IMG/VR virus record: IMGVR_UViG_3300050821_003995
Coordinates: 31,022-95,021 of that record
Reading direction: 5' to 3' (one strand)
Source: a virus
Length of the DNA stretch: 64,000 nt
This document shows, piece by piece, positions 1-64,000 of the stretch. Each line of letters starts with the position of its first letter. Positions within the stretch are counted from its first letter, which is position 1. The notes beneath the pieces were generated by a model. That model was not told the DNA's origin. It did no database searches and saw only the letters and a program-made list of their open reading frames with translations. A program made the translations under genes and the position numbers.

Positions 1-211
1 ATTTGGTGTTGTCCCACGTGTATGGGCCTTTGTCTTCGTGACGTGCCATCACATATTGATCGCGACAACACCCACGTTTATTCATCCAGTCATCGCCAAG
101 ATGGTGCTTCCACCAAACAACCCATTCATCGTAGGTGAAATCAAATTTAATGCCACGCCGTAGCGCCGTGCTCTTCTGCTGTCTGAACGCGGTACGAAGC
201 TTGGAACGCAT
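1..211 (-). CDS. HNH-type free-standing homing endonuclease (partial, runs off window)
   Basis: Manual translation MRSKLRTAFRQQKSTALRRGIKFDFTYDEWVCWWKHHLGDDWMNKRGCCRDQYVMARHEDKGPYTWDNTK; same motif set as 5015, 7569 and 39111 ORFs. Confidence 0.7.
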   Translation of the reverse strand, partial: MRSKLRTAFRQQKSTALRRGIKFDFTYDEWVVWWKHHLGDDWMNKRGCCRDQYVMARHEDKGPYTWDNTK

Positions 212-312
212 CTAGAACCCCTACACTACATTAGGCTCATCCTCTACACCTCTAGACACCAACTGTCTAGGTTACCCTACGAGCGCAGCAATTACCCTCG
301 CATTTAATCATG

Positions 313-343
313 GTTTATTCGCTCAGCCTGTGGCATGGTGGTT
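313..343 (+). promoter_or_regulatory. Putative promoter GTTTATTCG-N14-TGGTGGTT upstream of structured RNA 1
   Basis: Same bipartite motif with identical spacing at 4309-4339; each precedes a long structured non-coding tract. Confidence 0.55.
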
Positions 344-344
344 T

Positions 345-960
345 TGTTGTTAGCGGCACCTTGCCCCTGAAACCTGACACCCTACCTAGCAGGTGCTTCA
401 GGCTCACAGGTACCGGCCACAACACCGCCCCGGCTCAGGTTTGTTGCGTGCCGGGGCGGTTACTACCCAAAGGTTTTGACCTGCCCCCGCAAGGCGCTAA
501 TGCGGCCGGGTGGTGACCGCCCTAGCAAAGGCTTTGCCTGGGATACGCCACCAAGCTCCCCGGCCTAGCCTAAAGGTGGTGACGCGGTTTGCCCCGTTAA
601 GTACCCGCCCTAGTACCCCACAGGCAAATGTGGAGCAGGAAGACCGGTACTAGGTTAGGCGGGGGCCGATCAAAGCCTTATGGTGTGTATTATGGAACGG
701 TAACGTACTGCTGACCGAAGCCAATGACCCTGCCAACCTGTTGAATTGGGGAAGCGGGAAGTACAGGCAAGAATACCCGTTCTTCTGGATTGAGAGGAGC
801 TCACCTGCGTCGCATTCGCTTGCGGCGACGAGCGCCTTACGCAGGCGTACCAACAAAATCGTCCAGAGTCAAGTCGGAGTCCAGAAGATTTAATAGCTGA
901 AGATCACCCACAGAAGCAGGAACAGGACGATCAGCAATGTTAGCATTACACGGCTAGTCG
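345..960 (+). ncRNA. Candidate large structured ncRNA 1 (~600 nt)
   Basis: No credible ORF; stems 366-376/390-402, 424-434/450-460 (11 bp perfect), 609-617/646-654 enclosing 618-622/629-633, 781-789/880-888 enclosing 804-810/839-845; G-U pairs favour + strand. Confidence 0.6.
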
Positions 961-967
961 AGTTCAT

Positions 968-1201
968 CTATGTTATTACTCTTGTCACACGTCTTAGATC
1001 ACTGCCAATGCTAAGAACCTCAATGTGCTGCGCTCTGGACGCATTTATAAATAGGTTCGTCCACTCACGCTGGCATACCGGGCAATACGCTTTCCCATTC
1101 AGGATCGGTGCTCTGCTCCTAGGAGCCCAAACAAAGCCATCCGCATGCCACCGCCTAATCAACATTGTTTGACTATGTATATTGCAAAACCAGCTTCTCA
1201 T
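968..1201 (-). CDS. Hypothetical small Cys/His (Zn-ribbon-like) protein
   Basis: CxxH and CPVC motifs; in tandem with minus-strand cluster. Confidence 0.5.
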   Translation of the reverse strand: MRSWFCNIHSQTMLIRRWHADGFVWAPRSRAPILNGKAYCPVCQREWTNLFINASRAQHIEVLSIGSDLRRVTRVIT

Positions 1202-1210
1202 CCTGTATTC

Positions 1211-1477
1211 CTAAGATCGCCGAATACCTAGAATACTCTTTTTCAACTGTTGAAAGATTGACGCTTTAGGCTTGTCTATATCAAAAGGTGCCTGCTTTGG
1301 CTTCTCATACCCCACAAACTGATCGTGCCTGATAAATACCTTCCCGTCACGCATCTTCATAATACCCCGTGCCTTGCCTTCTATCACCTGAAACAGTGTG
1401 AATTGGGCGTCCGTTCTGTACCAGTACCCATCGTCATCCTGCCAACCTTTCAGTTCAGTTTTTGTGTCCTCACTCAC
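1211..1477 (-). CDS. Hypothetical, IExxARGT-motif family
   Basis: VIEGKARGIMKMRDGKVFI; overlapping start/stop with neighbour. Confidence 0.65.
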   Translation of the reverse strand: MSEDTKTELKGWQDDDGYWYRTDAQFTLFQVIEGKARGIMKMRDGKVFIRHDQFVGYEKPKQAPFDIDKPKASIFQQLKKSILGIRRS

Positions 1478-1749
1478 GGTATTTCATCCCTCCAAAGCAT
1501 CCACGCCTGCCAGCCCACCAGTACTTGGATCGTTACGCCCATTGCTTCCAGCTTCTTGAGTGTCAACTTCTCATTATTGATTGCTCTTTCAGCTTCATCT
1601 ACCCAGCTTGGTGTGTAATGATCTTTATCCAGCCTTTGAGTGATCCTGTCTAATGCGCCCGGCATGAATACGTGTTGGGCTTCCAGTTGCCTGAGCGTGG
1701 TTGCAATGATGTCCCTGGTTGAGATCATCTGGGTGTGCTCCGTGCCCAT
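1474..1749 (-). CDS. Hypothetical protein
   Basis: Tightly packed in operon. Confidence 0.6.
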   Translation of the reverse strand: MGTEHTQMISTRDIIATTLRQLEAQHVFMPGALDRITQRLDKDHYTPSWVDEAERAINNEKLTLKKLEAMGVTIQVLVGWQAWMLWRDEIP

Positions 1750-1934
1750 TCATCCTGTGAATCCTTGATCTTAACATAAATTTCCCCATTGACCCGCTTC
1801 ATCGTACCCTTGGCATTCCCCTCAATCCATTGTGGCACCGTGACACCTGCCGGGTGTACCCTGATCCACCTGATCCAGTTGCCCTTGCCATCATCCTCCA
1901 GCATGGTGCCGTTGTAAAATTCCCTGACGGTCAT
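1725..1934 (-). CDS. Hypothetical, IExxARGT-motif family
   Basis: VPQWIEGNAKGTMKRVNGEIY. Confidence 0.65.
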   Translation of the reverse strand: MTVREFYNGTMLEDDGKGNWIRWIRVHPAGVTVPQWIEGNAKGTMKRVNGEIYVKIKDSQDEWARSTPR

Positions 1935-2194
1935 CTTGTTGATGTCCTTGGTGCGCCCATGACCAAATAGCTTGGCAGCGAGAAAATTGTCTGATTGCTC
2001 TTGATAATCTCAATAGGTGCCAGCAGGAACACCCTGTTGCAATCACACGTCCTGAAATGAATCTTTTCATGCACAAGTTTAACATCATAGCCAAGCTCCA
2101 TGGTTCCCCTGGCCCTGCCTTCAATCCACCTAGGAATACTGATCTTGTCCCTGTTGATTACAAACCACCAAAACTGCGGTAGAATATTAGTCAT
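1931..2194 (-). CDS. Hypothetical, IExxARGT-motif family
   Basis: IPRWIEGRARGTME. Confidence 0.65.
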   Translation of the reverse strand: MTNILPQFWWFVINRDKISIPRWIEGRARGTMELGYDVKLVHEKIHFRTCDCNRVFLLAPIEIIKSNQTIFSLPSYLVMGAPRTSTR

Positions 2195-2385
2195 GATCGT
2201 GGGATTGTCCTCAGGATGTATAGGGCGCCGTACATTTTCTTGATCGTCCCCCTTGCGGTTCTCTCAATATACTCGGGAAGAGTCAGGCTTTTGAGTTCTA
2301 CCGGTTCCCAATAACTTTGGGTGTTGTCTTCGTTCATCGGTTCCCACACCCTGGTGGGCTTGGTCCAGTGCGGTGGCCAGTTCAT
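2191..2385 (-). CDS. Hypothetical, IExxARGT-motif family
   Basis: LPEYIERTARGTIKKMYG. Confidence 0.65.
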   Translation of the reverse strand: MNWPPHWTKPTRVWEPMNEDNTQSYWEPVELKSLTLPEYIERTARGTIKKMYGALYILRTIPRS

Positions 2386-2688
2386 CTAGTCGTTCTCGTA
2401 CAAGTAGTTGCCCCTTCTCACGGCTAGCGTTTTGCCCTCATGTTCGTATGAGGCTTCTTCAAACGCATGGCCGGTTGACATCCCTGCTAGGGTTTCGGTT
2501 TGCAGCGAGCCATCATCCAGCAGTTGCAGGCATTCGTATTCCCATACCTTGCTGCCGTCAGCGTCATCCGCACCCGCATCGTGCACCGGGCAACCTGCGC
2601 TGCCGCCCGCATTACACGTACAGGTCTTCCAGCCTAAGCCTAGGTGCTTGACCACCCATTTTTCGTCGGCGGTTTGTGACATCTTCAT
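2386..2688 (-). CDS. Hypothetical protein (CxC...CPVH motif)
   Basis: ATG after AGGAGG-like RBS, overlapping upstream stop. Confidence 0.55.
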   Translation of the reverse strand: MKMSQTADEKWVVKHLGLGWKTCTCNAGGSAGCPVHDAGADDADGSKVWEYECLQLLDDGSLQTETLAGMSTGHAFEEASYEHEGKTLAVRRGNYLYEND

Positions 2689-3062
2689 CCTCCTTTCTTT
2701 TTGTTGCTCAGCCACACCCAAAATTCCCGCGTCAGGTGTTGCTGGTAGTTTTGCCAATAGGAATGCTTTTGCCGTGCCCGCAGCAAATCTTTGGTGATGG
2801 GGAATTTCATCACATTGGCAAACCTGTACTGATTGCTGTCGGAATCAGGTGAGGCTGCCTGGGCAATGTGCCAAGCCCATGCGGCCGCCCGTTGCTGCGG
2901 CGTGCGTCGGTCAACAGCGCAAGCCTCAACCATTTTACGGCCGCCCATGCCGCTTGCCTTGCGGGCTTGCGCTGCCGCTGCCGTGGGGTTGGCCGCGTAG
3001 GCAAAATGCCATTCATGCCATGCCCCGTTTGTGAGATTCACCTTGTACCATTCTTTGGCCAT
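2685..3062 (-). CDS. Hypothetical protein
   Basis: RBS-like sequence, operon packing. Confidence 0.6.
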   Translation of the reverse strand: MAKEWYKVNLTNGAWHEWHFAYAANPTAAAAQARKASGMGGRKMVEACAVDRRTPQQRAAAWAWHIAQAASPDSDSNQYRFANVMKFPITKDLLRARQKHSYWQNYQQHLTREFWVWLSNKKKGG

Positions 3063-3168
3063 GATGCTTCACCTTGGTTTGGGTTTAACAGCGCAGCATA
3101 GCAAACCTGGGGCGAAGTTTCACCTGGGATTATGGAGATCTTGCGACTGAGCGTTTCACCGGCACGTT

Positions 3169-3447
3169 TCACGTTCCATGTTTGTCTCCATACAGCATCT
3201 TGATCAGGTCCTGATCCATTTGATCATACATCCCGTCCAGTGCTGCCTTGCGTTCTTCCTCAACCTGAGCGTTGTATTCGTCCCACGTCATCGGTATGAG
3301 TTCCCGAATGACGCCGTTTTCACGCTTCATCGTGCCGCGTGCGCGCTTCTCAATGAACTCTGGAAGTGGGACACGGCGGGTGACAGTCTTCCAGAATGCC
3401 GCCAGGGCATTCGGCTTGAGGGTGTCGCTCTCAAACTCTGGTTCCAT
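3169..3447 (-). CDS. Hypothetical, IExxARGT-motif family
   Basis: PLPEFIEKRARGTMKRENG. Confidence 0.7.
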   Translation of the reverse strand: MEPEFESDTLKPNALAAFWKTVTRRVPLPEFIEKRARGTMKRENGVIRELIPMTWDEYNAQVEEERKAALDGMYDQMDQDLIKMLYGDKHGT

Positions 3448-4063
3448 GCTTCATCTCATTGCGCTTGCGGTCCAGCAGTTTCTTGATCTCATCTTTGGGC
3501 ATGGTGCCAAGCTTTGCCAACAGTTCGCGCACCTTGGGATCACGTGGCCGTGACCGTTCGGGTATCTTGCGACCAAGCATGGCGCAGCTATTGGCACGCT
3601 TGCGCTTGTGATCCTTGCCCGTCCACGTGATATAACCCAATAGTATTCCCAACGCGGCGGCACGTCCATATTCGTGGCTTGAGTAGGTAATGTGTTCTTC
3701 CCATGTTTGACCCTCGTGCTGCCTCATGGTGCCCTTGGCGCGTCCTTCAATAAACTCAGGCAGCGGGGTCGTCCCTTTGGGCAAGATCAGCCATTCACGA
3801 TGCTTGTGCTGCATGATCTTGAACGGCATGTTGGCCATCGCATCGCGCCACTTCTCAAACCAATAGCCTTTGTCGCGCGTGTCCCATTCGTGCTTGAGGG
3901 GAACCGCTTTGATCGCGGTGGCATTCTTTTGGTAACGGGTAAATGTTTCCAGAGCATCATCATCAGACGATGCTGGTGTCTTACACCAATCCTTATAGGG
4001 CTCTTGCTCATAGCCCAGGTTATCCAATGGCTGGTATTGCCAGTACCTTACGTCATACCACAT
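3431..4063 (-). CDS. Hypothetical, IExxARGT-motif family
   Basis: PLPEFIEGRAKGTMRQHEG. Confidence 0.7.
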   Translation of the reverse strand: MWYDVRYWQYQPLDNLGYEQEPYKDWCKTPASSDDDALETFTRYQKNATAIKAVPLKHEWDTRDKGYWFEKWRDAMANMPFKIMQHKHREWLILPKGTTPLPEFIEGRAKGTMRQHEGQTWEEHITYSSHEYGRAAALGILLGYITWTGKDHKRKRANSCAMLGRKIPERSRPRDPKVRELLAKLGTMPKDEIKKLLDRKRNEMKHGTRV

Positions 4064-4308
4064 ACCAGCACCCTAGCATATTGATAACGAGTTTGCAGCG
4101 AAAATTAAAGAGCCAGCGCCTTTCTATCGGCCGCTGGCTCCAGTTCCAAAAAGGTCCAATTTGGGGGGGTTACTTCATGCTCATCCTCCTAAGTCATTGC
4201 TGGTGCCACCCCACAATCACTTTGGCGTGCCCACACAGTAATTCACCTAACCGGCGAACTTGCAACAGAATTTTTGGACCGCATCGCATCAACTCGTAAT
4301 TAGGCGTA

Positions 4309-4339
4309 GTTTATTCGTTTGAAATTTGCTGTAGTGGTT
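4309..4339 (+). promoter_or_regulatory. Putative promoter GTTTATTCG-N14-TAGTGGTT upstream of structured RNA 2
   Basis: Matches 313-343; first stem starts at 4344. Confidence 0.55.
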
Positions 4340-4342
4340 AAG

Positions 4343-5012
4343 TGTGCCCTGTAGTCGTCACCTTGGCGGCTTTGACCGGGCACGTTTTGATAGGGGCACC
4401 TAACCCCTAGCTGCGCTGCCCCAGTGTACCGGGCAGCCTATGATAACAACGGGCAAACCTCAACCGTTGCCAAGCAAGCCGGTCAAACCGGCACGCTGCA
4501 CTTGATGGGATAAACTGATAATGCGTATGCCCCAATACGGTCAAAGCAAAAAGCGCCTTGTGGCGCCAATGCTGCCGCGCGAAAATGCGCTGCTTGGCCG
4601 TGTTCACTATCATGCAAAGCGTGACCGTAAAAAGTCACGCAACGATCACCGGGTGTACCATTGGGATATTGGCTTCAATAAAGTCGATAACGGCCCAAGG
4701 TTTTGAACGTCACTAAGCGGCAGGCAATTGGAAGGCAGCAGGGCAATTGATCCCGTAGGGTGGCCGTATCAGCCGTCCTATCCCGTCCCCCGGTTGCGTG
4801 GCACTTGATTGGGCCACGTCGGGCGTCAGCGGCGAAGCTATGCCCACAAGCCACTTGCAGATAATTGGCAAAAGGGCTGATCCACGTCAGCATCGTTCAT
4901 TTCAAATTAGATGACCCACCAAGTAAAATTCCAAGGTGAAAACCCTTGGCCGGGCGCTCCCCGCGCGAACATGGGCATTTGGTTTGAAGACCTGAGTGAT
5001 GTTGCCCCTGTC
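4343..5012 (+). ncRNA. Candidate large structured ncRNA 2 (~670 nt)
   Basis: More than a dozen hairpins (e.g. 4344-49/4378-83, 4415-21/4431-37, 4619-25/4634-40, 4756-64/4772-80, 4931-36/4944-49), multibranch stem 4538-48/4591-4600, long-range 4739-47/5001-10; G-U pairs on + strand; no credible ORF. Confidence 0.65.
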
Positions 5013-5014
5013 AG

Positions 5015-5494
5015 CTAACCTTTGATGCCAATAGAAGCGCGTGTTTTTCTTGAGGGTAAGTTCTGTGTTACGTGTTTCCAATACTTGCCCCGGCATATGT
5101 CCTGAACATAACCACGGTTTAGGCCATATTGCCGGGCAAGCTTCTTGTACCCCAATGGTGATGTGTAAAGAGCAATGACTTGTTCTTTAGTCAATTTAGC
5201 ATTGTGGTGGTTCTCACCACATCTTGCTAGATGATTGCAATTATACTTACCAGCCGCAGTGTTCTCAGTTGCTAAAATGCACTGAACATTGTTTGGATGA
5301 TAAGGGCCAACATCATTGTTCCGTGCCATTACATATTGACCATGATGCAACCCCCGCTTCTCAAACCAGCGGTAACCTAGGTGGTCTTCCCACCACTCAA
5401 CCCATTCATCGAATGTAAATTGAAACTTGATGCCCCGGTTCCTGGCGGCAGAACGCTGCCAACTAAAAGCATCACGTATTCTATCTTTTGACAT
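5015..5494 (-). CDS. HNH-type homing endonuclease with C-terminal HTH
   Basis: RGIKFQFTFDEW..WW..LG..RG..GQYVMAR..DVGPY...NVQCI; AKLTKEQV..LARQYG tail. Confidence 0.75.
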   Translation of the reverse strand: MSKDRIRDAFSWQRSAARNRGIKFQFTFDEWVEWWEDHLGYRWFEKRGLHHGQYVMARNNDVGPYHPNNVQCILATENTAAGKYNCNHLARCGENHHNAKLTKEQVIALYTSPLGYKKLARQYGLNRGYVQDICRGKYWKHVTQNLPSRKTRASIGIKG

Positions 5495-5566
5495 AAGTGC
5501 CCCTTGATTGAATTGTATATAACAACACATAACCCGACCCCACAACCTCAAACTAAGGAGACTGCA

Positions 5567-5734
5567 ATGAAATACAATGTGATCTTTAGCCGCGAAGTGT
5601 TTTACTCAGTTCAAGTGGATGCTGCCAATGCTGAAGATGCTCAGCACATGGCAGAAGAAATCTTGGACCCGCCAAGCCACTACTTCGCTGAGAGCAAAAT
5701 TGAGTTCTCAAGCGTCGAACCGGATGGAAACTAG
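5567..5734 (+). CDS. Hypothetical small acidic protein
   Basis: TAAGGAG RBS; V(D/E)A.NAEDA motif common in phage early genes. Confidence 0.7.
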   Translation: MKYNVIFSREVFYSVQVDAANAEDAQHMAEEILDPPSHYFAESKIEFSSVEPDGN

Positions 5735-5736
5735 CC

Positions 5737-5955
5737 ATGACGCAGAACCCGAACTGTGACGGCGACAAGTGCCAGTACGGCACAGGTGAAGTCCGCGTCT
5801 ACCCGTTGGGTGGCGGCGGCAATCTCATCTTGTGCCGTGCGTGCTGGATACACGAAAACAATTACCGCCATTCCCGTGGCGTTGAAACGGGAGCACCTGA
5901 GAATTGGCCCCAGGTCATGTGGGCCTCATCCAAAGTCTACAACACAGGAGCTTAG
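5737..5955 (+). CDS. Hypothetical Cys-rich protein
   Basis: CDGDKC...LCRAC; operon packing. Confidence 0.65.
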   Translation: MTQNPNCDGDKCQYGTGEVRVYPLGGGGNLILCRACWIHENNYRHSRGVETGAPENWPQVMWASSKVYNTGA

Positions 5956-5958
5956 ATC

Positions 5959-6495
5959 ATGTCGACACGTGCCTTATACTCGTTCATCGGTGACGATGGT
6001 AGCTACAACATCTACAAACACCACGATGGATATCCAAGTGGGGCTGCAAAAGCAATAAAATGCACCATCGACTGGTTTGCGTGGCAATTACCACGCTACG
6101 AAAGCGATGAATTTGCAGCGGCGTTCTGTGCTGCCGGGAAAACTCATAGCTTTGAGAACGTTGACGAACTTGTTCTTTATGCCACAAACTATGGCCCGAA
6201 GGGTCAGTACCACACTTCCAAAGGTGGTGGCGTGCGTCTCATGCCACAAGGCAACCCCGGTGAGGTGGCTTGCAAGAATTGCAGCGACATTGCGTACCGC
6301 TATGAGATCAAAATGGGCACGCCACTTCCCGAATATATTGAAAAACGCGCCCGTAAGATTGCACAAACCCCAACCCTTCTTGTCAAAGCATTTGAAGGCA
6401 ATTGGTAGGATGGCGTGGCAAAAGAAACTGAAATCTTCAGCGGCACCTTTGACAAGTTCTATACCTGGGTCATGAAGAAGGAAAAAGCTGCCTAA
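5959..6495 (+). CDS. Hypothetical (IYKHHDGYP family) with in-frame TAG at 6406-6408
   Basis: MSTRA..IYKHHDGYP start; frame continues after TAG as DGVAKETEIFSGTFDKFYTWVMKKEKAA to TAA at 6495. Confidence 0.6.
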
Positions 6496-6557
6496 GTGTT
6501 ACTAGAGCCCACTGCTAAGCCGGTGGGCTTCAGGGAACCCTTGCAGAGGAGTGGATT

Positions 6558-6752
6558 ATGAAAGTTGTTGTGGGATGTAATGCCAGAGACTACTGGCTTA
6601 CTGAATATACTGCATGGCATGAAGAACACAAAGTGCCATTCGTTGACATAGCCGATGAGGACTGGCGTGATTACTGTCAGCATCTTAACGAATGCCAAGA
6701 GTGGACCGACTTCATCGTCGGGCTGGAAGCCGAGCAGAAAGCCAAATCATGA
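6558..6752 (+). CDS. Hypothetical protein
   Basis: GAGGAG RBS. Confidence 0.6.
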   Translation: MKVVVGCNARDYWLTEYTAWHEEHKVPFVDIADEDWRDYCQHLNECQEWTDFIVGLEAEQKAKS

Positions 6753-7222
6753 AGAACAAAGAACCCACGATGGCCAAATATCTGGACCGGCTAACGCACC
6801 GGGAACAGCAGATCATCTGCCATCAAGTGAGAACCCACAACAGCGAGCAAAGGTATGCTCATCTGCATCCTTGGCTGTTGCCGTTCATCCCACTTCATCT
6901 AGTTCTGTTTTGTCTGGGCAATAGCAAAACAGTTCGCCCAATAGCCGTTATCATAGCCAAGCTCCCTGGGGCCGAATACTGGGACCTGCCTGATAAGATT
7001 GTTCTGCGGGACAAGAAGGTTCACAGAATGTTTGGCCCACACCCTGAAAAGGGAAAAGCCATCACATGGCTTCCCAAACGAACAGCAGGCAGGACGGTGG
7101 TCAGCCCCATTGTGACACTGGTCCGTAAGCATCGCGGCACCGGCTACGGTTCATGGGAAGTTGGCGTAGCCCCAGAGTACAAGATGGCCGTGCTGAATTG
7201 GCTTAGCGACACCTGCGGCTGA
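6749..7222 (+). CDS. Hypothetical protein
   Basis: ATGA overlap with upstream gene. Confidence 0.55.
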   Translation: MKNKEPTMAKYLDRLTHREQQIICHQVRTHNSEQRYAHLHPWLLPFIPLHLVLFCLGNSKTVRPIAVIIAKLPGAEYWDLPDKIVLRDKKVHRMFGPHPEKGKAITWLPKRTAGRTVVSPIVTLVRKHRGTGYGSWEVGVAPEYKMAVLNWLSDTCG

Positions 7223-7322
7223 GCAAGCCCCTAGGCGTGCCATTACCGGCCGCGCTATACCCCTAGCGCCTTACCTTAAACCCCTATTCAGCGCCGCTTA
7301 AAACGGCAGCAAAGGCCACCCT

Positions 7323-7568
7323 ATGAACCGTCAACCGCGTGCCACGTTGATTGAGCAAGAACCAAGTACCGCCTACATGGTCAAAACCGGCAAGCGTGAG
7401 CATGAGAAGGTCTTGCTCACCGCCGATGGGGTTTCGTGCATGGTCAATGAGGACGGGTCCATTCGCATTGAACTATATACCGATGACAAGCGCATTGGTA
7501 TTCACCTATCACCTGACGACGCCAAGAGTCAGGTGCATGTATTCCGTAGGTGGCAAGAGTTTCGATGA
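7323..7568 (+). CDS. Hypothetical protein
   Basis: ORF with plausible composition. Confidence 0.55.
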   Translation: MNRQPRATLIEQEPSTAYMVKTGKREHEKVLLTADGVSCMVNEDGSIRIELYTDDKRIGIHLSPDDAKSQVHVFRRWQEFR

Positions 7569-7994
7569 TTAGATGTGTTTCCAAGTTTTTCTAGCTCTAA
7601 TCAACCAAATGTTATTATGGACTACCTTGTATCTTTTAGCTAATAGGGAGAGTGGCTCTTTTGATGCCCTGATTTCCAAAACTTGTTTTTCAGTCAACTT
7701 AGAACACGCACATGCAGACCCAATAGCTTCTTCACGCTCAGCCGTATTGGTTCGATTGGTTATACATTTTATGTTTCCCCTTTCGTAAGGCCCCTTATCG
7801 CCTTTGCGGGCCATGCAGTATTTGCCCGCACCACGTCCACGCAATTCAAACCAATTTGAGCCTAGTTGCTCGACCCACCACACAATCCAGTCTTGCACTG
7901 TAAACTTAAACCCAATGCGCCGGCAACGAGCCATGCGACGTTGGTTCCAATAGGCTGTTCGATGAGCATAAGGGATAGGACTACGGTGTGACAC
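7569..7994 (-). CDS. HNH-type homing endonuclease with C-terminal HTH
   Basis: IGFKFT..DW..WW..LG..RGRG.GKYCMAR.GD.GPY..GNIKCI; opposite strand, AT-richer. Confidence 0.75.
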   Translation of the reverse strand: MSHRSPIPYAHRTAYWNQRRMARCRRIGFKFTVQDWIVWWVEQLGSNWFELRGRGAGKYCMARKGDKGPYERGNIKCITNRTNTAEREEAIGSACACSKLTEKQVLEIRASKEPLSLLAKRYKVVHNNIWLIRARKTWKHI

Positions 7995-8082
7995 TGAAAG
8001 CTCCTAAAATGTACTAGTAATTTATACATACATCAGTCTAAACTACCACTCAACCACAATCCACGATGAAGGAGTCCTAACT

Positions 8083-8952
8083 ATGAAACTACAAGAGCGT
8101 GCACTTCTAACTTCCTTACATCTTGGTTCCTGGGGCGGTCAAGCAGTTGATCGCCAAGTAACTGAAGAAGTGGGCGAGTCCCACGGCGCTGATCCAAAAG
8201 ATTCAGGGAAGTATAATAAACAGCTAATCTCACGCAAAGCTTTGCGTGAAGTTCTTGGCAAAGTGAATGTGTGCCGCCAAACCCACAAAATACTCTCATT
8301 GCCTTGGGATGACAGTGCGCGTATTCTCAGCGCCCAAGGGTACAATCACTACACGCAACAGATGCGACTTCATCGGTTGGCGGTTGAGGCGGCAGCCAAG
8401 AAGCTAAGTGAAACGTTCCCTGAGCATGTCAAGGAAGCCAAAGTGCGTCTTGGAACCATGTTTAATAGCGGTGACTACCCGGACGCGGCTGAGATGATCA
8501 AGCGTTACTACGTTGACGTTGAGATCAAACCAATCCCCGAAGCAGCCGATTTCAGAACGAAGTTGGCTGATGGCACAATCAAAGCCCTTGCGAAAGACAT
8601 TGAGCGGCGCACCAACGACCGTATCAAGGCCGCTGTGGAAGACGTATTCAAACGTGTGGCCGACGTGACCGGCAAGATGGCCGAGCGGCTGAGCAACTAC
8701 GAGCCCAAGGGTGAGGAAGGGGCCAGCAATACGTTCCGTGACTCGCTAGTCTATAATTGTGTGGAGCTTGCTGACCTACTTCCTAGCCTCAACATTACCG
8801 ATGACCCACGTTTGGCCGATCTTGCCAAGCGTCTGAAGACCGACCTTGGGGCACACAGCCCTGAAGTGTTGCGCACCGACGCCAAGCTGCGCAAGACTAC
8901 AGCCCTGGCCGCTGAAAAACTCGCAAAAAGGGTTGGCCAGTACCTCGCCTGA
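8083..8952 (+). CDS. DUF3150-like protein
   Basis: SLPWDD..RIL, RLGTMFNSGDYP, FRDSLV, LNITDDPRL motifs; upstream of AAA/VWA pair. Confidence 0.7.
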   Translation: MKLQERALLTSLHLGSWGGQAVDRQVTEEVGESHGADPKDSGKYNKQLISRKALREVLGKVNVCRQTHKILSLPWDDSARILSAQGYNHYTQQMRLHRLAVEAAAKKLSETFPEHVKEAKVRLGTMFNSGDYPDAAEMIKRYYVDVEIKPIPEAADFRTKLADGTIKALAKDIERRTNDRIKAAVEDVFKRVADVTGKMAERLSNYEPKGEEGASNTFRDSLVYNCVELADLLPSLNITDDPRLADLAKRLKTDLGAHSPEVLRTDAKLRKTTALAAEKLAKRVGQYLA

Positions 8953-8985
8953 AATGCTAGACTACTCAAACCAAAGGAGAGACCC

Positions 8986-9303
8986 GTGAAAGTCAAATGG
9001 AAAAAGCTGTGGATCAAGGCGCTGCTCAGTGGCAAATACAAGCAGACACATCAAAACTTGCATGACACCGATGGTTACTGCTGCCTTGGTGTGCTGTGTC
9101 GTGTTGTCAGCCCTAACACCAAATGGGAAGATGATATCCAAAACGACGGAAATTACACCTTCAAAGGTGAAGGCTTGATGCCCCCACGTGACCTGTTGAA
9201 GGACATAGGATTGTCCTACCAATCGGCCAAGGCACTAGCGCGCATGAACGACAACGGCAAGTCGTTTGAGCAGATTGCCAAGCGCATCAAAGCCAAATAC
9301 TGA
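8986..9303 (+). CDS. Hypothetical phage protein (WIKALLSGKYKQ...CCLGVLC family)
   Basis: Recurrent phage motif CCLGVLC...NDNGKSFEQIA. Confidence 0.75.
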   Translation: MKVKWKKLWIKALLSGKYKQTHQNLHDTDGYCCLGVLCRVVSPNTKWEDDIQNDGNYTFKGEGLMPPRDLLKDIGLSYQSAKALARMNDNGKSFEQIAKRIKAKY

Positions 9304-9331
9304 AACCCCACACACTAAGGAGTGAGCCATC

Positions 9332-10351
9332 ATGGCTAAGGACCTAGCTGACAACAGTGAAAGCATTCGTGGGGCAAAAGAACTTGCTCTGTACTACCGC
9401 AGCAAGAACATACCGGCCTACTTCCATGGTGGGCCGGGCTTGGGTAAGTCAGCCGTCGCCAAGCAAATGGCCAAGGAGCTGAAAATCGGCTTCAAGGACA
9501 TCCGCCTGGGCAGCAAAATTCCGGAAGACCTCAGCGGTATCCCGGTGCCTGATCTTGAGAAGCGCATGGCGGTGTGGCTGAAGGCCGAGTTCTGGCCCAA
9601 CAAAGAGCGTGACGGCGACAAGGGCATCATCATCTTTGACGAACTGAGTGACGCCCCAAAATCGTTGCAGTCATGCGCCTATCAGGTGATCCTTGATCGC
9701 AAGATCAATGATTTTGAATTGGGTGCGGGCTGGTGGCCGATGGCTGCCGGGAACCGGCGTGAGGATCGCGCCGCTGCCGGTACGTTGTCCACCGCGTTGG
9801 CAAACAGGTTTGCCCACATTCACATTCACGCCGACCCCGAAGCCTTCATTGAGTGGGCCAACAACAACGACATTGACCCGCTGGTGCCGGGCTTCATCCG
9901 CTTCAGGCCCAACCTGCTGTACAGCATGGAGGGCGCGGATCTGCTCAGCTTCCCCACGCCGCGTGCATGGGAGCAGGTGGCCAAGTGCGTGGATGCGGAC
10001 CCCAGCATCCGCTTCCGCTTGGTGCGCGGGCTGGTGGGTGATGGCGCGGCCGGTGAGTTCGAGGTCTACATGAAGGGCCTCAACCTGCCGACCATTGAGG
10101 AGATCGTTGCCAACCCCAAGAAGTGCCCCATACCACGCGAACCTTCAAGCAAGTATGCGTTGAGCAGCATGCTGGCTCGCTATGCCAAGCGTGACAACTT
10201 CGCCGCCATTGTGGCCTACGTCCAGCGCAGTGAGTTCGGCCGTGACTTTGAAACCGTCACCGCACTGGATGCCACCAAGCGTGACTCGTCACTGTGCGAC
10301 ACCAAGGCTTGGATCGAGTGGGCCAACAAGAACTCCGACATTCACCTGTGA
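9332..10351 (+). CDS. MoxR-like AAA+ ATPase
   Basis: Walker A GGPGLGKS, Walker B IIIFDE, AAGN, LANRF, TPRAW. Confidence 0.9.
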   Translation: MAKDLADNSESIRGAKELALYYRSKNIPAYFHGGPGLGKSAVAKQMAKELKIGFKDIRLGSKIPEDLSGIPVPDLEKRMAVWLKAEFWPNKERDGDKGIIIFDELSDAPKSLQSCAYQVILDRKINDFELGAGWWPMAAGNRREDRAAAGTLSTALANRFAHIHIHADPEAFIEWANNNDIDPLVPGFIRFRPNLLYSMEGADLLSFPTPRAWEQVAKCVDADPSIRFRLVRGLVGDGAAGEFEVYMKGLNLPTIEEIVANPKKCPIPREPSSKYALSSMLARYAKRDNFAAIVAYVQRSEFGRDFETVTALDATKRDSSLCDTKAWIEWANKNSDIHL

Positions 10352-10513
10352 GGGCAAGATGCTGAAACTCACCAAAGAGGAATGGATTGTATTGCAAAAC
10401 GTGCTGCTCGATCCAACATTCCAAGCACTCATAGGCGCTGAGGAATGGGCATTGACTGAAGATGCCGAAGAAACCTTATGGGGTATCATCCACAAAGCTG
10501 AAAAGGCACAATT

Positions 10514-10858
10514 ATGAAAACGATCACCAAAACCGATCTTGAAGACCTTGCCCTCATCCTGGAGGACATGGTCAAGCGCCTTCCCGACATGAAGCGCGAG
10601 GAACGGATTGACGTGTGTGCACGCATCCGTGCCGTGATCAAACAGGCCACGCTGATTGAGACCACAGTCAAGGAGGAGATCAAGGCCAGCCGCAAGGGCA
10701 AGGAAGGCTATGTCAATGGTGAGACATGGCGGGCCAAGCTCTCACTGGTGCCCACCGTGCGCCTGGATCAAAAGGCGCTGAAGGAGGGCAACCCCAAGGT
10801 TTACGATCAGTACACCAAGGACGGTGAGGATCAGAGAATAACATTCGAACCGCGTTAG
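10514..10858 (+). CDS. Hypothetical protein
   Basis: RLDQKALK..P.VY..Y motif, operon packing. Confidence 0.65.
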   Translation: MKTITKTDLEDLALILEDMVKRLPDMKREERIDVCARIRAVIKQATLIETTVKEEIKASRKGKEGYVNGETWRAKLSLVPTVRLDQKALKEGNPKVYDQYTKDGEDQRITFEPR

Positions 10859-10871
10859 AAGGATAGTTACA

Positions 10872-12122
10872 ATGCCCGACAAGAAAGCACGCGACAGTAT
10901 AATAAGAGCGAGAACGCAACTTATCGTGCGTGAACCTTTTTTCGGCACTCTATGCCTGCAACTCAACTTAGTTGAGAGCCCAGTGGGCACCATGGCCGTG
11001 GACGGGATCAACCTTTACTACGACCCCAAATTTGTTCACGAATGCAATGAGGAGGAGTTGGTTGGTGTTATTGCTCATGAAACCTTGCATTGCTGCTACA
11101 GTCACTTTTCGCGTAGGGGCCATCGTGACCCTACCAAATTCAATATAGCCGGAGATTTTAGGATCAACGATGACCTAAAACACGTACCATTCACACTCCC
11201 CTACAAACCGGCCACGTTGAAAGAGTTAATGTCCATGCCGCCTGGGCAGCACTTTCATCTGTACGACCCGCAGTTTGCCAGCATGAATACCGAGGAGATC
11301 TATGAAAAGATACCCGATCCGCCCAAGCAGCCGAGTGGTGGCGGGGGTGCCGGGAAGGTCATTGACGTGGGCGGGTGCGGTGCCGTGCTGGATGCGGGCA
11401 GCGGCCCCGGTGACCCTGACGGTGACCCGCAGGGCAATGGCGGGCAGGGCAAGCTTAGCCCCGCTCAGGTGGCGCATGAGTGGCAAGCCAATGTACGCAT
11501 GGCGGTAAGCGTTGCACGTGCCAACAATGCCGGGCAAACCCCCGGCTACCTGTCGCGCCTTGAAGTGCAACTGAAGAAGCCCAAGGTGTCATGGCGTGAT
11601 CTAACCGCCCAATTCATAGATCAATCCATGACGGTGGATTACAGCTACCGGCGCCCGAACCGCCGCTATGCGGGGTTGGGGATGATCATGCCGGGGGTGA
11701 TCCCCGACGCCCTGCACAAGCTGGTGGCGTTTGTGGACGATTCAGGCAGCATTAGTCATGAGATGATGAACGCCTTCCTCAGTGAAGTTGCGGGGGCGCT
11801 GGATCAAGGTACCTGTGACAACCTGATTGTGGCCTACGCGGACACCCAGGTGCATCACGTGGATGAGTACGTGCAAGGCGACGTGATCAAGTGCAATGCA
11901 CGCGATGGGGGTGTCACCGACTTTGATAACAGCTTCGAATGGCTGGCCAAAGAGCACCCCGACGCCGCCTGTGTGGTTTATCTAACCGACATGTGTACCA
12001 ACAGCTTTGGCAAGGACCCCGGTTGTCCAGTTCTTTGGGGTGCCTTCACAACGGAGGATATGCTGCGTCAGTATGTTCCGTCGTTTGGTCAAGTACTGCA
12101 CATTGAAAGCCCACACTACTAA
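10872..12122 (+). CDS. DUF2201-type metallopeptidase + VWA domain protein
   Basis: TMAVDG, HETLH (HExxH), VDDSGSI MIDAS, YLTD. Confidence 0.85.
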   Translation: MPDKKARDSIIRARTQLIVREPFFGTLCLQLNLVESPVGTMAVDGINLYYDPKFVHECNEEELVGVIAHETLHCCYSHFSRRGHRDPTKFNIAGDFRINDDLKHVPFTLPYKPATLKELMSMPPGQHFHLYDPQFASMNTEEIYEKIPDPPKQPSGGGGAGKVIDVGGCGAVLDAGSGPGDPDGDPQGNGGQGKLSPAQVAHEWQANVRMAVSVARANNAGQTPGYLSRLEVQLKKPKVSWRDLTAQFIDQSMTVDYSYRRPNRRYAGLGMIMPGVIPDALHKLVAFVDDSGSISHEMMNAFLSEVAGALDQGTCDNLIVAYADTQVHHVDEYVQGDVIKCNARDGGVTDFDNSFEWLAKEHPDAACVVYLTDMCTNSFGKDPGCPVLWGAFTTEDMLRQYVPSFGQVLHIESPHY

Positions 12123-12133
12123 GGAGAAAGATT

Positions 12134-12517
12134 ATGGCTACCGTGTATCTTGTTACCCTGCACGTCAACGACAAAGACTTGCCGGTTGTACTTGGTGCAA
12201 TATCTGGAAGTGCCAAGCTGGTGAGTGTCACACCCACCGAAGAAGCCAAGGCTGAGAAGCCAAGGAACCAGCACTACGTAGATAACAGGCGTAACAAGGG
12301 CATCAGAGGTGAAGACCTCATCCTAAATACCTTGCAAAAGGAAGCACGGGCTTTTACCGTCAAAGAAATTGAAAGCCGGTTTGTTGAGAACCGATTCTCA
12401 GTCAACAGCGTATCTCCAGCTCTCAACCGGCTGGTTACTGCCGACAAGATCAGGAAGGTGGGCACCGGGTCCTACTGCCTGAAGGGCACTGTTCTGAAGT
12501 TTGGTGCCGGCTCCTAA
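12134..12517 (+). CDS. Winged-helix DNA-binding protein
   Basis: SVSPALNRLV..KIRKVGTGSY wHTH-like C-terminus. Confidence 0.6.
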   Translation: MATVYLVTLHVNDKDLPVVLGAISGSAKLVSVTPTEEAKAEKPRNQHYVDNRRNKGIRGEDLILNTLQKEARAFTVKEIESRFVENRFSVNSVSPALNRLVTADKIRKVGTGSYCLKGTVLKFGAGS

Positions 12518-12535
12518 ACTGTAGAAAATACCTCC

Positions 12536-12564
12536 TTGACAGCCCTTTCCACTCCACTTATATC
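12536..12564 (+). promoter_or_regulatory. Sigma70-like promoter
   Basis: TTGACA-N17-TATATC; similar to 16302 promoter. Confidence 0.5.
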
Positions 12565-12607
12565 AAAACGAGTGGTGCTGATAGGGGCCAACCCCAGGTG
12601 ATGTTCC

Positions 12608-13201
12608 ATGATGCACCCCAGTGACGACCTGCCGCTTGACCCATCCCCGGATGAAGGGATACCTGATTTCTTGCGGCGTAAAGAGGAAGTGAAACCAGAA
12701 GTACCTGTAACCCCTAGCAAGAAAGTTGAGGTAACCCCCATGCGTACCGATGATGAAGCGGCCGACGCCACTGAAACTGAGGCCCCGGCCAAGCCCGCAA
12801 AGGCCCCCAAGGCCAGCAAGCCCCGCAAACCGGCTGCAAAGGCTGCTGGTAAGGGCAACGGCAAAGCCCCGGTGAAGGCCAAGGGTAAGGCCCTGGCCAA
12901 GGCAGCGGCCCCTGCAAAGCCCGCAAAGGCCAAGGCCAAAACCGCCAAGGCTGAGCGGGTACGTGACCCGGCTAAGCTGGACGCCTTTGGCTTCCGCAAG
13001 GAAAGCATCAAGTCCAAGGCTGCGGCCATGTACGCCAAGGGCAAAGGTGCGACGCTGGCTGAGGTCAAGGAGGAACTGGGCTCCGTCCAGTTCAACCTGC
13101 TCACGGAGCTTCAGGGCAAAGGCCACAAGGTGGACAAGTCCGAAGTCAAGTCCGCCAGCGGCCGGATGATCACCCGCTACAAGCTCCACGGCAAGGACTA
13201 A
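12608..13201 (+). CDS. Lys/Ala/Pro-rich (histone H1-like) protein with C-terminal wHTH
   Basis: PAKPAKA repeats; C-terminal domain similar to that of 28251-28994. Confidence 0.75.
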   Translation: MMHPSDDLPLDPSPDEGIPDFLRRKEEVKPEVPVTPSKKVEVTPMRTDDEAADATETEAPAKPAKAPKASKPRKPAAKAAGKGNGKAPVKAKGKALAKAAAPAKPAKAKAKTAKAERVRDPAKLDAFGFRKESIKSKAAAMYAKGKGATLAEVKEELGSVQFNLLTELQGKGHKVDKSEVKSASGRMITRYKLHGKD

Positions 13202-13227
13202 GCTTTGTGGCGTTGCGTTGCGTAATG

Positions 13228-13258
13228 GGGGTCGGGGCCTAGCTCCCCGGCCCCTTTT
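13228..13258 (+). terminator. Rho-independent terminator
   Basis: GGGGTCGGGG/CCCCGGCCCC stem + TTTT. Confidence 0.7.
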
Positions 13259-13267
13259 CATATCTCA

Positions 13268-13918
13268 ATGGAGGACTGCATGTTACGAAACCGTGGCAAC
13301 GAACTGCACAAAGTCAATCTGGAGCGTGGTGACCACAACAAAAACCCTTACCCCAAGGGGTTTGAGAAGGTCACCGTGCCGGCCGGCAAGAGTGGTGAGT
13401 GGGAAGTTACGAAACTTGACTTGACCGACAAAGACCTTGGGCTATTCAATCTGCGTCTCATCCGTGACGGCTTTTGGCACCGTGTTGTCCCGCCCGGCTC
13501 CTACACCCGATTAACCTGTGGGCACACCGTGGTCATGACCGACACACCGGCTGAGGCTCACGAACACAGGAGGCTGATTGACATGGCTGAGGGTAGGGTC
13601 CTACTGAATGGCCTGGGCCTGGGCTTCGCGCTGCACAACATCCTGCGCAAGAAGGAAGTCGAACACGTCACGGTGATTGAGAAATCACCCGATGTCCTCA
13701 AGCTAGTTGCTCGTTACTTTCGAGGGCCACGTGTTGAGATCATTCATGCCGATGCCCTTGAGTGGCGGCCAAAGAAAGGCCAAGGCTTCAACGTCGTTTG
13801 GCATGATATTTGGAACGACATCAGTGAAGACAACAAGGAGCAGATGACCAAGCTGAAGCGTGCCTATGCCCGTCGTTGCGGCTGGCAAGCCTGCTGGTCG
13901 GCTGAGTACATGCCATGA
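13268..13918 (+). CDS. Spermidine-synthase-like SAM-dependent methyltransferase
   Basis: VLLNGLGLG, VTVIEKS, IIHADA, WHDIW. Confidence 0.75.
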   Translation: MEDCMLRNRGNELHKVNLERGDHNKNPYPKGFEKVTVPAGKSGEWEVTKLDLTDKDLGLFNLRLIRDGFWHRVVPPGSYTRLTCGHTVVMTDTPAEAHEHRRLIDMAEGRVLLNGLGLGFALHNILRKKEVEHVTVIEKSPDVLKLVARYFRGPRVEIIHADALEWRPKKGQGFNVVWHDIWNDISEDNKEQMTKLKRAYARRCGWQACWSAEYMP

Positions 13919-14157
13919 CCGAACGCCCACTCAACTTCGCCACCGCCCAAGAACGGCAAGACTGGATCATCCAAAACGCCGATCATTTCGTCACCTGCCG
14001 ACGAATAGGCGGTCATCTACTCAGGCAGGAACACAAAACTCTGGAGCTAGCCCGTGACTTCGCCAAGGGGCTGCTCATCCAAAACGCCAGCAAACCCGTC
14101 CTCATCTACGCGGTGAAGGATACTTCCGACACCTACGTTGAAATGGTGAAGCCATGA
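13915..14157 (+). CDS. Hypothetical protein
   Basis: ATGA overlaps. Confidence 0.6.
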   Translation: MTERPLNFATAQERQDWIIQNADHFVTCRRIGGHLLRQEHKTLELARDFAKGLLIQNASKPVLIYAVKDTSDTYVEMVKP

Positions 14158-14426
14158 AGAAAATTCTGATAATTAGCTTAGTGCTGGTGACTGGCTTGGA
14201 CCTGTTCCTAGTCACCCAAGTTCGGATAGCACACACGGCGGTTGCCAGTGCCCTGGTGACAATTAAACGTCAGAATGAGGCGCTAGCCAACTCAAACGCT
14301 GCAATGAAAGATCTAATGGAGGCGGATGACAAACTCAAGCACGCTGACCAAGAGCTACAAACAGCCTGCAAAAATACCCTAAGCCTGTTGAACACGTGTG
14401 TATCTTCACGCACGAAGAAACAGTAA
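14154..14426 (+). CDS. Membrane-anchored coiled-coil protein
   Basis: N-terminal hydrophobic helix + heptad pattern. Confidence 0.6.
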   Translation: MKKILIISLVLVTGLDLFLVTQVRIAHTAVASALVTIKRQNEALANSNAAMKDLMEADDKLKHADQELQTACKNTLSLLNTCVSSRTKKQ

Positions 14427-14435
14427 GGAGCGACC

Positions 14436-14654
14436 ATGAAAGCCGACGACAAAGTAATCACGAAACTGCAACTGCAAAGCCGCAAGCATGAGGGTGAGCC
14501 GTGGGGCACCCTCAACACGGTTCTCATCCAGCACATGCCCGGCGACACTGAAGCCAGGGCCATGAAGAAGGCTCATGCGGAAGTTGACAGCATGCGAAGC
14601 CGGTGGATCGAAAACTACGACCGCACGCTTCAGTTCCGCGTGGTTGAGTTGTAA
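14436..14654 (+). CDS. Hypothetical protein
   Basis: TAAGGAG RBS. Confidence 0.65.
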   Translation: MKADDKVITKLQLQSRKHEGEPWGTLNTVLIQHMPGDTEARAMKKAHAEVDSMRSRWIENYDRTLQFRVVEL

Positions 14655-14696
14655 ATTCCTGTAGCCTCATCTGCCAACCTGTATTATGTTGCCGGG

Positions 14697-14848
14697 TTGA
14701 AGGAGGGTACACTCCTGCCCCAGCCGCAGAGACAACGGGGGAGCGTGCGCAACCAGAGCTACTTGGCCCTTTTGATCGCTTTCCGGCCACCATGATCGCT
14801 CTGGCCAATAGCAAGCCGCGACAAGGCGCTGTTCTGGTCCTCCTTCAA
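14697..14848 (+). ncRNA. Candidate ~150 nt sRNA, 6S-like long bulged hairpin
   Basis: Closing stem TTGAAGGAGG 14697-706 / CCTCCTTCAA 14839-848; inner 14753-59/14798-804 and 14764-68/14785-89; TATTAT at 14682-87. Confidence 0.45.
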
Positions 14849-14936
14849 TTAGTAGTGCATTGCCAGTGAAGCGGCGCAAGTCTCAGCCCGGTGGGGGCCT
14901 TAAACCCTCACCGGGCACCAACATAAAGGAAAGCTG

Positions 14937-15431
14937 ATGGTCAAACATACCGATCCTTTCTATATTGCAATTGCCCGCACCATTGAAAGGTACGACCGGC
15001 AGGTGCTTGCCATTGCACCTGAGAAAAAAGCTTTGGGCTTCTACTATACCATTGGCAACTCGCTGAAAGACTTGCCTGAATTACTCTTGATCGGCAACTT
15101 TGAGCCAAAAGCCGCCACATCGGTTCTCAACAAACTGTCCGACAAAATGGTGGAAGCCGGCAGGCGCTTCCTCAACGGTGAACGGGTGCCCATGGGTGGT
15201 GAGTATGATCCTCAAGTGTGGGATACCACCGCCATTGCCCAAACCATGTTCACCTTGCAGGTAACTGAGTTCTTTCAGTCAAAAGAATACACGGTGCAGC
15301 AGGTGGTGTTGCCTGACCCAAAGGGCCGGTACCCCACTGACAAGCGCTGCCACAAGCGCTACCGGGTGCCGGTGCTGCGCCCCACCGTTGACCTGATGGC
15401 TGAGGCCATGCAATCAACACAGGTTCACTAG
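14937..15431 (+). CDS. DUF4262-like protein
   Basis: FYYTIGN...LPELLLIG...QVVLPD..GRYP. Confidence 0.75.
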   Translation: MVKHTDPFYIAIARTIERYDRQVLAIAPEKKALGFYYTIGNSLKDLPELLLIGNFEPKAATSVLNKLSDKMVEAGRRFLNGERVPMGGEYDPQVWDTTAIAQTMFTLQVTEFFQSKEYTVQQVVLPDPKGRYPTDKRCHKRYRVPVLRPTVDLMAEAMQSTQVH

Positions 15432-15533
15432 GCCCCCGCGTGGGGCCAAGCCGCAAGGCCAAACCCCCTGAGCGCAACCCCTTCCCCCCGCTCTCAGGCG
15501 ACTTCTTGTGGCTTATTTTCTTTCAGGTGCAAC

Positions 15534-15881
15534 ATGCGACGCAAGTACGCCCTTGACCAGTTGCGCTCCATGCTGGTGGGGAAACGCTGGTGTGATTTCA
15601 AAAAGCCGAAGGCTTACAAATCACATCGGTTCCTTTCGGTGAAAAATGTCTATTTCACCCTGGTGCTAACCAAATTTATGCTGCGCCCCGCGCTGAGGAT
15701 TAAGGCTGATGGGCAATTTGTGGTGCTTCAATTTATACCCAAATCTTTGCTTGAAGAATACAAAACTGATTTTAACCTTACGGAAAGATGGAATATGTAC
15801 ACCGGATATGTGTTAACTGATGACACTTGGAACAAGATGGAAGCCAATGAGCCAGTGGAAGCAGCACAAAACGTCGCTTGA
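15534..15881 (+). CDS. Hypothetical, LRxMLxGxxW family
   Basis: YALDQLRSMLVGKRWCDF. Confidence 0.7.
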   Translation: MRRKYALDQLRSMLVGKRWCDFKKPKAYKSHRFLSVKNVYFTLVLTKFMLRPALRIKADGQFVVLQFIPKSLLEEYKTDFNLTERWNMYTGYVLTDDTWNKMEANEPVEAAQNVA

Positions 15882-16305
15882 GGAATACCAAGCGCGGCAG
15901 CTTGACCGGTGGATCAACAAGGTCAGCCCCAGGAACTACCCACCCACCTTTGAGGAGCTACGTGATATGCTCAAAGGCTTGCGATGGAACTTTTTCAACA
16001 ATAACCAGACCGTCAGCATAGGGCGCTTCAAGTTCCGTGGTGGTATTGGTATTCACCTGGGTAGGGCAACAGCAGCGGTTGCTTCTCATGCACGTTTTCT
16101 GGCCCTCAAGCCGGTGCCCCCCCCCGGTGTTGTGCAACAAATAGACGCAGCGAAGGCAGGCGGCTTGGCTATGCTAATTGTTGGTATCTATGGTAATATA
16201 AGGATATTAACCCCCACCAACGTCCACAAAAGTGGGATTGCCCTAACAGCCCTGCGCGGCAGTGAAATGTGGAACGAACTGATCATACCAGATAGCGGTA
16301 TTTGA
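15847..16305 (+). CDS. Hypothetical, LRxMLxGxxW family
   Basis: TFEELRDMLKGLRWNFF. Confidence 0.7.
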   Translation: MSQWKQHKTSLEEYQARQLDRWINKVSPRNYPPTFEELRDMLKGLRWNFFNNNQTVSIGRFKFRGGIGIHLGRATAAVASHARFLALKPVPPPGVVQQIDAAKAGGLAMLIVGIYGNIRILTPTNVHKSGIALTALRGSEMWNELIIPDSGI

Positions 16306-16330
16306 CAGGCCCCAAACCACAGGCTTATAA
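16302..16330 (+). promoter_or_regulatory. Sigma70-like promoter
   Basis: TTGACA-N17-TTATAA. Confidence 0.6.
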
Positions 16331-16336
16331 AAAGGT

Positions 16337-16897
16337 GCCCCGGTCTGGTGCGACCCAGCCGGGGCTGATCCTGATGGTGATCCTTGGCGGGAAATCAGGA
16401 CCGGTAGCAGTGAGACGCCCTATATAGGCAAAACTCACCCTGCCGTCAATAGTTCCGCCAGCCCGGCTTTTAGCCGACTGAGCCGATCACCCACCCCCAA
16501 GATCGCGTGTAAGGATGCGCCGGGCATTCCCTAATAACCCGGAACCAAAGCGGGCTACCGTGACCCATAGGACCCGCGACCATACGGTGCCGGGCAATAC
16601 CCGGAACGGCCGGGGGCCGTGTTCTTGCGTCAATCAAGGTGGCACCTTGACCCGCAAGCGCGGTGAGAGCGCCGAAAAAAGCTCTCAGGTAACAGCGTGA
16701 GGACAACACGCTGTGCCGGGGTTCTTACCCTGGCAAAGGGAACCTAGTATTCGGACCTGGAATTGGTATGTTCTAGGTCTCTGTCTAGCCAACAGCTCCA
16801 GTAAGGGCAAGCCAAACGGGCGCGGCCCATACCGGAGGGAGAAAGGGTAGAACTTTGCCTGTATGCCTGGATTAGACCCTAGAACTGGACCTAGATC
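16337..16897 (+). ncRNA. Candidate structured RNA 3 / long structured leader (~550 nt hairpin array)
   Basis: Stems 16337-43/16359-65, 16369-75/16394-400, 16624-29/16653-58 with 16634-40/16644-50, 16664-70/16681-87, 16692-99/16707-14 and others. Confidence 0.5.
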
Positions 16898-17374
16898 ATG
16901 GATCAAGAACCAGATCAAGAAATTTCCAAGGACAATTCTAGTGCGCGAACTGCCTCAAAAGCCAAGTCAAGATCAATTGAGGCACTTCGTGCCCTGCTTC
17001 GTGGTGTCCATTGGGGTCAGTTCGTCAGCAAGGATCAATCTACCCGCAAGCGGGTTCGCCGTGGTGGGGTTTTGTTCAGCGCACGCTACGGCTATTTCAT
17101 GAAGATGACCGGCGTTGGGGTGATGGCAGATGACATAATGATCCGCTTCATCCCCTGCTACTGTCCGATGCGCGGGTTGGATGATCCAACGGACAATAAA
17201 GTGCTCCTGTCAGGTGGTGGTTATTACTTGGTGAAAGCCGATATGACTTTTGTGTCCAAGAAGGGCCGGCGCCGTGATCGGCAGTTCTACCGCTGCATGA
17301 TATGCTTGTCCAAGGACACGGTTGGGGAACCGGCGCTGTATGCCGAGCGCAACGTGATGGGGCCAATAGCATGA
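16898..17374 (+). CDS. Hypothetical, LRxMLxGxxW family
   Basis: SIEALRALLRGVHWGQF...FSARYGYF..TGVGV..IRFIPCYCP. Confidence 0.7.
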   Translation: MDQEPDQEISKDNSSARTASKAKSRSIEALRALLRGVHWGQFVSKDQSTRKRVRRGGVLFSARYGYFMKMTGVGVMADDIMIRFIPCYCPMRGLDDPTDNKVLLSGGGYYLVKADMTFVSKKGRRRDRQFYRCMICLSKDTVGEPALYAERNVMGPIA

Positions 17375-17793
17375 AACTTCGCAGCAAGAAGCATACAGTT
17401 GAGGAATTAAAGCAAATGCTTGTTGGGATTACTTGGCAGCAATTTCTCACCGTTTACAACCCCAGAGTACGTCAACGCCCCACTATCACCCTTGATGGCG
17501 TCACATTTGCAGCTCGCTACGGCATTTTCCTTAACATCACTGGGGTGGGTATCGTAGCAAATGGGGATCTCCTCAGATTTATTCCATGTTGGTGCCCGGT
17601 ACGAGATAGTTTGAAGAATGCAATTATCATGGGTGATTATAACCCTGAATGGAATTCATTTCACAGGCTTGACCTTGTTTGGTCTGCTAGCCAAAACCAA
17701 GATCAAAGGCTGGCCCTTCAATCGTTCAAAAATAGTGGGGTTTACCCGCTTAGAGCAGATGACCCAGTTCTAGGATGGCAAGATGCAAGCTGA
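17371..17793 (+). CDS. Hypothetical, LRxMLxGxxW family
   Basis: TVEELKQMLVGITWQQF...FAARYGIF..TGVGI..LRFIPCWCP. Confidence 0.7.
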   Translation: MKLRSKKHTVEELKQMLVGITWQQFLTVYNPRVRQRPTITLDGVTFAARYGIFLNITGVGIVANGDLLRFIPCWCPVRDSLKNAIIMGDYNPEWNSFHRLDLVWSASQNQDQRLALQSFKNSGVYPLRADDPVLGWQDAS

Positions 17794-18187
17794 CATCTAC
17801 CGCTACAAGCACAAATTCTACGATCAGGAACGGCTTGATGCCATCCAGCAGAACTACACGCTGGATGATCTCAGGCTGATGCTGAAAGGCAAAACCTGGG
17901 AAGACGTAGTGAAAATGTCTATCGCTACCTTCGGTGTTGACGGCGTGCATTTCACCGCCCGAATGGGTTGCTTCCTTGCACGCCCCGCCATAGCTGTGTG
18001 CGCGCTGAACAAGCTGGTGGTGCTGCGCTATATCACGCCTGGGAATACGGTCAGGCCAAACTGGACTTTTGATTCGGTGCTGGACGGCACCACCCACTGT
18101 GGCTTCGTAATTTTGGAGGGTGATTTCACCAATGGCCGCATTGGTGATATAAAGATCACCGATCTGGTAATAGGAGAAGATCAATGA
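17783..18187 (+). CDS. Hypothetical, LRxMLxGxxW family
   Basis: YTLDDLRLMLKGKTWED...FTARMGCF. Confidence 0.7.
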   Translation: MQADIYRYKHKFYDQERLDAIQQNYTLDDLRLMLKGKTWEDVVKMSIATFGVDGVHFTARMGCFLARPAIAVCALNKLVVLRYITPGNTVRPNWTFDSVLDGTTHCGFVILEGDFTNGRIGDIKITDLVIGEDQ

Positions 18188-18381
18188 GCAAGAAAAAGCT
18201 CCCAAGAGCACGAAAAGGTGACCTACCACTAATGCCCGGCGACCCAACACGAGATCCTTACGCTGAAGGGGCCGATGCAGCACTTGCTGGTGCCAGTGAC
18301 ACAACAAATCCATATCCAATAGCTAGTGATGAAGAAGCTAGCTGGAATGATGGCTACCTTTCAATCGCTGATTATGACTAA
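18184..18381 (+). CDS. Small protein with Rmf/CrpP-like motif
   Basis: Y.EG..A......NPY......W..GY. Confidence 0.5.
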   Translation: MSKKKLPRARKGDLPLMPGDPTRDPYAEGADAALAGASDTTNPYPIASDEEASWNDGYLSIADYD

Positions 18382-18847
18382 CACCAGCAAAATACTGGCC
18401 TGCCTGCCAACCCTGAGCAAGCCTGACCTTGCCCAAATCAGGGCCGCCGCTGACAGCCTGCTAGGGCCTGGGGCTGCGCCAAATGATAGCCCCGCTACCC
18501 CCCTATTTGACGCCATAACGCGCGCCCTGGGCTTGCGCCTGGGCTGGGCTGAGTTTCAGGCCGGCACGACGTATAAACCCTATAAGCGCGGTGAGCGGGC
18601 TATTGCTGAATTTTTGGGGTCAACCTTCCCCAGCGCAGCAGACCGCGTGCAGTTCAACGCCATGCTGACTTTCATGATCGAATGTCTAGTAGACGATTTG
18701 AAAGAACGAAAGGTGCCGTTGTCCCTGGGCGCGCTGTGTGTAAATCTGGAGCGCTGCCCTGAGGTCTTCAAGGCAGCCTTCCCCGGCTACATTGAGGGAG
18801 GGGCTGCTCATCTAATCCTGCAACGCATGAAAAGAGGGAAAACATGA
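18374..18847 (+). CDS. Hypothetical protein
   Basis: Operon packing. Confidence 0.6.
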   Translation: MTNTSKILACLPTLSKPDLAQIRAAADSLLGPGAAPNDSPATPLFDAITRALGLRLGWAEFQAGTTYKPYKRGERAIAEFLGSTFPSAADRVQFNAMLTFMIECLVDDLKERKVPLSLGALCVNLERCPEVFKAAFPGYIEGGAAHLILQRMKRGKT

Positions 18848-19028
18848 TAAAGCTTCTGAGCCGGTGGCCACTCATGCTGAAAAGCACGCACGAAGCAACG
18901 CGTCGTGAAAATTGGGAACTGCGTGGGGCTTTGACGGCGGCAAACGCCGAACTGCGGAAGCACCGGCTATTGATTGGTGGGCTGCGTAGCGGCGCCATCG
19001 ACCTTACCGATAAAATTAAACAAAAGGT

Positions 19029-19484
19029 GTGACGATGACCGACCAACCTGCCATAGACCCAACCAGAGCATTTCGTGACTACGCCACGCGCATCTCATTC
19101 AACATGAGTCTCAGCCGCAATCAGGTAGGCCATCTTGCCGGCGTGGTTATGGAGATTGAGAATGAAGAACTGCTCAATCAGCTTGATTTTGACACGCGGG
19201 TTAAGAGGAAAGATCAAGAGGTTGATAACAATGGTGGGCGTTCCAATTTGTTTGTGACCGGCCGCAGGTCACTTCTCAACATGGGCCTTGTAGTGCACGA
19301 CCCACGCTGGTTGGCTGCTTCTAAGGCTTGTGAATTGGACAAACGCCTCTTTTGGAAATACACCGGCCCCTCCTACCAACTCACACCAGCGGGGCAGCAC
19401 GTCGTTGAACTGTTGCGTATTGCCGGGCTGATCCCCAAAGCCGCTGCCAACAGCAATAAGAAGCACAAGCGCAAGGCAGCATAA
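19029..19484 (+). CDS. Hypothetical protein (wHTH-like YQLTPAG)
   Basis: Abuts helicase start. Confidence 0.55.
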   Translation: MTMTDQPAIDPTRAFRDYATRISFNMSLSRNQVGHLAGVVMEIENEELLNQLDFDTRVKRKDQEVDNNGGRSNLFVTGRRSLLNMGLVVHDPRWLAASKACELDKRLFWKYTGPSYQLTPAGQHVVELLRIAGLIPKAAANSNKKHKRKAA

Positions 19485-20890
19485 TGCTCCTTGGTGCTTT
19501 ACAAGAGAATCTCATAACTCTTTTGAGTTGGGACGATAAGCGCGCACCCATAATCCGTGGGGTGGTGGCGCCTGAGCTATTCGGTGGTCATTACCGCACC
19601 ATTGTCGCCCGTGTGTACGACTACATCGATAAATACAAGAAAGCCCCCAAAGACCACCTGCCCGACTTGCTCATGGACAAGCTTGAGGCACCGGGGCGTG
19701 AGGCAGACCTGTACATTGAAACCGTTGACTCCATCTCATCTGCCCGTGACGGCATTAACGCCACCTACGTCATGTCGCAGTTGGAGCTTTTTGTAAAGCG
19801 GCAATCATTCAGATCATTGGGCATTGAGTTTGTCAACGCCATCAAGAAGGACACTGAGGAATCACTAGCCGAAGCCGAAGCCATCATGGCCAAGGCTAAC
19901 ACCCAAGCCCTGAGCGTGTTTGACCCAGGGATCAGGCTCAGCGACAAGCGCGCCATGAGCTTCCTTGATATTCAGGAGCACAGCTTCCCCACTGGCATAC
20001 CTGAATTGGATAAACGCAGCTTTGGCCCTACCCGCAAGGAGCTTTGGCTGTTTATTGGCAACACCAAGGCCGGCAAGTCATGGGCGCTCATCCAATTGGC
20101 CAAGATGGCGGCGCTGCACCGTTTCAAGGTGTGTCACATATCATTGGAAATGTCGCGCGAACGCTGTGCGCAGCGCTACTACCAAAGCCTGTTTGCTATC
20201 TCAAAACGCAAAGAGACATTCAGGAACACCAAGTTTCAGAAGGACAAGCTTAACCGTATCACCGGCTATGACGATGTGAGGGTGCAGCCATCATTGACCT
20301 ATGATGACCCCGACATCCGCAGGAAGCTGGGTCGGCGTATTGACCGCTATGCTGACCGGCTGCTTGACAATATCGTTATCCGTGACTTCCCCATGGGCAC
20401 GATGACCATTCAGCACATGAAGGCATATTTGGATAACCTTGAGCAAACCCAGAACTTCGTACCCGATCTGCTGATCATAGATTATCCCGATTTAATGCGG
20501 TTGGACAAGGACAACTACCGGCTCAGCATTGATGAAGCCTATAAGGATATCCGTGGCATAGCGGGCACCCGTAACATAGCCTGCGCGGTGGTGAGCCAAT
20601 CACACCGGGCCGGTGCCAAGGCCAAGCAGGTTGGGGCTGAAAACGTGGCTGAAGCCTACTCAAAAATTGCCCACGCCGACACCATTGTGACCTATAGCCA
20701 AACCCCCCAAGAGCGTAAGCTGGGCCTAGCACGGCTGTTCGTAGCCGGTGGCCGCAATGACGAGGACAAGATGACTGTGGTAATCAGCCAACAATATGGC
20801 ATGGGGTCTTTCGTTGTGGATAGTACCCTGATGCTTGGTCAGTATTTTGAATCTATTCCTCAAGACGGGCGTGAAGATGACGATGCGTAA
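19484..20890 (+). CDS. DnaB-like replicative helicase
   Basis: PTGIPELD, GNTKAGKS, SLEM, LIIDY, VSQ. Confidence 0.9.
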   Translation: MLLGALQENLITLLSWDDKRAPIIRGVVAPELFGGHYRTIVARVYDYIDKYKKAPKDHLPDLLMDKLEAPGREADLYIETVDSISSARDGINATYVMSQLELFVKRQSFRSLGIEFVNAIKKDTEESLAEAEAIMAKANTQALSVFDPGIRLSDKRAMSFLDIQEHSFPTGIPELDKRSFGPTRKELWLFIGNTKAGKSWALIQLAKMAALHRFKVCHISLEMSRERCAQRYYQSLFAISKRKETFRNTKFQKDKLNRITGYDDVRVQPSLTYDDPDIRRKLGRRIDRYADRLLDNIVIRDFPMGTMTIQHMKAYLDNLEQTQNFVPDLLIIDYPDLMRLDKDNYRLSIDEAYKDIRGIAGTRNIACAVVSQSHRAGAKAKQVGAENVAEAYSKIAHADTIVTYSQTPQERKLGLARLFVAGGRNDEDKMTVVISQQYGMGSFVVDSTLMLGQYFESIPQDGREDDDA

Positions 20891-21152
20891 GTCTACAATG
20901 ATGACGAAGGAGACGAAGCCTGAGGGTGCCCTCTCAATAGAGGAAGCACACAAAGCTCGGTACACTGTTTATAGCGCAATATACAAGCATAGGGAAATAA
21001 CTAAACGCAATGTCGCGCCGGGGGCCTTTTGGTTCCATTCGAAACCTGGGGACTTTGTCCAAATTGGTTGGGCGTTTGAAAACTACTTCCACGCCTACGC
21101 CTACAGCCTCAAATGCAAAGAGCAAGCCCGTGAGCAACCTATGGACCCCTGA
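20883..21152 (+). CDS. Hypothetical, NYFHAYAY family
   Basis: PEGAL...FENYFHAYAYSLK. Confidence 0.7.
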   Translation: MRKSTMMTKETKPEGALSIEEAHKARYTVYSAIYKHREITKRNVAPGAFWFHSKPGDFVQIGWAFENYFHAYAYSLKCKEQAREQPMDP

Positions 21153-21504
21153 AGACACTCAAGGCACCATTACGCAGGTCATCAAAGAGTTGCCTATGGG
21201 TGCCGTGCAAACCTGGGAAGGCGTTGCGCTGCTGGTGAGCGGGTCACAAAAGCCAATCTACCTGTTTGTGATTGAGAACCAGGGCAAGAACCCACTTTTG
21301 CAATTTGCCAATCCCAAAGACAGCTTGACCTTGCGGGGTGACGTAATCCAATACACCACAGGTGAAACCGTGTGTCACAAGAAGTTCTTCAACCGCAACT
21401 TCGTGCCAACCTTCTTCATCTTTGACAACTACCTGCACGCCTATGCGTTTCAGCGGAAGCTGGCTGCGGTTGGGCATGTGGTTAGAGTGGAGAAGTACAA
21501 ATGA
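21130..21504 (+). CDS. Hypothetical, NYFHAYAY family
   Basis: FDNYLHAYAFQRK. Confidence 0.65.
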   Translation: MSNLWTPEDTQGTITQVIKELPMGAVQTWEGVALLVSGSQKPIYLFVIENQGKNPLLQFANPKDSLTLRGDVIQYTTGETVCHKKFFNRNFVPTFFIFDNYLHAYAFQRKLAAVGHVVRVEKYK

Positions 21505-21809
21505 GGACCAGCACACCAGAAGGTGCACTCAATCAAATTGAAGCTATTGCAATCGCAAAACAAAAAGGAATTATCTACAAGGTGTACTCAAACGGCTTTA
21601 GCACAATTAAAAACGATAGAGGAAAGCTGATTGCAGCCCGTACCACCAAATACAATATGAGTATAAACAAAATTGATACAGTAGGGCATAAGTCAGATAT
21701 TGTGTTGGGGGCTTGGTTCAGAAGTGAAGTCCAGTTGGGCTATCTATTTGATAATTATTTCCATGCTTATGCCTATAGCCTGAAGCGAAAGGGCGTCACT
21801 TGTGATTAA
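21501..21809 (+). CDS. Hypothetical, NYFHAYAY family
   Basis: PEGAL...FDNYFHAYAYSLK. Confidence 0.7.
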   Translation: MRTSTPEGALNQIEAIAIAKQKGIIYKVYSNGFSTIKNDRGKLIAARTTKYNMSINKIDTVGHKSDIVLGAWFRSEVQLGYLFDNYFHAYAYSLKRKGVTCD

Positions 21810-23361
21810 CAAGCGTGCCATCCGCAAGTTTCTTGAGCGCAAGCTTACCAATTTTGATTGGATAAAGAAGTACAAGAAATTGGAACTGCTCAATGAATTG
21901 TCCTACCTGAAACCTGCCCCGCAGTTTGGCAAGATCAAGCCATGGCTGCACCAAATGGCATGCTTTCTCATCTGCTTGGAACTAAAGCGCTTCATGTTTA
22001 ACATTGACATGGGTGGGGGCAAATCGCTGCTGACCATCATGCTGTTGATGTACCGCAAACAGCGCGGTGAAAAGCCCAGGACCATTGTGTTTGTGCCTTA
22101 TATCACCAGTGTGCTGACGTGGATAGAACAAGTTGAGGAGCACCACACCGGCCTTCACATCGTGCCCCTATTGGGTACGGGTGAGGAAAACCTAGCGGCG
22201 CTGCAAGGCCCCGGTGACCTGTTCGTGATCTGCTACCAAAGCGCAGTAGCCATGGTCACTGAAACGGTCTTCAACAAAAAGAAACAAAAGAACCAGTGGC
22301 AATTGACCGCCGCGCAGGTGCGCAAGTATTTCGCCGGTTTTGATATGATTGTATGTGACGAAATACACAAGTGTTCGTTACCTAGCAGCCTCACCTACCG
22401 CATGTGCCGGGCTATATCAGGTCAGTGTGAATGGGCTTTTGGCCTTACCGGTACCCCCTTTGGCAAAGATCCCATTGGCTTGCAGCCGCAGTTCTATCTG
22501 ATTGATTTTGGTGAAACGCTAGGCACCACGGTTGAGTTCTTCAGGGCAGTCTTTTACACGGAGGGCAAGAACTATTGGGGTGGCTACGAATTCACCTTCA
22601 AGAAAAAGCTGGAACCTGACCTTCATAGGATGGTCAAAAATTGCTCTATTTATTATGGCATTGATGATCTGCACGACATGCCCCCCAAGGTTTATATCTC
22701 AAAAAGCCTGCCACCACCGCCCGACTCGGAGGGCTATTGCAAAGCAGCTCTCAAGCAGATCAACGACGCGGTCAAAGGCAAGGAAAAAGGTGCCTACCGG
22801 GTTGTTGAAAGCAATTACCTGAAGCTGCGACAATTGTCATCCGGCTTCATGACCCTGCGGGGTGAGGACAACGACAAGATACAGATTAAGTTTGAGGACA
22901 ACCCCAAGCTTGAAGCTTTGGTGGATTTGGTCGAAAGTATGCCCTCCACTTCTAAAATGGTTGTATTCCATCATTTTGTGTACACCAACCAGCTTATCAG
23001 TGACCGGCTCAAGGAACTGAAGATCAAGCATGCCCGCGTATGGGGTAAAGCGCGTGATCCCATAGGGCAGTTGCAGAAGTTCAAATCAGACCCTAACGTG
23101 CGCGTGCTGGTCATCAATGTGCGATCTGGCTCAAGTTCTCTCAACTTACAGTTCGCCAACTATTTGGTGTTTTTTGAGCAACCCGACAACCCCATCGACC
23201 GTCAGCAAGCAGAGCGCCGGTTATGGCGCCCCGGTCAGGCCAAGCGCGTCCTCATCTACGACCTGCTCACTCGAGCGACAAAAGACCATGCCCTTCACGC
23301 TAGCAACAAAGCTGGTGAAGATCTCATGCAATCAATTATCGCTGGGCGTACCAAACTCTAA
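21802..23361 (+). CDS. SNF2-family (SF2) helicase
   Basis: DMGGGKS, DEIH, LTGTP, LNLQ, QAERR..RPGQ. Confidence 0.9.
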   Translation: MINKRAIRKFLERKLTNFDWIKKYKKLELLNELSYLKPAPQFGKIKPWLHQMACFLICLELKRFMFNIDMGGGKSLLTIMLLMYRKQRGEKPRTIVFVPYITSVLTWIEQVEEHHTGLHIVPLLGTGEENLAALQGPGDLFVICYQSAVAMVTETVFNKKKQKNQWQLTAAQVRKYFAGFDMIVCDEIHKCSLPSSLTYRMCRAISGQCEWAFGLTGTPFGKDPIGLQPQFYLIDFGETLGTTVEFFRAVFYTEGKNYWGGYEFTFKKKLEPDLHRMVKNCSIYYGIDDLHDMPPKVYISKSLPPPPDSEGYCKAALKQINDAVKGKEKGAYRVVESNYLKLRQLSSGFMTLRGEDNDKIQIKFEDNPKLEALVDLVESMPSTSKMVVFHHFVYTNQLISDRLKELKIKHARVWGKARDPIGQLQKFKSDPNVRVLVINVRSGSSSLNLQFANYLVFFEQPDNPIDRQQAERRLWRPGQAKRVLIYDLLTRATKDHALHASNKAGEDLMQSIIAGRTKL

Positions 23362-23372
23362 GGAGAAGCCCC

Positions 23373-23915
23373 ATGACGTTGCTAGGAGCAGACGTGTCAC
23401 ATCGCAATCAACACAACACCGCATGGACATTCGACAAGAAAGAGAAATTAAAGGAGCTGTTCTTAGCCGGCCTTTCAGGGGGTGCCATAGGTCATGCACT
23501 GGGGGTAACCCGCAATTCAGTCATAGGTACCATACATCGCATGGGCCTAAAGCGCAGCAAGTGTGACAGCAGCAGCCCCACCACTGCCCACAACACCAAA
23601 GCTTTCAAGCCCCGCAGGGCACGCCTACAAGCAAACAGCGGCCCCCTCACCCATTTCACCCAACGCAAGCGACTCAGGGTAGCCTTGGTGGAAGCACCCG
23701 ACACGTCCCCAGCCGAACTCACTTTCATTAAAATGTCGGCTTTTGATGCAGCTATACCAATAAAACAACGCCTTACTCTTTTTCAACTAAACGGTCACAC
23801 ATGCAAGTGGTCTATAGGGAACCCAGGAGAACCAGATTTTTTCTTTTGTGGCGGTGCCCCGGTAAGCGGCTTCCCATATTGTCCGCAGCATGCGATACGG
23901 GCGTACCGCGCATGA
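23373..23915 (+). CDS. gcrA: GcrA-like cell-cycle transcription regulator
   Basis: WT...LKEL..AGLS...I..ALGVTRNSVIG.IHRMGL and CKWSIG.P..PDFFFCG......PYC..H. Confidence 0.88.
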   Translation: MTLLGADVSHRNQHNTAWTFDKKEKLKELFLAGLSGGAIGHALGVTRNSVIGTIHRMGLKRSKCDSSSPTTAHNTKAFKPRRARLQANSGPLTHFTQRKRLRVALVEAPDTSPAELTFIKMSAFDAAIPIKQRLTLFQLNGHTCKWSIGNPGEPDFFFCGGAPVSGFPYCPQHAIRAYRA

Positions 23916-24082
23916 CCGGGAAACGCCATGGTCACACCAAAGGCAGCCGCAAGCCCAACGGCAAATGGAAAGTGGTCAAATCACTGACCTATTGCTCTTG
24001 GGAGTCAATGAACAGCCGCTGCTACCAAACATCCCATAAATGGTACCATTTATATGGTGGCCGTGGTCATGAACCTCGCTGA
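23912..24082 (+). pseudogene. Truncated HNH endonuclease remnant
   Basis: HG..TY.SW.SM..RC......YGGRG, then breaks where the foreign block starts; compare intact 31576 ORF. Confidence 0.65.
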
Positions 24083-26702
24083 AATCAAAACCGCCCGCTC
24101 TGGCTTCCTAGCCAAAGCCAAGGCAACCGATGATCCCGGCGAGAAGCATTGGTGCAAGGTCTTTATCGCCAATCTCGACTTGATGGCATCGGACGACGAG
24201 GAAGAACGCGAGCGCGGCAAGCGGACGTTTGAACAGAACGTCGATTGGTACACGCGGCTGTTTCTGCCGACGCGGCAGAAAGCGGCCGATTAGTGCGTCG
24301 TTACTCGACAACTTCATTGGGATAAAATGGGCTGCGATATTCACCTAGTTCTGGAACAACGCGATGGCGACAAGTGGGTTGGCGTCGATACCTTCGTCTC
24401 GCACAATCGGGCCTATGCGAAAGACGAAATGGATGCCTACTCGTCCCCGATAGCTCGCCAGCGCAATTACAATCGCTTTGCTGCCCTTGCGGGCGTTAGG
24501 GGGAAGGGGCCGGCGGCACGCGGTATCCCCGACAATGCTTCCGACACTGCGCGCTTCCTGGTCAAGAGCTGGGCCAGCGACGGACATTCTCACTCGTGGC
24601 TACCGATGAAGGAGGCAGCACAAATCTGGCTCAACACCGGATACCACGATCTGAAAGACGCGGCAGACTTCATCAAAAAATATCCAGAGTGCCACTACTT
24701 CAATGTCGATTGCTCGGAAGGCTCCGGGAAAAGTGCAGACGACTTTCGCGTCGTCTTTTGGTTCGACAACTAACGACATACAGGACGTTAACAGGGAGAG
24801 AACAACGATGGCTTACGGGGACCGGATCAACGCGATTAAGCAAGACTGGATCGATGACATTTTGGAGATTTTGCAGCGCTGGGACGGCCATGGAAAGTTG
24901 GAGTTAAAATCTCTCAGCCAAATGTCGTCCGCCGACTTGAGCCGGCTACAGACGATCCTCGATTCAAAGGACCGCCATATGCAGACGCAAGCGGTCATAC
25001 CGAGCATTGCTCTACCCGACAACGGGCACTAACCGCCGACAAGCATGGAGATTGAAATGCCGAAGAAAGACCCGACGCCGCTTCAAATCACCATGCAAGA
25101 GCTTGGTGAAAAGCTGGCTTCAATGAAGGTGGCTTGCGGCCACGTCGGCGCTCCCTGCGTTGAAATCCCGATGGACGAGATCAGCGTGTTCACGGATAAG
25201 GAAGGCGTGATGCACGCGATCATGACCATGCAAAATCTGATCTACATGGTTGACCGCGTTCTGAGACAGTAGCCGACATACCCGTCCAATGCAGGGAGAT
25301 TGAAACGTGGCACCATTGAAAGAAAAATATCTCCGAGATCGGTTGCTGCGCATCGTGCTTGATTCACTCTCGATGAAAGAGGTAACGCGCGAGGAAGCTC
25401 TAGCCGCGTGCATGGGCGCCGCTGCCACCGTTCTCGGCACTTACTCCGCACACGATCGGGAAGCGGTCGCCGCGGCCTTGGATGGTGTCCTGCTCAAACA
25501 TGCCAATGCGCGTGCCCGAGAGCTTCGCTCTGGCGATGTCGATGCCGACATGGCCCGCAGTAATCAGTAGAATGTAGGAGGATGACGATGCGCTGCTGCA
25601 AGATCAAATGCGACAAGCCGGCCGAATATGAAATCTGGCATGGGCCACATCACGATGACTATACACATTCTTGTTTGGCTCACATCCCAGACCTGATGAC
25701 TGATGCGAAAGAGCATCGGATCGTAACGCTACAGCAGATCATCCCGAGTGTTGGCTGTGTTTTTTGCGATCTTAATCTTATTCCTAGCGATGGTACACAT
25801 TCGTTGCCGGGTGGGCGTCAGGCGCTATGCTCGCGCTAACATCACAACAACCGGGACCGCGACGAACGAAACGACTGATCCCTGAACAGCAGGCAGAATC
25901 ATGAGCATTGAAAGCCTCCGCGCCATTGCCACCGATCCCGACGTAATCGATCGCGACTATGCACCGGAAATTGAGGCAGCGATTACCAAGATCGAAACCG
26001 ACGTGAAGGTAATCGCGGAGAAGGACGCCGAGATCGCGCACCTCAACAGCGCCTTCGACGATTGTGTCGAGAACGCCAACTCATCCCAAGCCGAAGTCGA
26101 ACGCCAAGCGAAGGTGATCGTGGCGTTAAGGGAAGCGCTTAAGCCGTTCGCCAAACTCGCAAAGGACGACGACTTGAAGGGCATGCCACCGAGCACAAAA
26201 TATCTATCGTGGGCCGAGCTAACGATTGCGGATGTACAGCGCGCCGGCCGGGTTTATGAGCAGTCAACACCACTGAGCAAAGCCGACCGCGACGCCGAAA
26301 TTGCCGACAGGCTATAGTTAAGCGATATGTCGGGAAACTCAATGTGGGCTGTTTGGGTTGAAGGCGAGAATACCGAACTTGACCGCGTTGTTAAACGGCG
26401 TGGCGGTCCTGGCTTCGATTACCCTTGCGCCAGTAAAACGATGGTCCAATGCGCGCTGTGGGAGTGTCAAAGCCAAGGGCGCTGCCGCTTAGGCGGCATC
26501 CTTGATCTACCGGAGCGCCGCAATGGCCATTGATCGAAACAAGCCGCCGAAGAATCGCCCCGGCTTTCGTTGGGAATGGCGAGACGGATGCGACTGCGAG
26601 AACTGTCCGTGGCGCGGAAGCTGTAGAGGCCAGACATGGCCTCACTGGATCGAAGTGCCGACATATGGCCAATTAACAGGTAATTATAAATGGACTGGAT
26701 AA
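24069..26702 (+). other. Block of nine small hypothetical genes (24069, 24327, 24808, 25057, 25307, 25582, 25901, 26327, 26523), apparently acquired
   Basis: Co-oriented small ORFs; visibly richer in TCG/CGA words than flanks; 24327 has MGCDIH...RNY..FA.LAGVRG...DGHSHSWL...RVVFWFDN phage family motifs. Confidence 0.65.
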
Positions 26703-27649
26703 CATTCTTGGACAATAGTCATATAGATTATGTGACAAGTGGCCCCAACGTACGTCGGGGGCAAATTGCCCTAAAGTGCCCCTGGTGCGGGGATGATGAT
26801 CCCTCTGAACACCTCTCCATTTCACTGACCAAGGACGCTTTTGGGTGCTGGCGCAATGCCAAACACGCCGGGCGCAAGCCTTATAGTTTGGTGGCTGCGC
26901 TGTTGGGCTGCTCATATAGCCAAGCGCGAGTCATTGTGGGGCAGCACAGTGCCCCGGACCCCTCAAACCTTGATGAAGCCCTGACGGCCCTGGGGGCCAC
27001 ACACGCGCCCGTACAGGGTGCCAAAGCACCCCCTGAGGGGCTACCCCCTGATTTCAAGCCAATCAAGCCCACGGGCCTCACAGGCCGTTTTTGGCGGTAC
27101 CTTAAGAACCGGGGTTTTGATGATGTTGGGGCACTGATCAAAGAATATGGTTTACTCTGTTGTCAGCATGGACGATGGAAGGATCGAGTAGTGCTTCCAC
27201 TTTACCACAAAAAGCAATTGGTGGGCTGGACCGCCCGTGCCATTCAGCCCACCGTCAGTGCACCACGCTATCTAAGCTCTTCAGCCGCGATCAAGACCAT
27301 TGTGTTTAATGAGGATACCTTGATGAAAGGTGGCAAGCTGTTGTACATAACCGAGGGGCCATTTGATGCTATCAAAATGGATTTCTATGGTGAGCCTCAC
27401 GGACTACGGGCAACGTGCCTCTTTGGTGTCAACCCTACACCATCGCAGATAGCAGCACTACAAACTCTAACCCACAAATTTGATCGGGTTAGAATATTAT
27501 TTGACGAAGGGGCTTTTGATGCTGCCCTACAACTTCGTGATTGGCTACCGGGCCGCAACGTGCGAATTGAAACCCTACCGGTAGGGGTTAGTGATCCTGG
27601 GTCACTCAACCGCAAGCAAATCAAAAAGCTTATTCCCATTGTATCCTGA
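26690..27649 (+). CDS. DNA primase (Zn finger + TOPRIM)
   Basis: CPWC..CWR..H, TARAI, ITEGPFDA, LFD, DPG. Confidence 0.88.
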   Translation: MDWITFLDNSHIDYVTSGPNVRRGQIALKCPWCGDDDPSEHLSISLTKDAFGCWRNAKHAGRKPYSLVAALLGCSYSQARVIVGQHSAPDPSNLDEALTALGATHAPVQGAKAPPEGLPPDFKPIKPTGLTGRFWRYLKNRGFDDVGALIKEYGLLCCQHGRWKDRVVLPLYHKKQLVGWTARAIQPTVSAPRYLSSSAAIKTIVFNEDTLMKGGKLLYITEGPFDAIKMDFYGEPHGLRATCLFGVNPTPSQIAALQTLTHKFDRVRILFDEGAFDAALQLRDWLPGRNVRIETLPVGVSDPGSLNRKQIKKLIPIVS

Positions 27650-27708
27650 TTTTGACCCGTAGTAGGCTTGAGCCTCAACGGGGATCTTCAACATTTTGAG
27701 GGCAGGCC

Positions 27709-28239
27709 ATGGCACGCAAACAAATGCGCGTTCAAACGGCGTGGGAACCTACCTGGGATGGGCCGATCAAAGAATGGACATTAAAATTCATATGGAACCA
27801 AAAGTGGCGCTGCGATCAAGCCACCAACGAAGTAGATGATTTGCTCCAAGACGGTCATATTGTTTTTATGAGAATATCCACCCGGTACCCACGAGTCATG
27901 CAGCCAAACCAGTTTATGGCTTTGTACAAAACCGCCTACGCGAACCTCATCCACGACAAGTCATGCCACAAGCGTCGCAGGCACCATAAGCGCGTGACCA
28001 AAGACATATCAGAATTGCATGGCCTTGTGGGTGAAACAACGAATACGGGGTATATCAAAGCCCTGCTCGAGGAAGCCCCCGACGAACTAAAACTGGCCAT
28101 GGCGCTGGTAACCAGCGGCACCGTGGCTTTGAGGGGTGACGAACCATTGAAAACATTGAACGCCAAGCTTAGACGTATTCTAGGGCTTGAGAGCACTTTT
28201 GACCTGAAACAGGCCATTCACGAACTGCTGTTCAACTAA
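27709..28239 (+). CDS. Sigma-factor-like protein (region 2-like)
   Basis: EVDDLLQDGHIVF...FMALY...NLIHD resembles sigma70 region 2. Confidence 0.55.
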   Translation: MARKQMRVQTAWEPTWDGPIKEWTLKFIWNQKWRCDQATNEVDDLLQDGHIVFMRISTRYPRVMQPNQFMALYKTAYANLIHDKSCHKRRRHHKRVTKDISELHGLVGETTNTGYIKALLEEAPDELKLAMALVTSGTVALRGDEPLKTLNAKLRRILGLESTFDLKQAIHELLFN

Positions 28240-28250
28240 AGGAGCACCCT

Positions 28251-28994
28251 GTGACCAGCAAGCTTGAAAATGAACTGATCAAGAAGACCAAATTTGAAGC
28301 CCCAAAGGGGGGCTATGATGATCGGCAAGATCATCTTGCGGCTTTGGCCCGCACCGGCAACAAGCTGACCGACGCGCAGTTCGACAAACTTACCGATGAT
28401 GCCGCGAACTGGGTCACCGACGCGATCAAGGCCCTCAACGGCAAACGTGAAATTGAGGAGTTCAGTGACTATAAGGATGACGAAGCAGGTGAAAGCGCTG
28501 ACGAAGCTGGCGATGACGAAGCTTCTGCAAGTGGCGACGATGAAGCCACCGAGGCCGATGACAGTGACGGCGCTGAAGCTGATAGTGGGGATGATGCGGA
28601 CGCCGAGAGTGAAAACGAAGCGGCGGAAGCAGCGGCGGATGCCAAGTCCGCTAAGCGCAAGACAGCTAAAAAGGCTGGGGCTACCGATAAAAAACCCGAA
28701 AAGCCGTTACGGGAAAACTCGCCGAACAAAAGGCCAAAGCTGAGGGACTACAGCGGCGTTGACGCTGCCAAGAAGGACCGCTTTGGGGTGGTGATTGGCA
28801 CCAAGACCCATGATGCCATCAAGATGTACGAAGTCGGTTGTACCTCCACTGAAATCAAGAAGGAGCTAGATGGGCGGTTTTACAACATCCTCAAAGTCAT
28901 GGAGGACAAGGGCCACCGGGTGGAGCGGTTCCCTGGCGGCAAATTCAAGCTAACGCATCGTGAAGATTTGCCCAAAGCCAAAGGCAAGAAGTAA
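28251..28994 (+). CDS. Acidic/basic low-complexity protein with C-terminal wHTH
   Basis: DRFG..GTK...A..MY..G.T..EIK.EL...NIL..KGH.V matches 12608 ORF. Confidence 0.7.
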   Translation: MTSKLENELIKKTKFEAPKGGYDDRQDHLAALARTGNKLTDAQFDKLTDDAANWVTDAIKALNGKREIEEFSDYKDDEAGESADEAGDDEASASGDDEATEADDSDGAEADSGDDADAESENEAAEAAADAKSAKRKTAKKAGATDKKPEKPLRENSPNKRPKLRDYSGVDAAKKDRFGVVIGTKTHDAIKMYEVGCTSTEIKKELDGRFYNILKVMEDKGHRVERFPGGKFKLTHREDLPKAKGKK

Positions 28995-28995
28995 C

Positions 28996-29274
28996 ATGGG
29001 CAAAGCCGACGAAATGGTGGCACGCAAGCGCCACAACAAAGCCGTCATGGACCTGCCGGCCACGTTCTGCAATACGGTAGAGTTCAACTTAAGCGAATTG
29101 GGGCTACGCTTCACCTTTGGGGAGCTGCCACTAATTGACGGTGAGGAAGCAACCTATCGAGTTGCTATATTCATACCTGCTTCAATGGTAGCCGGCATGA
29201 GCCAAACCCTGGTCAAAATTCAACAGGATCAAGCAGCCAAGCAGCAAAAGGCCAAAGATGCTCTACAAAACTAA
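28996..29274 (+). CDS. Hypothetical (DUF3467-like)
   Basis: FCN......LRFTFGE pattern. Confidence 0.45.
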   Translation: MGKADEMVARKRHNKAVMDLPATFCNTVEFNLSELGLRFTFGELPLIDGEEATYRVAIFIPASMVAGMSQTLVKIQQDQAAKQQKAKDALQN

Positions 29275-31297
29275 AGCGGGCGGCAGGACCCTATATAAAA
29301 GCCGCCCGCTGCTGCTCAGCCCCCAGCAAGCCTATACGCGCCCCAGCCCCGGCAAAGCGTGGTTCATGACCACAACTAGCGTCTGGCGCGTGGACGAAAT
29401 TATCAAGCGCAGAGTACGTGATTGGCGACGCCTGACTGGTGAAACAGGGCATGACGGCGAACGATCAGAAACCATGAGGGCAGATCATGACTCGGTTTAC
29501 ACCGGAACGCATAGCGTATTCCCGGCACCTTTGGTGGAGTGGATTCTTCTGCGGTATGGCGGCGCTTCTGGTGGCCGAATTCTTGATGCTTTTGCTGGTG
29601 GTCCTCCGCGTGGTCTAGTAGCCACAATCATGGGATATTCCTATGTAGGTTTTGAAATTCGACAGGAGCAGATCGATGAGAATTGTAAGACCCTCAAAGA
29701 GCTTCAACTCGAAGGCGCACGGTATATCTGTGGCGATGGGCGCTATTTACAGCCGCAGGAAGACCTTGGTACCTTTGATGCGGCTATCACGTGTCACCCG
29801 GCAGACACAAAAATTACGACCGCATCAGGCATCAAACCAATTGATGCTGTCACTACCGACGACTGGGTCTTCACTCACACAGGAAGCTTCAAACCAGTCA
29901 CCGAAAAACTGATTAGGCACTATGACGGTAAGCTTTACTCATTCTATCGTGACTACAAAGATTTACCTTTACGTGCCACAGCAGAACATCCCCTTTTGAT
30001 AAGCAGACGTGGTTTTGTCAGTTGGACACGTGCCGATGAAGTACAGGTAGGGGATTGTCTCCTGGAACCAGTCAAACACGAGCCTAGAATAAAAATTGAC
30101 GGTGGCCTTATATGGAAACATACCTACCCAGTCGGACGCAGCGGCCGGAAATTACGTGGGCGTGACAAAGTCTACGCAACCAAAGATGTGCTTCGTCTAA
30201 TAGGTTACTTCCTTGCCGAAGGAAACACAAACAATAGAACAGTGCATTTTGCATTTAATGCAATAGAAAATAAATATAAAGCAGAAGTTGTGCGTTCATT
30301 TCGACGGACATTTTTTAGCAACACCTCTCTAAAAATTGCACGTAAGACCACTCACAGTATAGAAGGTCATAGTTCGGCAGCAGCACAATTCTTTGACGCC
30401 AATTGTGGGCGCGGGGCATCTAACAAGCACTTTCCTGGGTGGGTATGGGGCTGCTCTGATAAGTACCTTACAGAACTGCTTAAAGCTCTTTGGAATGGTG
30501 ATGGATGGATGGAACGAAATAGCCCATCACAATTGGGGCACACGCGGTTCGGTTATGCCACCGTATCAGAACAATTGGCAGAGGATATTCGTCATCTGTT
30601 AATACGGTTAGGTGTAGTCCCCTCAGTAAGGGTCAGACCGCCACGGGCCAAAGGTCTTTTCACAGATGGAAAATATCACGTTTTCAAATCAGTACTTCCC
30701 CAATACAATCTAACAGTGAGGGGAATATATGCAGATAAACTTGCTCAGATATTGGGGGTTAGAATACAAAAATCAAAAACGAAACGAAGGCCATCCCGTA
30801 GCCCACAACTCACAAAAGATTATGTGCTATACCCAATTCGTTTAATAACCAAACGAAGGGTTAGTAATCTCCAAGTGTTTAACTTAGAGGTTGCCCACCA
30901 CCATTCCTACGTTGCTGATGGGGTATGTTCTCATAATTGCCCGCCATATTTCGATCTCGAAAAGTACAGTGACCGGGCCGACGACCTCAGCAACCTCGCC
31001 ACCTACGAACAATTCAACTACGGAATGTTTGCTACCGCTTTGGCCCACAAAGCCCTGATGAAGCCCGGTGCCTTTGTGTGCATTGTGGTGGGTAATTTCA
31101 GGGACAAAGAAGGCGAACTCATAGATTTTAGGGCACATACGGTTGAGAACTTCCGAGAGGTTGGTTTTGTGTTTTGGCAGGACATCATTCTGAGCAAGAA
31201 CTTCGGCAGCGCTGCGCAACGCAGCACCAACTCCTGGAAAGGGCACAAGCTCGTGCCCATTCACGAACACCTACTCATTTTTCGTCAACCGGAGTAG
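29258..31297 (+). CDS. Amino-DNA methyltransferase (N4/N6 family) with intein
   Basis: SVFP, LDAFAGG (motif I), VGFEI, T|CPPY (motif IV) after intein removal. Confidence 0.88.
   Translation: MLYKTKAGGRTLYKSRPLLLSPQQAYTRPSPGKAWFMTTTSVWRVDEIIKRRVRDWRRLTGETGHDGERSETMRADHDSVYTGTHSVFPAPLVEWILLRYGGASGGRILDAFAGGPPRGLVATIMGYSYVGFEIRQEQIDENCKTLKELQLEGARYICGDGRYLQPQEDLGTFDAAITCHPADTKITTASGIKPIDAVTTDDWVFTHTGSFKPVTEKLIRHYDGKLYSFYRDYKDLPLRATAEHPLLISRRGFVSWTRADEVQVGDCLLEPVKHEPRIKIDGGLIWKHTYPVGRSGRKLRGRDKVYATKDVLRLIGYFLAEGNTNNRTVHFAFNAIENKYKAEVVRSFRRTFFSNTSLKIARKTTHSIEGHSSAAAQFFDANCGRGASNKHFPGWVWGCSDKYLTELLKALWNGDGWMERNSPSQLGHTRFGYATVSEQLAEDIRHLLIRLGVVPSVRVRPPRAKGLFTDGKYHVFKSVLPQYNLTVRGIYADKLAQILGVRIQKSKTKRRPSRSPQLTKDYVLYPIRLITKRRVSNLQVFNLEVAHHHSYVADGVCSHNCPPYFDLEKYSDRADDLSNLATYEQFNYGMFATALAHKALMKPGAFVCIVVGNFRDKEGELIDFRAHTVENFREVGFVFWQDIILSKNFGSAAQRSTNSWKGHKLVPIHEHLLIFRQPE
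29792..30937 (+). mobile_element. Intein (382 aa) with LAGLIDADG endonuclease
   Basis: CHPADT start, TAEHP block B, IGYFLAEG and LWNGDG, VFNLEV..HSYVADG..SHN|C. Confidence 0.92.
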
Positions 31298-31300
31298 CCT

Positions 31301-31579
31301 ATGTCTGACACCTTCAAATGTCCCGCATGCGGCTTTGGCAGCATGATGGTAATGGACAGCCGGCCCTCCAAAGTTGGTGAGGAACCGGCCGTGCGCAGGC
31401 GGCGCAAGTGCAAGAACTGCGATACCCGAATAACCACCTATGAAATTGCCGGTGCACAGGATATTGAAGACCTGAGATTTTCATTGGGACGTATCATAGG
31501 GTTGGCCCGCAATGCCCAAAGTGCTTTGACCATTCTGCTGGATCAATATGAACCCCTGAGAGCAAGGCTTGACCGATGA
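31301..31579 (+). CDS. NrdR-like Zn-ribbon regulator
   Basis: CPACG...VMDSR...VRRRRKC.NC..R.TTYE; lacks ATP-cone. Confidence 0.75.
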   Translation: MSDTFKCPACGFGSMMVMDSRPSKVGEEPAVRRRRKCKNCDTRITTYEIAGAQDIEDLRFSLGRIIGLARNAQSALTILLDQYEPLRARLDR

Positions 31580-32061
31580 GATTAATTGACCTAACCGGGC
31601 AAAAATTTGGTTTGTTAACTGTCCTCAAGCGTGGGCCAAATGCTACCGGTCACCATACTAGATGGTGGTGTCGTTGTGAATGTGGAAGTAAAAGCCTGAT
31701 ACAGGCTGTTTCACTACGAAGCGGTGATTCTACTGCTTGTGATGCCAACATACATCGGAAAGGGAATAATAAAACCCATGGGTACAGTAAGACAAAAACC
31801 TATTATGTCTGGTGGTTTATGATCCAACGTTGTCACAATGAGAATGTGCCATGTTTTGAGCGCTATGGTGGACGAGGAATTTACGTTAGCCAAAGATGGA
31901 TTAAATTTGAGAATTTCCTTGCTGATATGGGACCAAAGCCGGAAGGCTTAACATTGGAACGGATTGACAACGACGGCCCTTACAGTCGTAAAAATTGCAA
32001 ATGGGCCACCAATGCAGAACAACAACTAAATAAACGTCCTAAAAGAAAGAAAATAACATGA
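31576..32061 (+). CDS. HNH homing endonuclease
   Basis: DLTGQKFG.LTV, CRCECG, YGGRGI, DMG.KP..LERIDNDGPY..NCKWAT. Confidence 0.88.
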   Translation: MRLIDLTGQKFGLLTVLKRGPNATGHHTRWWCRCECGSKSLIQAVSLRSGDSTACDANIHRKGNNKTHGYSKTKTYYVWWFMIQRCHNENVPCFERYGGRGIYVSQRWIKFENFLADMGPKPEGLTLERIDNDGPYSRKNCKWATNAEQQLNKRPKRKKIT

Positions 32062-33092
32062 ATAGAACTGAGTTGGTGGCAAAATTAGAACTTGTGAGCT
32101 ACGCCCTTGCACAAAATAATCTTGTCCCGGTATTTGAATGTTTCTGTTTCAACACAAAGACAGTAAGTTGTTATAACGATGCACTTGCCATTATTGCGCC
32201 GTGCAAAACCAAGGATGCCTTTGCGGTCAATGGCAGCACGCTGTTGGGGCTGCTGAAAAACAGTCATGCGGACGAAGTTGAATTCTCAATTGAGAACAAA
32301 GAGGACGTCAGCATCAAAACCGGTAAGAGCCGCTTCAAGCTGCCCTATTTCACCAAGAATGAGTTCTTGTTTGAACCGGTAGATGATACTTGGGACAACA
32401 GCCTGCCAATTGACGAAGCTTTTCTGAAAGGGCTTGAAGCGTGCCTGTTGACCTCCTCACGTGACTTGGCCCAACCCGCATGGCTAGGCGTGAGCCTTCA
32501 GCCCAAGGGCAAGCGCATGGCACTGTATTCCTGTGACGGTGATGGTGTCACCCGGCACGTAACCGGCACCAAGGCCACGGACGTGACCGCCATGCTGCCA
32601 AACGCCTTTTGTGAGGCTGTGCTCCGTACCTGCAAAGAGACCGACTGCAAAACCGGCACCTTGAGTATCAACGCTGATTGGGCCAAGGCTGACCTGGGGG
32701 CCTATATCATCCTGGGGCGCTTGATTGAAATATCTACCCCAGTTGATTTTGAACATGAGATTGAGAACACCTTGAAGGGTGAGCCTGCGTTCATACCGCT
32801 GCCCAAGGGGCTGGATCACGCGCTATCACGTGCGCGGGTCATTGCCGATCCTGAAAGTGCCAAAACGTCGCTAGAAGTAGGTGAGGGTAAGCTTTACCTT
32901 TATACAGAAACACAAATGGGTTTGGTCAAGGACGTATTGCCGTGCCCCAAACACGCAGAGGTGACTGCCGACGTATTTGCCGCCATGGTGCAACGCGCCA
33001 TTGGCTTGTGTGACGAAATTGCAATCCTGGACGGCTGCACCGTATATAGGCAAGGTGAAACGCTGTTTATGGTTGTGAGCAACATGGGGTAA
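32058..33092 (+). CDS. DNA sliding clamp (beta-clamp-like)
   Basis: 344 aa beta-clamp-like pattern (L.GV.L, ALYSCDG, ALSRA.VIA); upstream of polymerase and DnaX. Confidence 0.7.
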   Translation: MNRTELVAKLELVSYALAQNNLVPVFECFCFNTKTVSCYNDALAIIAPCKTKDAFAVNGSTLLGLLKNSHADEVEFSIENKEDVSIKTGKSRFKLPYFTKNEFLFEPVDDTWDNSLPIDEAFLKGLEACLLTSSRDLAQPAWLGVSLQPKGKRMALYSCDGDGVTRHVTGTKATDVTAMLPNAFCEAVLRTCKETDCKTGTLSINADWAKADLGAYIILGRLIEISTPVDFEHEIENTLKGEPAFIPLPKGLDHALSRARVIADPESAKTSLEVGEGKLYLYTETQMGLVKDVLPCPKHAEVTADVFAAMVQRAIGLCDEIAILDGCTVYRQGETLFMVVSNMG

Positions 33093-33096
33093 AGCC

Positions 33097-33372
33097 GTGG
33101 TCGAAGAACCAGCAGAGACCATTGAACGACTCAAAGTACAAGTAGCCAAGTTGACGGCGCGCGTAGCCGAACTTGAGTTTTACCAAGACGAACTTAGGCG
33201 TGAATTGGAAGTTGGAGTGCAAAAGCTTCCTTTCCATCTTACCCCCATGCACGGGCTTATTGCTGCTTTGTTTCTTAAACATCGAAATACTGTTCTAAGC
33301 AAAGAGGCCATTTGGCTGCATCTGTACGGGGCACCACCCCCGAACAAGCCAAAGCCGCTGCTGACGCGCTAG
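33097..33372 (+). CDS. Coiled coil + truncated OmpR/CtrA-type wHTH
   Basis: LTP....I..LFL.H...VLSKEAIW.HLYG; ends before recognition helix. Confidence 0.5.
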   Translation: MVEEPAETIERLKVQVAKLTARVAELEFYQDELRRELEVGVQKLPFHLTPMHGLIAALFLKHRNTVLSKEAIWLHLYGAPPPNKPKPLLTR

Positions 33373-33381
33373 CGGCTTAAT

Positions 33382-36300
33382 ATGGGATTCTTTTTTACCA
33401 AGTCACGCCCCGGTAAACGTACTGGCGCGGGTGCTGGTAGGGCCGTTTCAGCCGGTATGCCCCCTAGCCGGGCCAAGCAAACGGCCACCACGCTAGCGCG
33501 CCTGGGCTGTTCTGGTTGCCCACTCAATAACGCCCCCGTAATCACCCCAAAAATGACCCCAACTCTGGTAAAAGGTGGCCAAATCTACTTTCTCGCTGAA
33601 GCACCTGGAAGAGACGAGGATGAGCGCACCGGCAAACCACTGACCGGCCCGTCGGGTCAATTGCTGCGTGAGTGCATACCTGATGATTGGGAAGGTGAGT
33701 GTTCGTTCGATAACGTCATAAATTGCCGGCCACCCAAAAACCGCGACCCTGCATGGCAAGAAATTGAGTGCTGCCGACCACGCCGAGTCAAGTATATTGA
33801 ACAGGCCAAACCACGGCTTATTATTGGGCTTGGGGCAGTTCCTCTCCAAGCTGTCCTAGGTTCTCAAGACCTGAAGGGGATGCGAGGGCGGATTTTTGCC
33901 GTCAAGTTTGGTTCCCATTCATGTTGGTTCCTCCCCACCTATCATCCGTCGTTTATCCTGCGTGTGGCCAAAAACAAGGCAAAGCCTCTCAATAGCCTGA
34001 TGGGACATTGCTTCAGGATGGACATACGCAAGGCGTTTGAATTGGTTGAAGGGCTTGAACCGCCCCATATTGACGATGAAAAGGAAATACGTTCAAACAT
34101 ACAGTGTTTTGATGGCTCCAAATCAAGCCACATCCAATCAGTCATTGACTTGCTCTACGAAGCCCGCAAAGCCCCAATCAAAGCCGTAGATATTGAGACC
34201 AAGGGTTTACGGCCCTACAAGGCCAGTGCAGCCATCATGACGGCTGCTATAAGCTTCAAAAATACGAATTTTTCCTTCGCGTTGGATCACCCGAAAGCTG
34301 TGTGGCCTGACCATGTGAAACCAAAACTCCGCGTCCTCCTCAAAAGCCTGCTCAAAGATGACACTATTAAAGTAGCGCATAACGCACCGTTTGAGATTGA
34401 ATGGTTCATCTGGTATTTGGGCCGAGACATAATCAACCATGGGGCTTGGCACTGCACGCAGATGCAGGCTCACTTCCTGGATGAACGCCGGGGCAAATCC
34501 CGCAGCAATGAGGAGAGCGACCGACGCGCCGCCTATCAGGCGTTGGATTTTCTGTGCAAGCAGCATTTTGGCTTCACCTACAAATCGCTGTTCAAGCTCG
34601 ACAAGAAGGATATGTCTAAATCACCCTTGGGTGAGACCCTACTTTACAATGGGGTGGACACCAAGATTACGCTGCGGCTGCATCACCGGCAAGTGAAGCT
34701 TCTCAAACAGTTTGGATTGTACGACGCGTACATTGAAGCGCTGCCACGGCAGTCCAGCGTAGCCATGATGCAGTTCTTAGGCGTGCCGGTAGATCAGGCA
34801 GAGGTCAAAAAAGCACAGAAGAAGCTTGGCCCTGAGATCAAACAAATTGAGGCTGACATTGCCGGGCTGAAAGTGGTCAAAGCCTATGAGCGCGATCACG
34901 GCAAGTTTGAGCCATCCAAAAACGAACAGATTATCACTGTTTACAAGGATTACCTTAAGCGGACTGAGATTGAGGTTCAGCCTGAGCGCTATGAGGCCCA
35001 TGATTTCAACAAATCATCTGAGAGCAAACGCCGCTTTGATGACAAAGGTGGCACCAAGTATTCGGTGGACAAAAATGTACTTGAGCAAATTGACCATCCA
35101 TTGTCCCAATTGGTGATTGACTTCCGCAACCGCAGCAAATTGTTATCCACTTACGTTGATGAACTGGAACTGGGCAAAGGTTCATTAATTTACCCAGACG
35201 GATTGCTTCATCCAAATTTTAATACCACTTTCACAGAGACAGGGCGAACATGCGTCGCTGGCAATACTATTTTGGATACAACAAAGGGCAGTTTTGAAAT
35301 TAAGAATTTGGACTTGACAACAAAGCACAAAAATGCCCACATTAAAACCCATGCGGGAAAAACGTGTAGAATTGAAAAATTATGGTACAAAGGCAAAGAG
35401 CCAATGTATCAGTTACAATTCGCTAACGGGAGCCACATTACTTGCACTGCAAGGCACCGGCTTCTCACGCCAACTGGTTGGTTGTTTGCAAACGACATCA
35501 GGGTTGGCCAGAAAGTATCAACTTCAAACAGTTTCAAGAATGGACATTTCCAACCAAGAGCAATTAAAAGCATTTGGAGAGCGCCGCCAAAATATAAGAA
35601 TTCTCTCCGAGAGAGACTTTGTGTGGGTGATGCTGTTGCATTGCTACCCCTTGGTATCATTAGAAAAACATACAGGGATAACATTCAAGATCCTGAATTA
35701 TTCCCGTTATTGGCATCGTCACAAATATCAAGCAGCGCTCAAGTTTGTCATCAGCAGAAATTACGCTGCAACCGTATTTGGGAATACACGCGGAGCCAGA
35801 AAACCCAGAGAAAAATTGAATGCAGTTTTGCTTCAGAATCTTTTAATGAAAGGGATGGCGTACGAAGCAATTGCAGCCGAAATGAATACTTCTGTCTTTA
35901 TGATAAAACGAAATATAGTGTACTACGGTCTCAATGGCGGTTCTCCGTTACCTCACCGGTTTGGCCAAATGGCAGAACTGGAATTATCAATCATGGAAGA
36001 ACTAGCACCGGGGCTTCGAGAAGTTATAAGTCCACAACACTATTACAAAGACACAGTGCAAGCTTCATTTATGCTCTACAAAGCCTTTCTAAGTGGAGTT
36101 CTTTTGATAGAAAAAATCAGGCGCCTGGGGCACAGTATTGCATGGCAACAAAATGTACGAGCACCGGAGGTTTGTTGGTCCAAGAACTTAGGCGAAGCGA
36201 GAATAGCCAAATTTCTGTTGGACGAAAATATAAAACACCATCGTCAGTGGCCATTCATAACAGCAGATGGCCCACGTCAGGCAGATTTCTATCTGCTAAA

Positions 36301-37398
36301 ATTAGGAGCAGTTGTCGAAATAGATGGACAGCAACATGCTTGGCAATCAAACAGACAAAAGGACAAGGTACGTCAGCAAACCTTGGCCTCTATGAAGATA
36401 CCTATTTTCAAGATGTCCGATTTGCAAGCCTTACACAACTCGAAAGCAGCAATGGAAACAATTTTGGAACAACTGCCCTTACGTCCATCAAATATGTGGG
36501 TGTGCAAGATGTATGGGACATCACGGTCGAAAGAGATCACAGTTACGTGGCTCAAGGCTTGATCCACCACAACAGTTCGGATGATCCAAACGCCCAGAAT
36601 TGGCCCCAAAGGAATGATGCTTGGGTGCGCAATCAAATAGCTGCGCCTGATGGCTACACACTAGTAGCCTTTGACTACGGGCAATTGGAAGCTTGCACGG
36701 TTGCCATGTGCTCCAAAGACAAGGTATTGGTCAAGGCATTGTGGGAAGATTACGATATTCACTACGAATGGGCTGAACGAACCGCTTACGAATACCCACC
36801 CATCATAGGGGGCACCAAATTCATAAAAGACAAGGACGTGATGAAAAAGTTTAGATCGAGAATTAAGAACAAATTAGTGTTCCCCGCAATATTTGGTGCA
36901 CAGAACTCATCTATTGCAGCTTACCTTGATATCCCCGAGGAACACGTTGATGTTCTAATGCGTGAATTTTGGAAAACCTTCCACGGCCTTTATGAGTGGC
37001 AAGAACGCTTGATGAAACAATACTGGGAAGTGGGCTGGGTTGAGACATTGAATGGCAGGCGCCGTCACTACCCCATGACCCGCAATCAAGCGATAAACGA
37101 TCCCGTGCAGGGCACCGCTTGCGAAATTGTATGTGATAGCATGAATGTATTATCCGAAACTGCCGCAAGAACCAGCCAATGGCATCTACACCCAATTCTT
37201 AACATTCATGATGATCTGACAATGTGTATCCCCGATGATGACAAGATCTTAGAAAAAGCAATCAAGGACGTATATACGGTTATGCTCAGCCCACCTTACA
37301 ACTTTATCAATGTACCTTTATCGGTTACCTGCTCTGTAGGCAAACATTGGTACAAAATGACCGAAATAGATAAATACTGGTCACACCGAGATGTCTAG
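33382..37398 (+). CDS. polA: Family A DNA polymerase with N-terminal UDG family-4-like domain, 3'-5' exonuclease and intein
   Basis: EAPG, CRPP, YHPS (UDG); DIET, HNAPFE, YN.VD (exo); TGRT|SS.DPN.QN, DYGQLE, R..K..VF..IFG, IHDDL. Confidence 0.93.
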   Translation: MGFFFTKSRPGKRTGAGAGRAVSAGMPPSRAKQTATTLARLGCSGCPLNNAPVITPKMTPTLVKGGQIYFLAEAPGRDEDERTGKPLTGPSGQLLRECIPDDWEGECSFDNVINCRPPKNRDPAWQEIECCRPRRVKYIEQAKPRLIIGLGAVPLQAVLGSQDLKGMRGRIFAVKFGSHSCWFLPTYHPSFILRVAKNKAKPLNSLMGHCFRMDIRKAFELVEGLEPPHIDDEKEIRSNIQCFDGSKSSHIQSVIDLLYEARKAPIKAVDIETKGLRPYKASAAIMTAAISFKNTNFSFALDHPKAVWPDHVKPKLRVLLKSLLKDDTIKVAHNAPFEIEWFIWYLGRDIINHGAWHCTQMQAHFLDERRGKSRSNEESDRRAAYQALDFLCKQHFGFTYKSLFKLDKKDMSKSPLGETLLYNGVDTKITLRLHHRQVKLLKQFGLYDAYIEALPRQSSVAMMQFLGVPVDQAEVKKAQKKLGPEIKQIEADIAGLKVVKAYERDHGKFEPSKNEQIITVYKDYLKRTEIEVQPERYEAHDFNKSSESKRRFDDKGGTKYSVDKNVLEQIDHPLSQLVIDFRNRSKLLSTYVDELELGKGSLIYPDGLLHPNFNTTFTETGRTCVAGNTILDTTKGSFEIKNLDLTTKHKNAHIKTHAGKTCRIEKLWYKGKEPMYQLQFANGSHITCTARHRLLTPTGWLFANDIRVGQKVSTSNSFKNGHFQPRAIKSIWRAPPKYKNSLRERLCVGDAVALLPLGIIRKTYRDNIQDPELFPLLASSQISSSAQVCHQQKLRCNRIWEYTRSQKTQRKIECSFASESFNERDGVRSNCSRNEYFCLYDKTKYSVLRSQWRFSVTSPVWPNGRTGIINHGRTSTGASRSYKSTTLLQRHSASFIYALQSLSKWSSFDRKNQAPGAQYCMATKCTSTGGLLVQELRRSENSQISVGRKYKTPSSVAIHNSRWPTSGRFLSAKIRSSCRNRWTATCLAIKQTKGQGTSANLGLYEDTYFQDVRFASLTQLESSNGNNFGTTALTSIKYVGVQDVWDITVERDHSYVAQGLIHHNSSDDPNAQNWPQRNDAWVRNQIAAPDGYTLVAFDYGQLEACTVAMCSKDKVLVKALWEDYDIHYEWAERTAYEYPPIIGGTKFIKDKDVMKKFRSRIKNKLVFPAIFGAQNSSIAAYLDIPEEHVDVLMREFWKTFHGLYEWQERLMKQYWEVGWVETLNGRRRHYPMTRNQAINDPVQGTACEIVCDSMNVLSETAARTSQWHLHPILNIHDDLTMCIPDDDKILEKAIKDVYTVMLSPPYNFINVPLSVTCSVGKHWYKMTEIDKYWSHRDV
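35251..36573 (+). mobile_element. Intein (441 aa) in PolA with non-protein-like central region
   Basis: CVAGNT start, CTARH block B, VWDITV..HSYVAQG..HHN|S; inserted in TGRxSS motif. Confidence 0.9.
35540..36562 (+). CDS. Nested +1-frame ORF: HTH + DUF559/Vsr-like endonuclease
   Basis: MAYEAIAAEMNTS...IKR HTH; E.RIAKFL...RQ..ADFY..AVVEIDG..H..KDKVR..L. Confidence 0.8.
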   Translation: MDISNQEQLKAFGERRQNIRILSERDFVWVMLLHCYPLVSLEKHTGITFKILNYSRYWHRHKYQAALKFVISRNYAATVFGNTRGARKPREKLNAVLLQNLLMKGMAYEAIAAEMNTSVFMIKRNIVYYGLNGGSPLPHRFGQMAELELSIMEELAPGLREVISPQHYYKDTVQASFMLYKAFLSGVLLIEKIRRLGHSIAWQQNVRAPEVCWSKNLGEARIAKFLLDENIKHHRQWPFITADGPRQADFYLLKLGAVVEIDGQQHAWQSNRQKDKVRQQTLASMKIPIFKMSDLQALHNSKAAMETILEQLPLRPSNMWVCKMYGTSRSKEITVTWLKA

Positions 37399-38338
37399 TC
37401 TCCATGTAAAATACCGTCCAACCACCTTCGACGAAGTGGTGGGGCAGGACGCGGTGGTCAAAAGCCTCAAGCGCGTGATCAAGGACAAACGCGCCCAGGT
37501 ATTCCTCTTCACAGGGCCAGCCGGTACGGGTAAAACCACTCTGGCTCGTATTCTTGGCAATACATTCGCAGGGGGTAAAGCCACCAATGCCAATATTCAG
37601 GAAATACGTGCGGCTGAGAACACTGGTGTTGACGACATGCGTACTGTTATTCAGCATAGCACTTATAGAGCTATTGGTGCTTCGTCGGTCAAATCAATTA
37701 TCGTTGATGAATCTCACCGTTTGTCAGGCAATGCCTGGGATGCACTGCTCAAGGCAGTTGAGGAACCACCCCCACACCTCTATTGGATGTTCTGCTCAAC
37801 CAATCCCGCCAAAATCCCCAAAACAATTATCACCCGTTGCCTGCGCTACGAACTAAAACCCGTCAGTGAAGACGACCTGATGGAACTGATCCTCAGGGTG
37901 GTGGATGCTGAGAAGCTGGACATTGCCGACGAAGTCATTGAGGCCGTGGTTGAAGAAGCCGGTGGGTCACCACGTCAAGCCTTGGTGTTCCTTGAGGCAT
38001 GCTCCTATGCTGAAACGGCCGCTGAGGCACGCGCAGCCATGCGCAGCGCGGCCCAATCCAAAGAAGCCGCTGATTTATGCCGATTTTTGCTGGGACAGCG
38101 TGGGCGCACCTGGGCTGAGGCCATGCGGCTGGTCAAGGCCATGGGTGACGTTGATGCTGAGAGCATCCGCATTGTGGTCATAAATTATCTAAGTGTCGTG
38201 GCCATGGGCACCAAAGGTGACGACAAGGCCCGCGCCGCGCTGAGCATGATCCAAGCGTTTTCACAGACGTATAATTCTAGCGACAAGATGGGGCCACTAT
38301 TGCTGTCAATAGGAATGGCGCTCAACTTGGACAGATGA
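37391..38338 (+). CDS. Clamp loader, DnaX (gamma/tau)-like
   Basis: KYRPTTFDEVVGQ, GPAGTGKTT, VDESH, LLKAVEEPP, TRC, GSPR. Confidence 0.92.
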   Translation: MSSLHVKYRPTTFDEVVGQDAVVKSLKRVIKDKRAQVFLFTGPAGTGKTTLARILGNTFAGGKATNANIQEIRAAENTGVDDMRTVIQHSTYRAIGASSVKSIIVDESHRLSGNAWDALLKAVEEPPPHLYWMFCSTNPAKIPKTIITRCLRYELKPVSEDDLMELILRVVDAEKLDIADEVIEAVVEEAGGSPRQALVFLEACSYAETAAEARAAMRSAAQSKEAADLCRFLLGQRGRTWAEAMRLVKAMGDVDAESIRIVVINYLSVVAMGTKGDDKARAALSMIQAFSQTYNSSDKMGPLLLSIGMALNLDR

Positions 38339-38673
38339 GGAGAATTGGAATGAGTGAACAACTTTACGGGGCGGGGCAAACTGCGAAGCAAGCCAACACG
38401 GCAATAAACCAAAACACAATCGGTTCACATCTTACTGATTTGGATGTTCACAACAAGCGGCTCTACGAACTGATGCAACAATTGATCAGTATCGGCGACC
38501 GGCTACTTGGCGTTCGTCCTGAACCGGTGAAAAAAGCGGGCAACCCGGAACCGCCCTCAGGCAGCCTAACCCTTAGCCTGCAACGCAAAGCACGCGAACA
38601 GTCAATGCTAATTGGGGCTTGTGGTGAATTAGCCACCCGCATTGAAAGTGCGCTCGGCGATAACCGTGGCTGA
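38335..38673 (+). CDS. Hypothetical helical protein
   Basis: Operon packing. Confidence 0.6.
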   Translation: MRRIGMSEQLYGAGQTAKQANTAINQNTIGSHLTDLDVHNKRLYELMQQLISIGDRLLGVRPEPVKKAGNPEPPSGSLTLSLQRKAREQSMLIGACGELATRIESALGDNRG

Positions 38674-39163
38674 TACAGACGAATTCCGGGCGTATTTGGC
38701 TATTGACAAGCACGCGCTGGATCAAGAGCTGCAAGAACAGCCCATGCTGTTCTTCAAAATTAGCGAAGCCTTTGTGCAAGCTGCCGCTGAGCGCGACATG
38801 CTCAAGGAGCAATTGGCCACGGTTGACGCTAGGCTTGACGGTGAGGCACGGCGTATTCTTGACAAGTCAGGTGACAAATACACCGAAGCCATGGTCAAAA
38901 ACGCGGTACAAACCGACAAGAAGCATGAAGCCGGCATGAAGAACTACCTTGCTGCCAAGGAGCAGGCCGACGTACTGGCTGCTCTCAAGGAAGCCTTTCA
39001 CTCTCGCGGGTACATGCTGAAAGATCTTTGCAATCTCTATGTCTCAAATTATTATGATGAAGAATCATTCAAAGATACCAGAACAACAGACTTTGAATAC
39101 AGGAAAAACCGTGACCACATATCGAGAGCGCGTGAAGCGAAGAAGCCCACTGACCGCACTTAA
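38666..39163 (+). CDS. UvsY-like recombination mediator
   Basis: L.ID...L..E...QP.LF, TEAMVK, EAF..RGYMLKDL; near SSB and RecA. Confidence 0.6.
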   Translation: MADTDEFRAYLAIDKHALDQELQEQPMLFFKISEAFVQAAAERDMLKEQLATVDARLDGEARRILDKSGDKYTEAMVKNAVQTDKKHEAGMKNYLAAKEQADVLAALKEAFHSRGYMLKDLCNLYVSNYYDEESFKDTRTTDFEYRKNRDHISRAREAKKPTDRT

Positions 39164-39707
39164 AGCAGCGTTTAGGGCACAACGCAACTCAGCAATTAGG
39201 GAAAGAGGAATTGCATGGGAAATGACATTTGAGGAATGGCTTGATGTTTGGACAAAGTCGGGCAAGCTAGCCCTACGTGGCAAAGGGCGCGGGAAGTATG
39301 TTATGTCACGCCCCAACGATGTGGGTCCTTACAAAGTTGGAAATGTTCGCATAATCCTTGGGACACGAAATGTTCGTGAGGCCCAGTTGGGTAAACCTGA
39401 AAGCCCGGAAGCAATTGAGAAAAATCGTAGAGCCCAAACTGGGAGAAAGCACAGTGCCCGTACTAGAATGCAAATGAGTCGAGCCCAAAAAGGCAAAGTA
39501 TTCTCAGATTTACATAGAGCGCGCATGTGTGATGCTCAACGCAAGCGATTTGCACGTGAGCGTCAAGAGCGAGATTTGTGTTCTCTTTATACCGCAAACT
39601 ACTATGAGGAAGGATCCGTCAAGGCCACCCCTGGGACGGACCGGGCGACGTATAATAAGGGTAGGCAACGCATTGCTGAAGCTAGGGGGCGCCGTGACGA
39701 CGATTGA
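39111..39707 (+). CDS. HNH endonuclease with NUMOD3-like repeats, fused to a duplicated UvsY-like C-terminus
   Basis: RGIAWEMTFEEW..W..RGKGRGKYVMSR.NDVGPY..GNV; GRKHS..TR..MS.AQ.G; tail DLCSLYTANYYEE. Confidence 0.75.
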   Translation: MTTYRERVKRRSPLTALKAAFRAQRNSAIRERGIAWEMTFEEWLDVWTKSGKLALRGKGRGKYVMSRPNDVGPYKVGNVRIILGTRNVREAQLGKPESPEAIEKNRRAQTGRKHSARTRMQMSRAQKGKVFSDLHRARMCDAQRKRFARERQERDLCSLYTANYYEEGSVKATPGTDRATYNKGRQRIAEARGRRDDD

Positions 39708-39858
39708 CCCATGGACGTTACTGGCTTCAGTGCTGATAGGGGCGCTGATCCTTTACGTGGTATGCAAAGCCATCATTGGTACCTATTTCAAGGCCAAAGA
39801 AAGCTTTGTGGATAAAATGGTGAACAAGCTGAAAGGAGCCAGTAATGGCAAAGGGTAG
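39694..39858 (+). CDS. Small membrane protein
   Basis: Single hydrophobic helix. Confidence 0.55.
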   Translation: MTTIDPWTLLASVLIGALILYVVCKAIIGTYFKAKESFVDKMVNKLKGASNGKG

Positions 39859-41032
39859 AGAGCGTGACCGTGACGATGACGACGACCGCAGTGAAAAGCG
39901 GGGTTTCAGGTATGAGAGGCGTTCCCGTGAGGATGTGAAGGCCCGCGCCAACATGCGCGGTGGTGGCTTCGACAGCTTCATCAAACAGGAATTCAAGCGC
40001 TACAAGGTGCGTGACGGCAAGAACCTGGTCCGCATCCTGCCAGCCACTTGGGAAAAAGCCAAGCACTACGGCTACGATATTTGGATCAACTATGGCATCG
40101 GCGCCGACAACCAATCCTACCTGTCACTCAGCAAGATGGACCATGAGGACGCCGACCGCGACCCGCTGGTTGAGGCCCGCCGTGAGGCCCAGCGTGAGGG
40201 TGATGAAAAGGTGGCCAAGGCCCTTGCACCGCGCCAGCGCGTGCTGGTGTGGGTCATAGACCGCAATGAGGAGGACGAAGGCCCGCAGCTTTGGGACATC
40301 CCCTTCAGCGTGGACAAGGACTTCGTCAACCTCTGCCTGGATGAGGACACCAAGGGGGTTAGCTACCCGGACGATCCCAAGAAGGGACATGATATTCGCT
40401 TCTATAAGGAGGGGTCAGGGGTTGGCACCAAGTACCCGGCAGCGCGCATGAAGATCTTGGACGAATCCCCGCTGCATGAAGACCGGGACATTTACGACGA
40501 GTGGATGGGCTACGTCGAGGAAAACCCGGTGCCCGAGTGCCTTCAGTTCTACAGCGCCGATGAAATCCAGGCAGCCTTTGACGGCCACGTGGCCACCCGT
40601 GACGATGACGATGAGGACAAGCCCAAAAAGCGGTCACGGGATGACGATGACGATGATCGCCCCGCCAAGCGCCGGGCACGCGATGATGACGAGGATGAAA
40701 AGCCCCGTCGCAGCCGCAGCCGTGACGATGACGATGACGACAAACCCAAGCGGCGTGAACGGGTCCGTGAAGACGCGGATGATGACGATGACAAACCGCG
40801 CAGCAGCCGCAAGCGTCCGGCTGACGATGACGATGAGCCGGAGGAAAAACCCAAGCGCCGTGAGCGGGTGCGTGAAGATGACGATGACGCGGATGAAAAG
40901 CCGCGCACCAAACGCGCCCGTGAGGATGATGCTGAGAACGATGATGACGCCGAGGAAAAGCCCCGGCAAAGCATCAGGGAGCGCCTTGCGGCACGCAAGA
41001 AAAGCGCCAAACCGGCTGACGACGACGATTGA
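39845..41032 (+). CDS. gp32-like ssDNA-binding protein with long Asp/Arg-Lys repeat tail
   Basis: NLVRILP, VIDR..E..GPQLW, DP..GHDI.F.KEG.G..TKY; DDDDD-KPKRR repeats. Confidence 0.75.
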   Translation: MAKGRERDRDDDDDRSEKRGFRYERRSREDVKARANMRGGGFDSFIKQEFKRYKVRDGKNLVRILPATWEKAKHYGYDIWINYGIGADNQSYLSLSKMDHEDADRDPLVEARREAQREGDEKVAKALAPRQRVLVWVIDRNEEDEGPQLWDIPFSVDKDFVNLCLDEDTKGVSYPDDPKKGHDIRFYKEGSGVGTKYPAARMKILDESPLHEDRDIYDEWMGYVEENPVPECLQFYSADEIQAAFDGHVATRDDDDEDKPKKRSRDDDDDDRPAKRRARDDDEDEKPRRSRSRDDDDDDKPKRRERVREDADDDDDKPRSSRKRPADDDDEPEEKPKRRERVREDDDDADEKPRTKRAREDDAENDDDAEEKPRQSIRERLAARKKSAKPADDDD

Positions 41033-41169
41033 CCGTCAGGCTGAAATGCTCAAACGCGGCGGTATTGATCCAATCCGGATTGACCGTCGCGCTTTGAGTG
41101 AAATACTCAACGACGAAATACCCTACGCACGTTGGGCCAAGGAACAATCACGTCTTGAAAGGGCTGGCT

Positions 41170-41466
41170 ATGCCGGATGGCGAGACTTCCTCAACAAACG
41201 CAAACCCCCCTGGGATTGACGCTGACCTGTATGATACCCACAAGGAGCTGCTTGCCGATTTGTGGAATCTTTGGGGCTTGCACCGCCGCCTGAACGCTGA
41301 CCTTAGAAAAATGGATCAGGAACGCTTCTCACGTATTTCAATAGTCTCATGTACTCACCTTGCTGCTGTGACCGCCGTGGACGTGAGCATGAGTGAGGAA
41401 CAGTTCCTGAATACCTGCAAAGCCAATTACCGGGCAGCGGTACAGCACGCACCGCGATGGGGATGA
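41170..41466 (+). CDS. Hypothetical protein
   Basis: Operon packing. Confidence 0.55.
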   Translation: MPDGETSSTNANPPGIDADLYDTHKELLADLWNLWGLHRRLNADLRKMDQERFSRISIVSCTHLAAVTAVDVSMSEEQFLNTCKANYRAAVQHAPRWG

Positions 41467-41467
41467 A

Positions 41468-42487
41468 ATGTCAAAACGTGAGCGGGTCACCGAAGCCAAA
41501 TCCTCATACTTCGCGGAGGATAAAGCCAACTACAGCTTCGTCTCGTCGGGGTGCACTTTACTGGATTGTGCCCTCGGTGGCGGCTATCCACTGGGGCGCA
41601 TCGTCAACATTGTGGGTGACAAAAGCACAGCTAAGACGGCTTTGGCCACGGAAGCCCTCATAAACTTTATCAGCCGGTACCCTGACGGCGTGCCCGCCTA
41701 CCGTGACACTGAGTCGGCCTTTGACCAAGCCTACGCTGAAGCCATGGGGCTGAAGCTGGACAAGGTTGATTTTGGCTCAGATGATCCACTGGTGACGGTT
41801 GAAGCCTTCACCCGTGATTTTGACAAATTTCTTGACACACGAATTGACACCGAAACACCCGGCGTTTACGTGGTGGACAGCCTTGACGCCCTTTCAGACG
41901 AAGGTGAAATGGAACAGGATATTGGCAAAGGCACCTATGGCACCGCCAAGGCCAAGCTCCTGAGCATATTCTTCAGAACCACCGCGCACCGTATTCAGGA
42001 GAGCCGGGTATTGCTGTTGGTGATCTCACAGGTGCGCGACAACATTGGGGCCATGTTTGGTGAGAAGCACAAACGGTCGGGTGGCCGGGCGCTGGACTTC
42101 TATGCCTCACAGGCGCTGTGGCTGGCCCATATGGGTGAACTAAAGCGCGAAGTCAGCAAAGTGAAGCGTGCCTATGGGGTTGAGATCAAGGCCAAGGTAC
42201 GCAAGAATAAAATAAGCCTCCCCCTAAGAGAAGCCCGGTTTAATTTCGTATTTGGATATGGAGTTGAAGATTTAGGGGCTAGCATTGATTGGCTTAAAGA
42301 ACTTGGGCGTCTAAAAGACGCCGATATATCACCTACTCAATTAAAAGATTATATTAAGGAAATAGACACATTGACTGATAAAGAGTATAGTGCCGAAAAT
42401 AACAGGATAGCAAAGGTGGTACGCCAAATATGGCGCGAAGTTGAGATTTCTTTTTTACCGAAACGACAGAAATACCCCAATGATTAA
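41468..42487 (+). CDS. recA: RecA/UvsX recombinase
   Basis: LD.ALGGGYPLGRIV, GDKSTAKT, VVDS, SQVRD.IG.MFG, GGRAL.FYAS, KNK. Confidence 0.92.
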   Translation: MSKRERVTEAKSSYFAEDKANYSFVSSGCTLLDCALGGGYPLGRIVNIVGDKSTAKTALATEALINFISRYPDGVPAYRDTESAFDQAYAEAMGLKLDKVDFGSDDPLVTVEAFTRDFDKFLDTRIDTETPGVYVVDSLDALSDEGEMEQDIGKGTYGTAKAKLLSIFFRTTAHRIQESRVLLLVISQVRDNIGAMFGEKHKRSGGRALDFYASQALWLAHMGELKREVSKVKRAYGVEIKAKVRKNKISLPLREARFNFVFGYGVEDLGASIDWLKELGRLKDADISPTQLKDYIKEIDTLTDKEYSAENNRIAKVVRQIWREVEISFLPKRQKYPND

Positions 42488-43052
42488 AAAGCCAACAACA
42501 TTAAGGTGCCCCACTTGTAATTGTTTAAGAAAAGTGCCTGACTATTGGGGAAGAACCGCAGATAAGATGCGCCTTAAAATTATGAACAGGCAGTGTAAAA
42601 AGTGTGGCACTGGTAGGAAAAAGTCACATGGGCTAGGGCAGCATCCAATTTATATGGTTTGGTATAACATGATGGTCAGATGTGGGCATAAGGATGCCTA
42701 TGTTCGAGAAACTGTCATCAAAAATTACAGGGATAAAGGGATAATTGTTTGTAAACAATGGAGACGATTAGAAACATTCTCTCAATGGGCATTTGAAAAT
42801 GGTTATAGGGAAGGCTTATATTTAGACAGAAAAAGTAACAGCAAAAATTACTGCCCAAACAATTGCAGATGGGTAACATCAACCATATCAGGCCAACACA
42901 GAGCCAAGGTCAAACTAAGCCTATCAAAGGCCAGAAAGATACGAACCTTACATAATAAGGGCATCGGCTTTGGTGAATTAGCAAAACAGTTTATGGTACA
43001 TCAAACCACAATTAAGCGAATATGCCAAAATGAAACATGGAAAAACTGCTAG
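42480..43052 (+). CDS. HNH homing endonuclease with C-terminal HTH
   Basis: WYNM..RC, Y..KGI.VC..W, LDR...Y.P.NCRWVT; AT-rich. Confidence 0.85.
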   Translation: MIKKPTTLRCPTCNCLRKVPDYWGRTADKMRLKIMNRQCKKCGTGRKKSHGLGQHPIYMVWYNMMVRCGHKDAYVRETVIKNYRDKGIIVCKQWRRLETFSQWAFENGYREGLYLDRKSNSKNYCPNNCRWVTSTISGQHRAKVKLSLSKARKIRTLHNKGIGFGELAKQFMVHQTTIKRICQNETWKNC

Positions 43053-43221
43053 TGGAGCCAAATATGCCCAAAGATGAAGCCAAGCACGCCTATGAGATCA
43101 CGACGGCAATCGTCAACTACATCAACATCAACAATGATGTTTTTCGCACTGACCGGGTGACGGCGCTTGCGGAAGCCAAAGCCACCCTGACTGAAAAGCT
43201 GGAAGCAGCGCTGAAGCGTCC

Positions 43222-43725
43222 ATGAGGGCTGGCGGGGGCAAGAGCAAGGGAGCGAGTTTTGAGAGGCACGTTTGTGTGCAGCTCTCATTGTGGATGAGCA
43301 AAGGTGCAGCCGAAGATCTATACTGGCGTTCGAGTATGAGTGGAGGGAGATCAACCGTAGCGGCACGCAAAGGCAAACGGCTGGCAGCACAAGCCGGTGA
43401 CATTTCCTGCATCCACCCCACCGGGGCACCCCTCACCAAACACTACTATATCGAATGCAAGTCATATCGTGACTTAAACTTCGTGGGCTTGCTAACTGGC
43501 AAAGGCAAGCTGATTGAGTTTTGGAATGAGACACGGTCACAGGCCAAGCATTATGACAAACGCCCGTTACTCATTGCCAAACAAAACCAGCAGCCCATCA
43601 TTGTGTGTCTGGACCGTGACGGCTTGGCCGATCTGTGCTTACATGCACACCTGAGCGCCCCTAGCTGGCAACTTCGCGTGGTGCTCTTTGATACCTTTGT
43701 GACAAATGCCGTGAGGCCGGTATGA
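43222..43725 (+). CDS. Holliday junction resolvase (PD-(D/E)XK)
   Basis: KGASFER, GDI, IECK. Confidence 0.8.
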   Translation: MRAGGGKSKGASFERHVCVQLSLWMSKGAAEDLYWRSSMSGGRSTVAARKGKRLAAQAGDISCIHPTGAPLTKHYYIECKSYRDLNFVGLLTGKGKLIEFWNETRSQAKHYDKRPLLIAKQNQQPIIVCLDRDGLADLCLHAHLSAPSWQLRVVLFDTFVTNAVRPV

Positions 43726-44108
43726 CGTGGAATTTGGGTGATTACACCTGGACTAATTTTGAGAAGACCAAAAACGGCCGATTGAGCATCGGCGGTACCC
43801 AGTTTTATATGCGTGTGGGGCTGTTCATGGGGCGCCCAACTCAAGTGATCCAAACGCATGGTGAGTTCGTCAAGATGCGTTTAGTCAAGGGCTACCCTAA
43901 GGGAAATCTTCAGGTTTTAGACCCGACCAATAACAAAGCTTGTCTTTATCATGCCGAAGGATGGGGCACCTTTCAATGGAAACCCCCGACTGGATTTGTG
44001 AACTTAAATGAACTCGTCAAGACCACCCTGCGCAACTGCACGGGTGAGTTGGCAAAGAATATTCAACGTAATAATGCCCTGCTGAAGAAGCTGAGTGCAC
44101 GTCCATGA
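43722..44108 (+). CDS. Hypothetical, distant LRxMLxGxxW family member
   Basis: FYMRVGLFMGRP..FVKM...LQVLDP. Confidence 0.6.
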   Translation: MTWNLGDYTWTNFEKTKNGRLSIGGTQFYMRVGLFMGRPTQVIQTHGEFVKMRLVKGYPKGNLQVLDPTNNKACLYHAEGWGTFQWKPPTGFVNLNELVKTTLRNCTGELAKNIQRNNALLKKLSARP

Positions 44109-44746
44109 CCGTGATCGTAGCCCCCACTGAACCACTGACAATGCACACGTCAGATGACGTGATTAGTGCCTATCTCAGTGACTTGTTGGGCACACTGTCC
44201 TTTGAGTCGTTTGAAGCGGCTGAAAACGCCACCATCACATTGATGAAAACCAAGTTCTACTTGCGCATCGGTGTATTCCTTGGTGTACCTTCAAAAGCTA
44301 TCATCGCCGAACAGCAGTTCGTGAAGATGCAGCACTGTGATGGCTACGACAAAGCCGATTTGAAAGTGCTTGACCCCAAAGACCCCAATACATGCCTTTA
44401 TGGGGATGGTACCGATTGGGGGCACTGGCGGCCGCCGTACAGGGCACCGGCTGGCTATGCAGGGCTACAACAATTTGGATCAACTTACGCACAAAACTCA
44501 CTGATGGCACAACAAGGGATCTCTGGTTTGCAACAGCTTCAAGGGCAGTCATTTGGTGGGCCAAATCCAGCTTGGCCCGCACATAAAGCATGGTACCAAA
44601 ATCAGGCAAAGCTTCTTAAGGCCCAGGCTCAAGCCCAGATGTATTCTGCTCAACCAAGCAAACTTGGTGTTGGGGTTCCTCAGCAATCACCCCCAATCCA
44701 AAAGCCAAGTGCTTGGCAGACCTTATTTGGAAAATCGGCCATATGA
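44105..44746 (+). CDS. Hypothetical paralogue of 43722 with Gln-rich tail
   Basis: FYLRIGVFLGVP..FVKM...LKVLDP..CLY. Confidence 0.65.
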   Translation: MTVIVAPTEPLTMHTSDDVISAYLSDLLGTLSFESFEAAENATITLMKTKFYLRIGVFLGVPSKAIIAEQQFVKMQHCDGYDKADLKVLDPKDPNTCLYGDGTDWGHWRPPYRAPAGYAGLQQFGSTYAQNSLMAQQGISGLQQLQGQSFGGPNPAWPAHKAWYQNQAKLLKAQAQAQMYSAQPSKLGVGVPQQSPPIQKPSAWQTLFGKSAI

Positions 44747-45738
44747 ACTCGTTGATAACTACTGACCTTCACCTTTCTGACCGTGCGCGTGACAAGCACC
44801 GTTTTGGGCTATTCAGGTGGCTTGCACGTCAACAGGAAAAATATGACGTTGAGGCCACCTACATTTTAGGTGATTTAACGGAGAACAAGGATCGGCACTC
44901 CTCATTGTTGGTCAACCGGATTGTTGAGGAGCTTTTCAAGCTGAAACCCCCTGTTTTCGTTCTAAGGGGCAATCACGATGGGCTTGACCCCAACAGCCCG
45001 TATTTCAAGTTCCTGAACTGTATCGAAGGGCTTCAGTTTGTGGTGGACCCATGCTTCAACAAGGCCCTGAGTGTGGCTTTTGTGCCACACTGCGCAGATC
45101 AGGTGACTTTCAACCGGGCTTGCAAGCAAATGCCCCCCAAACCGGCCCTGTTCCTGACCCACGCCACATTTACCGGCGCCAAGGCTGAAACCGGTACCGC
45201 TTTGTCGGGCCTCAGCGCGTCACCCATTGAGTTGTTGCAGCCCGGTAGGGTGTACAGCGGTGACGTGCATGTGCCGCAGCGGTGTGGCCCTGTGACCTAC
45301 GTGGGGGCACCCTTTCATGTGAAGTTTGGTGACCGCTTCACCCCCAGGGTGCTATTGCTCAAGGGTGACCGGGAAACTGACCTGCATTTTGACTGTCCCC
45401 GCAAGCTGACACTGACAGTACGCGACGTGGATGATATCCTCAACAACAAAGAATTGAAGGTTGGGGATCAGGTCAAATTGGTGATTGAAATGGCGCGTGA
45501 GGAAGCCGTTGAATGGCAAGCCACCAAACAACGTATTCTTGCCGCTTGTCGTGAGGGTGGTTTGGAAGTATTTGGAGCCGAACTCAAAATCAACACCACC
45601 GCACGACGTGAGCGCGTCAAACTGAATGAGGGCTCCGTGAAATCACCGCTCGAAGTAATGACTGCCTTCTGCAAAGCTGAAGGTATAGCGTCTGTTATCA
45701 AAGCAGCAGGCTTGGAACTGTTGACAGTTGGGAAGTAA
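44743..45738 (+). CDS. SbcD/Mre11-like metallophosphoesterase nuclease
   Basis: TDLH, LGD, GNHD, TH, GDVH. Confidence 0.88.
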   Translation: MNSLITTDLHLSDRARDKHRFGLFRWLARQQEKYDVEATYILGDLTENKDRHSSLLVNRIVEELFKLKPPVFVLRGNHDGLDPNSPYFKFLNCIEGLQFVVDPCFNKALSVAFVPHCADQVTFNRACKQMPPKPALFLTHATFTGAKAETGTALSGLSASPIELLQPGRVYSGDVHVPQRCGPVTYVGAPFHVKFGDRFTPRVLLLKGDRETDLHFDCPRKLTLTVRDVDDILNNKELKVGDQVKLVIEMAREEAVEWQATKQRILAACREGGLEVFGAELKINTTARRERVKLNEGSVKSPLEVMTAFCKAEGIASVIKAAGLELLTVGK

Positions 45739-45752
45739 CACGGGGTTAGTGG

Positions 45753-46372
45753 ATGACTAGTAAGGCGACCAAGTGGAACCGAAAGAAGTTGGCGGCCTAT
45801 GATGTGCGCCACCATGTGCCGCCGCATGTCATAGAGATTATCAACACTCCGCATGACCACGAGGGCGACAAGAATGAGCCAATCTGGATCATCTGGAAGC
45901 ATCAAGTCGGCTTCCCTCCCGTCATCGACACTCTGTGTGATACAGCCGACAGCGCCGTGTATCACTATGGGATGCTCGCCGGGGAAATCGCGCAAACTAG
46001 GCGAATGAATTTGAGCGCACACGTCGAGCGAGTGCCTGCAAACCATCGCTTTGCGTCAAGCCTAAATGACGTGTTCGCCGATAAGACTTTCACAACGATG
46101 AAACAGAAAACGGCCAGAAATGCTTTCCGCTATGCGCGCGAAGGCGATTAACAGGACGTTAATTGGGAACTCAAATGTCGGCGCAGATAGTTCCATTTCC
46201 GCAGCAACCGAAAGAGCCGGACGTCAAAACGATTCACGCTTGCTTCGAACGACTGGCAAACGGCTGGCCGTGCCCGATGCCTGCCACGAAGAAAATAAAA
46301 CTGATTGATGTAGATAGTGGGATGCCGGCCGGATCGAAGTGGTACTGTCACAAGCATTTTTTCCAAAGTTAA
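45753..46372 (+). other. Two small hypothetical genes (45753-46151, 46175-46372), apparently acquired
   Basis: Inserted between SbcD and SbcC; junction sequences shared with the 24-26 kb block. Confidence 0.6.
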
Positions 46373-46396
46373 CCGCCGATTAACCGGGCACTGTAA

Positions 46397-47443
46397 ATGC
46401 TGAACCTGCCATTGCTTGAAGAACTTAAAGCCCTAAAGAAAGACATTGATGGCCCCTATGCCGTCACGAGAAAAGACAAATTAGCCTATTCGGCAGTGCT
46501 GGCACGGGTTATCCAAAACCTAAGCAATGCCCCACCCTTGCGTTTTGTGGTATCTATCCCCTATTGGGGGCCTTGGCATTCTCACACTTGCCGAAACGTC
46601 ACCATCCCGTCAGTGTTGGCCGCGATCAATTATGCTCACGCCGAAGACAGGGTTCGGTTTGTCATTCACACCATCAGCCCCGATGCCACGAAAGGTTTGC
46701 TGAAAGGCTTCGAAGCAGAATACCTGCCGTTGCCGCCGCATGCCAATCAATGGGTACAATTCTCCATGGGGCACAAAGACACCTTGGCACGGGCCAAGGC
46801 CGGTGAATGCCCCTGCCTCTTGTGTGCTGATAATTTGGTCTCACGTGAGTTCTTCACATTCACCGAGTGGGCCGTCGCTACCGGCTACAAAACCATTGCG
46901 GCACTTGGCCCCCGCGTCACGGCCGATCCAACAAAAGTGCCTATAGGTTCTGAGGCAAGCCAACTGGCAAGCTGGGCCACGGAACACCCGCATCCGTGGA
47001 CCAAAAGCCTTTTCTACAACACAGGTAATTCCAATTGTCCTTCTGTGGTGTACTTCCAGGGCACCCAAGGCATAAGTGCCCATGCGTTTCACCTGCACCC
47101 GGTTATGATGCTTAAAGATAGAAATCTCACATTTGAAGGTGATGCCATCGACTACGACCTGCTCAATTCGTTCAAATCAGATGAAATCTATGTGGTGGCC
47201 AACAATGAAATTTTCCTATGTGACGTAACCCAACCGGATCGGGTACACGGCACCGCCAGCCCACTTAATGATACTGAGATCATCCAATGGGCCAAAAACC
47301 CACACAGTGTAACACCCTTGCACCGCTGGAATTTCAAGCACAGAATCACCCTCACAGGTCAGGGTGCCAACAGCCAACTGATAGCAAATCATATTCTTAA
47401 AAACTTGGAGGAGAACGATGGGACTAGGCCCGGCAGCACGTGA
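46397..47443 (+). CDS. Hypothetical glycosyltransferase-like protein
   Basis: WG..H...T.PS.LA, F.IHT, ADxxxS, HLHP; paired with a methyltransferase. Confidence 0.4.
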   Translation: MLNLPLLEELKALKKDIDGPYAVTRKDKLAYSAVLARVIQNLSNAPPLRFVVSIPYWGPWHSHTCRNVTIPSVLAAINYAHAEDRVRFVIHTISPDATKGLLKGFEAEYLPLPPHANQWVQFSMGHKDTLARAKAGECPCLLCADNLVSREFFTFTEWAVATGYKTIAALGPRVTADPTKVPIGSEASQLASWATEHPHPWTKSLFYNTGNSNCPSVVYFQGTQGISAHAFHLHPVMMLKDRNLTFEGDAIDYDLLNSFKSDEIYVVANNEIFLCDVTQPDRVHGTASPLNDTEIIQWAKNPHSVTPLHRWNFKHRITLTGQGANSQLIANHILKNLEENDGTRPGST

Positions 47444-47975
47444 GTTGTACCAAAAGCTAAACCTGAAGCCCCCGGCACGGGTTTGTGATCTTGGCTCTCA
47501 GGAAATGAGCCAAGGTGTCAGTGGGAGTGCCAAAGACTGGATGGAAGAACAGGGCTTCGATTACACCTGCATTGACTTTGACGGAAAATTCGGTGCGCTC
47601 AAGCTGGATTTGAATGTGGCCACTATCCACGATATTTATCAAGCATACACTGAAACTTCGTTTGACATTGTGACCAATCACGGCACCACAGAACACATCT
47701 TCAATCAGGCAAACGTGTTCAAGCTGATGCACGATTTGACTGTACTGGGGGGCTTGATGATCCATGCCGTCCCCACGCCCAAATTTGGCCCTTCACATGG
47801 CTTCTATTATTATGACGAAAGTATTTTCGATGATCTGGCCCACGCCAACGATTATGAAATCCTGCAAAAGTACCGGCAGGATGATCCCTACGAGATTATC
47901 CTAGTAGCTTTTAGAAAACAGTACACCAATTCGTTCAGGGTGCCAATTCAGGGGATGTACCGGGACCGTGTTTGA
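47418..47975 (+). CDS. Class I SAM-dependent methyltransferase
   Basis: DLGSQ, FDIVTN.GTTEH, GGLMIH..P, HGFY. Confidence 0.8.
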   Translation: MGLGPAARELYQKLNLKPPARVCDLGSQEMSQGVSGSAKDWMEEQGFDYTCIDFDGKFGALKLDLNVATIHDIYQAYTETSFDIVTNHGTTEHIFNQANVFKLMHDLTVLGGLMIHAVPTPKFGPSHGFYYYDESIFDDLAHANDYEILQKYRQDDPYEIILVAFRKQYTNSFRVPIQGMYRDRV

Positions 47976-49527
47976 CATTGTAAGCGTTGAACTGGAGGAT
48001 TTCAGGTCCTTCCGTGGTGAACACAGTTTTAAGTTCCCCACTGAGCCGGGGCTCTATGCCATCACCGGCAAGAACCTTGAGAACTCACGTGTGGGGAGCA
48101 ACGGCGCGGGCAAGACCACCCTGCTTGAGTCGGTATATTGGTGCCTATACGGTCACACCACACGCGGCCTGAAGGCCGGGGACGTGGTTAGCTGGGGTGC
48201 TAAGCGCTGTGCCGTCACCTGCCACCTGACCGTAGCCAGTGACCACCTGACGGTTACCCGCACCCAAAGCCCCAACAGCCTCACGCTGAATGACCGCCCG
48301 GTTGATCAGGACAACCTGCAAAAGGCCCTGCGCATTGGCCCTGAGGCTTTTACCTACGCGGTCATGATCCCGCAATTTGGTGACGCCTTCTTTGACCTGT
48401 CACCCAGCGACAAGCTGACGCTGTTCTCCCAGATCATGGAACTGGATTACTGGCTGAACAAAAGCAAAGAAGCCGATGATTTGGCTAAAGACATACTGAG
48501 TGCCAAGGAAGCGCTTGAGCGTGATGCAGCCAAATGCCGGGGGCAGCTTGAGATCATTGACGAGGACATTGCCAATCTGCGTGGCAAGAACAAAACCTTT
48601 GCAGAAGCTGAGGCTGAGCGCATTAAACGATTAAAACAGGACTTGCAAGAAGCAGGCGTTAAGGCAATTGATGCCGGTGAGGCCATAGAGTTTACACAAA
48701 AGGCCCTCAAGAACTTGACTATCAAGCTTGAGACAGTGGGGCGTGGTGCCAAGAAGTGCCCCACCTGCGGGCAACCTATAGCCAACAAAGAACTAAATGC
48801 ACTGCTTACCAATCAGACAGACTTTGAACGTCAGCTTCGCAAGCTAGAGCGTGACAAGGAAACCGCTCAAGGTGAGATACGTGTAACCAAATCCGCGATG
48901 GCACCACGTGAGAACCCCTATGCCGACGAAGTTGCCAGTAAGCTGATTGCCAAGGAAAAGGCCAAGGGCAAAATTGCCTCCCTAAAAGACGAAATAGACA
49001 CCCTCAATGAAGATCACGCCGCGATCAGCTTTTGGGTTATGGGCTTCAAACGGGTACGGCTATTCATTGTGGAAGAAACCCTGCGCCAACTGGAACTTGA
49101 GATCAACAACAGCCTGACCAGCCTGGGGCTGCTTGATTGGCACATTACCCTGGACGTTGAGCGTGAGAACAAGTCCGGGGGCATCACCAAAGGCTTTGTG
49201 GTGCTAGTGCACGCGCCTGGGGCGCCTGGGCCAGTACGCTTCGAAGCCTGGAGCGGAGGAGAAACTCAACGTCTGAGGCTTGCCGGTGACCTGGGCTTGG
49301 CCAACCTGATTATGGAACGCGCTGGGCTGACCAGCACCGTTGAGTTCTTTGACGAACCTTCACGCCACCTAAGCCAAGAGGGTATGCTTGATCTGGCTGA
49401 TACGCTTGCGCAGCGCGCAGCCTCACAAAACAAAAGGATAATCGTTATTGAACACAATCTACTGGACTACCCCTATGATGGGGTAGTCACCATTGTGAAG
49501 GACACCGACGGCTCACGTATTGACTAA
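47968..49527 (+). CDS. SbcC/Rad50-like SMC ATPase
   Basis: NGAGKTT, CPTCG Zn hook, SGGE, FDEP, IEH. Confidence 0.92.
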   Translation: MFDIVSVELEDFRSFRGEHSFKFPTEPGLYAITGKNLENSRVGSNGAGKTTLLESVYWCLYGHTTRGLKAGDVVSWGAKRCAVTCHLTVASDHLTVTRTQSPNSLTLNDRPVDQDNLQKALRIGPEAFTYAVMIPQFGDAFFDLSPSDKLTLFSQIMELDYWLNKSKEADDLAKDILSAKEALERDAAKCRGQLEIIDEDIANLRGKNKTFAEAEAERIKRLKQDLQEAGVKAIDAGEAIEFTQKALKNLTIKLETVGRGAKKCPTCGQPIANKELNALLTNQTDFERQLRKLERDKETAQGEIRVTKSAMAPRENPYADEVASKLIAKEKAKGKIASLKDEIDTLNEDHAAISFWVMGFKRVRLFIVEETLRQLELEINNSLTSLGLLDWHITLDVERENKSGGITKGFVVLVHAPGAPGPVRFEAWSGGETQRLRLAGDLGLANLIMERAGLTSTVEFFDEPSRHLSQEGMLDLADTLAQRAASQNKRIIVIEHNLLDYPYDGVVTIVKDTDGSRID

Positions 49528-49702
49528 TGGACCAAGGCATTCCAAGGGGCGCCGAAAGCATGCCATCCGAGAATTGCAACAAGTACCCATAACCAGAACC
49601 AGCCTCCAATGATCCACCAGCCGGGGCGGCATCCCACCACGGCCGGGCGGTGAAAATAATACACAACACGAAGATCAGCCAAAACCAAAAGCCAAGAGGC
49701 AT
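49524..49702 (-). pseudogene. Two-TM small membrane protein split by a 1-nt frameshift
   Basis: MPLGFWFWLIFVL...DAAP in one frame, GWWIIGGWFWLWVLVAILGWHAFGAP in the adjacent frame; shift near 49621-49626. Confidence 0.55.
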
Positions 49703-49716
49703 GGGGGTCTCCTCTG

Positions 49717-49962
49717 TCAGCGCCGCTCAGGCGCAATGATGTTTGGTGGTGTAGGGGAACTAAGTGACAGGCGCGGTGGTGTGCCACCACCATAGGCAAG
49801 AATGTCTTTCAACGAATAGGCAATTGCCAGCATGATGATGATCCCCTTGAAGATCAAACGGATACCATCCGGCATCATCGTCAAAAGATCAACAACATAA
49901 TACCAAAACAGCGCCCACAGGATAAGTTCGCAAAGTACGATGAAAAGTGAGATCGCGTCCAT
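49717..49962 (-). CDS. Small two-TM membrane protein
   Basis: Two hydrophobic helices. Confidence 0.65.
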   Translation of the reverse strand: MDAISLFIVLCELILWALFWYYVVDLLTMMPDGIRLIFKGIIIMLAIAYSLKDILAYGGGTPPRLSLSSPTPPNIIAPERR

Positions 49963-50126
49963 TAGATGTGCCCAAGTAGAACAAGGATCAGCACAATCAC
50001 CAAAACGAGCCCAAGGCCCCCACCCAAGTAGGGGCCACCCCCGTAAAACGGGCCACCGCCAATCCCGCTGAACCCCCCAAGCAGCACAATGATCAAAATG
50101 ATGACGAGCAGGGTTCCAAGACTCAT
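49962..50126 (-). CDS. DUF3309-like small membrane protein
   Basis: MSLGTLLVIILII.LLGG...GGGLGLVLVIVLILVLLG. Confidence 0.75.
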   Translation of the reverse strand: MSLGTLLVIILIIVLLGGFSGIGGGPFYGGGPYLGGGLGLVLVIVLILVLLGHI

Positions 50127-50268
50127 GGCCGTCTCCTCGCTATTTGATCTCACCATAGCTGAAAGCTGCACACATTTCAATCTGAGCAATTTTGAACAGT
50201 CAGCCGTGCACAGTGCCTGTAAATAAGGTATCATCCCCCGCCTACATTCAAATGAAAGGGATACCTCC

Positions 50269-50874
50269 ATGCTTACCGTAAGATCAAACCGGCCAGAAAC
50301 CAAAGCCTACGACGGTTTGTTTGTCATGCCACGCACTGACTACTGCGTGGTTGAGTCCGAAGACGGGAAGTTGCTTATTGTGACACCGGGCGAACTTTAT
50401 GATGGCCCCATAGAACGACTGAGGGTCAAATCAACTCGTCCCCATATAAAAGTGCACAATGGACAGGAAGTTCGGGTTGTCAGGGCCATCAAATCCGGAG
50501 ACTCGGGCTATAGCGAGGACGTTGGTCAGGTGGTTGTGCAGCCAAAGGACGGTGCACAATTCACCGTGCAAAATGATGAATTGGTCAGTGACTTCGAAGA
50601 ATGTGACGGGGTGATCCACAGCAACCGCCCAGAACTGAAAGACCACAAGGGTGAAAGCGTTAGGGTACTGCGCAGCGTGCGCCCCGGCGATGACAACTAC
50701 AACATCGGTGGCCCACACCAATACTGGGTGGTTGGAAAGGACAAGAAAGAGTTTGCGGTTGAGGCCGGAGAACTGAAGATGTCAAAGGCCCCACCCAAGC
50801 CTGCCCCCGCAAAACCCGAACCTGCAAAGCCGGCTTCCACTGGGTTTTTTGGCTTTGGTAAGAAAAAGTCTTGA
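50269..50874 (+). CDS. Protein with three tandem SH3/KOW-like repeats
   Basis: Repeated S.RP..K...G..V.V....DG..F.V...EL. Confidence 0.6.
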   Translation: MLTVRSNRPETKAYDGLFVMPRTDYCVVESEDGKLLIVTPGELYDGPIERLRVKSTRPHIKVHNGQEVRVVRAIKSGDSGYSEDVGQVVVQPKDGAQFTVQNDELVSDFEECDGVIHSNRPELKDHKGESVRVLRSVRPGDDNYNIGGPHQYWVVGKDKKEFAVEAGELKMSKAPPKPAPAKPEPAKPASTGFFGFGKKKS

Positions 50875-50878
50875 AGCC

Positions 50879-51061
50879 CTACCCTGTTGACTTGATAACG
50901 CGATGGGTGGACGCGGGACGAACTTCCACCCAGTATTCGTCCCCTTCGTTTAAATGCTCGTCAAGCCCCAAGGTCAAATTGAACAGCGCGTGCTGTTCAT
51001 GTGACCATTCGTCGCCATATTGAGCGCGCCGCGTCAGTAGTATTTCTGTGATGCCGTTGTT
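50879..51061 (-). CDS. Possible small hypothetical protein (start uncertain)
   Basis: C-terminal part of the 50879-51145 ORF looks protein-like. Confidence 0.3.
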   Translation of the reverse strand, partial: NNGITEILLTRRAQYGDEWSHEQHALFNLTLGLDEHLNEGDEYWVEVRPASTHRVIKSTG

Positions 51062-51104
51062 CTTGCGTATCCGCTCACAACGGCCACGGAATCTGACGAG
51101 CACG

Positions 51105-51833
51105 TTAGTGCCCCCGCATCGCCATAACAACTGCAATACCGGCAATGAATACGGAGGCTACGGTGGCCACCGCCATTATGATAGCGAGCAGCCGCGCATT
51201 CGTATCCACCATGCCTTTGCGTTGACCACCAACGCCACTTTCCACTGATTGCATTTTTGCAAGGGTCATGGTCAGTTCGGCAATAGCCCCCGATGTTGCG
51301 GTTGCGGTCTTGTTCATGGCGTCAGTGGTTGTGGTGGAAAGTGATGCAATACCAGCCGCCATGCGCGTGAGCGCGTCGGCGGTTTGAGGGTCTTGCACGC
51401 TGCTACGACCAGCCGCCGTGAAGGCCCCGGCTTCCAGCTTGCTGACCCGTGTATCGAACGTCGCCTGAATTTGCACAAGCTGTGTGGACACCAACGTTGA
51501 CGTGGTACGCACCGATTCAGCCAACATGTCGCGGATTGTGTTCTGAAATTCCTGCCGTGTTTCGGCAAGTTCGTCGATGCGCCGGGTTTCAGCGTCGCGC
51601 TGTGCATTCTGATACATGACCATGCTATCAGAAACGATTTTCACCATTTCACGGGTGCTGCTAACTTTTTCGTTCACCAACTTTTCTTGAGCATCCCGCA
51701 TAGCGTCCTGATACTTGCTTTCGGCTTGTACCAGATCAAGGACGTTCTTCGTTGGGTCAATAGTTGCCTGCCCCCGGTAATCCACCGGGATTCCTGGCTG
51801 ACCTTCATTATTTCGTCTTAGTTGACGTACCAT
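51105..51833 (-). CDS. Coiled-coil protein with C-terminal TM (lysis region)
   Basis: Heptads then hydrophobic tail. Confidence 0.65.
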   Translation of the reverse strand: MVRQLRRNNEGQPGIPVDYRGQATIDPTKNVLDLVQAESKYQDAMRDAQEKLVNEKVSSTREMVKIVSDSMVMYQNAQRDAETRRIDELAETRQEFQNTIRDMLAESVRTTSTLVSTQLVQIQATFDTRVSKLEAGAFTAAGRSSVQDPQTADALTRMAAGIASLSTTTTDAMNKTATATSGAIAELTMTLAKMQSVESGVGGQRKGMVDTNARLLAIIMAVATVASVFIAGIAVVMAMRGH

Positions 51834-51850
51834 TGCTGCCTAGCCGAAGA

Positions 51851-52150
51851 TTACGGGGCCGGGTCTGCGGCATCAGCCGCATCGGCCTTGGCAGCAGCGG
51901 CGGCAAAATCAGCGTCATACTTCGCGGCAAGATCCTGCAACTGCTTGATCTGGTCGGGAGTAGCCACACCGCTGCCCTGCACGTCGGCGATCAGTTTTTG
52001 GATCATTGGCAGAAGATCCTCGGCCTCCTTGACCACCACCGGGATGGCCTGCACCAGCAGCCCAATGATGTTGGTAACCGTGGATGACAGGGAAAGCGAC
52101 GGAAGCAGGTCCTGAATGATTGTCAGGATCAATGGGATAATTGCAGCCAT
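51851..52150 (-). CDS. Hypothetical lysis-region protein
   Basis: GAGG RBS, amphipathic helices. Confidence 0.65.
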   Translation of the reverse strand: MAAIIPLILTIIQDLLPSLSLSSTVTNIIGLLVQAIPVVVKEAEDLLPMIQKLIADVQGSGVATPDQIKQLQDLAAKYDADFAAAAAKADAADAADPAP

Positions 52151-52164
52151 TGGTGTGGTTCCTC

Positions 52165-52572
52165 TCAGACAGCCGGCAAGATAGCTTGAAGCGTTTTGGT
52201 GGCGACAGTAATGGCATCAACCAACCCCTGCACGCCCAATGGGCCTGGGTGCCCTTGCGCAAAGGCTATGAGGCCGTCCCTGGCAACCTGACCGTCATGG
52301 ACCGCTTTTTCAACTGCCTTGCGCACTGCCTGATTGCGGCACAGCGGGCCGTTGGCCCCCGTGCACTTGGGCCATGACGCATAGGCAATCAGGTAATTGC
52401 CCGCACTCACCTCCACGATGTGAAAGCTGTCGACCGCTACCGTCACCGTTTGTGGTGAAAGCGTTGCGTTGGTGACCAGCCCAACAGAGTGAAAGAAGTT
52501 CTGCAAGCTTGCACAACCACCGAGAGCTAGCGCCAAGGTGATTGTGATGGCAAGTGATTTTACACGCATCAT
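52165..52572 (-). CDS. Lipoprotein (spanin candidate)
   Basis: Lipobox LGGC after signal peptide. Confidence 0.65.
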   Translation of the reverse strand: MMRVKSLAITITLALALGGCASLQNFFHSVGLVTNATLSPQTVTVAVDSFHIVEVSAGNYLIAYASWPKCTGANGPLCRNQAVRKAVEKAVHDGQVARDGLIAFAQGHPGPLGVQGLVDAITVATKTLQAILPAV

Positions 52573-52586
52573 GTAATACTCCTCAG

Positions 52587-52928
52587 TTATGTGATCTTGT
52601 CGCCTGGGATGGTAGCAGCAAGAGCCGCCGTGGGTGTCCCCGGCACGGCTTTCACTTTCTCAATTTCTGGATTGTTTCGCATCCCAATAAGTTTAGAGAA
52701 TGGGCTGGCCGACCACGCAGCAAAGAAGCCAGCAAGGATTGGGATTAGGGCGCCCACACCAGCAATGATTGAGGCCACACCATCACCAATTTGGTGAATA
52801 GCATTGCCTAAGGCCGTGGCATCACCTTGCTTCAACCCCACCATGACCAAAACCGCCGTGGCGGTACCGGCAGCGGTGTAAACATGCCGAAGAGCAGAAT
52901 TGACTTGATCGGACGTTGGCAATTGCAT
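52587..52928 (-). CDS. Holin candidate
   Basis: SALRHV.TA.G pattern with two TM helices, next to endolysins. Confidence 0.6.
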   Translation of the reverse strand: MQLPTSDQVNSALRHVYTAAGTATAVLVMVGLKQGDATALGNAIHQIGDGVASIIAGVGALIPILAGFFAAWSASPFSKLIGMRNNPEIEKVKAVPGTPTAALAATIPGDKIT

Positions 52929-52975
52929 CGTGTGCTCCTGTCCCCTATTTTCATCTAATAACATGCAACAACAAG

Positions 52976-53626
52976 CTATGCAACAACCGCCGCAGCCTTC
53001 CCCTCACCACCACTGATAGCTTTGTCCCTGTCTGGTGGGTGGCCTTGGCCCGACACGGCTTGCATCGCCGTCATCACAGCTTCTACAAAATCAGCCTTGA
53101 TAACGTTCTTTCCTGGGCAGTCACGATGAGTAGTTGCAGGATCCTCTTTATGGAAGTGCAGCCCACGCCGCCCAAGCTGAAAAGGCAACGGTGAGAGGTG
53201 CGCGGCTGCATGAAGGATGGCCGACGCAATCACCGCATTGTCACCAATATCAGTCTTAAATGGTTCGGTGTCGTAATCACCCACCATTTCAATACCCCAC
53301 GAACACCAATTCCATGAAGGGGTATGAGTGCCCCTGTGCGTGAGCGGGGTAAATACACAAATGCCTGACGGCACGATAAACAGATGTGGGCCAGCCTGCC
53401 AGCCCAAGCCCTGATAGTACCCGGCAAGGTTCTGCAACCACTGTTCGTCGGTGATTGGAGGTGAACGGTGCGCGTAAGCATCATACTGTGCCCGGCTGGG
53501 TGAACTCGTATTATGATGGACAACGAATAAGGGCTTGAACGGTGCGTGAACCAGATCAAGGCTACTCACGTACTGCCTGAACTCTTCAACGGTGAACTTC
53601 TTGCCAACAATTGGTGTCCACGTCAT
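52976..53626 (-). CDS. N-acetylmuramoyl-L-alanine amidase (Amidase_2/PGRP-like)
   Basis: VVHHNT, GPHLF, GTH, GIEMVGDY, HKE..T..DCPG. Confidence 0.88.
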   Translation of the reverse strand: MTWTPIVGKKFTVEEFRQYVSSLDLVHAPFKPLFVVHHNTSSPSRAQYDAYAHRSPPITDEQWLQNLAGYYQGLGWQAGPHLFIVPSGICVFTPLTHRGTHTPSWNWCSWGIEMVGDYDTEPFKTDIGDNAVIASAILHAAAHLSPLPFQLGRRGLHFHKEDPATTHRDCPGKNVIKADFVEAVMTAMQAVSGQGHPPDRDKAISGGEGKAAAVVA

Positions 53627-54183
53627 GATCCCGCCTCTACCATGCTGAGTGCTTGAGCATCCACCCGTGTGCGCCGGTTACTCCATCCATGCCCTGATTT
53701 GATCCAGCCCGGCTGAGTTCGCTTCTTGGTGATCCACTGCGCCCCGATCATCAGCACCATAGCACGCGGGTCAATTGCCTTGACGGCCGCTAGAAGATGA
53801 TCATCAAATTTGCCAAGAGGCGGAAAGCGTCCAACCGCCAGCTCCAGGAGATCAATACCCCCGCTGGTGCCCAGGTTCGTGAACACGTCAAATGCGCGGT
53901 AATCCACCCCTGAAGGCAGTTCGTCGAATCGCAGCTTCGGCATAACCCATTCAGTGTAGAACGTGATGGCACCGGCCTCAGTAAGCGCCGCCACGTCAGC
54001 TACAGTGGCCGCAGGCTTGCCCAAGGCCCGGTGGTAGTCGGTCAAAGCATCAACAGACACCCCATATTTGGACGCACCCCCAGGCTCACCTTGGCCCGGT
54101 GGGGTACCGGGCGGGTTGACGTTGAGTTCGGGGCCTTCACTCAGTACCACCCCGGCAACAGCTTGCGCTTCGTTGGCTTTCAT
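53623..54183 (-). CDS. GH108-like lysozyme
   Basis: SEG....EPGGASKYGV, LP.GVDY..FD...N.G, GW.NR. Confidence 0.8.
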   Translation of the reverse strand: MKANEAQAVAGVVLSEGPELNVNPPGTPPGQGEPGGASKYGVSVDALTDYHRALGKPAATVADVAALTEAGAITFYTEWVMPKLRFDELPSGVDYRAFDVFTNLGTSGGIDLLELAVGRFPPLGKFDDHLLAAVKAIDPRAMVLMIGAQWITKKRTQPGWIKSGHGWSNRRTRVDAQALSMVEAGS

Positions 54184-54575
54184 TCCATTTCCTTTTTGAC
54201 GTCGGCTGTTAATATGCCTTCAGACGCAGGATGCACGCCATCACGCCCGGCTACAAATGAAACCATTGGGTCATGATAGGTGACTGCAACTGCCATGACC
54301 ACAGGACCTGCTCCGTTCGCAGGCAGTACCCAAATGATCTTTTTGGCCCCTTTAGCCACGGCGATCTTGCGGATCAATTCGCAGTTGCCCCGAAGGTGTT
54401 TGTTATATGGGTCATTGCTGCCGGCCGACACAATCACCGTATCTGCGGATTGCACACGCATGATTATGGCAGAGGATGAAATACCTATTTTGGCATCCAC
54501 CACACACCCGCTGATATGGGCAGCAAGAGCCAATGCAATGCTGTCACCAATAATTGCACACGCAACCACAGCCAC
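54180..54575 (-). CDS. Minimal SGNH hydrolase
   Basis: IGDSIA, GSND, DGVHP. Confidence 0.78.
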   Translation of the reverse strand: MAVVACAIIGDSIALALAAHISGCVVDAKIGISSSAIIMRVQSADTVIVSAGSNDPYNKHLRGNCELIRKIAVAKGAKKIIWVLPANGAGPVVMAVAVTYHDPMVSFVAGRDGVHPASEGILTADVKKEME

Positions 54576-54578
54576 CTC

Positions 54579-54707
54579 CTATAACAACGCCAACCCGACG
54601 AAGCATATCACGGCCAGCACTATGACAAATACACAAATAATGGTGAGGGAAACTCTGCCAAAAGACCTCGATTGGGACCGGGACCTCTGTTGGGTTTCCC
54701 TCACCAT
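54579..54707 (-). CDS. 42 aa single-TM protein (not in ORF track)
   Basis: MVRETQQRSRSQSRSFGRVSLTIICVFVIVLAVICFVGLALL; fills the gap between lysis genes. Confidence 0.5.
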   Translation of the reverse strand: MVRETQQRSRSQSRSFGRVSLTIICVFVIVLAVICFVGLALL

Positions 54708-54712
54708 GCCGA

Positions 54713-55312
54713 TCAGTTTGAAGCGTAACGGCCCCCACCGGGCCACCTGAAGGCTATAGCGCCCGCTAGTGAGCGTTCACGCTCACGTACCGCATGGCCG
54801 TCATTGCCTGATTTGACCAACCAGCGGCCACCGCTGCCCTGCGCAACTATGATCCCCACATGATGCCGCCAAACCACAATAGCTCCGGCACGGGGGCCAC
54901 CGGCATTGCTGCCGTAATGTGCCCATTCGCGGGCTAGATTGAATGACCGGTCAGCCACCCCCAGCAGGTGGCGCATCCACCAGCCGCACCAAGCGCGCGG
55001 ACGCGGATCGTGGCCGTTGTAGTCGATGTGCCTGTATGTGAAAGACCTGTGTGCCCGCTTGGGGCGGGGCTGAGGGGCAACTTCGGACGTTTTGTATTCG
55101 TCGTTGTAGCCGTAGGTTGGCATTTCCCCAGGGCCAACTTGATTGGATTTTTCATCCAAAAATTTTAGCATTTGGGCTAGACCAGCCCCAAGACCCTGCA
55201 CTACAGGATGAAGATGTTTCTGTTGATGATGATGGTGCCGATACGGATGGGCATTCGCAGTAGTGGCAGTAAAGACAAGGCAAAGCGCTGCGCAGATTGC
55301 TGCGATTCTCAT
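54713..55312 (-). CDS. Secreted CHAP/NlpC-P60-like (TIGR02594-like) peptidoglycan hydrolase
   Basis: Signal peptide, WCG, AREW..YG, GAIVV..HHVGI, SGN. Confidence 0.75.
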   Translation of the reverse strand: MRIAAICAALCLVFTATTANAHPYRHHHHQQKHLHPVVQGLGAGLAQMLKFLDEKSNQVGPGEMPTYGYNDEYKTSEVAPQPRPKRAHRSFTYRHIDYNGHDPRPRAWCGWWMRHLLGVADRSFNLAREWAHYGSNAGGPRAGAIVVWRHHVGIIVAQGSGGRWLVKSGNDGHAVRERERSLAGAIAFRWPGGGRYASN

Positions 55313-55408
55313 CTTAGTATTCCCCGTGCTGTTTACAACGGCGCGGAACCTAGCAAGTGCAAGGGGAAGGCTCAACCCCCTAATTGGGGCTTCTTTTGGT
55401 CAGTGCCT

Positions 55409-55744
55409 TTACTTCCCAACCAACGTCCAGTGGGTGTTATTATACCAAATTAAGAGATTAAGAGCACCACCACCACCCGTCACATTTGTCCCCCAAGTGG
55501 TGCAAGTGCCGTCAGCGCAATTGGCTGCTTTCCCATCGGTTATGCAAGCAAACATCCCCACCGCTGGTGTGGGAAGATTGGCAAAAGTGGTCTTGATGAT
55601 TGGCCCAGCACCACCTTGGCTCAATGCGGCGGCAATATCTGTTAAAAGTGCCGTGAGAGTATTGGTAGAAACCTGCTGCCCAGGGAAGGGCGGGTTTGCT
55701 CCGCTAGGAAGAACATAAACTCCTGTTGTTGGGTTGAAAGGCAT
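55409..55744 (-). CDS. Short tail-fibre-related protein
   Basis: Shared N-terminal GVY..P...PG..DIA.AL anchor. Confidence 0.65.
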   Translation of the reverse strand: MPFNPTTGVYVLPSGANPPFPGQQVSTNTLTALLTDIAAALSQGGAGPIIKTTFANLPTPAVGMFACITDGKAANCADGTCTTWGTNVTGGGGALNLLIWYNNTHWTLVGK

Positions 55745-55784
55745 TAACTAATCTTGAGCATGCGGATACCAGACATGACAAATA

Positions 55785-57200
55785 TCAAGTCACTGTAAAT
55801 GTTTTGGTTGTGCCACTTATCCTTATTTTTAGATTGCTGCCGTCAAACCACATATCCCCATCGTTGGGGCTTGTCGGCGCGGTACTCGCACCAAAATTTA
55901 TTTGAGCGATTGTAGTCGTGCCTGCTGCGAGCCTCAAAAACATCGTTGCTGCCGGATTGACACCAACACCAAGTAGAGCAAATGACGTGCTATTGGCGTC
56001 CGCAATTCCTCCATTTGTTGACGTTCCCGCAGTAAATCCCACAGGCCACGTTGGCCCAATGTCCCCTATAATTATTCCTCCGTTGTGTGCTGTAAACTTT
56101 TGACCGGAAATCGTGCCTGCCCCTGTGAAAGCAAGTCCCGCGAGATTGATCGTGCCACCTCTCAACGCGTCGGCAAATACGCCCACATTTGGGGTGCCGA
56201 CAACTGCAAAACTGGCGCCAAGCGTAACAGAGGCATTCTCTACAGACTGCACGAAACCGGCGCAACTACCACTAATAGTGTTTCCAGTTAAAAAGTTCGA
56301 ACGAGAATTCTGTGCAAATTGAAAATTTATTCCGCCTGGATTCGCTCCGAAATCACAGTTTTCAAAGTCCGCAAGACCAAATTGTGTAACGGTTACGAAT
56401 GCTTGCCCGGAAGATGCACTAAAACCTACACCGTCAAACGTCACCGACTGATAGTCGTCAACGCTGATCCCGGCAGTGGGTTGCCATTTACAATTTGTCG
56501 GCGTTGTTGGGTTACCAATAATGGTGGTGGTTGGAATACCAGATGGCATAGCCCCAGCTATAGCAAGATTTTCCACAATTGGTGTTGATGTAGTTGGTGG
56601 CAACTGAATGCTTATGCCAGCCCCTGTTTGTAAAAGCTGCTTTTGGATTACACTGTAGGCGTGCTGAACGGTCAAAAATGCACCGCTCGTCCCCTGTGCT
56701 CCAAGGCCATCGTTCGTCGCGGCGTCGCTGCCGTTGACATTGTCAACATTAAACACCGTCCCAGCCGGAACTGGCCAACGCGCCGCCAAGGGAGCGGTTG
56801 CCCACGCATTGGCAACATTATAAAGTACAACAAATTGCAATGGCCAAAGAACGAAAGACGTAAGACCGTTGATGGCAAGTGCTTTGCCGCGTCCAGTATC
56901 GGCATTAAAGATTACACACGAAAAGTTGGGACTGAAGCCACTCGCAGCCCCTACCGTAAATGTAAACAATGTGCCGCCGCTGAGGGCCACCAAGGCACCG
57001 GACGCGGTGGTGGCAAGCGACGCGGCACCAGTAACCGATACCGGCCGTGGGATGACCTGCTGTTGCCCTAATTGAGTAAGGGCAGCCGAAATATCAGTAT
57101 GAATGGCGTTCCACGTGGCCGACGCAATAATTTGACCAGGGAAAGCGTTCGTGGCCCCGTTAGGAGGTGTATAAACGCCTGTCGTAAGATTGAAACCCAT
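55785..57200 (-). CDS. Tail fibre/spike
   Basis: Shared anchor; GSD..NDGL..AFLT.Q.A; beta-helix-like G/T/S-rich body. Confidence 0.75.
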   Translation of the reverse strand: MGFNLTTGVYTPPNGATNAFPGQIIASATWNAIHTDISAALTQLGQQQVIPRPVSVTGAASLATTASGALVALSGGTLFTFTVGAASGFSPNFSCVIFNADTGRGKALAINGLTSFVLWPLQFVVLYNVANAWATAPLAARWPVPAGTVFNVDNVNGSDAATNDGLGAQGTSGAFLTVQHAYSVIQKQLLQTGAGISIQLPPTTSTPIVENLAIAGAMPSGIPTTTIIGNPTTPTNCKWQPTAGISVDDYQSVTFDGVGFSASSGQAFVTVTQFGLADFENCDFGANPGGINFQFAQNSRSNFLTGNTISGSCAGFVQSVENASVTLGASFAVVGTPNVGVFADALRGGTINLAGLAFTGAGTISGQKFTAHNGGIIIGDIGPTWPVGFTAGTSTNGGIADANSTSFALLGVGVNPAATMFLRLAAGTTTIAQINFGASTAPTSPNDGDMWFDGSNLKIRISGTTKTFTVT

Positions 57201-57211
57201 CTATGCCTTCC

Positions 57212-58669
57212 TCAGCCCATTATTTCTTGCAGAGTCATCAGGGCACTATCAAGCGTAACGGAATTGGCACCGTTGCTGCTGTTATATTTCAGCGCATAGG
57301 TGACTGACGAATTTGAGCCGGGTGCATCCAAAATCGGGAAGGCGGCACCACCCTCACTTCCAATTGCACCACCACTCCTATTACCTGCATTTTGGGCCAC
57401 GCCAATGGCAGTGGCCCCTCTGAACATCTGCATTGAGCAAAGCAGCCCGCTTGTGGCACCATTGAAGCCGCAAGCCCCCGCGTTCACAAAAATCAGATTG
57501 GCTTTGCTCGACGGTGTGATTGCCTGAGAAAGAAACGTCTGCGGCGTACCGCTGCTTGTGCTGGCCGGCGTTGCATTGCTTGCATAAATTGCCTGTATCA
57601 CGTCACCGGGCTTTTTTGCACCCGCATTGAACACAGTCATGGTATTTGGGGTACTCGTATAATTTCCGGCAGTAGCCAAACCATTTGAGTATTCTAAAAA
57701 GCCAAGGATCTTAAAAGGCTGCCCCGTAACCGTTATCCCATTTGGGCAATAGAAAACACCTGCTGACGTAGCAGCATTAGACATGGCTACGGCACTGTAA
57801 CCAAGGGACTCCAACAGTTGGAATATTGAGGCAGAGGTGGCAGTAGCCACACTGCAATTTATCAGCCCAAGAACCGGGTTGCCAGAACTGGAACTTGAAA
57901 AAAGCACTATCCAAAAACGGAAAGGAACGTTATTTGACGACCCCAGCGTTGCCCCAATACCGTTTGTGTTGATGCTGAGTGTGGCGCTGATCTTGGCGGT
58001 ATTAAGTCCCCCTTGACCATTTTGATAACTAAAACTCACCGGATCGGCTGCGGTAGGCGCCGCACCCGTTAGAGCATTTAGAAAATTAACGGTAAGAATA
58101 CCGGCGTTGACCGACGAGCTTAGCGAATATAACTGATTAACCTGGGACATCGGGTCCCATTCGGTTCCGTCATAGCCTTCAAAATTCCCCAGTGACGAAT
58201 TGTAACGAATTTGCCCCGTAACAGGCGATGGACGTTGGCCAGTAGTGCCAGCAGGGATTTGAACAGCCGCCGTACCCGTAAAGGCAATTGATCCAGCACT
58301 GACTGCGCCAGTGACAGTGAGGTTCCCACCAATTGTCTGGTTGCCGCTGACGGACGCATTGCCAGTGATGGCAACGCCTGTTGCCGTAACGACAACAATC
58401 TTCGTACCACTTGAATAGATATCGGCTTCGCCAACAGCCCCAATGCCGAAGCCCGTTGTGTTGTCGCTGGCCGCACTATATATAGGCCCCGTAGTGATGG
58501 TGCCCTTTAGAATACCGGTGATTTGAGCAGAACCGTCACAAGCAACGGAACCGGTCAGCGCAGTGGCAATGTCTGAGAAATCACTATTGACCGCCGAGGA
58601 TGAAATGACAGTCCCAGGCGTAAAGGGCGCCTGTGGTAAAGAATACACTCCTGAGGAGTTACGTGGCAT
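57212..58669 (-). CDS. Tail fibre
   Basis: MPRN.SGVYSLP anchor; P.GTT.QRP...GQIRYN...FEGY.G..W motif. Confidence 0.8.
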   Translation of the reverse strand: MPRNSSGVYSLPQAPFTPGTVISSSAVNSDFSDIATALTGSVACDGSAQITGILKGTITTGPIYSAASDNTTGFGIGAVGEADIYSSGTKIVVVTATGVAITGNASVSGNQTIGGNLTVTGAVSAGSIAFTGTAAVQIPAGTTGQRPSPVTGQIRYNSSLGNFEGYDGTEWDPMSQVNQLYSLSSSVNAGILTVNFLNALTGAAPTAADPVSFSYQNGQGGLNTAKISATLSINTNGIGATLGSSNNVPFRFWIVLFSSSSSGNPVLGLINCSVATATSASIFQLLESLGYSAVAMSNAATSAGVFYCPNGITVTGQPFKILGFLEYSNGLATAGNYTSTPNTMTVFNAGAKKPGDVIQAIYASNATPASTSSGTPQTFLSQAITPSSKANLIFVNAGACGFNGATSGLLCSMQMFRGATAIGVAQNAGNRSGGAIGSEGGAAFPILDAPGSNSSVTYALKYNSSNGANSVTLDSALMTLQEIMG

Positions 58670-58980
58670 CGTGGAGTCCTAACGTGTTCTGGTACGCCCT
58701 CCAAATAACAATTATTTACTGGGTGGTCAGTTATTGCATCTCCTTACACACACAAGCATCAATGTTTGCCATTTATCTTGTGTCACTCTTTGTGGCCTAC
58801 ATAATAACCGTAGCCCTCTCATTTGTCTTTGACTTATTGTGTCGTACCCCCAGAGGGGGCAATCTTAGGGGTGATCCCTTGCTGAGCCAACAAACCCGCG
58901 ACAACCTTAGGATCGAGGTTGCGAAGAAAGCGTTGCCCGCCAGGGCTGCTAAAAACTGGCGCCGCCGCCCCTTTTGCTAG
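58663..58980 (+). CDS. Antisense two-TM membrane protein (superinfection-exclusion candidate)
   Basis: GAGGAG RBS + GTG, AT-rich, two hydrophobic helices, opposite strand between ejection and tail genes. Confidence 0.55.
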   Translation: MASWSPNVFWYALQITIIYWVVSYCISLHTQASMFAIYLVSLFVAYIITVALSFVFDLLCRTPRGGNLRGDPLLSQQTRDNLRIEVAKKALPARAAKNWRRRPFC

Positions 58981-60438
58981 CGCAGCAACAGTGGGGGCGA
59001 TAAGGGTCCCATATATTCCTAAATCGGAAGCACCCACCAGACCACCATGATAAGCAGCCCCGGCCCCCAAACCACCGGCTGCTCCAAGAGCGGTCAGCGC
59101 TTGTGTAAAATCATAGGGCTTCGGCTGGGCAGCGTGCACAGTTTGAAGGTTCTCAGCCGTATCACGCATAGGGGTTCGTCGGTACATTGCATCAACAATT
59201 TTATCTGGGTTAAGGGGGCTAACCGTAGCCGCGCCACCCATAGGATCGGCAGAAGCCCTAGCCCCAACAAGATTAGCATGGTTGGTTCGCCAATCATCCC
59301 ATGCCCCAGGGTGTGCCCTGTCCATAGCAGCATCTAAATGCTGCGCCATGGGGCGTGTGTCCGGGTCAGCGCCCCACGTCCGATGATAGCGCTCATATTG
59401 TTGACCACTAAGTGGCTGCCCGCCCATTGTGGCTTGGTCGAAATCAGCTAAGGCCCGTGCAACAGCAGGGTTCTCAATACTCTGCCCACCAAATTGCCCG
59501 ATATGTTGAGCAGCTACATTAGCAAGCTGCGCACGCAGTGGGGGTACCGCAGGTGCTGGGATAGAAGTTTGCACACCAAGCTGATTGGCTTGATTGCCAA
59601 CATCACGTGCACGTTGCTCCTGTAACCGGCTGAATTGATCTGTGTTTCCTGGGGGTCTAACAATTCCACTCTGACGTAGCAAAGTAGGCCCACCTGCCGC
59701 TTTAATATCTGTAGGGCCGCCTTCCAAAGTAGATTGCAGCCTGCTCCCTGAAATAGCAGACGCAGGCACCCGAACCCCCTCATTCTCGAGTGCTCGTGCC
59801 GCTGCACGTACCGGCGTATTGGCAATAATCCTAGTAGTAGGTGGGGTAGCCGCACCAGCCCCGTAAGCCGCCATCCCAGCAACTATGCGTGCCGGTGTCT
59901 CATACGGTGTCCCTTCCGTTGCTTGCCCTGCGGCCTCAGATGCACCGCCTGATAATGCAGCACGCCCCATATTGGGAAGCATTTTAGAAAGCACCGGCCC
60001 ACCACCAAGCATCCCAAATGGTACAGCTTCCCCACCTGCCTGCATTACTTTTTCAGCGCCGGTTTGTGGCTCGTAAAGCGGCCCGGTTACTTTCTCAACT
60101 CCTGTTTGAACGTCTTGAGTGTTAGGCAGCCCTATGCCAAGAGCACCAGACTTCTTCAAAGTATTTATGACACTCTCAACATTTGAGCCTTCCGGCAACC
60201 ATTTATTTAGAGCCGCAGTACCCAAGTTTTGAATATCGCCCGGTAGCCCGACAATGGAAGCTGCCCCTTTAATAAGACCTGTGCCGCCTGCTTTGGTCAG
60301 CCCTTTCATTTCTGCAAGAGTGCCCTTCTCGGGCACAATAGGATCTACCGGCGCGGCACCGCCTGGAGTAGCCGCCTGCTTCTGCGCAATCAACGCATCA
60401 AGCTGTTCGTCGGTGAGATCAACAAGAGGATTGGCCAT
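58834..60438 (-). CDS. Putative DNA ejection/internal virion protein
   Basis: Gly/Ala-rich, position after lytic-domain virion protein. Confidence 0.65.
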   Translation of the reverse strand: MANPLVDLTDEQLDALIAQKQAATPGGAAPVDPIVPEKGTLAEMKGLTKAGGTGLIKGAASIVGLPGDIQNLGTAALNKWLPEGSNVESVINTLKKSGALGIGLPNTQDVQTGVEKVTGPLYEPQTGAEKVMQAGGEAVPFGMLGGGPVLSKMLPNMGRAALSGGASEAAGQATEGTPYETPARIVAGMAAYGAGAATPPTTRIIANTPVRAAARALENEGVRVPASAISGSRLQSTLEGGPTDIKAAGGPTLLRQSGIVRPPGNTDQFSRLQEQRARDVGNQANQLGVQTSIPAPAVPPLRAQLANVAAQHIGQFGGQSIENPAVARALADFDQATMGGQPLSGQQYERYHRTWGADPDTRPMAQHLDAAMDRAHPGAWDDWRTNHANLVGARASADPMGGAATVSPLNPDKIVDAMYRRTPMRDTAENLQTVHAAQPKPYDFTQALTALGAAGGLGAGAAYHGGLVGASDLGIYGTLIAPTVAALAKGAAAPVFSSPGGQRFLRNLDPKVVAGLLAQQGITPKIAPSGGTTQ

Positions 60439-60440
60439 TG

Positions 60441-62771
60441 TTACAACGGTAGCTCCTCACCCGGTGGCTTCTTCTGCTGCCTGCGGGCTTTTTCCTGTTG
60501 CAGTTCTTCCAGTGACTGCCCAGCACCGGCCGGGGCTGCCTCACTCGGTGGCTTCCTGGAGAGCGGGCCTTGCGCTATGCCACCACCACCCTTTTCAGCG
60601 GCGTCGAGTAGATCATTATAATTCTTTATTTGGTCCTCACTCAGCAACGGGTTTTTTGTCAGATAAGTTTTGATAACGGCGTTCTGACCAGCGCTGGTTG
60701 GACGATCATTGCCTATGATTGGTTTGCCGCTTTGATCCGTCATAAGCTTGCCGTTATCATCCCAACGGTAGCCTTGACGATACCAATTCGTTATCTTGCC
60801 AATCTCCATCAATTGCTTCTGCGACTGCGCCGCAATGTCAAGAATAGCTTGATTGGCACCAATGGTATTAGGCTGTGCAGCGGAAGCACGGTTGAGCAAA
60901 TTGATCTCAGCCACGCGAACTTGACCCAAACCCTTAAGGGCACTTCGCATACTACCAAGGATGTTGCTCGCAATCACCTTGTCAAATGCCTGATTGTAAG
61001 CGAGGTTGGTCTGTGCGGTCTGATCGCCCAAAAATGCCTTGGCCTGCTCCCACGCCAGTTTGATTGGGGTACCTGGGCCTTGGGTAAAGTGCGGATCATG
61101 GATGATCTTTTGTGCTAACGCAATTTGTGGCGCGGCATTGATAGCGCTATTACCATATGTTTGATTTTCGGCATAATCTTTGTTGTACTGCTCAATATCC
61201 TGTTTATTGAATTCCTTGACAGCGGTAGTTTGAATGTCACGGTTCTGTGACCAATTGGCCAATTCACCCGGCGTCATGCTGTACAAATCAGGCGAACCCT
61301 GTGCCACCTGTTGTCCAGGCTGACCGGCCGGGGCTTGGGTGTTCTCAGACGCAAAGGCCGGGGGCTTGACGGCCAAAGGGCCACCACCGGCCTGCACAGC
61401 CTCAGGCCCCTTGGTAATAATATCTGGCAACTCACCTTGTGGGGCATTTCCTTCCGCCGCAAACGGTGTGGCCTTCGGCGGTGGCATCAAATCATGCGGA
61501 ATTTCTGCCGGTGCTCCGCTTTGAGGGGCAGCCGGGGCCGGGGCTGCACCACGCCCAGATTGCGGGGGGATGACACGAATATCAGGTGGACCAACCGACG
61601 AGCCTGGGGGCATTGTGACAATTGGAGCGGGGGTTTCAACATCGCCCGCCTTAAGATGATCCATGTGCACAGGACCGGGCAAGACCCAGCGGCTATTTGG
61701 ATTACGCGGGTCGATGACAACCGTGCTGCCATACGGCCCCTGCGTTTGCAGCGGCTGGTTCTGGCTATAGTAGAAATCACTTATGTCCTTTTTCTGTTCA
61801 GGCGACGCCAGCGGATTGGACATGACCGCTTCAAACTGCTGACGAGTCACCCTTGGCCGTACCGGCAACGTACCGGCAGGTTGATCCATTGTGCTGCCCC
61901 CACGTGCGGCCGGGGCCATTGAGGGGGTGGGCAAGCCCCCCGTTTGGGGGGCCGGGCGCTGCAAGGCCAGCGCTTGGCCATCAGGGCCACCTGGGGGCCG
62001 TGTGGCAAGCGGGCCGCTACCCCCCTGCGGGGCGTTTGAAGGCTCACCGTTGAAGGCGAGTGCCTTGCTGAAGTCACCCCCATAACGGGCAACTGTCATG
62101 CCGTTTGCATCCTTGGCATTTGGGTTGCTCATACCCCTTTCACCGGCGAACCAAGCCTTAGCCGCACCCTCAGGCCCGTACTTCTGCACAAGCTGACTGA
62201 ATTTGGTTCGATATACCGCTTCCTGAGCCTGCGGGTTTTGCAAGAACTGCTGTGGTGTCATGGATGTGCCAAGCACTTCCTTGGTCCATTGAGGGATATT
62301 TTCCCCCATGACTTGGTATTTGCCATAGGCACGATCAGGCTGCCCGGTTTGAGGGCTTTTGATCACCCGGCCAAGCGCGTCATAACTTCCACCAGTCCCT
62401 TCGACAGTCGACGTGGCGGAAGAATATTTGCTGATAGGATCCGCATAACCCAAAGCTGCCGGTGGGGCTGCACTTAGAGGGCCACCACCGGATTGGGGTG
62501 GTTGATCCTCACCGCCTGCGGTAGCTGCACCCCGTGCCGCCGCCCGGTTGGTGCCCTGTTCCTGTGCGGTTGACCTCTCAAGAAGTTGACGGCCAGCCAA
62601 TGACTGAAGAATACCGCCAATACCCTGCAATCCACTGATAGCACCGCCGCTGCTTGGCGTGATTGGGCCGAATCCTTGCTCAAGTAGTCCCTTCGCAAGG
62701 GCGCGCTGGGCAGCAAGCTGGTTTGGGGTCGCGTACTGCGACGGATCGGGAAGTGTGTCGTCGGGCGGCAT
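60441..62771 (-). CDS. Internal virion protein with lysozyme/transglycosylase-like domain
   Basis: VE..GGSY.ALG..RAYGKYQ...QEA..AWFAG. Confidence 0.7.
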   Translation of the reverse strand: MPPDDTLPDPSQYATPNQLAAQRALAKGLLEQGFGPITPSSGGAISGLQGIGGILQSLAGRQLLERSTAQEQGTNRAAARGAATAGGEDQPPQSGGGPLSAAPPAALGYADPISKYSSATSTVEGTGGSYDALGRVIKSPQTGQPDRAYGKYQVMGENIPQWTKEVLGTSMTPQQFLQNPQAQEAVYRTKFSQLVQKYGPEGAAKAWFAGERGMSNPNAKDANGMTVARYGGDFSKALAFNGEPSNAPQGGSGPLATRPPGGPDGQALALQRPAPQTGGLPTPSMAPAARGGSTMDQPAGTLPVRPRVTRQQFEAVMSNPLASPEQKKDISDFYYSQNQPLQTQGPYGSTVVIDPRNPNSRWVLPGPVHMDHLKAGDVETPAPIVTMPPGSSVGPPDIRVIPPQSGRGAAPAPAAPQSGAPAEIPHDLMPPPKATPFAAEGNAPQGELPDIITKGPEAVQAGGGPLAVKPPAFASENTQAPAGQPGQQVAQGSPDLYSMTPGELANWSQNRDIQTTAVKEFNKQDIEQYNKDYAENQTYGNSAINAAPQIALAQKIIHDPHFTQGPGTPIKLAWEQAKAFLGDQTAQTNLAYNQAFDKVIASNILGSMRSALKGLGQVRVAEINLLNRASAAQPNTIGANQAILDIAAQSQKQLMEIGKITNWYRQGYRWDDNGKLMTDQSGKPIIGNDRPTSAGQNAVIKTYLTKNPLLSEDQIKNYNDLLDAAEKGGGGIAQGPLSRKPPSEAAPAGAGQSLEELQQEKARRQQKKPPGEELPL

Positions 62772-62780
62772 AGTGTGTTC

Positions 62781-63737
62781 CTAAGCCAAAGCCAACATCG
62801 GTAAGTAATCCATAATACCTGCCGCGCCAGCCCCAGCACCATAATCGGCAGCCGACAGCCCAGCAGCCGGGGCACCAGCGCTTCCGGCCCCCGTAAGGCT
62901 ACCCAAGAACCCAGCCCCGCCACCCCCGCCTGAGAACATATTCATGGCACCGTTGCCAATCCCCATCAAGCCTGAGATCATGGCATTGTACTGGTTCTGT
63001 TTATCCTGATATGAATTCTGATAAGCACTAGATAGGGCGCTAAGATTACCCGACGCATTTGGCGGTTGGATTTGGAGTGCCGCACCGCTGCGCAGTTCTG
63101 CTGTTGGGTCCACCGGGGCGCCAAAGCTGGCAAGTTTTGTTGCCATATCTGCCGGCAAGCCATATAGTTGAGTGGCTTGATTGAAAGCCTGCGGCTGGAA
63201 GTTCGCAGCCGCACCCTCAACCGCGTAACCCTGATTGGTAGTGTTGGAACGCATCGCATTATCGTAAGCTGGCGAACCCGGCGCCAACCCTTGATTTCGA
63301 AGCTGGGTATCAAGCTGCTCGGTTTGTGTCTTGAAAAACGGATCGGACGCCGACAAATAGGAGGCCATTCTTTGTCCAGTTATCCCGGACGTCATATTGC
63401 CAATCACATCCGACGGCTGTGCAGCACCATAGTTGGCACCGGAAAGGAGATTACTAGCTGAACCACCCGCAGTGGTCTTCGTGCCCTGGAGCAAATTCAA
63501 AAGGTTCTGCTGGGTAGGGCTAAGGTTGGTGCTCGACGAATAGATGGGCGTGCCGCCCGGCCCGGTGCCGGTTTGCTGATAGGTCAGCGAACCATAGGGA
63601 TCATACTGATTGTAGTTCGACCCCGCTTGGCTTTCCTGCCCAAGTCCAGTGTTTATCCCCGCTTGCTGCTGGGTAACACCAATGGATGCATTGGCAATAT
63701 CAGTGGGGTTTGGCGGTTTGGGTTGGCCCAGGCTCAT
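62781..63737 (-). CDS. Putative ejection/pilot protein
   Basis: NQYDPYGSL.Y, L.NQGL.PGS.AY motifs typical of podovirus internal proteins. Confidence 0.65.
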   Translation of the reverse strand: MSLGQPKPPNPTDIANASIGVTQQQAGINTGLGQESQAGSNYNQYDPYGSLTYQQTGTGPGGTPIYSSSTNLSPTQQNLLNLLQGTKTTAGGSASNLLSGANYGAAQPSDVIGNMTSGITGQRMASYLSASDPFFKTQTEQLDTQLRNQGLAPGSPAYDNAMRSNTTNQGYAVEGAAANFQPQAFNQATQLYGLPADMATKLASFGAPVDPTAELRSGAALQIQPPNASGNLSALSSAYQNSYQDKQNQYNAMISGLMGIGNGAMNMFSGGGGGAGFLGSLTGAGSAGAPAAGLSAADYGAGAGAAGIMDYLPMLALA

Positions 63738-63985
63738 GCTGAGCCTCCTTGGCTCAAAAGCGAAAGTAAATTGTTCTGTGGTGCCGGCGCTGTGCTGGCC
63801 CCGGTGTAAAGCGGTACGCCATTCGGTCCGTTGCCCCCAAACATTGCAGGATCAAACGTGGCTGCCGGATTTGCCGGTTGGCTTTGCGGCGGCGTAGGCA
63901 TTTGTGGTGCGGCCGTTGCAAACGGCGATGGCTGAGGAGATGCCATCACAGGGATGGGGGGTGTCACCGGCCCCGGATCAAACAT
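63734..63985 (-). CDS. Pro-rich hypothetical virion-module protein (may extend beyond window)
   Basis: Frame open to window edge; ATGA overlap with next gene. Confidence 0.5.
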   Translation of the reverse strand: MFDPGPVTPPIPVMASPQPSPFATAAPQMPTPPQSQPANPAATFDPAMFGGNGPNGVPLYTGASTAPAPQNNLLSLLSQGGSA

Positions 63986-64000
63986 TATTGGCGGGGTGGG

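Follow-up and report, generated by a model that had tools for sequence, protein, structure and literature searches.

Genomic setting and coding potential

The window analysed here is a stretch of 64,000 nucleotides that corresponds to bases 31,022–95,021 of the genome of a soil phage, whose 95,021-bp IMG/VR record is rated complete. In this genome, the genes to the left of ~28.6 kb are oriented leftward and those from ~29.2 kb rightward, with the main divergence of the two arms at 28,643/29,156. A leftward cluster of small paralogous genes (968–4063; coordinates are those of the window unless stated otherwise) is inserted within the rightward arm. Adjacent to it, ~2.6–3.3 kb to the right of the main divergence, lies the tract considered here, at 212–967 (31,233–31,988 in genome coordinates). 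All genes flanking the tract are located on the minus strand. Its left boundary is the start codon of a 177-aa homing-endonuclease-like gene, the 5′ part of which occupies 2–211 (minus strand), while the rest precedes the window (full ORF at 967–1500 of locus L001, minus strand; genome 30699–31232). The product of this gene matches phrog_16521 (E 2e-17) and, judged by eye, resembles a homing endonuclease; a Pfam search with it gave nothing above threshold. A paralogue is present at 5015–5551 (minus strand), and each of these two genes (177–178 aa) adjoins one of two non-coding tracts, the present one and a second one, RNA 2, on the other side of the cluster. Among the related loci described below, the endonuclease-like gene was found in only one (L014, 2631–3182), at the same place, and such a patchy distribution suggests mobility. 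The right boundary of the tract is the stop codon of a 77-aa Cys/His-motif gene (968–1201, minus strand; alignment A2), which has homologues in L003 and L016.

The tract had been described as free of open reading frames in the preliminary description, and this was confirmed, as each of the six frames of 212–967 contains 9–17 stop codons of all three kinds. The longest ORF (310–516, 68 aa) gave no match in Pfam and PHROG searches and is broken in the sole homologous locus (L019), with alignment gaps that are not multiples of three. The six-frame tblastn comparison of the tract with the relatives and with the genome itself gave nothing below E 0.2, and a pseudogene remnant was rejected, as no protein-level relative was found in this set. 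The tract is therefore non-coding. Rfam cmscan gave no match in 212–967, either at the gathering score (64 kb) or at E up to 10 (positions 1–6000), and the tRNA/tmRNA search found none. A group I intron, considered because the genome has four of them and an endonuclease-like gene adjoins the tract, was also rejected: there was no Rfam match at E up to 10 and no similarity elsewhere in the genome, and the plus-strand gene upstream is complete, with a stop codon and a terminator of its own.

Comparison with related loci

Related loci were collected using the 164-aa protein encoded just upstream as a probe, which gave 2 viral records and 14 metagenome contigs; these 16 loci form the comparison set, and ~100 contigs carry homologues of the 164-aa protein. 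Further searches did not enlarge it. Blastn against 50,697 phage records gave no match, the small neighbouring 88-aa protein had no relatives, and probing viral contigs with the 77-aa protein, the 94-aa protein of L019 and an 18-member alignment of the 164-aa family returned only the two known records. The pattern AGCGGCACC..TACCGGCCAC gave 23 stretches in viral contigs, all attributable to chance, and a longer pattern gave one chance match in genome contigs, in a Planctomycetota MAG.

With the whole tract as a query, nhmmer gave a single significant match, that of L019 786–956 to 325–482 (E 4.5e-9). This part, referred to as the RNA 1 element, thus recurs in 1 of the 16 related loci. The GC-rich block 483–780, which includes a bulged hairpin (604–617/646–663), has no homologue in the 16 loci or elsewhere in the genome and can be regarded as filler specific to the window phage. 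Its z-scores against shuffled sequences were −0.5 on the plus strand and −1.8 on the minus strand. The remaining part, 781–967, has only short stretches in common with a module of the relatives, such as an exact 18-mer. The nhmmer and alignment patterns show, at the level of sequence comparison, that 212–967 is composed of three blocks with separate and different evolutionary histories.

In most relatives, the 164-aa operon ends in a terminator. Beyond it come, in this order, an array of CTCATC/CTAATC and TCYRGA words, a GGAGC box, a GC hairpin whose sequence varies, CTTGTCAAG and the first leftward gene. In the window phage, the endonuclease-like gene sits within this array and splits it; what remains in the tract is a remnant at 212–297, with three CTAG-containing TCTAGA-like words at 212, 252 and 267 and GCTCATC at 235. 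Similarity to L014 upstream of its endonuclease-like gene ends near 250. In the relatives, where the arrays follow the terminator of the upstream operon, they are irregular and consist of CTCATC/CTAATC and TCYRGA words, the latter in the forms TCTAGA, TCCAGA and TCTGGA (L003 10590–10900; L012 2050–2400; L013 1680–2060; L016 1660–1800; L022 1390–1600; in the window, 212–270). No conserved ORF was seen on either strand of the arrays of L003 and L013. The arrays may serve to bind proteins or may belong to a non-coding transcript that runs leftward. Hardly any two relatives are organised alike at this spot; the small ORFs vary, and the endonuclease-like gene may be present or absent. The element as cargo of that gene was rejected, as the two occur separately, the gene being absent from L019 and the element from L014.

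The right-hand module and a candidate leftward promoter

The right-hand module (781–967) contains a GGAGC box at 796–800, a GC hairpin at 804–810/839–845 and the 18-mer at 872–889, which is exact in L002 and L011. In the module alignment (A4), GGAGC and GTCAA are invariant in 7 lineages. Consensus folding on the MAFFT alignment gave no pairs, because the hairpin cannot be aligned; the hairpins were therefore scored from single folds. The hairpin between the two boxes was significant in L002, L003, L012 and L013, with z-scores of −2.7 to −4.4, but not in the window phage (−1.2).

Within this module, a sigma-70-like promoter candidate directed leftward was recognised at 872–844 (minus strand), with TTGACT, a 17-nt spacer and TACGCC. 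The first hexamer matches the consensus in 5 of 6 positions, the second, a weak −10, only in its TA, and the site was not called by the consensus scan. The pattern TTGAC[AT]-N17-TA occurs once in the same module of L002, L003, L012, L013, L016 and L020, so that both hexamer positions and their spacing are fixed in 7 lineages while the spacers themselves have diverged, and the 95-kb genome contains only one other match. Fixed spacing with diverged spacers is the pattern expected of a leftward promoter, and the site is accordingly listed as promoter-like. Between 212 and 1200, no terminator-like site was found on either strand except one inside the endonuclease-like gene. As no terminator separates the gene cluster, the tract and the endonuclease-like gene, leftward transcripts would have to cross the tract.

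The left block: a bipartite motif and a folded element

At the left edge of the tract, a 24-nt bipartite motif, TCG[TC][AC]-N10-[GT]TTAT[AT]TTCG, is present on the plus strand at 298–321 and is a candidate rightward promoter. Its 3′ half is similar to a −10 hexamer (TTTATT or TATATT), with no recognisable −35. The 95-kb genome contains 2 copies, at 298–321 and at 4294–4317, the latter before RNA 2. It also occurs once in each relative that bears RNA 2 (L002, L003, L011, L014 and L017), always before RNA 2, whereas the L019 version is degenerate and has a different spacing. Because the motif, which stands at the left edge of the present tract, is common only with RNA 2, a rightward start at this point is plausible. 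The preliminary description saw no extended sequence identity between the two tracts, and nhmmer agrees, this 24-nt motif excepted.

The motif is followed by the conserved folded element at 322–482, provisionally listed on the plus strand, which corresponds to the nhmmer match with L019. It is composed of a long imperfect hairpin (~346–420) and a perfect 11-bp GC stem (424–434/450–460), and similar two-domain folds were obtained for the window phage and L019. The stem (424–460) has 11 perfect pairs, 9 of them G-C, a 15-nt loop and an energy of −25.7 kcal/mol. It is one of 7 perfect stems of at least 10 bp in the 95 kb, as compared with 0–5 in shuffled sequences. The stem is kept in L019 with a change from C-G to A-U. 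In L019 the stem is directly followed by UUUUGCUUG and on the plus strand, with TTTTGCTTG, has the U run expected of a terminator. In the window phage, by contrast, the stem is followed by TTACTACCC, without a U run, and with UUACUACCC it falls short of a standard U tract; it was also missed by the terminator scan. In L019, the element is followed by an ORF of 40 aa (1077–1199) that is preceded by a strong ribosome-binding site, GGAGGAGGA, and has no counterpart in the window phage. Overall, the first ~160–220 bases look like a conserved small RNA element, and the folded element belongs to no described family.

Fold energies and the question of strand

The preliminary description interpreted 345–960 as a second large structured RNA of ~600 nt on the plus strand, with the two RNAs flanking the gene cluster. 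Such an RNA would be a phage counterpart of the large ornate RNAs and would form a pair with RNA 2. The helices on which it was based are all present: 349–355/495–501, 366–376/390–402, 424–434/450–460, 604–617/646–663, 618–622/629–633, 781–791/878–888 and 804–810/839–845 form 7, 11, 11, 14, 5, 10 and 7 pairs, respectively, with duplex energies of −5 to −26 kcal/mol. The argument that G-U pairs favour the plus strand did not hold, as G-U accounts for only 2 of the 65 pairs and folding of the minus strand is equally good or better. Since the other 63 pairs are Watson-Crick, the helices are uninformative on strand. The fold of the whole tract reaches −264 kcal/mol on the minus strand versus −245 kcal/mol on the plus strand, with 213 versus 191 pairs and 28 versus 15 G-U pairs.

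The z-score of the whole tract (−4.3 on the plus and −4.1 on the minus strand, 60 shuffles) and the absence of an ORF speak for a single large RNA, as do the motif in common with RNA 2 at the left edge and the excess of VGA over TCB words on the plus strand, which is described below. However, whole-tract shuffling blends parts that differ in GC content (59% and 49%), and when the blocks were shuffled separately the plus-strand values were only −2.0 (325–482), −0.5 (483–780) and −1.65 (781–967); in 120-nt windows across the tract, z never fell under −3.0. Moreover, of the three blocks only 325–482 recurs, in one locus of the 16, 483–780 is without a homologue, and 781–967 is a separate module that carries an opposed promoter-like site. 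The strand-neutral helices and the lack of an Rfam match even at E up to 10 weigh in the same direction. The RNA 1 element is absent from relatives that keep RNA 2 (L002, L003 and L017), and the two therefore do not travel together. Base-pairing between RNA 1 and RNA 2 was rejected as well; the duplex energy was weaker than in 100 of 100 shuffles, and a whole-length duplex calculation is meaningless at such length. Therefore, of the preliminary description the non-coding nature of the tract, the real hairpins and the absence of a known RNA family stand, while the single RNA, the pairing with RNA 2 and the assignment of strand are not supported, and one large plus-strand RNA is now considered quite improbable.

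For the element itself, the evidence on strand is divided. Its z-scores in the two phages are −2.9 and −3.0 on the minus strand versus −2.4 and −1.75 on the plus strand, and its minus-strand folds are better defined, since in each phage the centroid lies near the minimum-energy structure. In the two-sequence consensus, the minus strand forms 34 pairs, 3 of which show compensatory changes, and the plus strand 29 pairs, with 2 such changes, a covariation that is anecdotal because only two copies exist. A helix between the two most conserved blocks of the element contains two conserved G-U pairs on the minus strand only, and these are A-C mismatches on the plus strand. The plus strand is favoured by the position of the motif and by the U run after the stem in L019.

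These observations allow a reading in which the functional molecule is a minus-strand RNA, a long structured leader or intercistronic spacer of the endonuclease-like gene mRNA, which would be fed by the 872–844 site and by read-through, with the element working on the minus strand. The better minus-strand folds in both phages, the 34 consensus pairs with their 3 compensatory changes and two conserved G-U pairs, and the lack of a terminator between the minus-strand genes on either side are all in agreement with it. However, the element of L019 has no endonuclease-like gene downstream of it, its U run follows the GC stem on the plus strand, and the motif lies at the plus-strand 5′ edge of the element and is common with RNA 2, which carries its small gene on that strand. 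Such a minus-strand leader is considered unlikely.

Tracts free of VGA and TCB words

The left block has a further property, which concerns the words VGA (AGA, CGA or GGA) and TCB (TCT, TCG or TCC). These occur at a density of 63 per kb in the genome, and they are entirely absent, on both strands, from 320–542, a stretch that begins right after the motif and covers the element. All 5000 dinucleotide-preserving shuffles of 320–542 contained at least 2 such words, and in 5000 shuffles of each of three tracts, with dinucleotides fixed, none reached zero. The genome contains 22 VGA/TCB gaps of at least 120 nt, five of them of at least 200 nt, with a maximum of 515, while six control strand-symmetric trinucleotide sets gave no gap over 120. 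TGA/TCA occurs at normal density in the tracts. These include 320–542, 4356–4509, 7208–7359 and 19 others, and their positions are conserved across relatives. In L019, 777–977 is also VGA/TCB-free, starting right after the TTAT core, and hence the copies of the element lack these words in both phages despite many substitutions and indels. The leaders of RNA 2 are VGA/TCB-free in four lineages, and the 164-aa operon is so from promoter region to terminator in every relative; coordinates of such stretches include genome 29842–30590, L002 7473–8783 and L010 1–1018. A cause in 7-deazaguanine modification was rejected, as the genome has no TGT/DpdA-like gene and shows only a weak N6/N4 methyltransferase match. 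The latter belongs to a 679-aa ORF at genome 60279–62318 (29258–31297 of the window; open frame 698 aa) and, with E 1.5e-5, is below the Pfam cut-off.

The correspondence of the VGA/TCB-free tracts to transcription units suggests a constraint linked to transcripts, while the symmetry of the absence on both strands suggests a constraint on DNA or on transcription of two strands. On the plus strand of 320–781 there is 1 TCB against 10 VGA, and the same polarity is found on the sense strand of 17 of 17 nearby genes. In the genes this polarity results mostly from GAN codons and is largely an amino-acid effect, which makes it a weak guide for a non-coding tract and lessens its value for a single large RNA; it gives weak support to a possible rightward unit of ~460 nt.

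One conceivable explanation is that early transcription units are kept VGA/TCB-free so that the nucleic acid escapes, or does not recruit, a three-base-specific factor, such as a frequent-cutting nuclease or a base-modifying enzyme. The units concerned would be the RNA 1 element, within the first 220 nt of the tract, the leader of RNA 2 and all of the 164-aa operon between promoter region and terminator. Taken together, this is unlikely. If true, it would reveal an undescribed layer of phage-host conflict or self-regulation, and the RNA 1 element would be defined by immunity as much as by its fold; such a nuclease or modifier, were it the cause, would exert on the early regions of phages a kind of selection that is new. 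Apart from its cause, the VGA/TCB-free property is a side result worth following. Two further observations concern CTAG, which is under-represented in the genome at 1.5 per kb. Genome positions 31,000–32,000 (window 1–979) have 9, the genome maximum and a ~6-fold excess, and CCCTAG is 9-fold enriched within VGA/TCB-free tracts, which make up 4% of the genome but contain 5 of its 13 copies.

An element acting at the DNA level, as a protein-binding site or in replication or packaging, with the palindromes and short words serving as duplex or cruciform sites, has to be weighed against these data. The helices would form equally in DNA because almost all of their pairs are Watson-Crick, and the symmetric absence of VGA/TCB, the highest CTAG count of the genome in the kilobase of the tract and the CTCATC and TCYRGA arrays at this place in relatives fit such a function, as does the distance of only ~2.6–3.3 kb from the main gene divergence. 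However, the tract contains no tandem or direct repeats and no iterons of usual length or regular spacing. Specifically, 212–967, with a GC content of 0.54–0.59, lacks the combination of at least three regular direct repeats of ~17–22 bp and an AT-rich neighbour that characterises iteron-type origins. GCTCATC is not enriched in the window, and the minimum of the cumulative GC skew lies elsewhere, at genome 39.1 kb. The preliminary description had named a genome terminus or packaging site as the finding that would speak against an RNA; a terminus is unlikely, as the tract does not lie at the record end but 31 kb inside a 95-kb record rated complete. In addition, the VGA/TCB-free tracts of the relatives coincide with transcription units, extending from the promoter region as far as the terminator, and this speaks for transcripts. 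A DNA-level element is an unlikely explanation.

Another view is that the tract is largely functionless, a spacer of gene-turnover debris at a spot prone to recombination, whose hairpins result from its high GC content. The changing layout among relatives and the unique middle block, whose plus strand folds like shuffled sequences, are what debris would give. Against this, 325–482 has been retained in a phage that is only 66% identical in the neighbouring protein, both of its copies are VGA/TCB-free despite substitutions and indels, and the 3′ module is conserved across 7 lineages. A functionless spacer is therefore regarded as improbable.

Proposed function of the tract

The reading preferred here, though tentatively and with somewhat less than even confidence, is that 212–967 is a composite non-coding control spacer, and not one RNA gene, which would function by the following mechanism. 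In the block 298–545, the 24-nt motif is followed by the 160-nt two-hairpin element, with the filler at 483–780 and the end module at 781–967. The left motif would start a short rightward transcript, perhaps reaching ~545 or 781, and the GC stem, which is terminator-like and has a U run in L019 and none here, would stop or slow RNA polymerase. In the opposite direction, leftward transcripts from the 872–844 site, together with read-through from the minus-strand cluster, would cross the tract to reach the endonuclease-like gene at 211. With a rightward unit and leftward transcripts crossing the same tract, transcription of both strands is probable. In that case, the rightward unit would restrain leftward read-through in cis, either by converging with it or by pairing as an antisense RNA. 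Should this composite spacer be the correct interpretation, the locus is an ordinary object, that is, a regulatory spacer that combines a small folded element with promoter-like sites in opposed orientation, and not a second giant phage RNA.

Comparison with known systems

Large ornate RNAs of bacterial and phage-associated origin include GOLLD, ROOL and OLE (PMC12286853, PMC5737381). The tract resembles them in being a long, GC-rich, hairpin-rich and ORF-free part of a phage genome. However, unlike GOLLD, ROOL, OLE, HEARO and raiA, it has no Rfam model match at E up to 10. Its conservation is limited to at most 160 nt in one relative only, and multi-domain covariation, as known in the large ornate RNAs, is absent.

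A closer parallel to the arrangement proposed here is found in temperate phages, where face-to-face promoters and cis-antisense control have been described, for example for pR/pL of coliphage 186 (PMC6593788; modelling in PMC4519249). As in that system, two opposed promoter-like sites and an overlapping stretch are present in an early or regulatory region between opposed gene blocks. The candidate sites here are ~520 nt apart, the left one does not conform to the sigma-70 consensus, and no repressor gene was identified in this region, which distinguishes it from 186. The spacing of pR and pL in coliphage 186 is 62 bp.

The perfect 11-bp GC stem with its 15-nt loop is similar to intrinsic terminators, with the U run confined to the L019 copy. 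Intrinsic terminators without a U tract are reported for some high-GC bacteria.

Within the same genome, the nearest counterpart is the RNA 2 unit. RNA 2 encodes a conserved basic protein of 61 aa and is found again in L002, L003 and L017, in contrast to RNA 1, which lacks a conserved ORF and has its only other copy in L019, and beyond the motif the two are not similar in sequence. What the two units have in common is their layout: the same 24-nt upstream motif precedes a VGA/TCB-free, hairpin-rich leader of 150–220 nt, and each unit adjoins a copy of the endonuclease-like gene.

Follow-up and report, generated by a model that had tools for sequence, protein, structure and literature searches.

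What kind of element occupies the point at which the two main gene blocks of an uncultured phage diverge? The window that we analysed, a 64,000-nt stretch of DNA, comprises bases 31,022-95,021 of a 95-kb IMG/VR virus record (IMGVR_UViG_3300050821_003995) that is rated 100% complete. Near its left end an initial annotation had placed a large and nearly continuously paired RNA, which it took to be a phage noncoding RNA, possibly of a new class. Based on our results, we conclude that about 4305-5023 on the plus strand is one conserved expression unit, made up of a structured leader, a 61-codon gene and a 3' domain (Table 1), and that the element fits the description of a structured mRNA, or of a dual-function RNA, heading an operon better than that of a pure noncoding RNA. 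The comparisons below establish its anatomy, strand, covariation and coding status, and its single-copy position at the block divergence.

Table 1. Features of the unit and its neighbours (positions in the window).
Feature	Position	Strand	Basis or details
Left-hand neighbour, first gene of the leftward block	3431-4063	-	210 aa, no family; anchor for finding related phages
Conserved upstream DNA blocks (GAACTTnCAAnc... and AyTCGTA)	4256-4298	+	alignments
Near-invariant block TTTATTCGTTTGAAAT	4310-4325	+	alignment
Leader hairpin H1, two-tier stem	4344-4383	+	4344-48/4379-83, 4351-52/4375-76, 4353-58/4366-71
Leader hairpin H2 (UAGGG/CCCUA type)	4391-4409	+	4391-95/4405-09
Leader hairpin H3	4415-4437	+	7-bp stem 4415-21/4431-37, conserved loop CAGUGnAC
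Conserved linker CCTATG..AACAAyAACGGGCAAAC and weak hairpin H4	4438-4477	+	invariant columns; H4 4447-52/4464-69
Leader hairpin H5	4478-4492	+	4478-83/4487-92
Invariant CGCTGCACTTGAyG, purine-rich stretch, start codon	4493-4520	+	alignment
ORF, predicted 61-aa basic protein (MRMPQYGQSKKRL...)	4521-4706	+	186 nt; conserved in all homologues
Helix A	4535-42 (codons 5-8) / 4596-4603 (codons 26-28)	+	pairs kept in 6/6
Hairpin B (CGUGA/UCACG)	4619-24/4635-40	+	invariant in 6 sequences
3' domain part A, multi-branch hairpins	4709-4862	+	e.g. 4755-64/4772-81, 4798-4805/4811-17, 4818-30/4837-47 (window MFE)
3' domain part B, long interrupted stem around invariant core	4871-4918 / 4972-5023	+	window MFE
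HNH-endonuclease-like gene, right-hand neighbour	5015-5551	-	phrog_16521 1.4e-19; phrog_59 HNH endonuclease 3.7e-6; context, outside the unit

Results

Genomic setting of the unit

Long minus-strand ORFs fill 1-35 kb of the genome. A plus-strand block extends from about 5,750 to about 50,900 of the window and is followed by a minus-strand block, and the flagged stretch sits exactly where the leftward and the rightward (replication) blocks diverge. Viewed over the whole genome, the layout is one of two large divergent blocks, with the minus strand used at 1-35 kb and 82-95 kb and the plus strand at 35.3-82 kb. The plus-strand block carries genes for an AAA ATPase, a DnaB-like helicase, a second helicase, a DNA polymerase and an SbcC-like nuclease; the closest cultured relatives of the ATPase are only ~32% identical. 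One sequencing run only, from a soil metagenome and possibly the one that gave rise to the record, contains the stretch in full, and no RNA-type run is listed as containing it. The genome has no ORF for a giant virion RNA polymerase, and N4-like hairpin promoters were rejected for that reason.

The unit is present once. Searched with a covariance model of the leader, each of the three phage records has exactly one copy, and neither the leader nor its motifs recur elsewhere in the genome. In related phages, same-strand ORFs with no assigned function start ~30-60 nt downstream of the unit. In the window, an HNH gene on the opposite strand intervenes between the unit and the rightward genes and overlaps the final bases of the 3' stem of the unit. 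This gene is missing at the equivalent place in the relatives, where L091 has same-strand ORFs, and because of that absence it looks like a homing endonuclease or other mobile insertion behind the RNA unit. A second minus-strand ORF, 7569-7994, matches phrog_16521 as the HNH gene does (E of 4e-18 and 1e-19, respectively).

A location at the strand-switch point, at the head of a replication module, would also suit a replication-origin element, either a primer or pre-primer RNA or a set of hairpins formed in ssDNA at the switch of gene blocks. Structured primer transcripts of this kind are known from ColE1-type plasmids. However, the locus lacks iterons and an AT-rich unwinding tract, the minimum of the cumulative GC skew is ~4 kb to its right, and an embedded conserved protein gene would not be expected of an origin. 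We therefore regard an origin as very unlikely.

On the leftward side, 0.25 kb separates the first gene from the RNA unit in the window (4064-4308), vs ~0.8 kb in L091 (1468-2290), where the extra DNA holds only short, unconserved ORFs of no family. Upstream of the leftward gene there is a perfect 9-bp hairpin (GAGCCAGCG...CGCTGGCTC, window 4110-4143) and, on the minus strand at about 4165-4195, a strong Shine-Dalgarno sequence followed by a mini-ORF of 2-4 codons (TAGGAGGATGAGCATGAAGTAA). Both may be leader features of the leftward operon. A second RNA candidate at 345-960 gave no match to the leader model, and attempts to align it with the stretch of L002 that is syntenic to it did not succeed. 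A promoter motif that the unit seemed to share with this candidate (313-321) reduces to the 9-mer GTTTATTCG; by our own estimate, 9-mer repeats in such numbers would arise by chance in 64 kb.

Homologues and database searches

Related phages were found through the left-hand gene and consist of two IMG/VR records of 76 and 78 kb. The nucleotide identity of 4288-4737 to these relatives (79% and 68%) is above the amino-acid identity of the neighbouring protein (61% and 51%). Further loci came from a protein search with the 61-codon ORF and then a scan of JGI metagenome contigs. With an identical copy removed, the comparison set is six distinct full sequences: the window, L091, L092, L087, L088 and L090. 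The five homologues are two IMG/VR phage records and three JGI metagenome contigs, and an extra sequence, L089, is a 5'-truncated near-copy. Covariation was assessed across these six distinct sequences.

Neither the RNA nor the protein has been described: the RNA motifs are absent from Rfam and the protein family is absent from Pfam and PHROGs. Rfam 15 cmscan of the whole window at gathering thresholds gave no matches, and at E<=10 the segment 3900-5300 gave just two, both at chance level and outside or antisense to the element, so that no relevant family was found even at this threshold. The initial annotation had seen no tmRNA or intron core, and we agree. ARAGORN found no tRNA or tmRNA genes in the window. 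A group I or group II intron is rejected because there is no Rfam intron match, intergenic DNA flanks the element, and relatives that lack the HNH gene have the element too. The region had no blastn match among 50,697 GenBank phages, and tblastn of the small protein and one distant relative against the same phages found none either. Of the 21 and 63 loci given by exact-motif scans of IMG/VR, the homologous ones are the two known relatives only, and protein-pattern scans of IMG/VR again returned these two and no others. A scan of GTDB genomes found none, and the Atlas search gave no usable match. The clade is small and consists of uncultured phages from soil and freshwater, with records of ~76-95 kb.

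A leader with covarying hairpins

Upstream of the leader, AyTCGTA sits a fixed 12 nt ahead of a TTATTCG motif, and the conserved DNA blocks there are a possible promoter or operator region; sigma-70 promoter scans found none conserved among the homologues. Either the RNA starts with the near-invariant block that follows, or this block is a promoter-proximal element. The conserved 14-mer TATTCGTTTGmAAT has no second copy in the window. UCGUU (4315-4319) can pair with GAUGG (4504-4508) in a 5-bp helix that is changed on one side only, and this helix could close the leader over the purine-rich stretch ahead of the AUG.

Nearly all the helices listed in the initial annotation are present in the sequence, and RNAalifold on the alignment of homologues recovers most of them: 4344-49/4378-83 enclosing 4353-58/4366-71, the stems of H2, H3 and H5 as given in Table 1, helix A, hairpin B, 4757-64/4772-79 and 4931-36/4944-49. 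With five other distinct sequences available, most helices proved to be kept by compensatory changes. H1 forms when the homologues are folded; in the five sequences that carry it, it is 100% paired and 5 of its pairs have changed on both sides, and it is deleted in L090. H2 is also 100% paired, and its closing pair exchanges among U-A, A-U and C-G. H3 is 100% paired in 7 sequences, with 4 pairs changed on both sides. Together H1, H2 and H3 have 11 pairs changed on both sides in a model-guided alignment. H5 was misaligned in the column-wise pair count; with each sequence folded alone, every homologue forms a hairpin of 4-6 bp there, with five different stems (GCCGGU/ACCGGC, GCGGG/CCCGC, GCGCC/GGCGC, GGGC/GCCC and CGGG/CCCG). 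H4, another of the annotated helices, is poorly supported, its 5-6 bp forming in only three of the six sequences.

Over the whole leader, 90.5% of cells are paired, vs 31-46% when the partners are slid by 1-3 columns. Thirteen pairs are changed on both sides, and none of 500 column shuffles did as well, although three of the six sequences are close to one another and covariation counts here are inflated by that shared ancestry. The blocks between the hairpins are single-stranded and invariant (GCUGAGC, CCUAUG...AACGGGCAAAC and CGCUGCACUUGAyG). These patterns of substitution show a leader of ~210 nt (about 4305-4520) in which four covarying hairpins, H1, H2, H3 and H5, are joined by invariant linkers.

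A conserved gene within the RNA

The initial annotation had found no credible ORF in the stretch, and here it was wrong. The frame at 4521-4706 is open in every homologue, at 58-62 codons. Pairwise Nei-Gojobori dN/dS values of 0.10-0.43 indicate purifying selection, and substitutions are biased to the third codon position (5, 9, 26; 12, 9, 33; and 8, 9, 21). The lengths differ by 3, 6 or 9 nt, with indels only in multiples of three. Serine codons switch between AGC and TCA, and Arg-Lys-Lys is replaced by Lys-Arg-Lys. The start codon is kept as ATG, or as GTG in one homologue; no canonical Shine-Dalgarno sequence precedes it. Gene callers in Logan, JGI and ENA assemblies each called the protein independently. 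The ORF therefore changes as a protein evolves, and we conclude from these substitutions that it is in all likelihood a genuine protein-coding gene, the first of a new family of small basic proteins with at least 16 members.

A profile search of 1.84 billion representatives gave nine relatives at 50% clustering, and the alignment has 16 members. They include forms of 74-101 aa with an N-terminal M-x-A-P-Q-Y-G, a variable middle and then R-D-K-R-x-S-R-N-D-x-R-x-x-x-W. Nine members had no Pfam match at E<=10, and PHROG and PDB searches found none. No hydrophobic stretch occurs in the translated sequence, which is hydrophilic and basic, and a type I toxin-antitoxin system of the hok/sok kind was rejected because its toxin would be a small hydrophobic membrane protein. 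The protein, with its basic stretches KKR and KRDRKKSRNDHR, is modelled as coil and matches no family. The AlphaFold2 model is mostly coil (pLDDT 53) and too poor for a fold search, and the protein is probably disordered.

Two distant relatives, P0015 and P0018, have gene calls that extend upstream of the conserved Met, and the extension (G-H/Q-T-L-P-P-F...) is common to both; it may come from a conserved leader RNA whose sequence is by chance open in that frame. Longer fused forms were considered and set aside. Only P0018, a 211-aa call on a 1-kb contig, would qualify, and its first 136 residues look like read-through of the leader.

The helices that the initial annotation drew at 4538-4640 fall within this coding sequence, and two of them leave a trace in its codons. 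Only three conserved residues with 4- or 6-fold degenerate codons never vary in codon, Gly26 (GGC), Arg35 (CGT) and Ser40 (TCA), and all three lie inside helix A or hairpin B, with the GGC and CGT codons of the helix A region frozen at their synonymous sites. All ten of the other conserved residues of this kind use two or three codons; nine are outside the helices and the tenth, Gly7, is at a wobble-tolerant position of helix A. In L088, one C-G pair of helix A has become U-A at the cost of an Arg-to-His change. Since frozen synonymous sites are confined to helices A and B, RNA and coding constraints appear to overlap there, and these sites mark two RNA helices that evidently constrain the coding sequence.

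The unit could still be a purely noncoding, ornate RNA resembling GOLLD or ROOL, with the ORF an untranslated by-product of constraints on the RNA. The extensive covarying structure, the lack of an Rfam match and the helices inside the ORF are all as such an RNA would have them. But third-position bias, dN/dS well under 1, the serine and Arg/Lys swaps, in-frame indels and a kept start are properties of a translated gene, the protein belongs to a family with variable central inserts, and the alifold covariation term across the ORF is unfavourable overall (+4.0). A noncoding reading seems to us highly improbable, and both the conserved 61-codon ORF and the absent covariance-model match speak against an RNA of the GOLLD/ROOL type. 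Of the proposal of a large noncoding RNA of a new class, what stands is a conserved structure absent from Rfam 15; freedom from ORFs does not, as the central 186 nt are coding.

The 3' domain

Directly past the stop codon the 3' domain opens with an invariant GTCAyTAAGCGGCArGC. In the window, 4740-4900 cannot be aligned in sequence to the relatives, and its own MFE structure puts hairpins at equivalent places. In the relatives, the region equivalent to part A contains helices 3-9, with covariation in helices 4, 5, 6, 8 and 9. Alifold on the five relatives gives 80 pairs in 13 helices for the whole domain, which is closed by pairing of the bases just past the stop codon with bases just ahead of the next gene. 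The long-range closing helix of the initial annotation (4739-47/5001-10) was not recovered, and the MFE structure of the window closes with 4871-81/5010-23.

In the five relatives 89.5% of the cells of the domain are paired vs 32-43% in slid controls, and 19 pairs are changed on both sides vs 2-9, with none of 500 shuffles as good, for a structural model derived from the same five related sequences on which it was tested. Most of the exchanges are in helices 6, 10 and 12, and helices 10 and 12 have 6 and 3 pairs, respectively, changed on both sides. The invariant core of the domain consists of CCCAnnAGTAAAATT (RNA CCCAnnAGUAAAAUU), a covarying hairpin (4931-36/4944-49), CCGGGCGCTCCCCGCG (4950-65; CCGGGCGyUCCCCGCG) and TGGG, and in all sequences a U-rich tract comes after it. 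The alignment and predicted folds thus point to a multi-helix structure of ~310 nt (4707-5023) built around an invariant core.

On the plus strand, a terminator-like hairpin with a T-tract was flagged in one relative only, L091, where it is weak and lies behind the 3' core. On the minus strand, the covarying hairpin (4931-4949) followed by AAUUUUAC (4923-4930) scores as terminator-like in the window and in L092, and the invariant GTAAAAT of the core could be the U-tract of a minus-strand or bidirectional terminator. The same GTAAAAT could be read as a -10 hexamer, with just two sequences offering a passable -35. A conserved minus-strand ORF under the domain was also rejected, as the open frame differs among homologues and L090 has an early stop, and reading of the alignment led us to reject a conserved plus-strand ORF.

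Strand and folding energy

The initial annotation had assigned the folded RNA to the plus strand, antisense to the flanking genes, and the homologues bear this out. In the supported helices G.U cells outnumber A.C cells by 11:2 in the leader and by 57:9 in the 3' domain, and the alifold energy is better on the plus strand in four of four alignments (-25.4 vs -21.2, -73.2 vs -57.4, -40.3 vs -36.7 and -23.5 vs -21.5). The ORF is on the same strand as the folded RNA.

Comparison with shuffled sequences, a check proposed in the initial annotation, was less uniform. The whole region has a folding z-score of -3.8 on the plus strand vs -1.4 on the minus strand (only 20 shuffles), the 3' domain -1.2 vs +0.9, and the ORF part alone -3.5, but the leader does better on the minus strand (-2.2 vs -2.8). 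Such single-sequence z-scores are modest and are weaker support for the structure.

The unremarkable z-scores of the leader and 3' domain would fit an ordinary mRNA for a small protein, in which hairpins in the UTRs serve stability or processing only (protection from RNases, sites for RNase III or E) and have no specific partner. Phage early mRNAs are commonly protected by stable 5' hairpins and 3' stem-loops. However, generic stabilisers have no need of invariant linkers and loops, of a 300-nt closed domain or of frozen synonymous sites in the ORF, and we consider it rather unlikely that the structures do nothing else.

Discussion

We tentatively favour, as possible though short of probable, a reading in which RNA and protein form a cis- or auto-regulatory module that controls both ORF translation and read-through to the replication genes. 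The RNA structures would act in cis as a regulatory platform of their own transcript. The small basic protein would be the RNA partner, binding its own leader, the 3' core or both. Since helices take in the start region and codons 5-28, binding might set the protein's own translation. It might also determine if RNA polymerase halts at the weak terminator-like hairpin with its U-tract or continues into the downstream replication genes. This scheme would follow the logic of N and nut without sequence homology to them. The single copy at the block divergence and the position directly upstream of same-strand ORFs in the relatives speak for such a module. Against it, there is no conserved sigma-70 promoter and no boxA-like motif in the homologues, and the terminator-like hairpin is weak and found in one relative only. 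In addition, four hairpins and a 300-nt closed domain would far exceed the RNA used by known nut or put sites.

The data behind the cis-acting module also fit a discrete trans-acting RNA. In that case a separate transcript of ~680 nt would both encode the protein and bind host or phage mRNAs or proteins, following the logic of RNAIII or SgrS. Structure throughout the unit, even inside the ORF, is compatible with this, as are the terminator-like element at the 3' end and the invariant single-stranded segments and loops (CAGUGnAC, UUCCAC and UUCCCC), which are more conserved than the stems. But no target complementarity was identified, the same-strand genes within ~30-60 nt in the relatives suit a leader better, and the terminator is weak. 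We think a trans-acting role unlikely, though worth keeping in view. RNAIII of Staphylococcus is a dual-function RNA of ~0.5-0.7 kb in which numerous hairpins flank a short ORF on either side, and the unit resembles it in size and in this arrangement. The two are unrelated in sequence, however; the ORF of the unit is longer and strongly conserved as a protein, and there is no evidence of targets for base-pairing in trans.

Among known systems, the arrangement would seem closest in logic to lambda pL-nutL-N and to the autoregulated leaders of RNA-binding proteins. In lambda, a small, basic, disordered RNA-binding protein is encoded by the first gene of an early operon, behind a structured leader of ~200 nt that carries its RNA site, and N serves to carry RNA polymerase into the downstream early and replication genes (PMC2724277, PMC2800207). 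The unit likewise has a gene for a small basic protein behind a structured leader at the head of an operon. In contrast to lambda, the unit lacks a boxB-type 5-bp hairpin with a GAAAA-type loop, and boxA (CGCUCUUA / UGCUCUUUA; consensus from PMC2724277), sought within one mismatch, is not conserved in any of the six homologues. The protein has no detectable similarity to any family, and there is far more RNA structure, including the 300-nt 3' domain. Because there is no boxA and no relative of known function is detectable for the protein, the unit does not appear to be a member of the N/nut family.

Leaders of the ribosomal-protein and T4 gene 32 type are autoregulatory, with a nucleic-acid-binding protein encoded behind a structured leader. 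Similarly, the small basic protein of the unit could bind the structured leader ahead of its gene and repress its own translation. Unlike those proteins it belongs to no ribosomal or other family, and the additional 3' domain has no counterpart there. The GOLLD and ROOL RNAs share with the unit a conserved multi-helix structure of several hundred nt and an association with phages (PMC5737381; bioRxiv 10.1101/2024.12.08.627333). The unit differs from them in having no Rfam match at E<=10, in that a third of its RNA is a translated-looking gene, and in being represented by six distinct DNA sequences only.

A bolder possibility, which we doubt but would not dismiss, is that the ~700-nt RNA and its own 61-aa disordered basic protein form a dedicated RNP. 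The unit would then be a new class of ornate phage RNA that doubles as the mRNA of its partner, and it could switch these soil phages between their leftward and rightward programmes as a master control, for instance as a processive antitermination RNP, or one that modifies RNA polymerase, of a new type with no relation to N/nut, put or Q.

To our knowledge, few large RNAs other than those of ribosomes, introns and a handful of orphan classes have many covarying helices, and almost none overlap a conserved protein gene. If the structures are plain mRNA stabilisers, the result would be a modest annotation, one new small gene with its UTRs. As it stands, an undescribed RNA motif and an undescribed small-protein family are locked together at what looks like a control point of an uncultured phage group, and the frozen synonymous codons show cleanly how RNA structure can constrain a coding sequence. 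If the protein does bind its own RNA, the two would constitute a compact new RNP for the control of phage gene expression.
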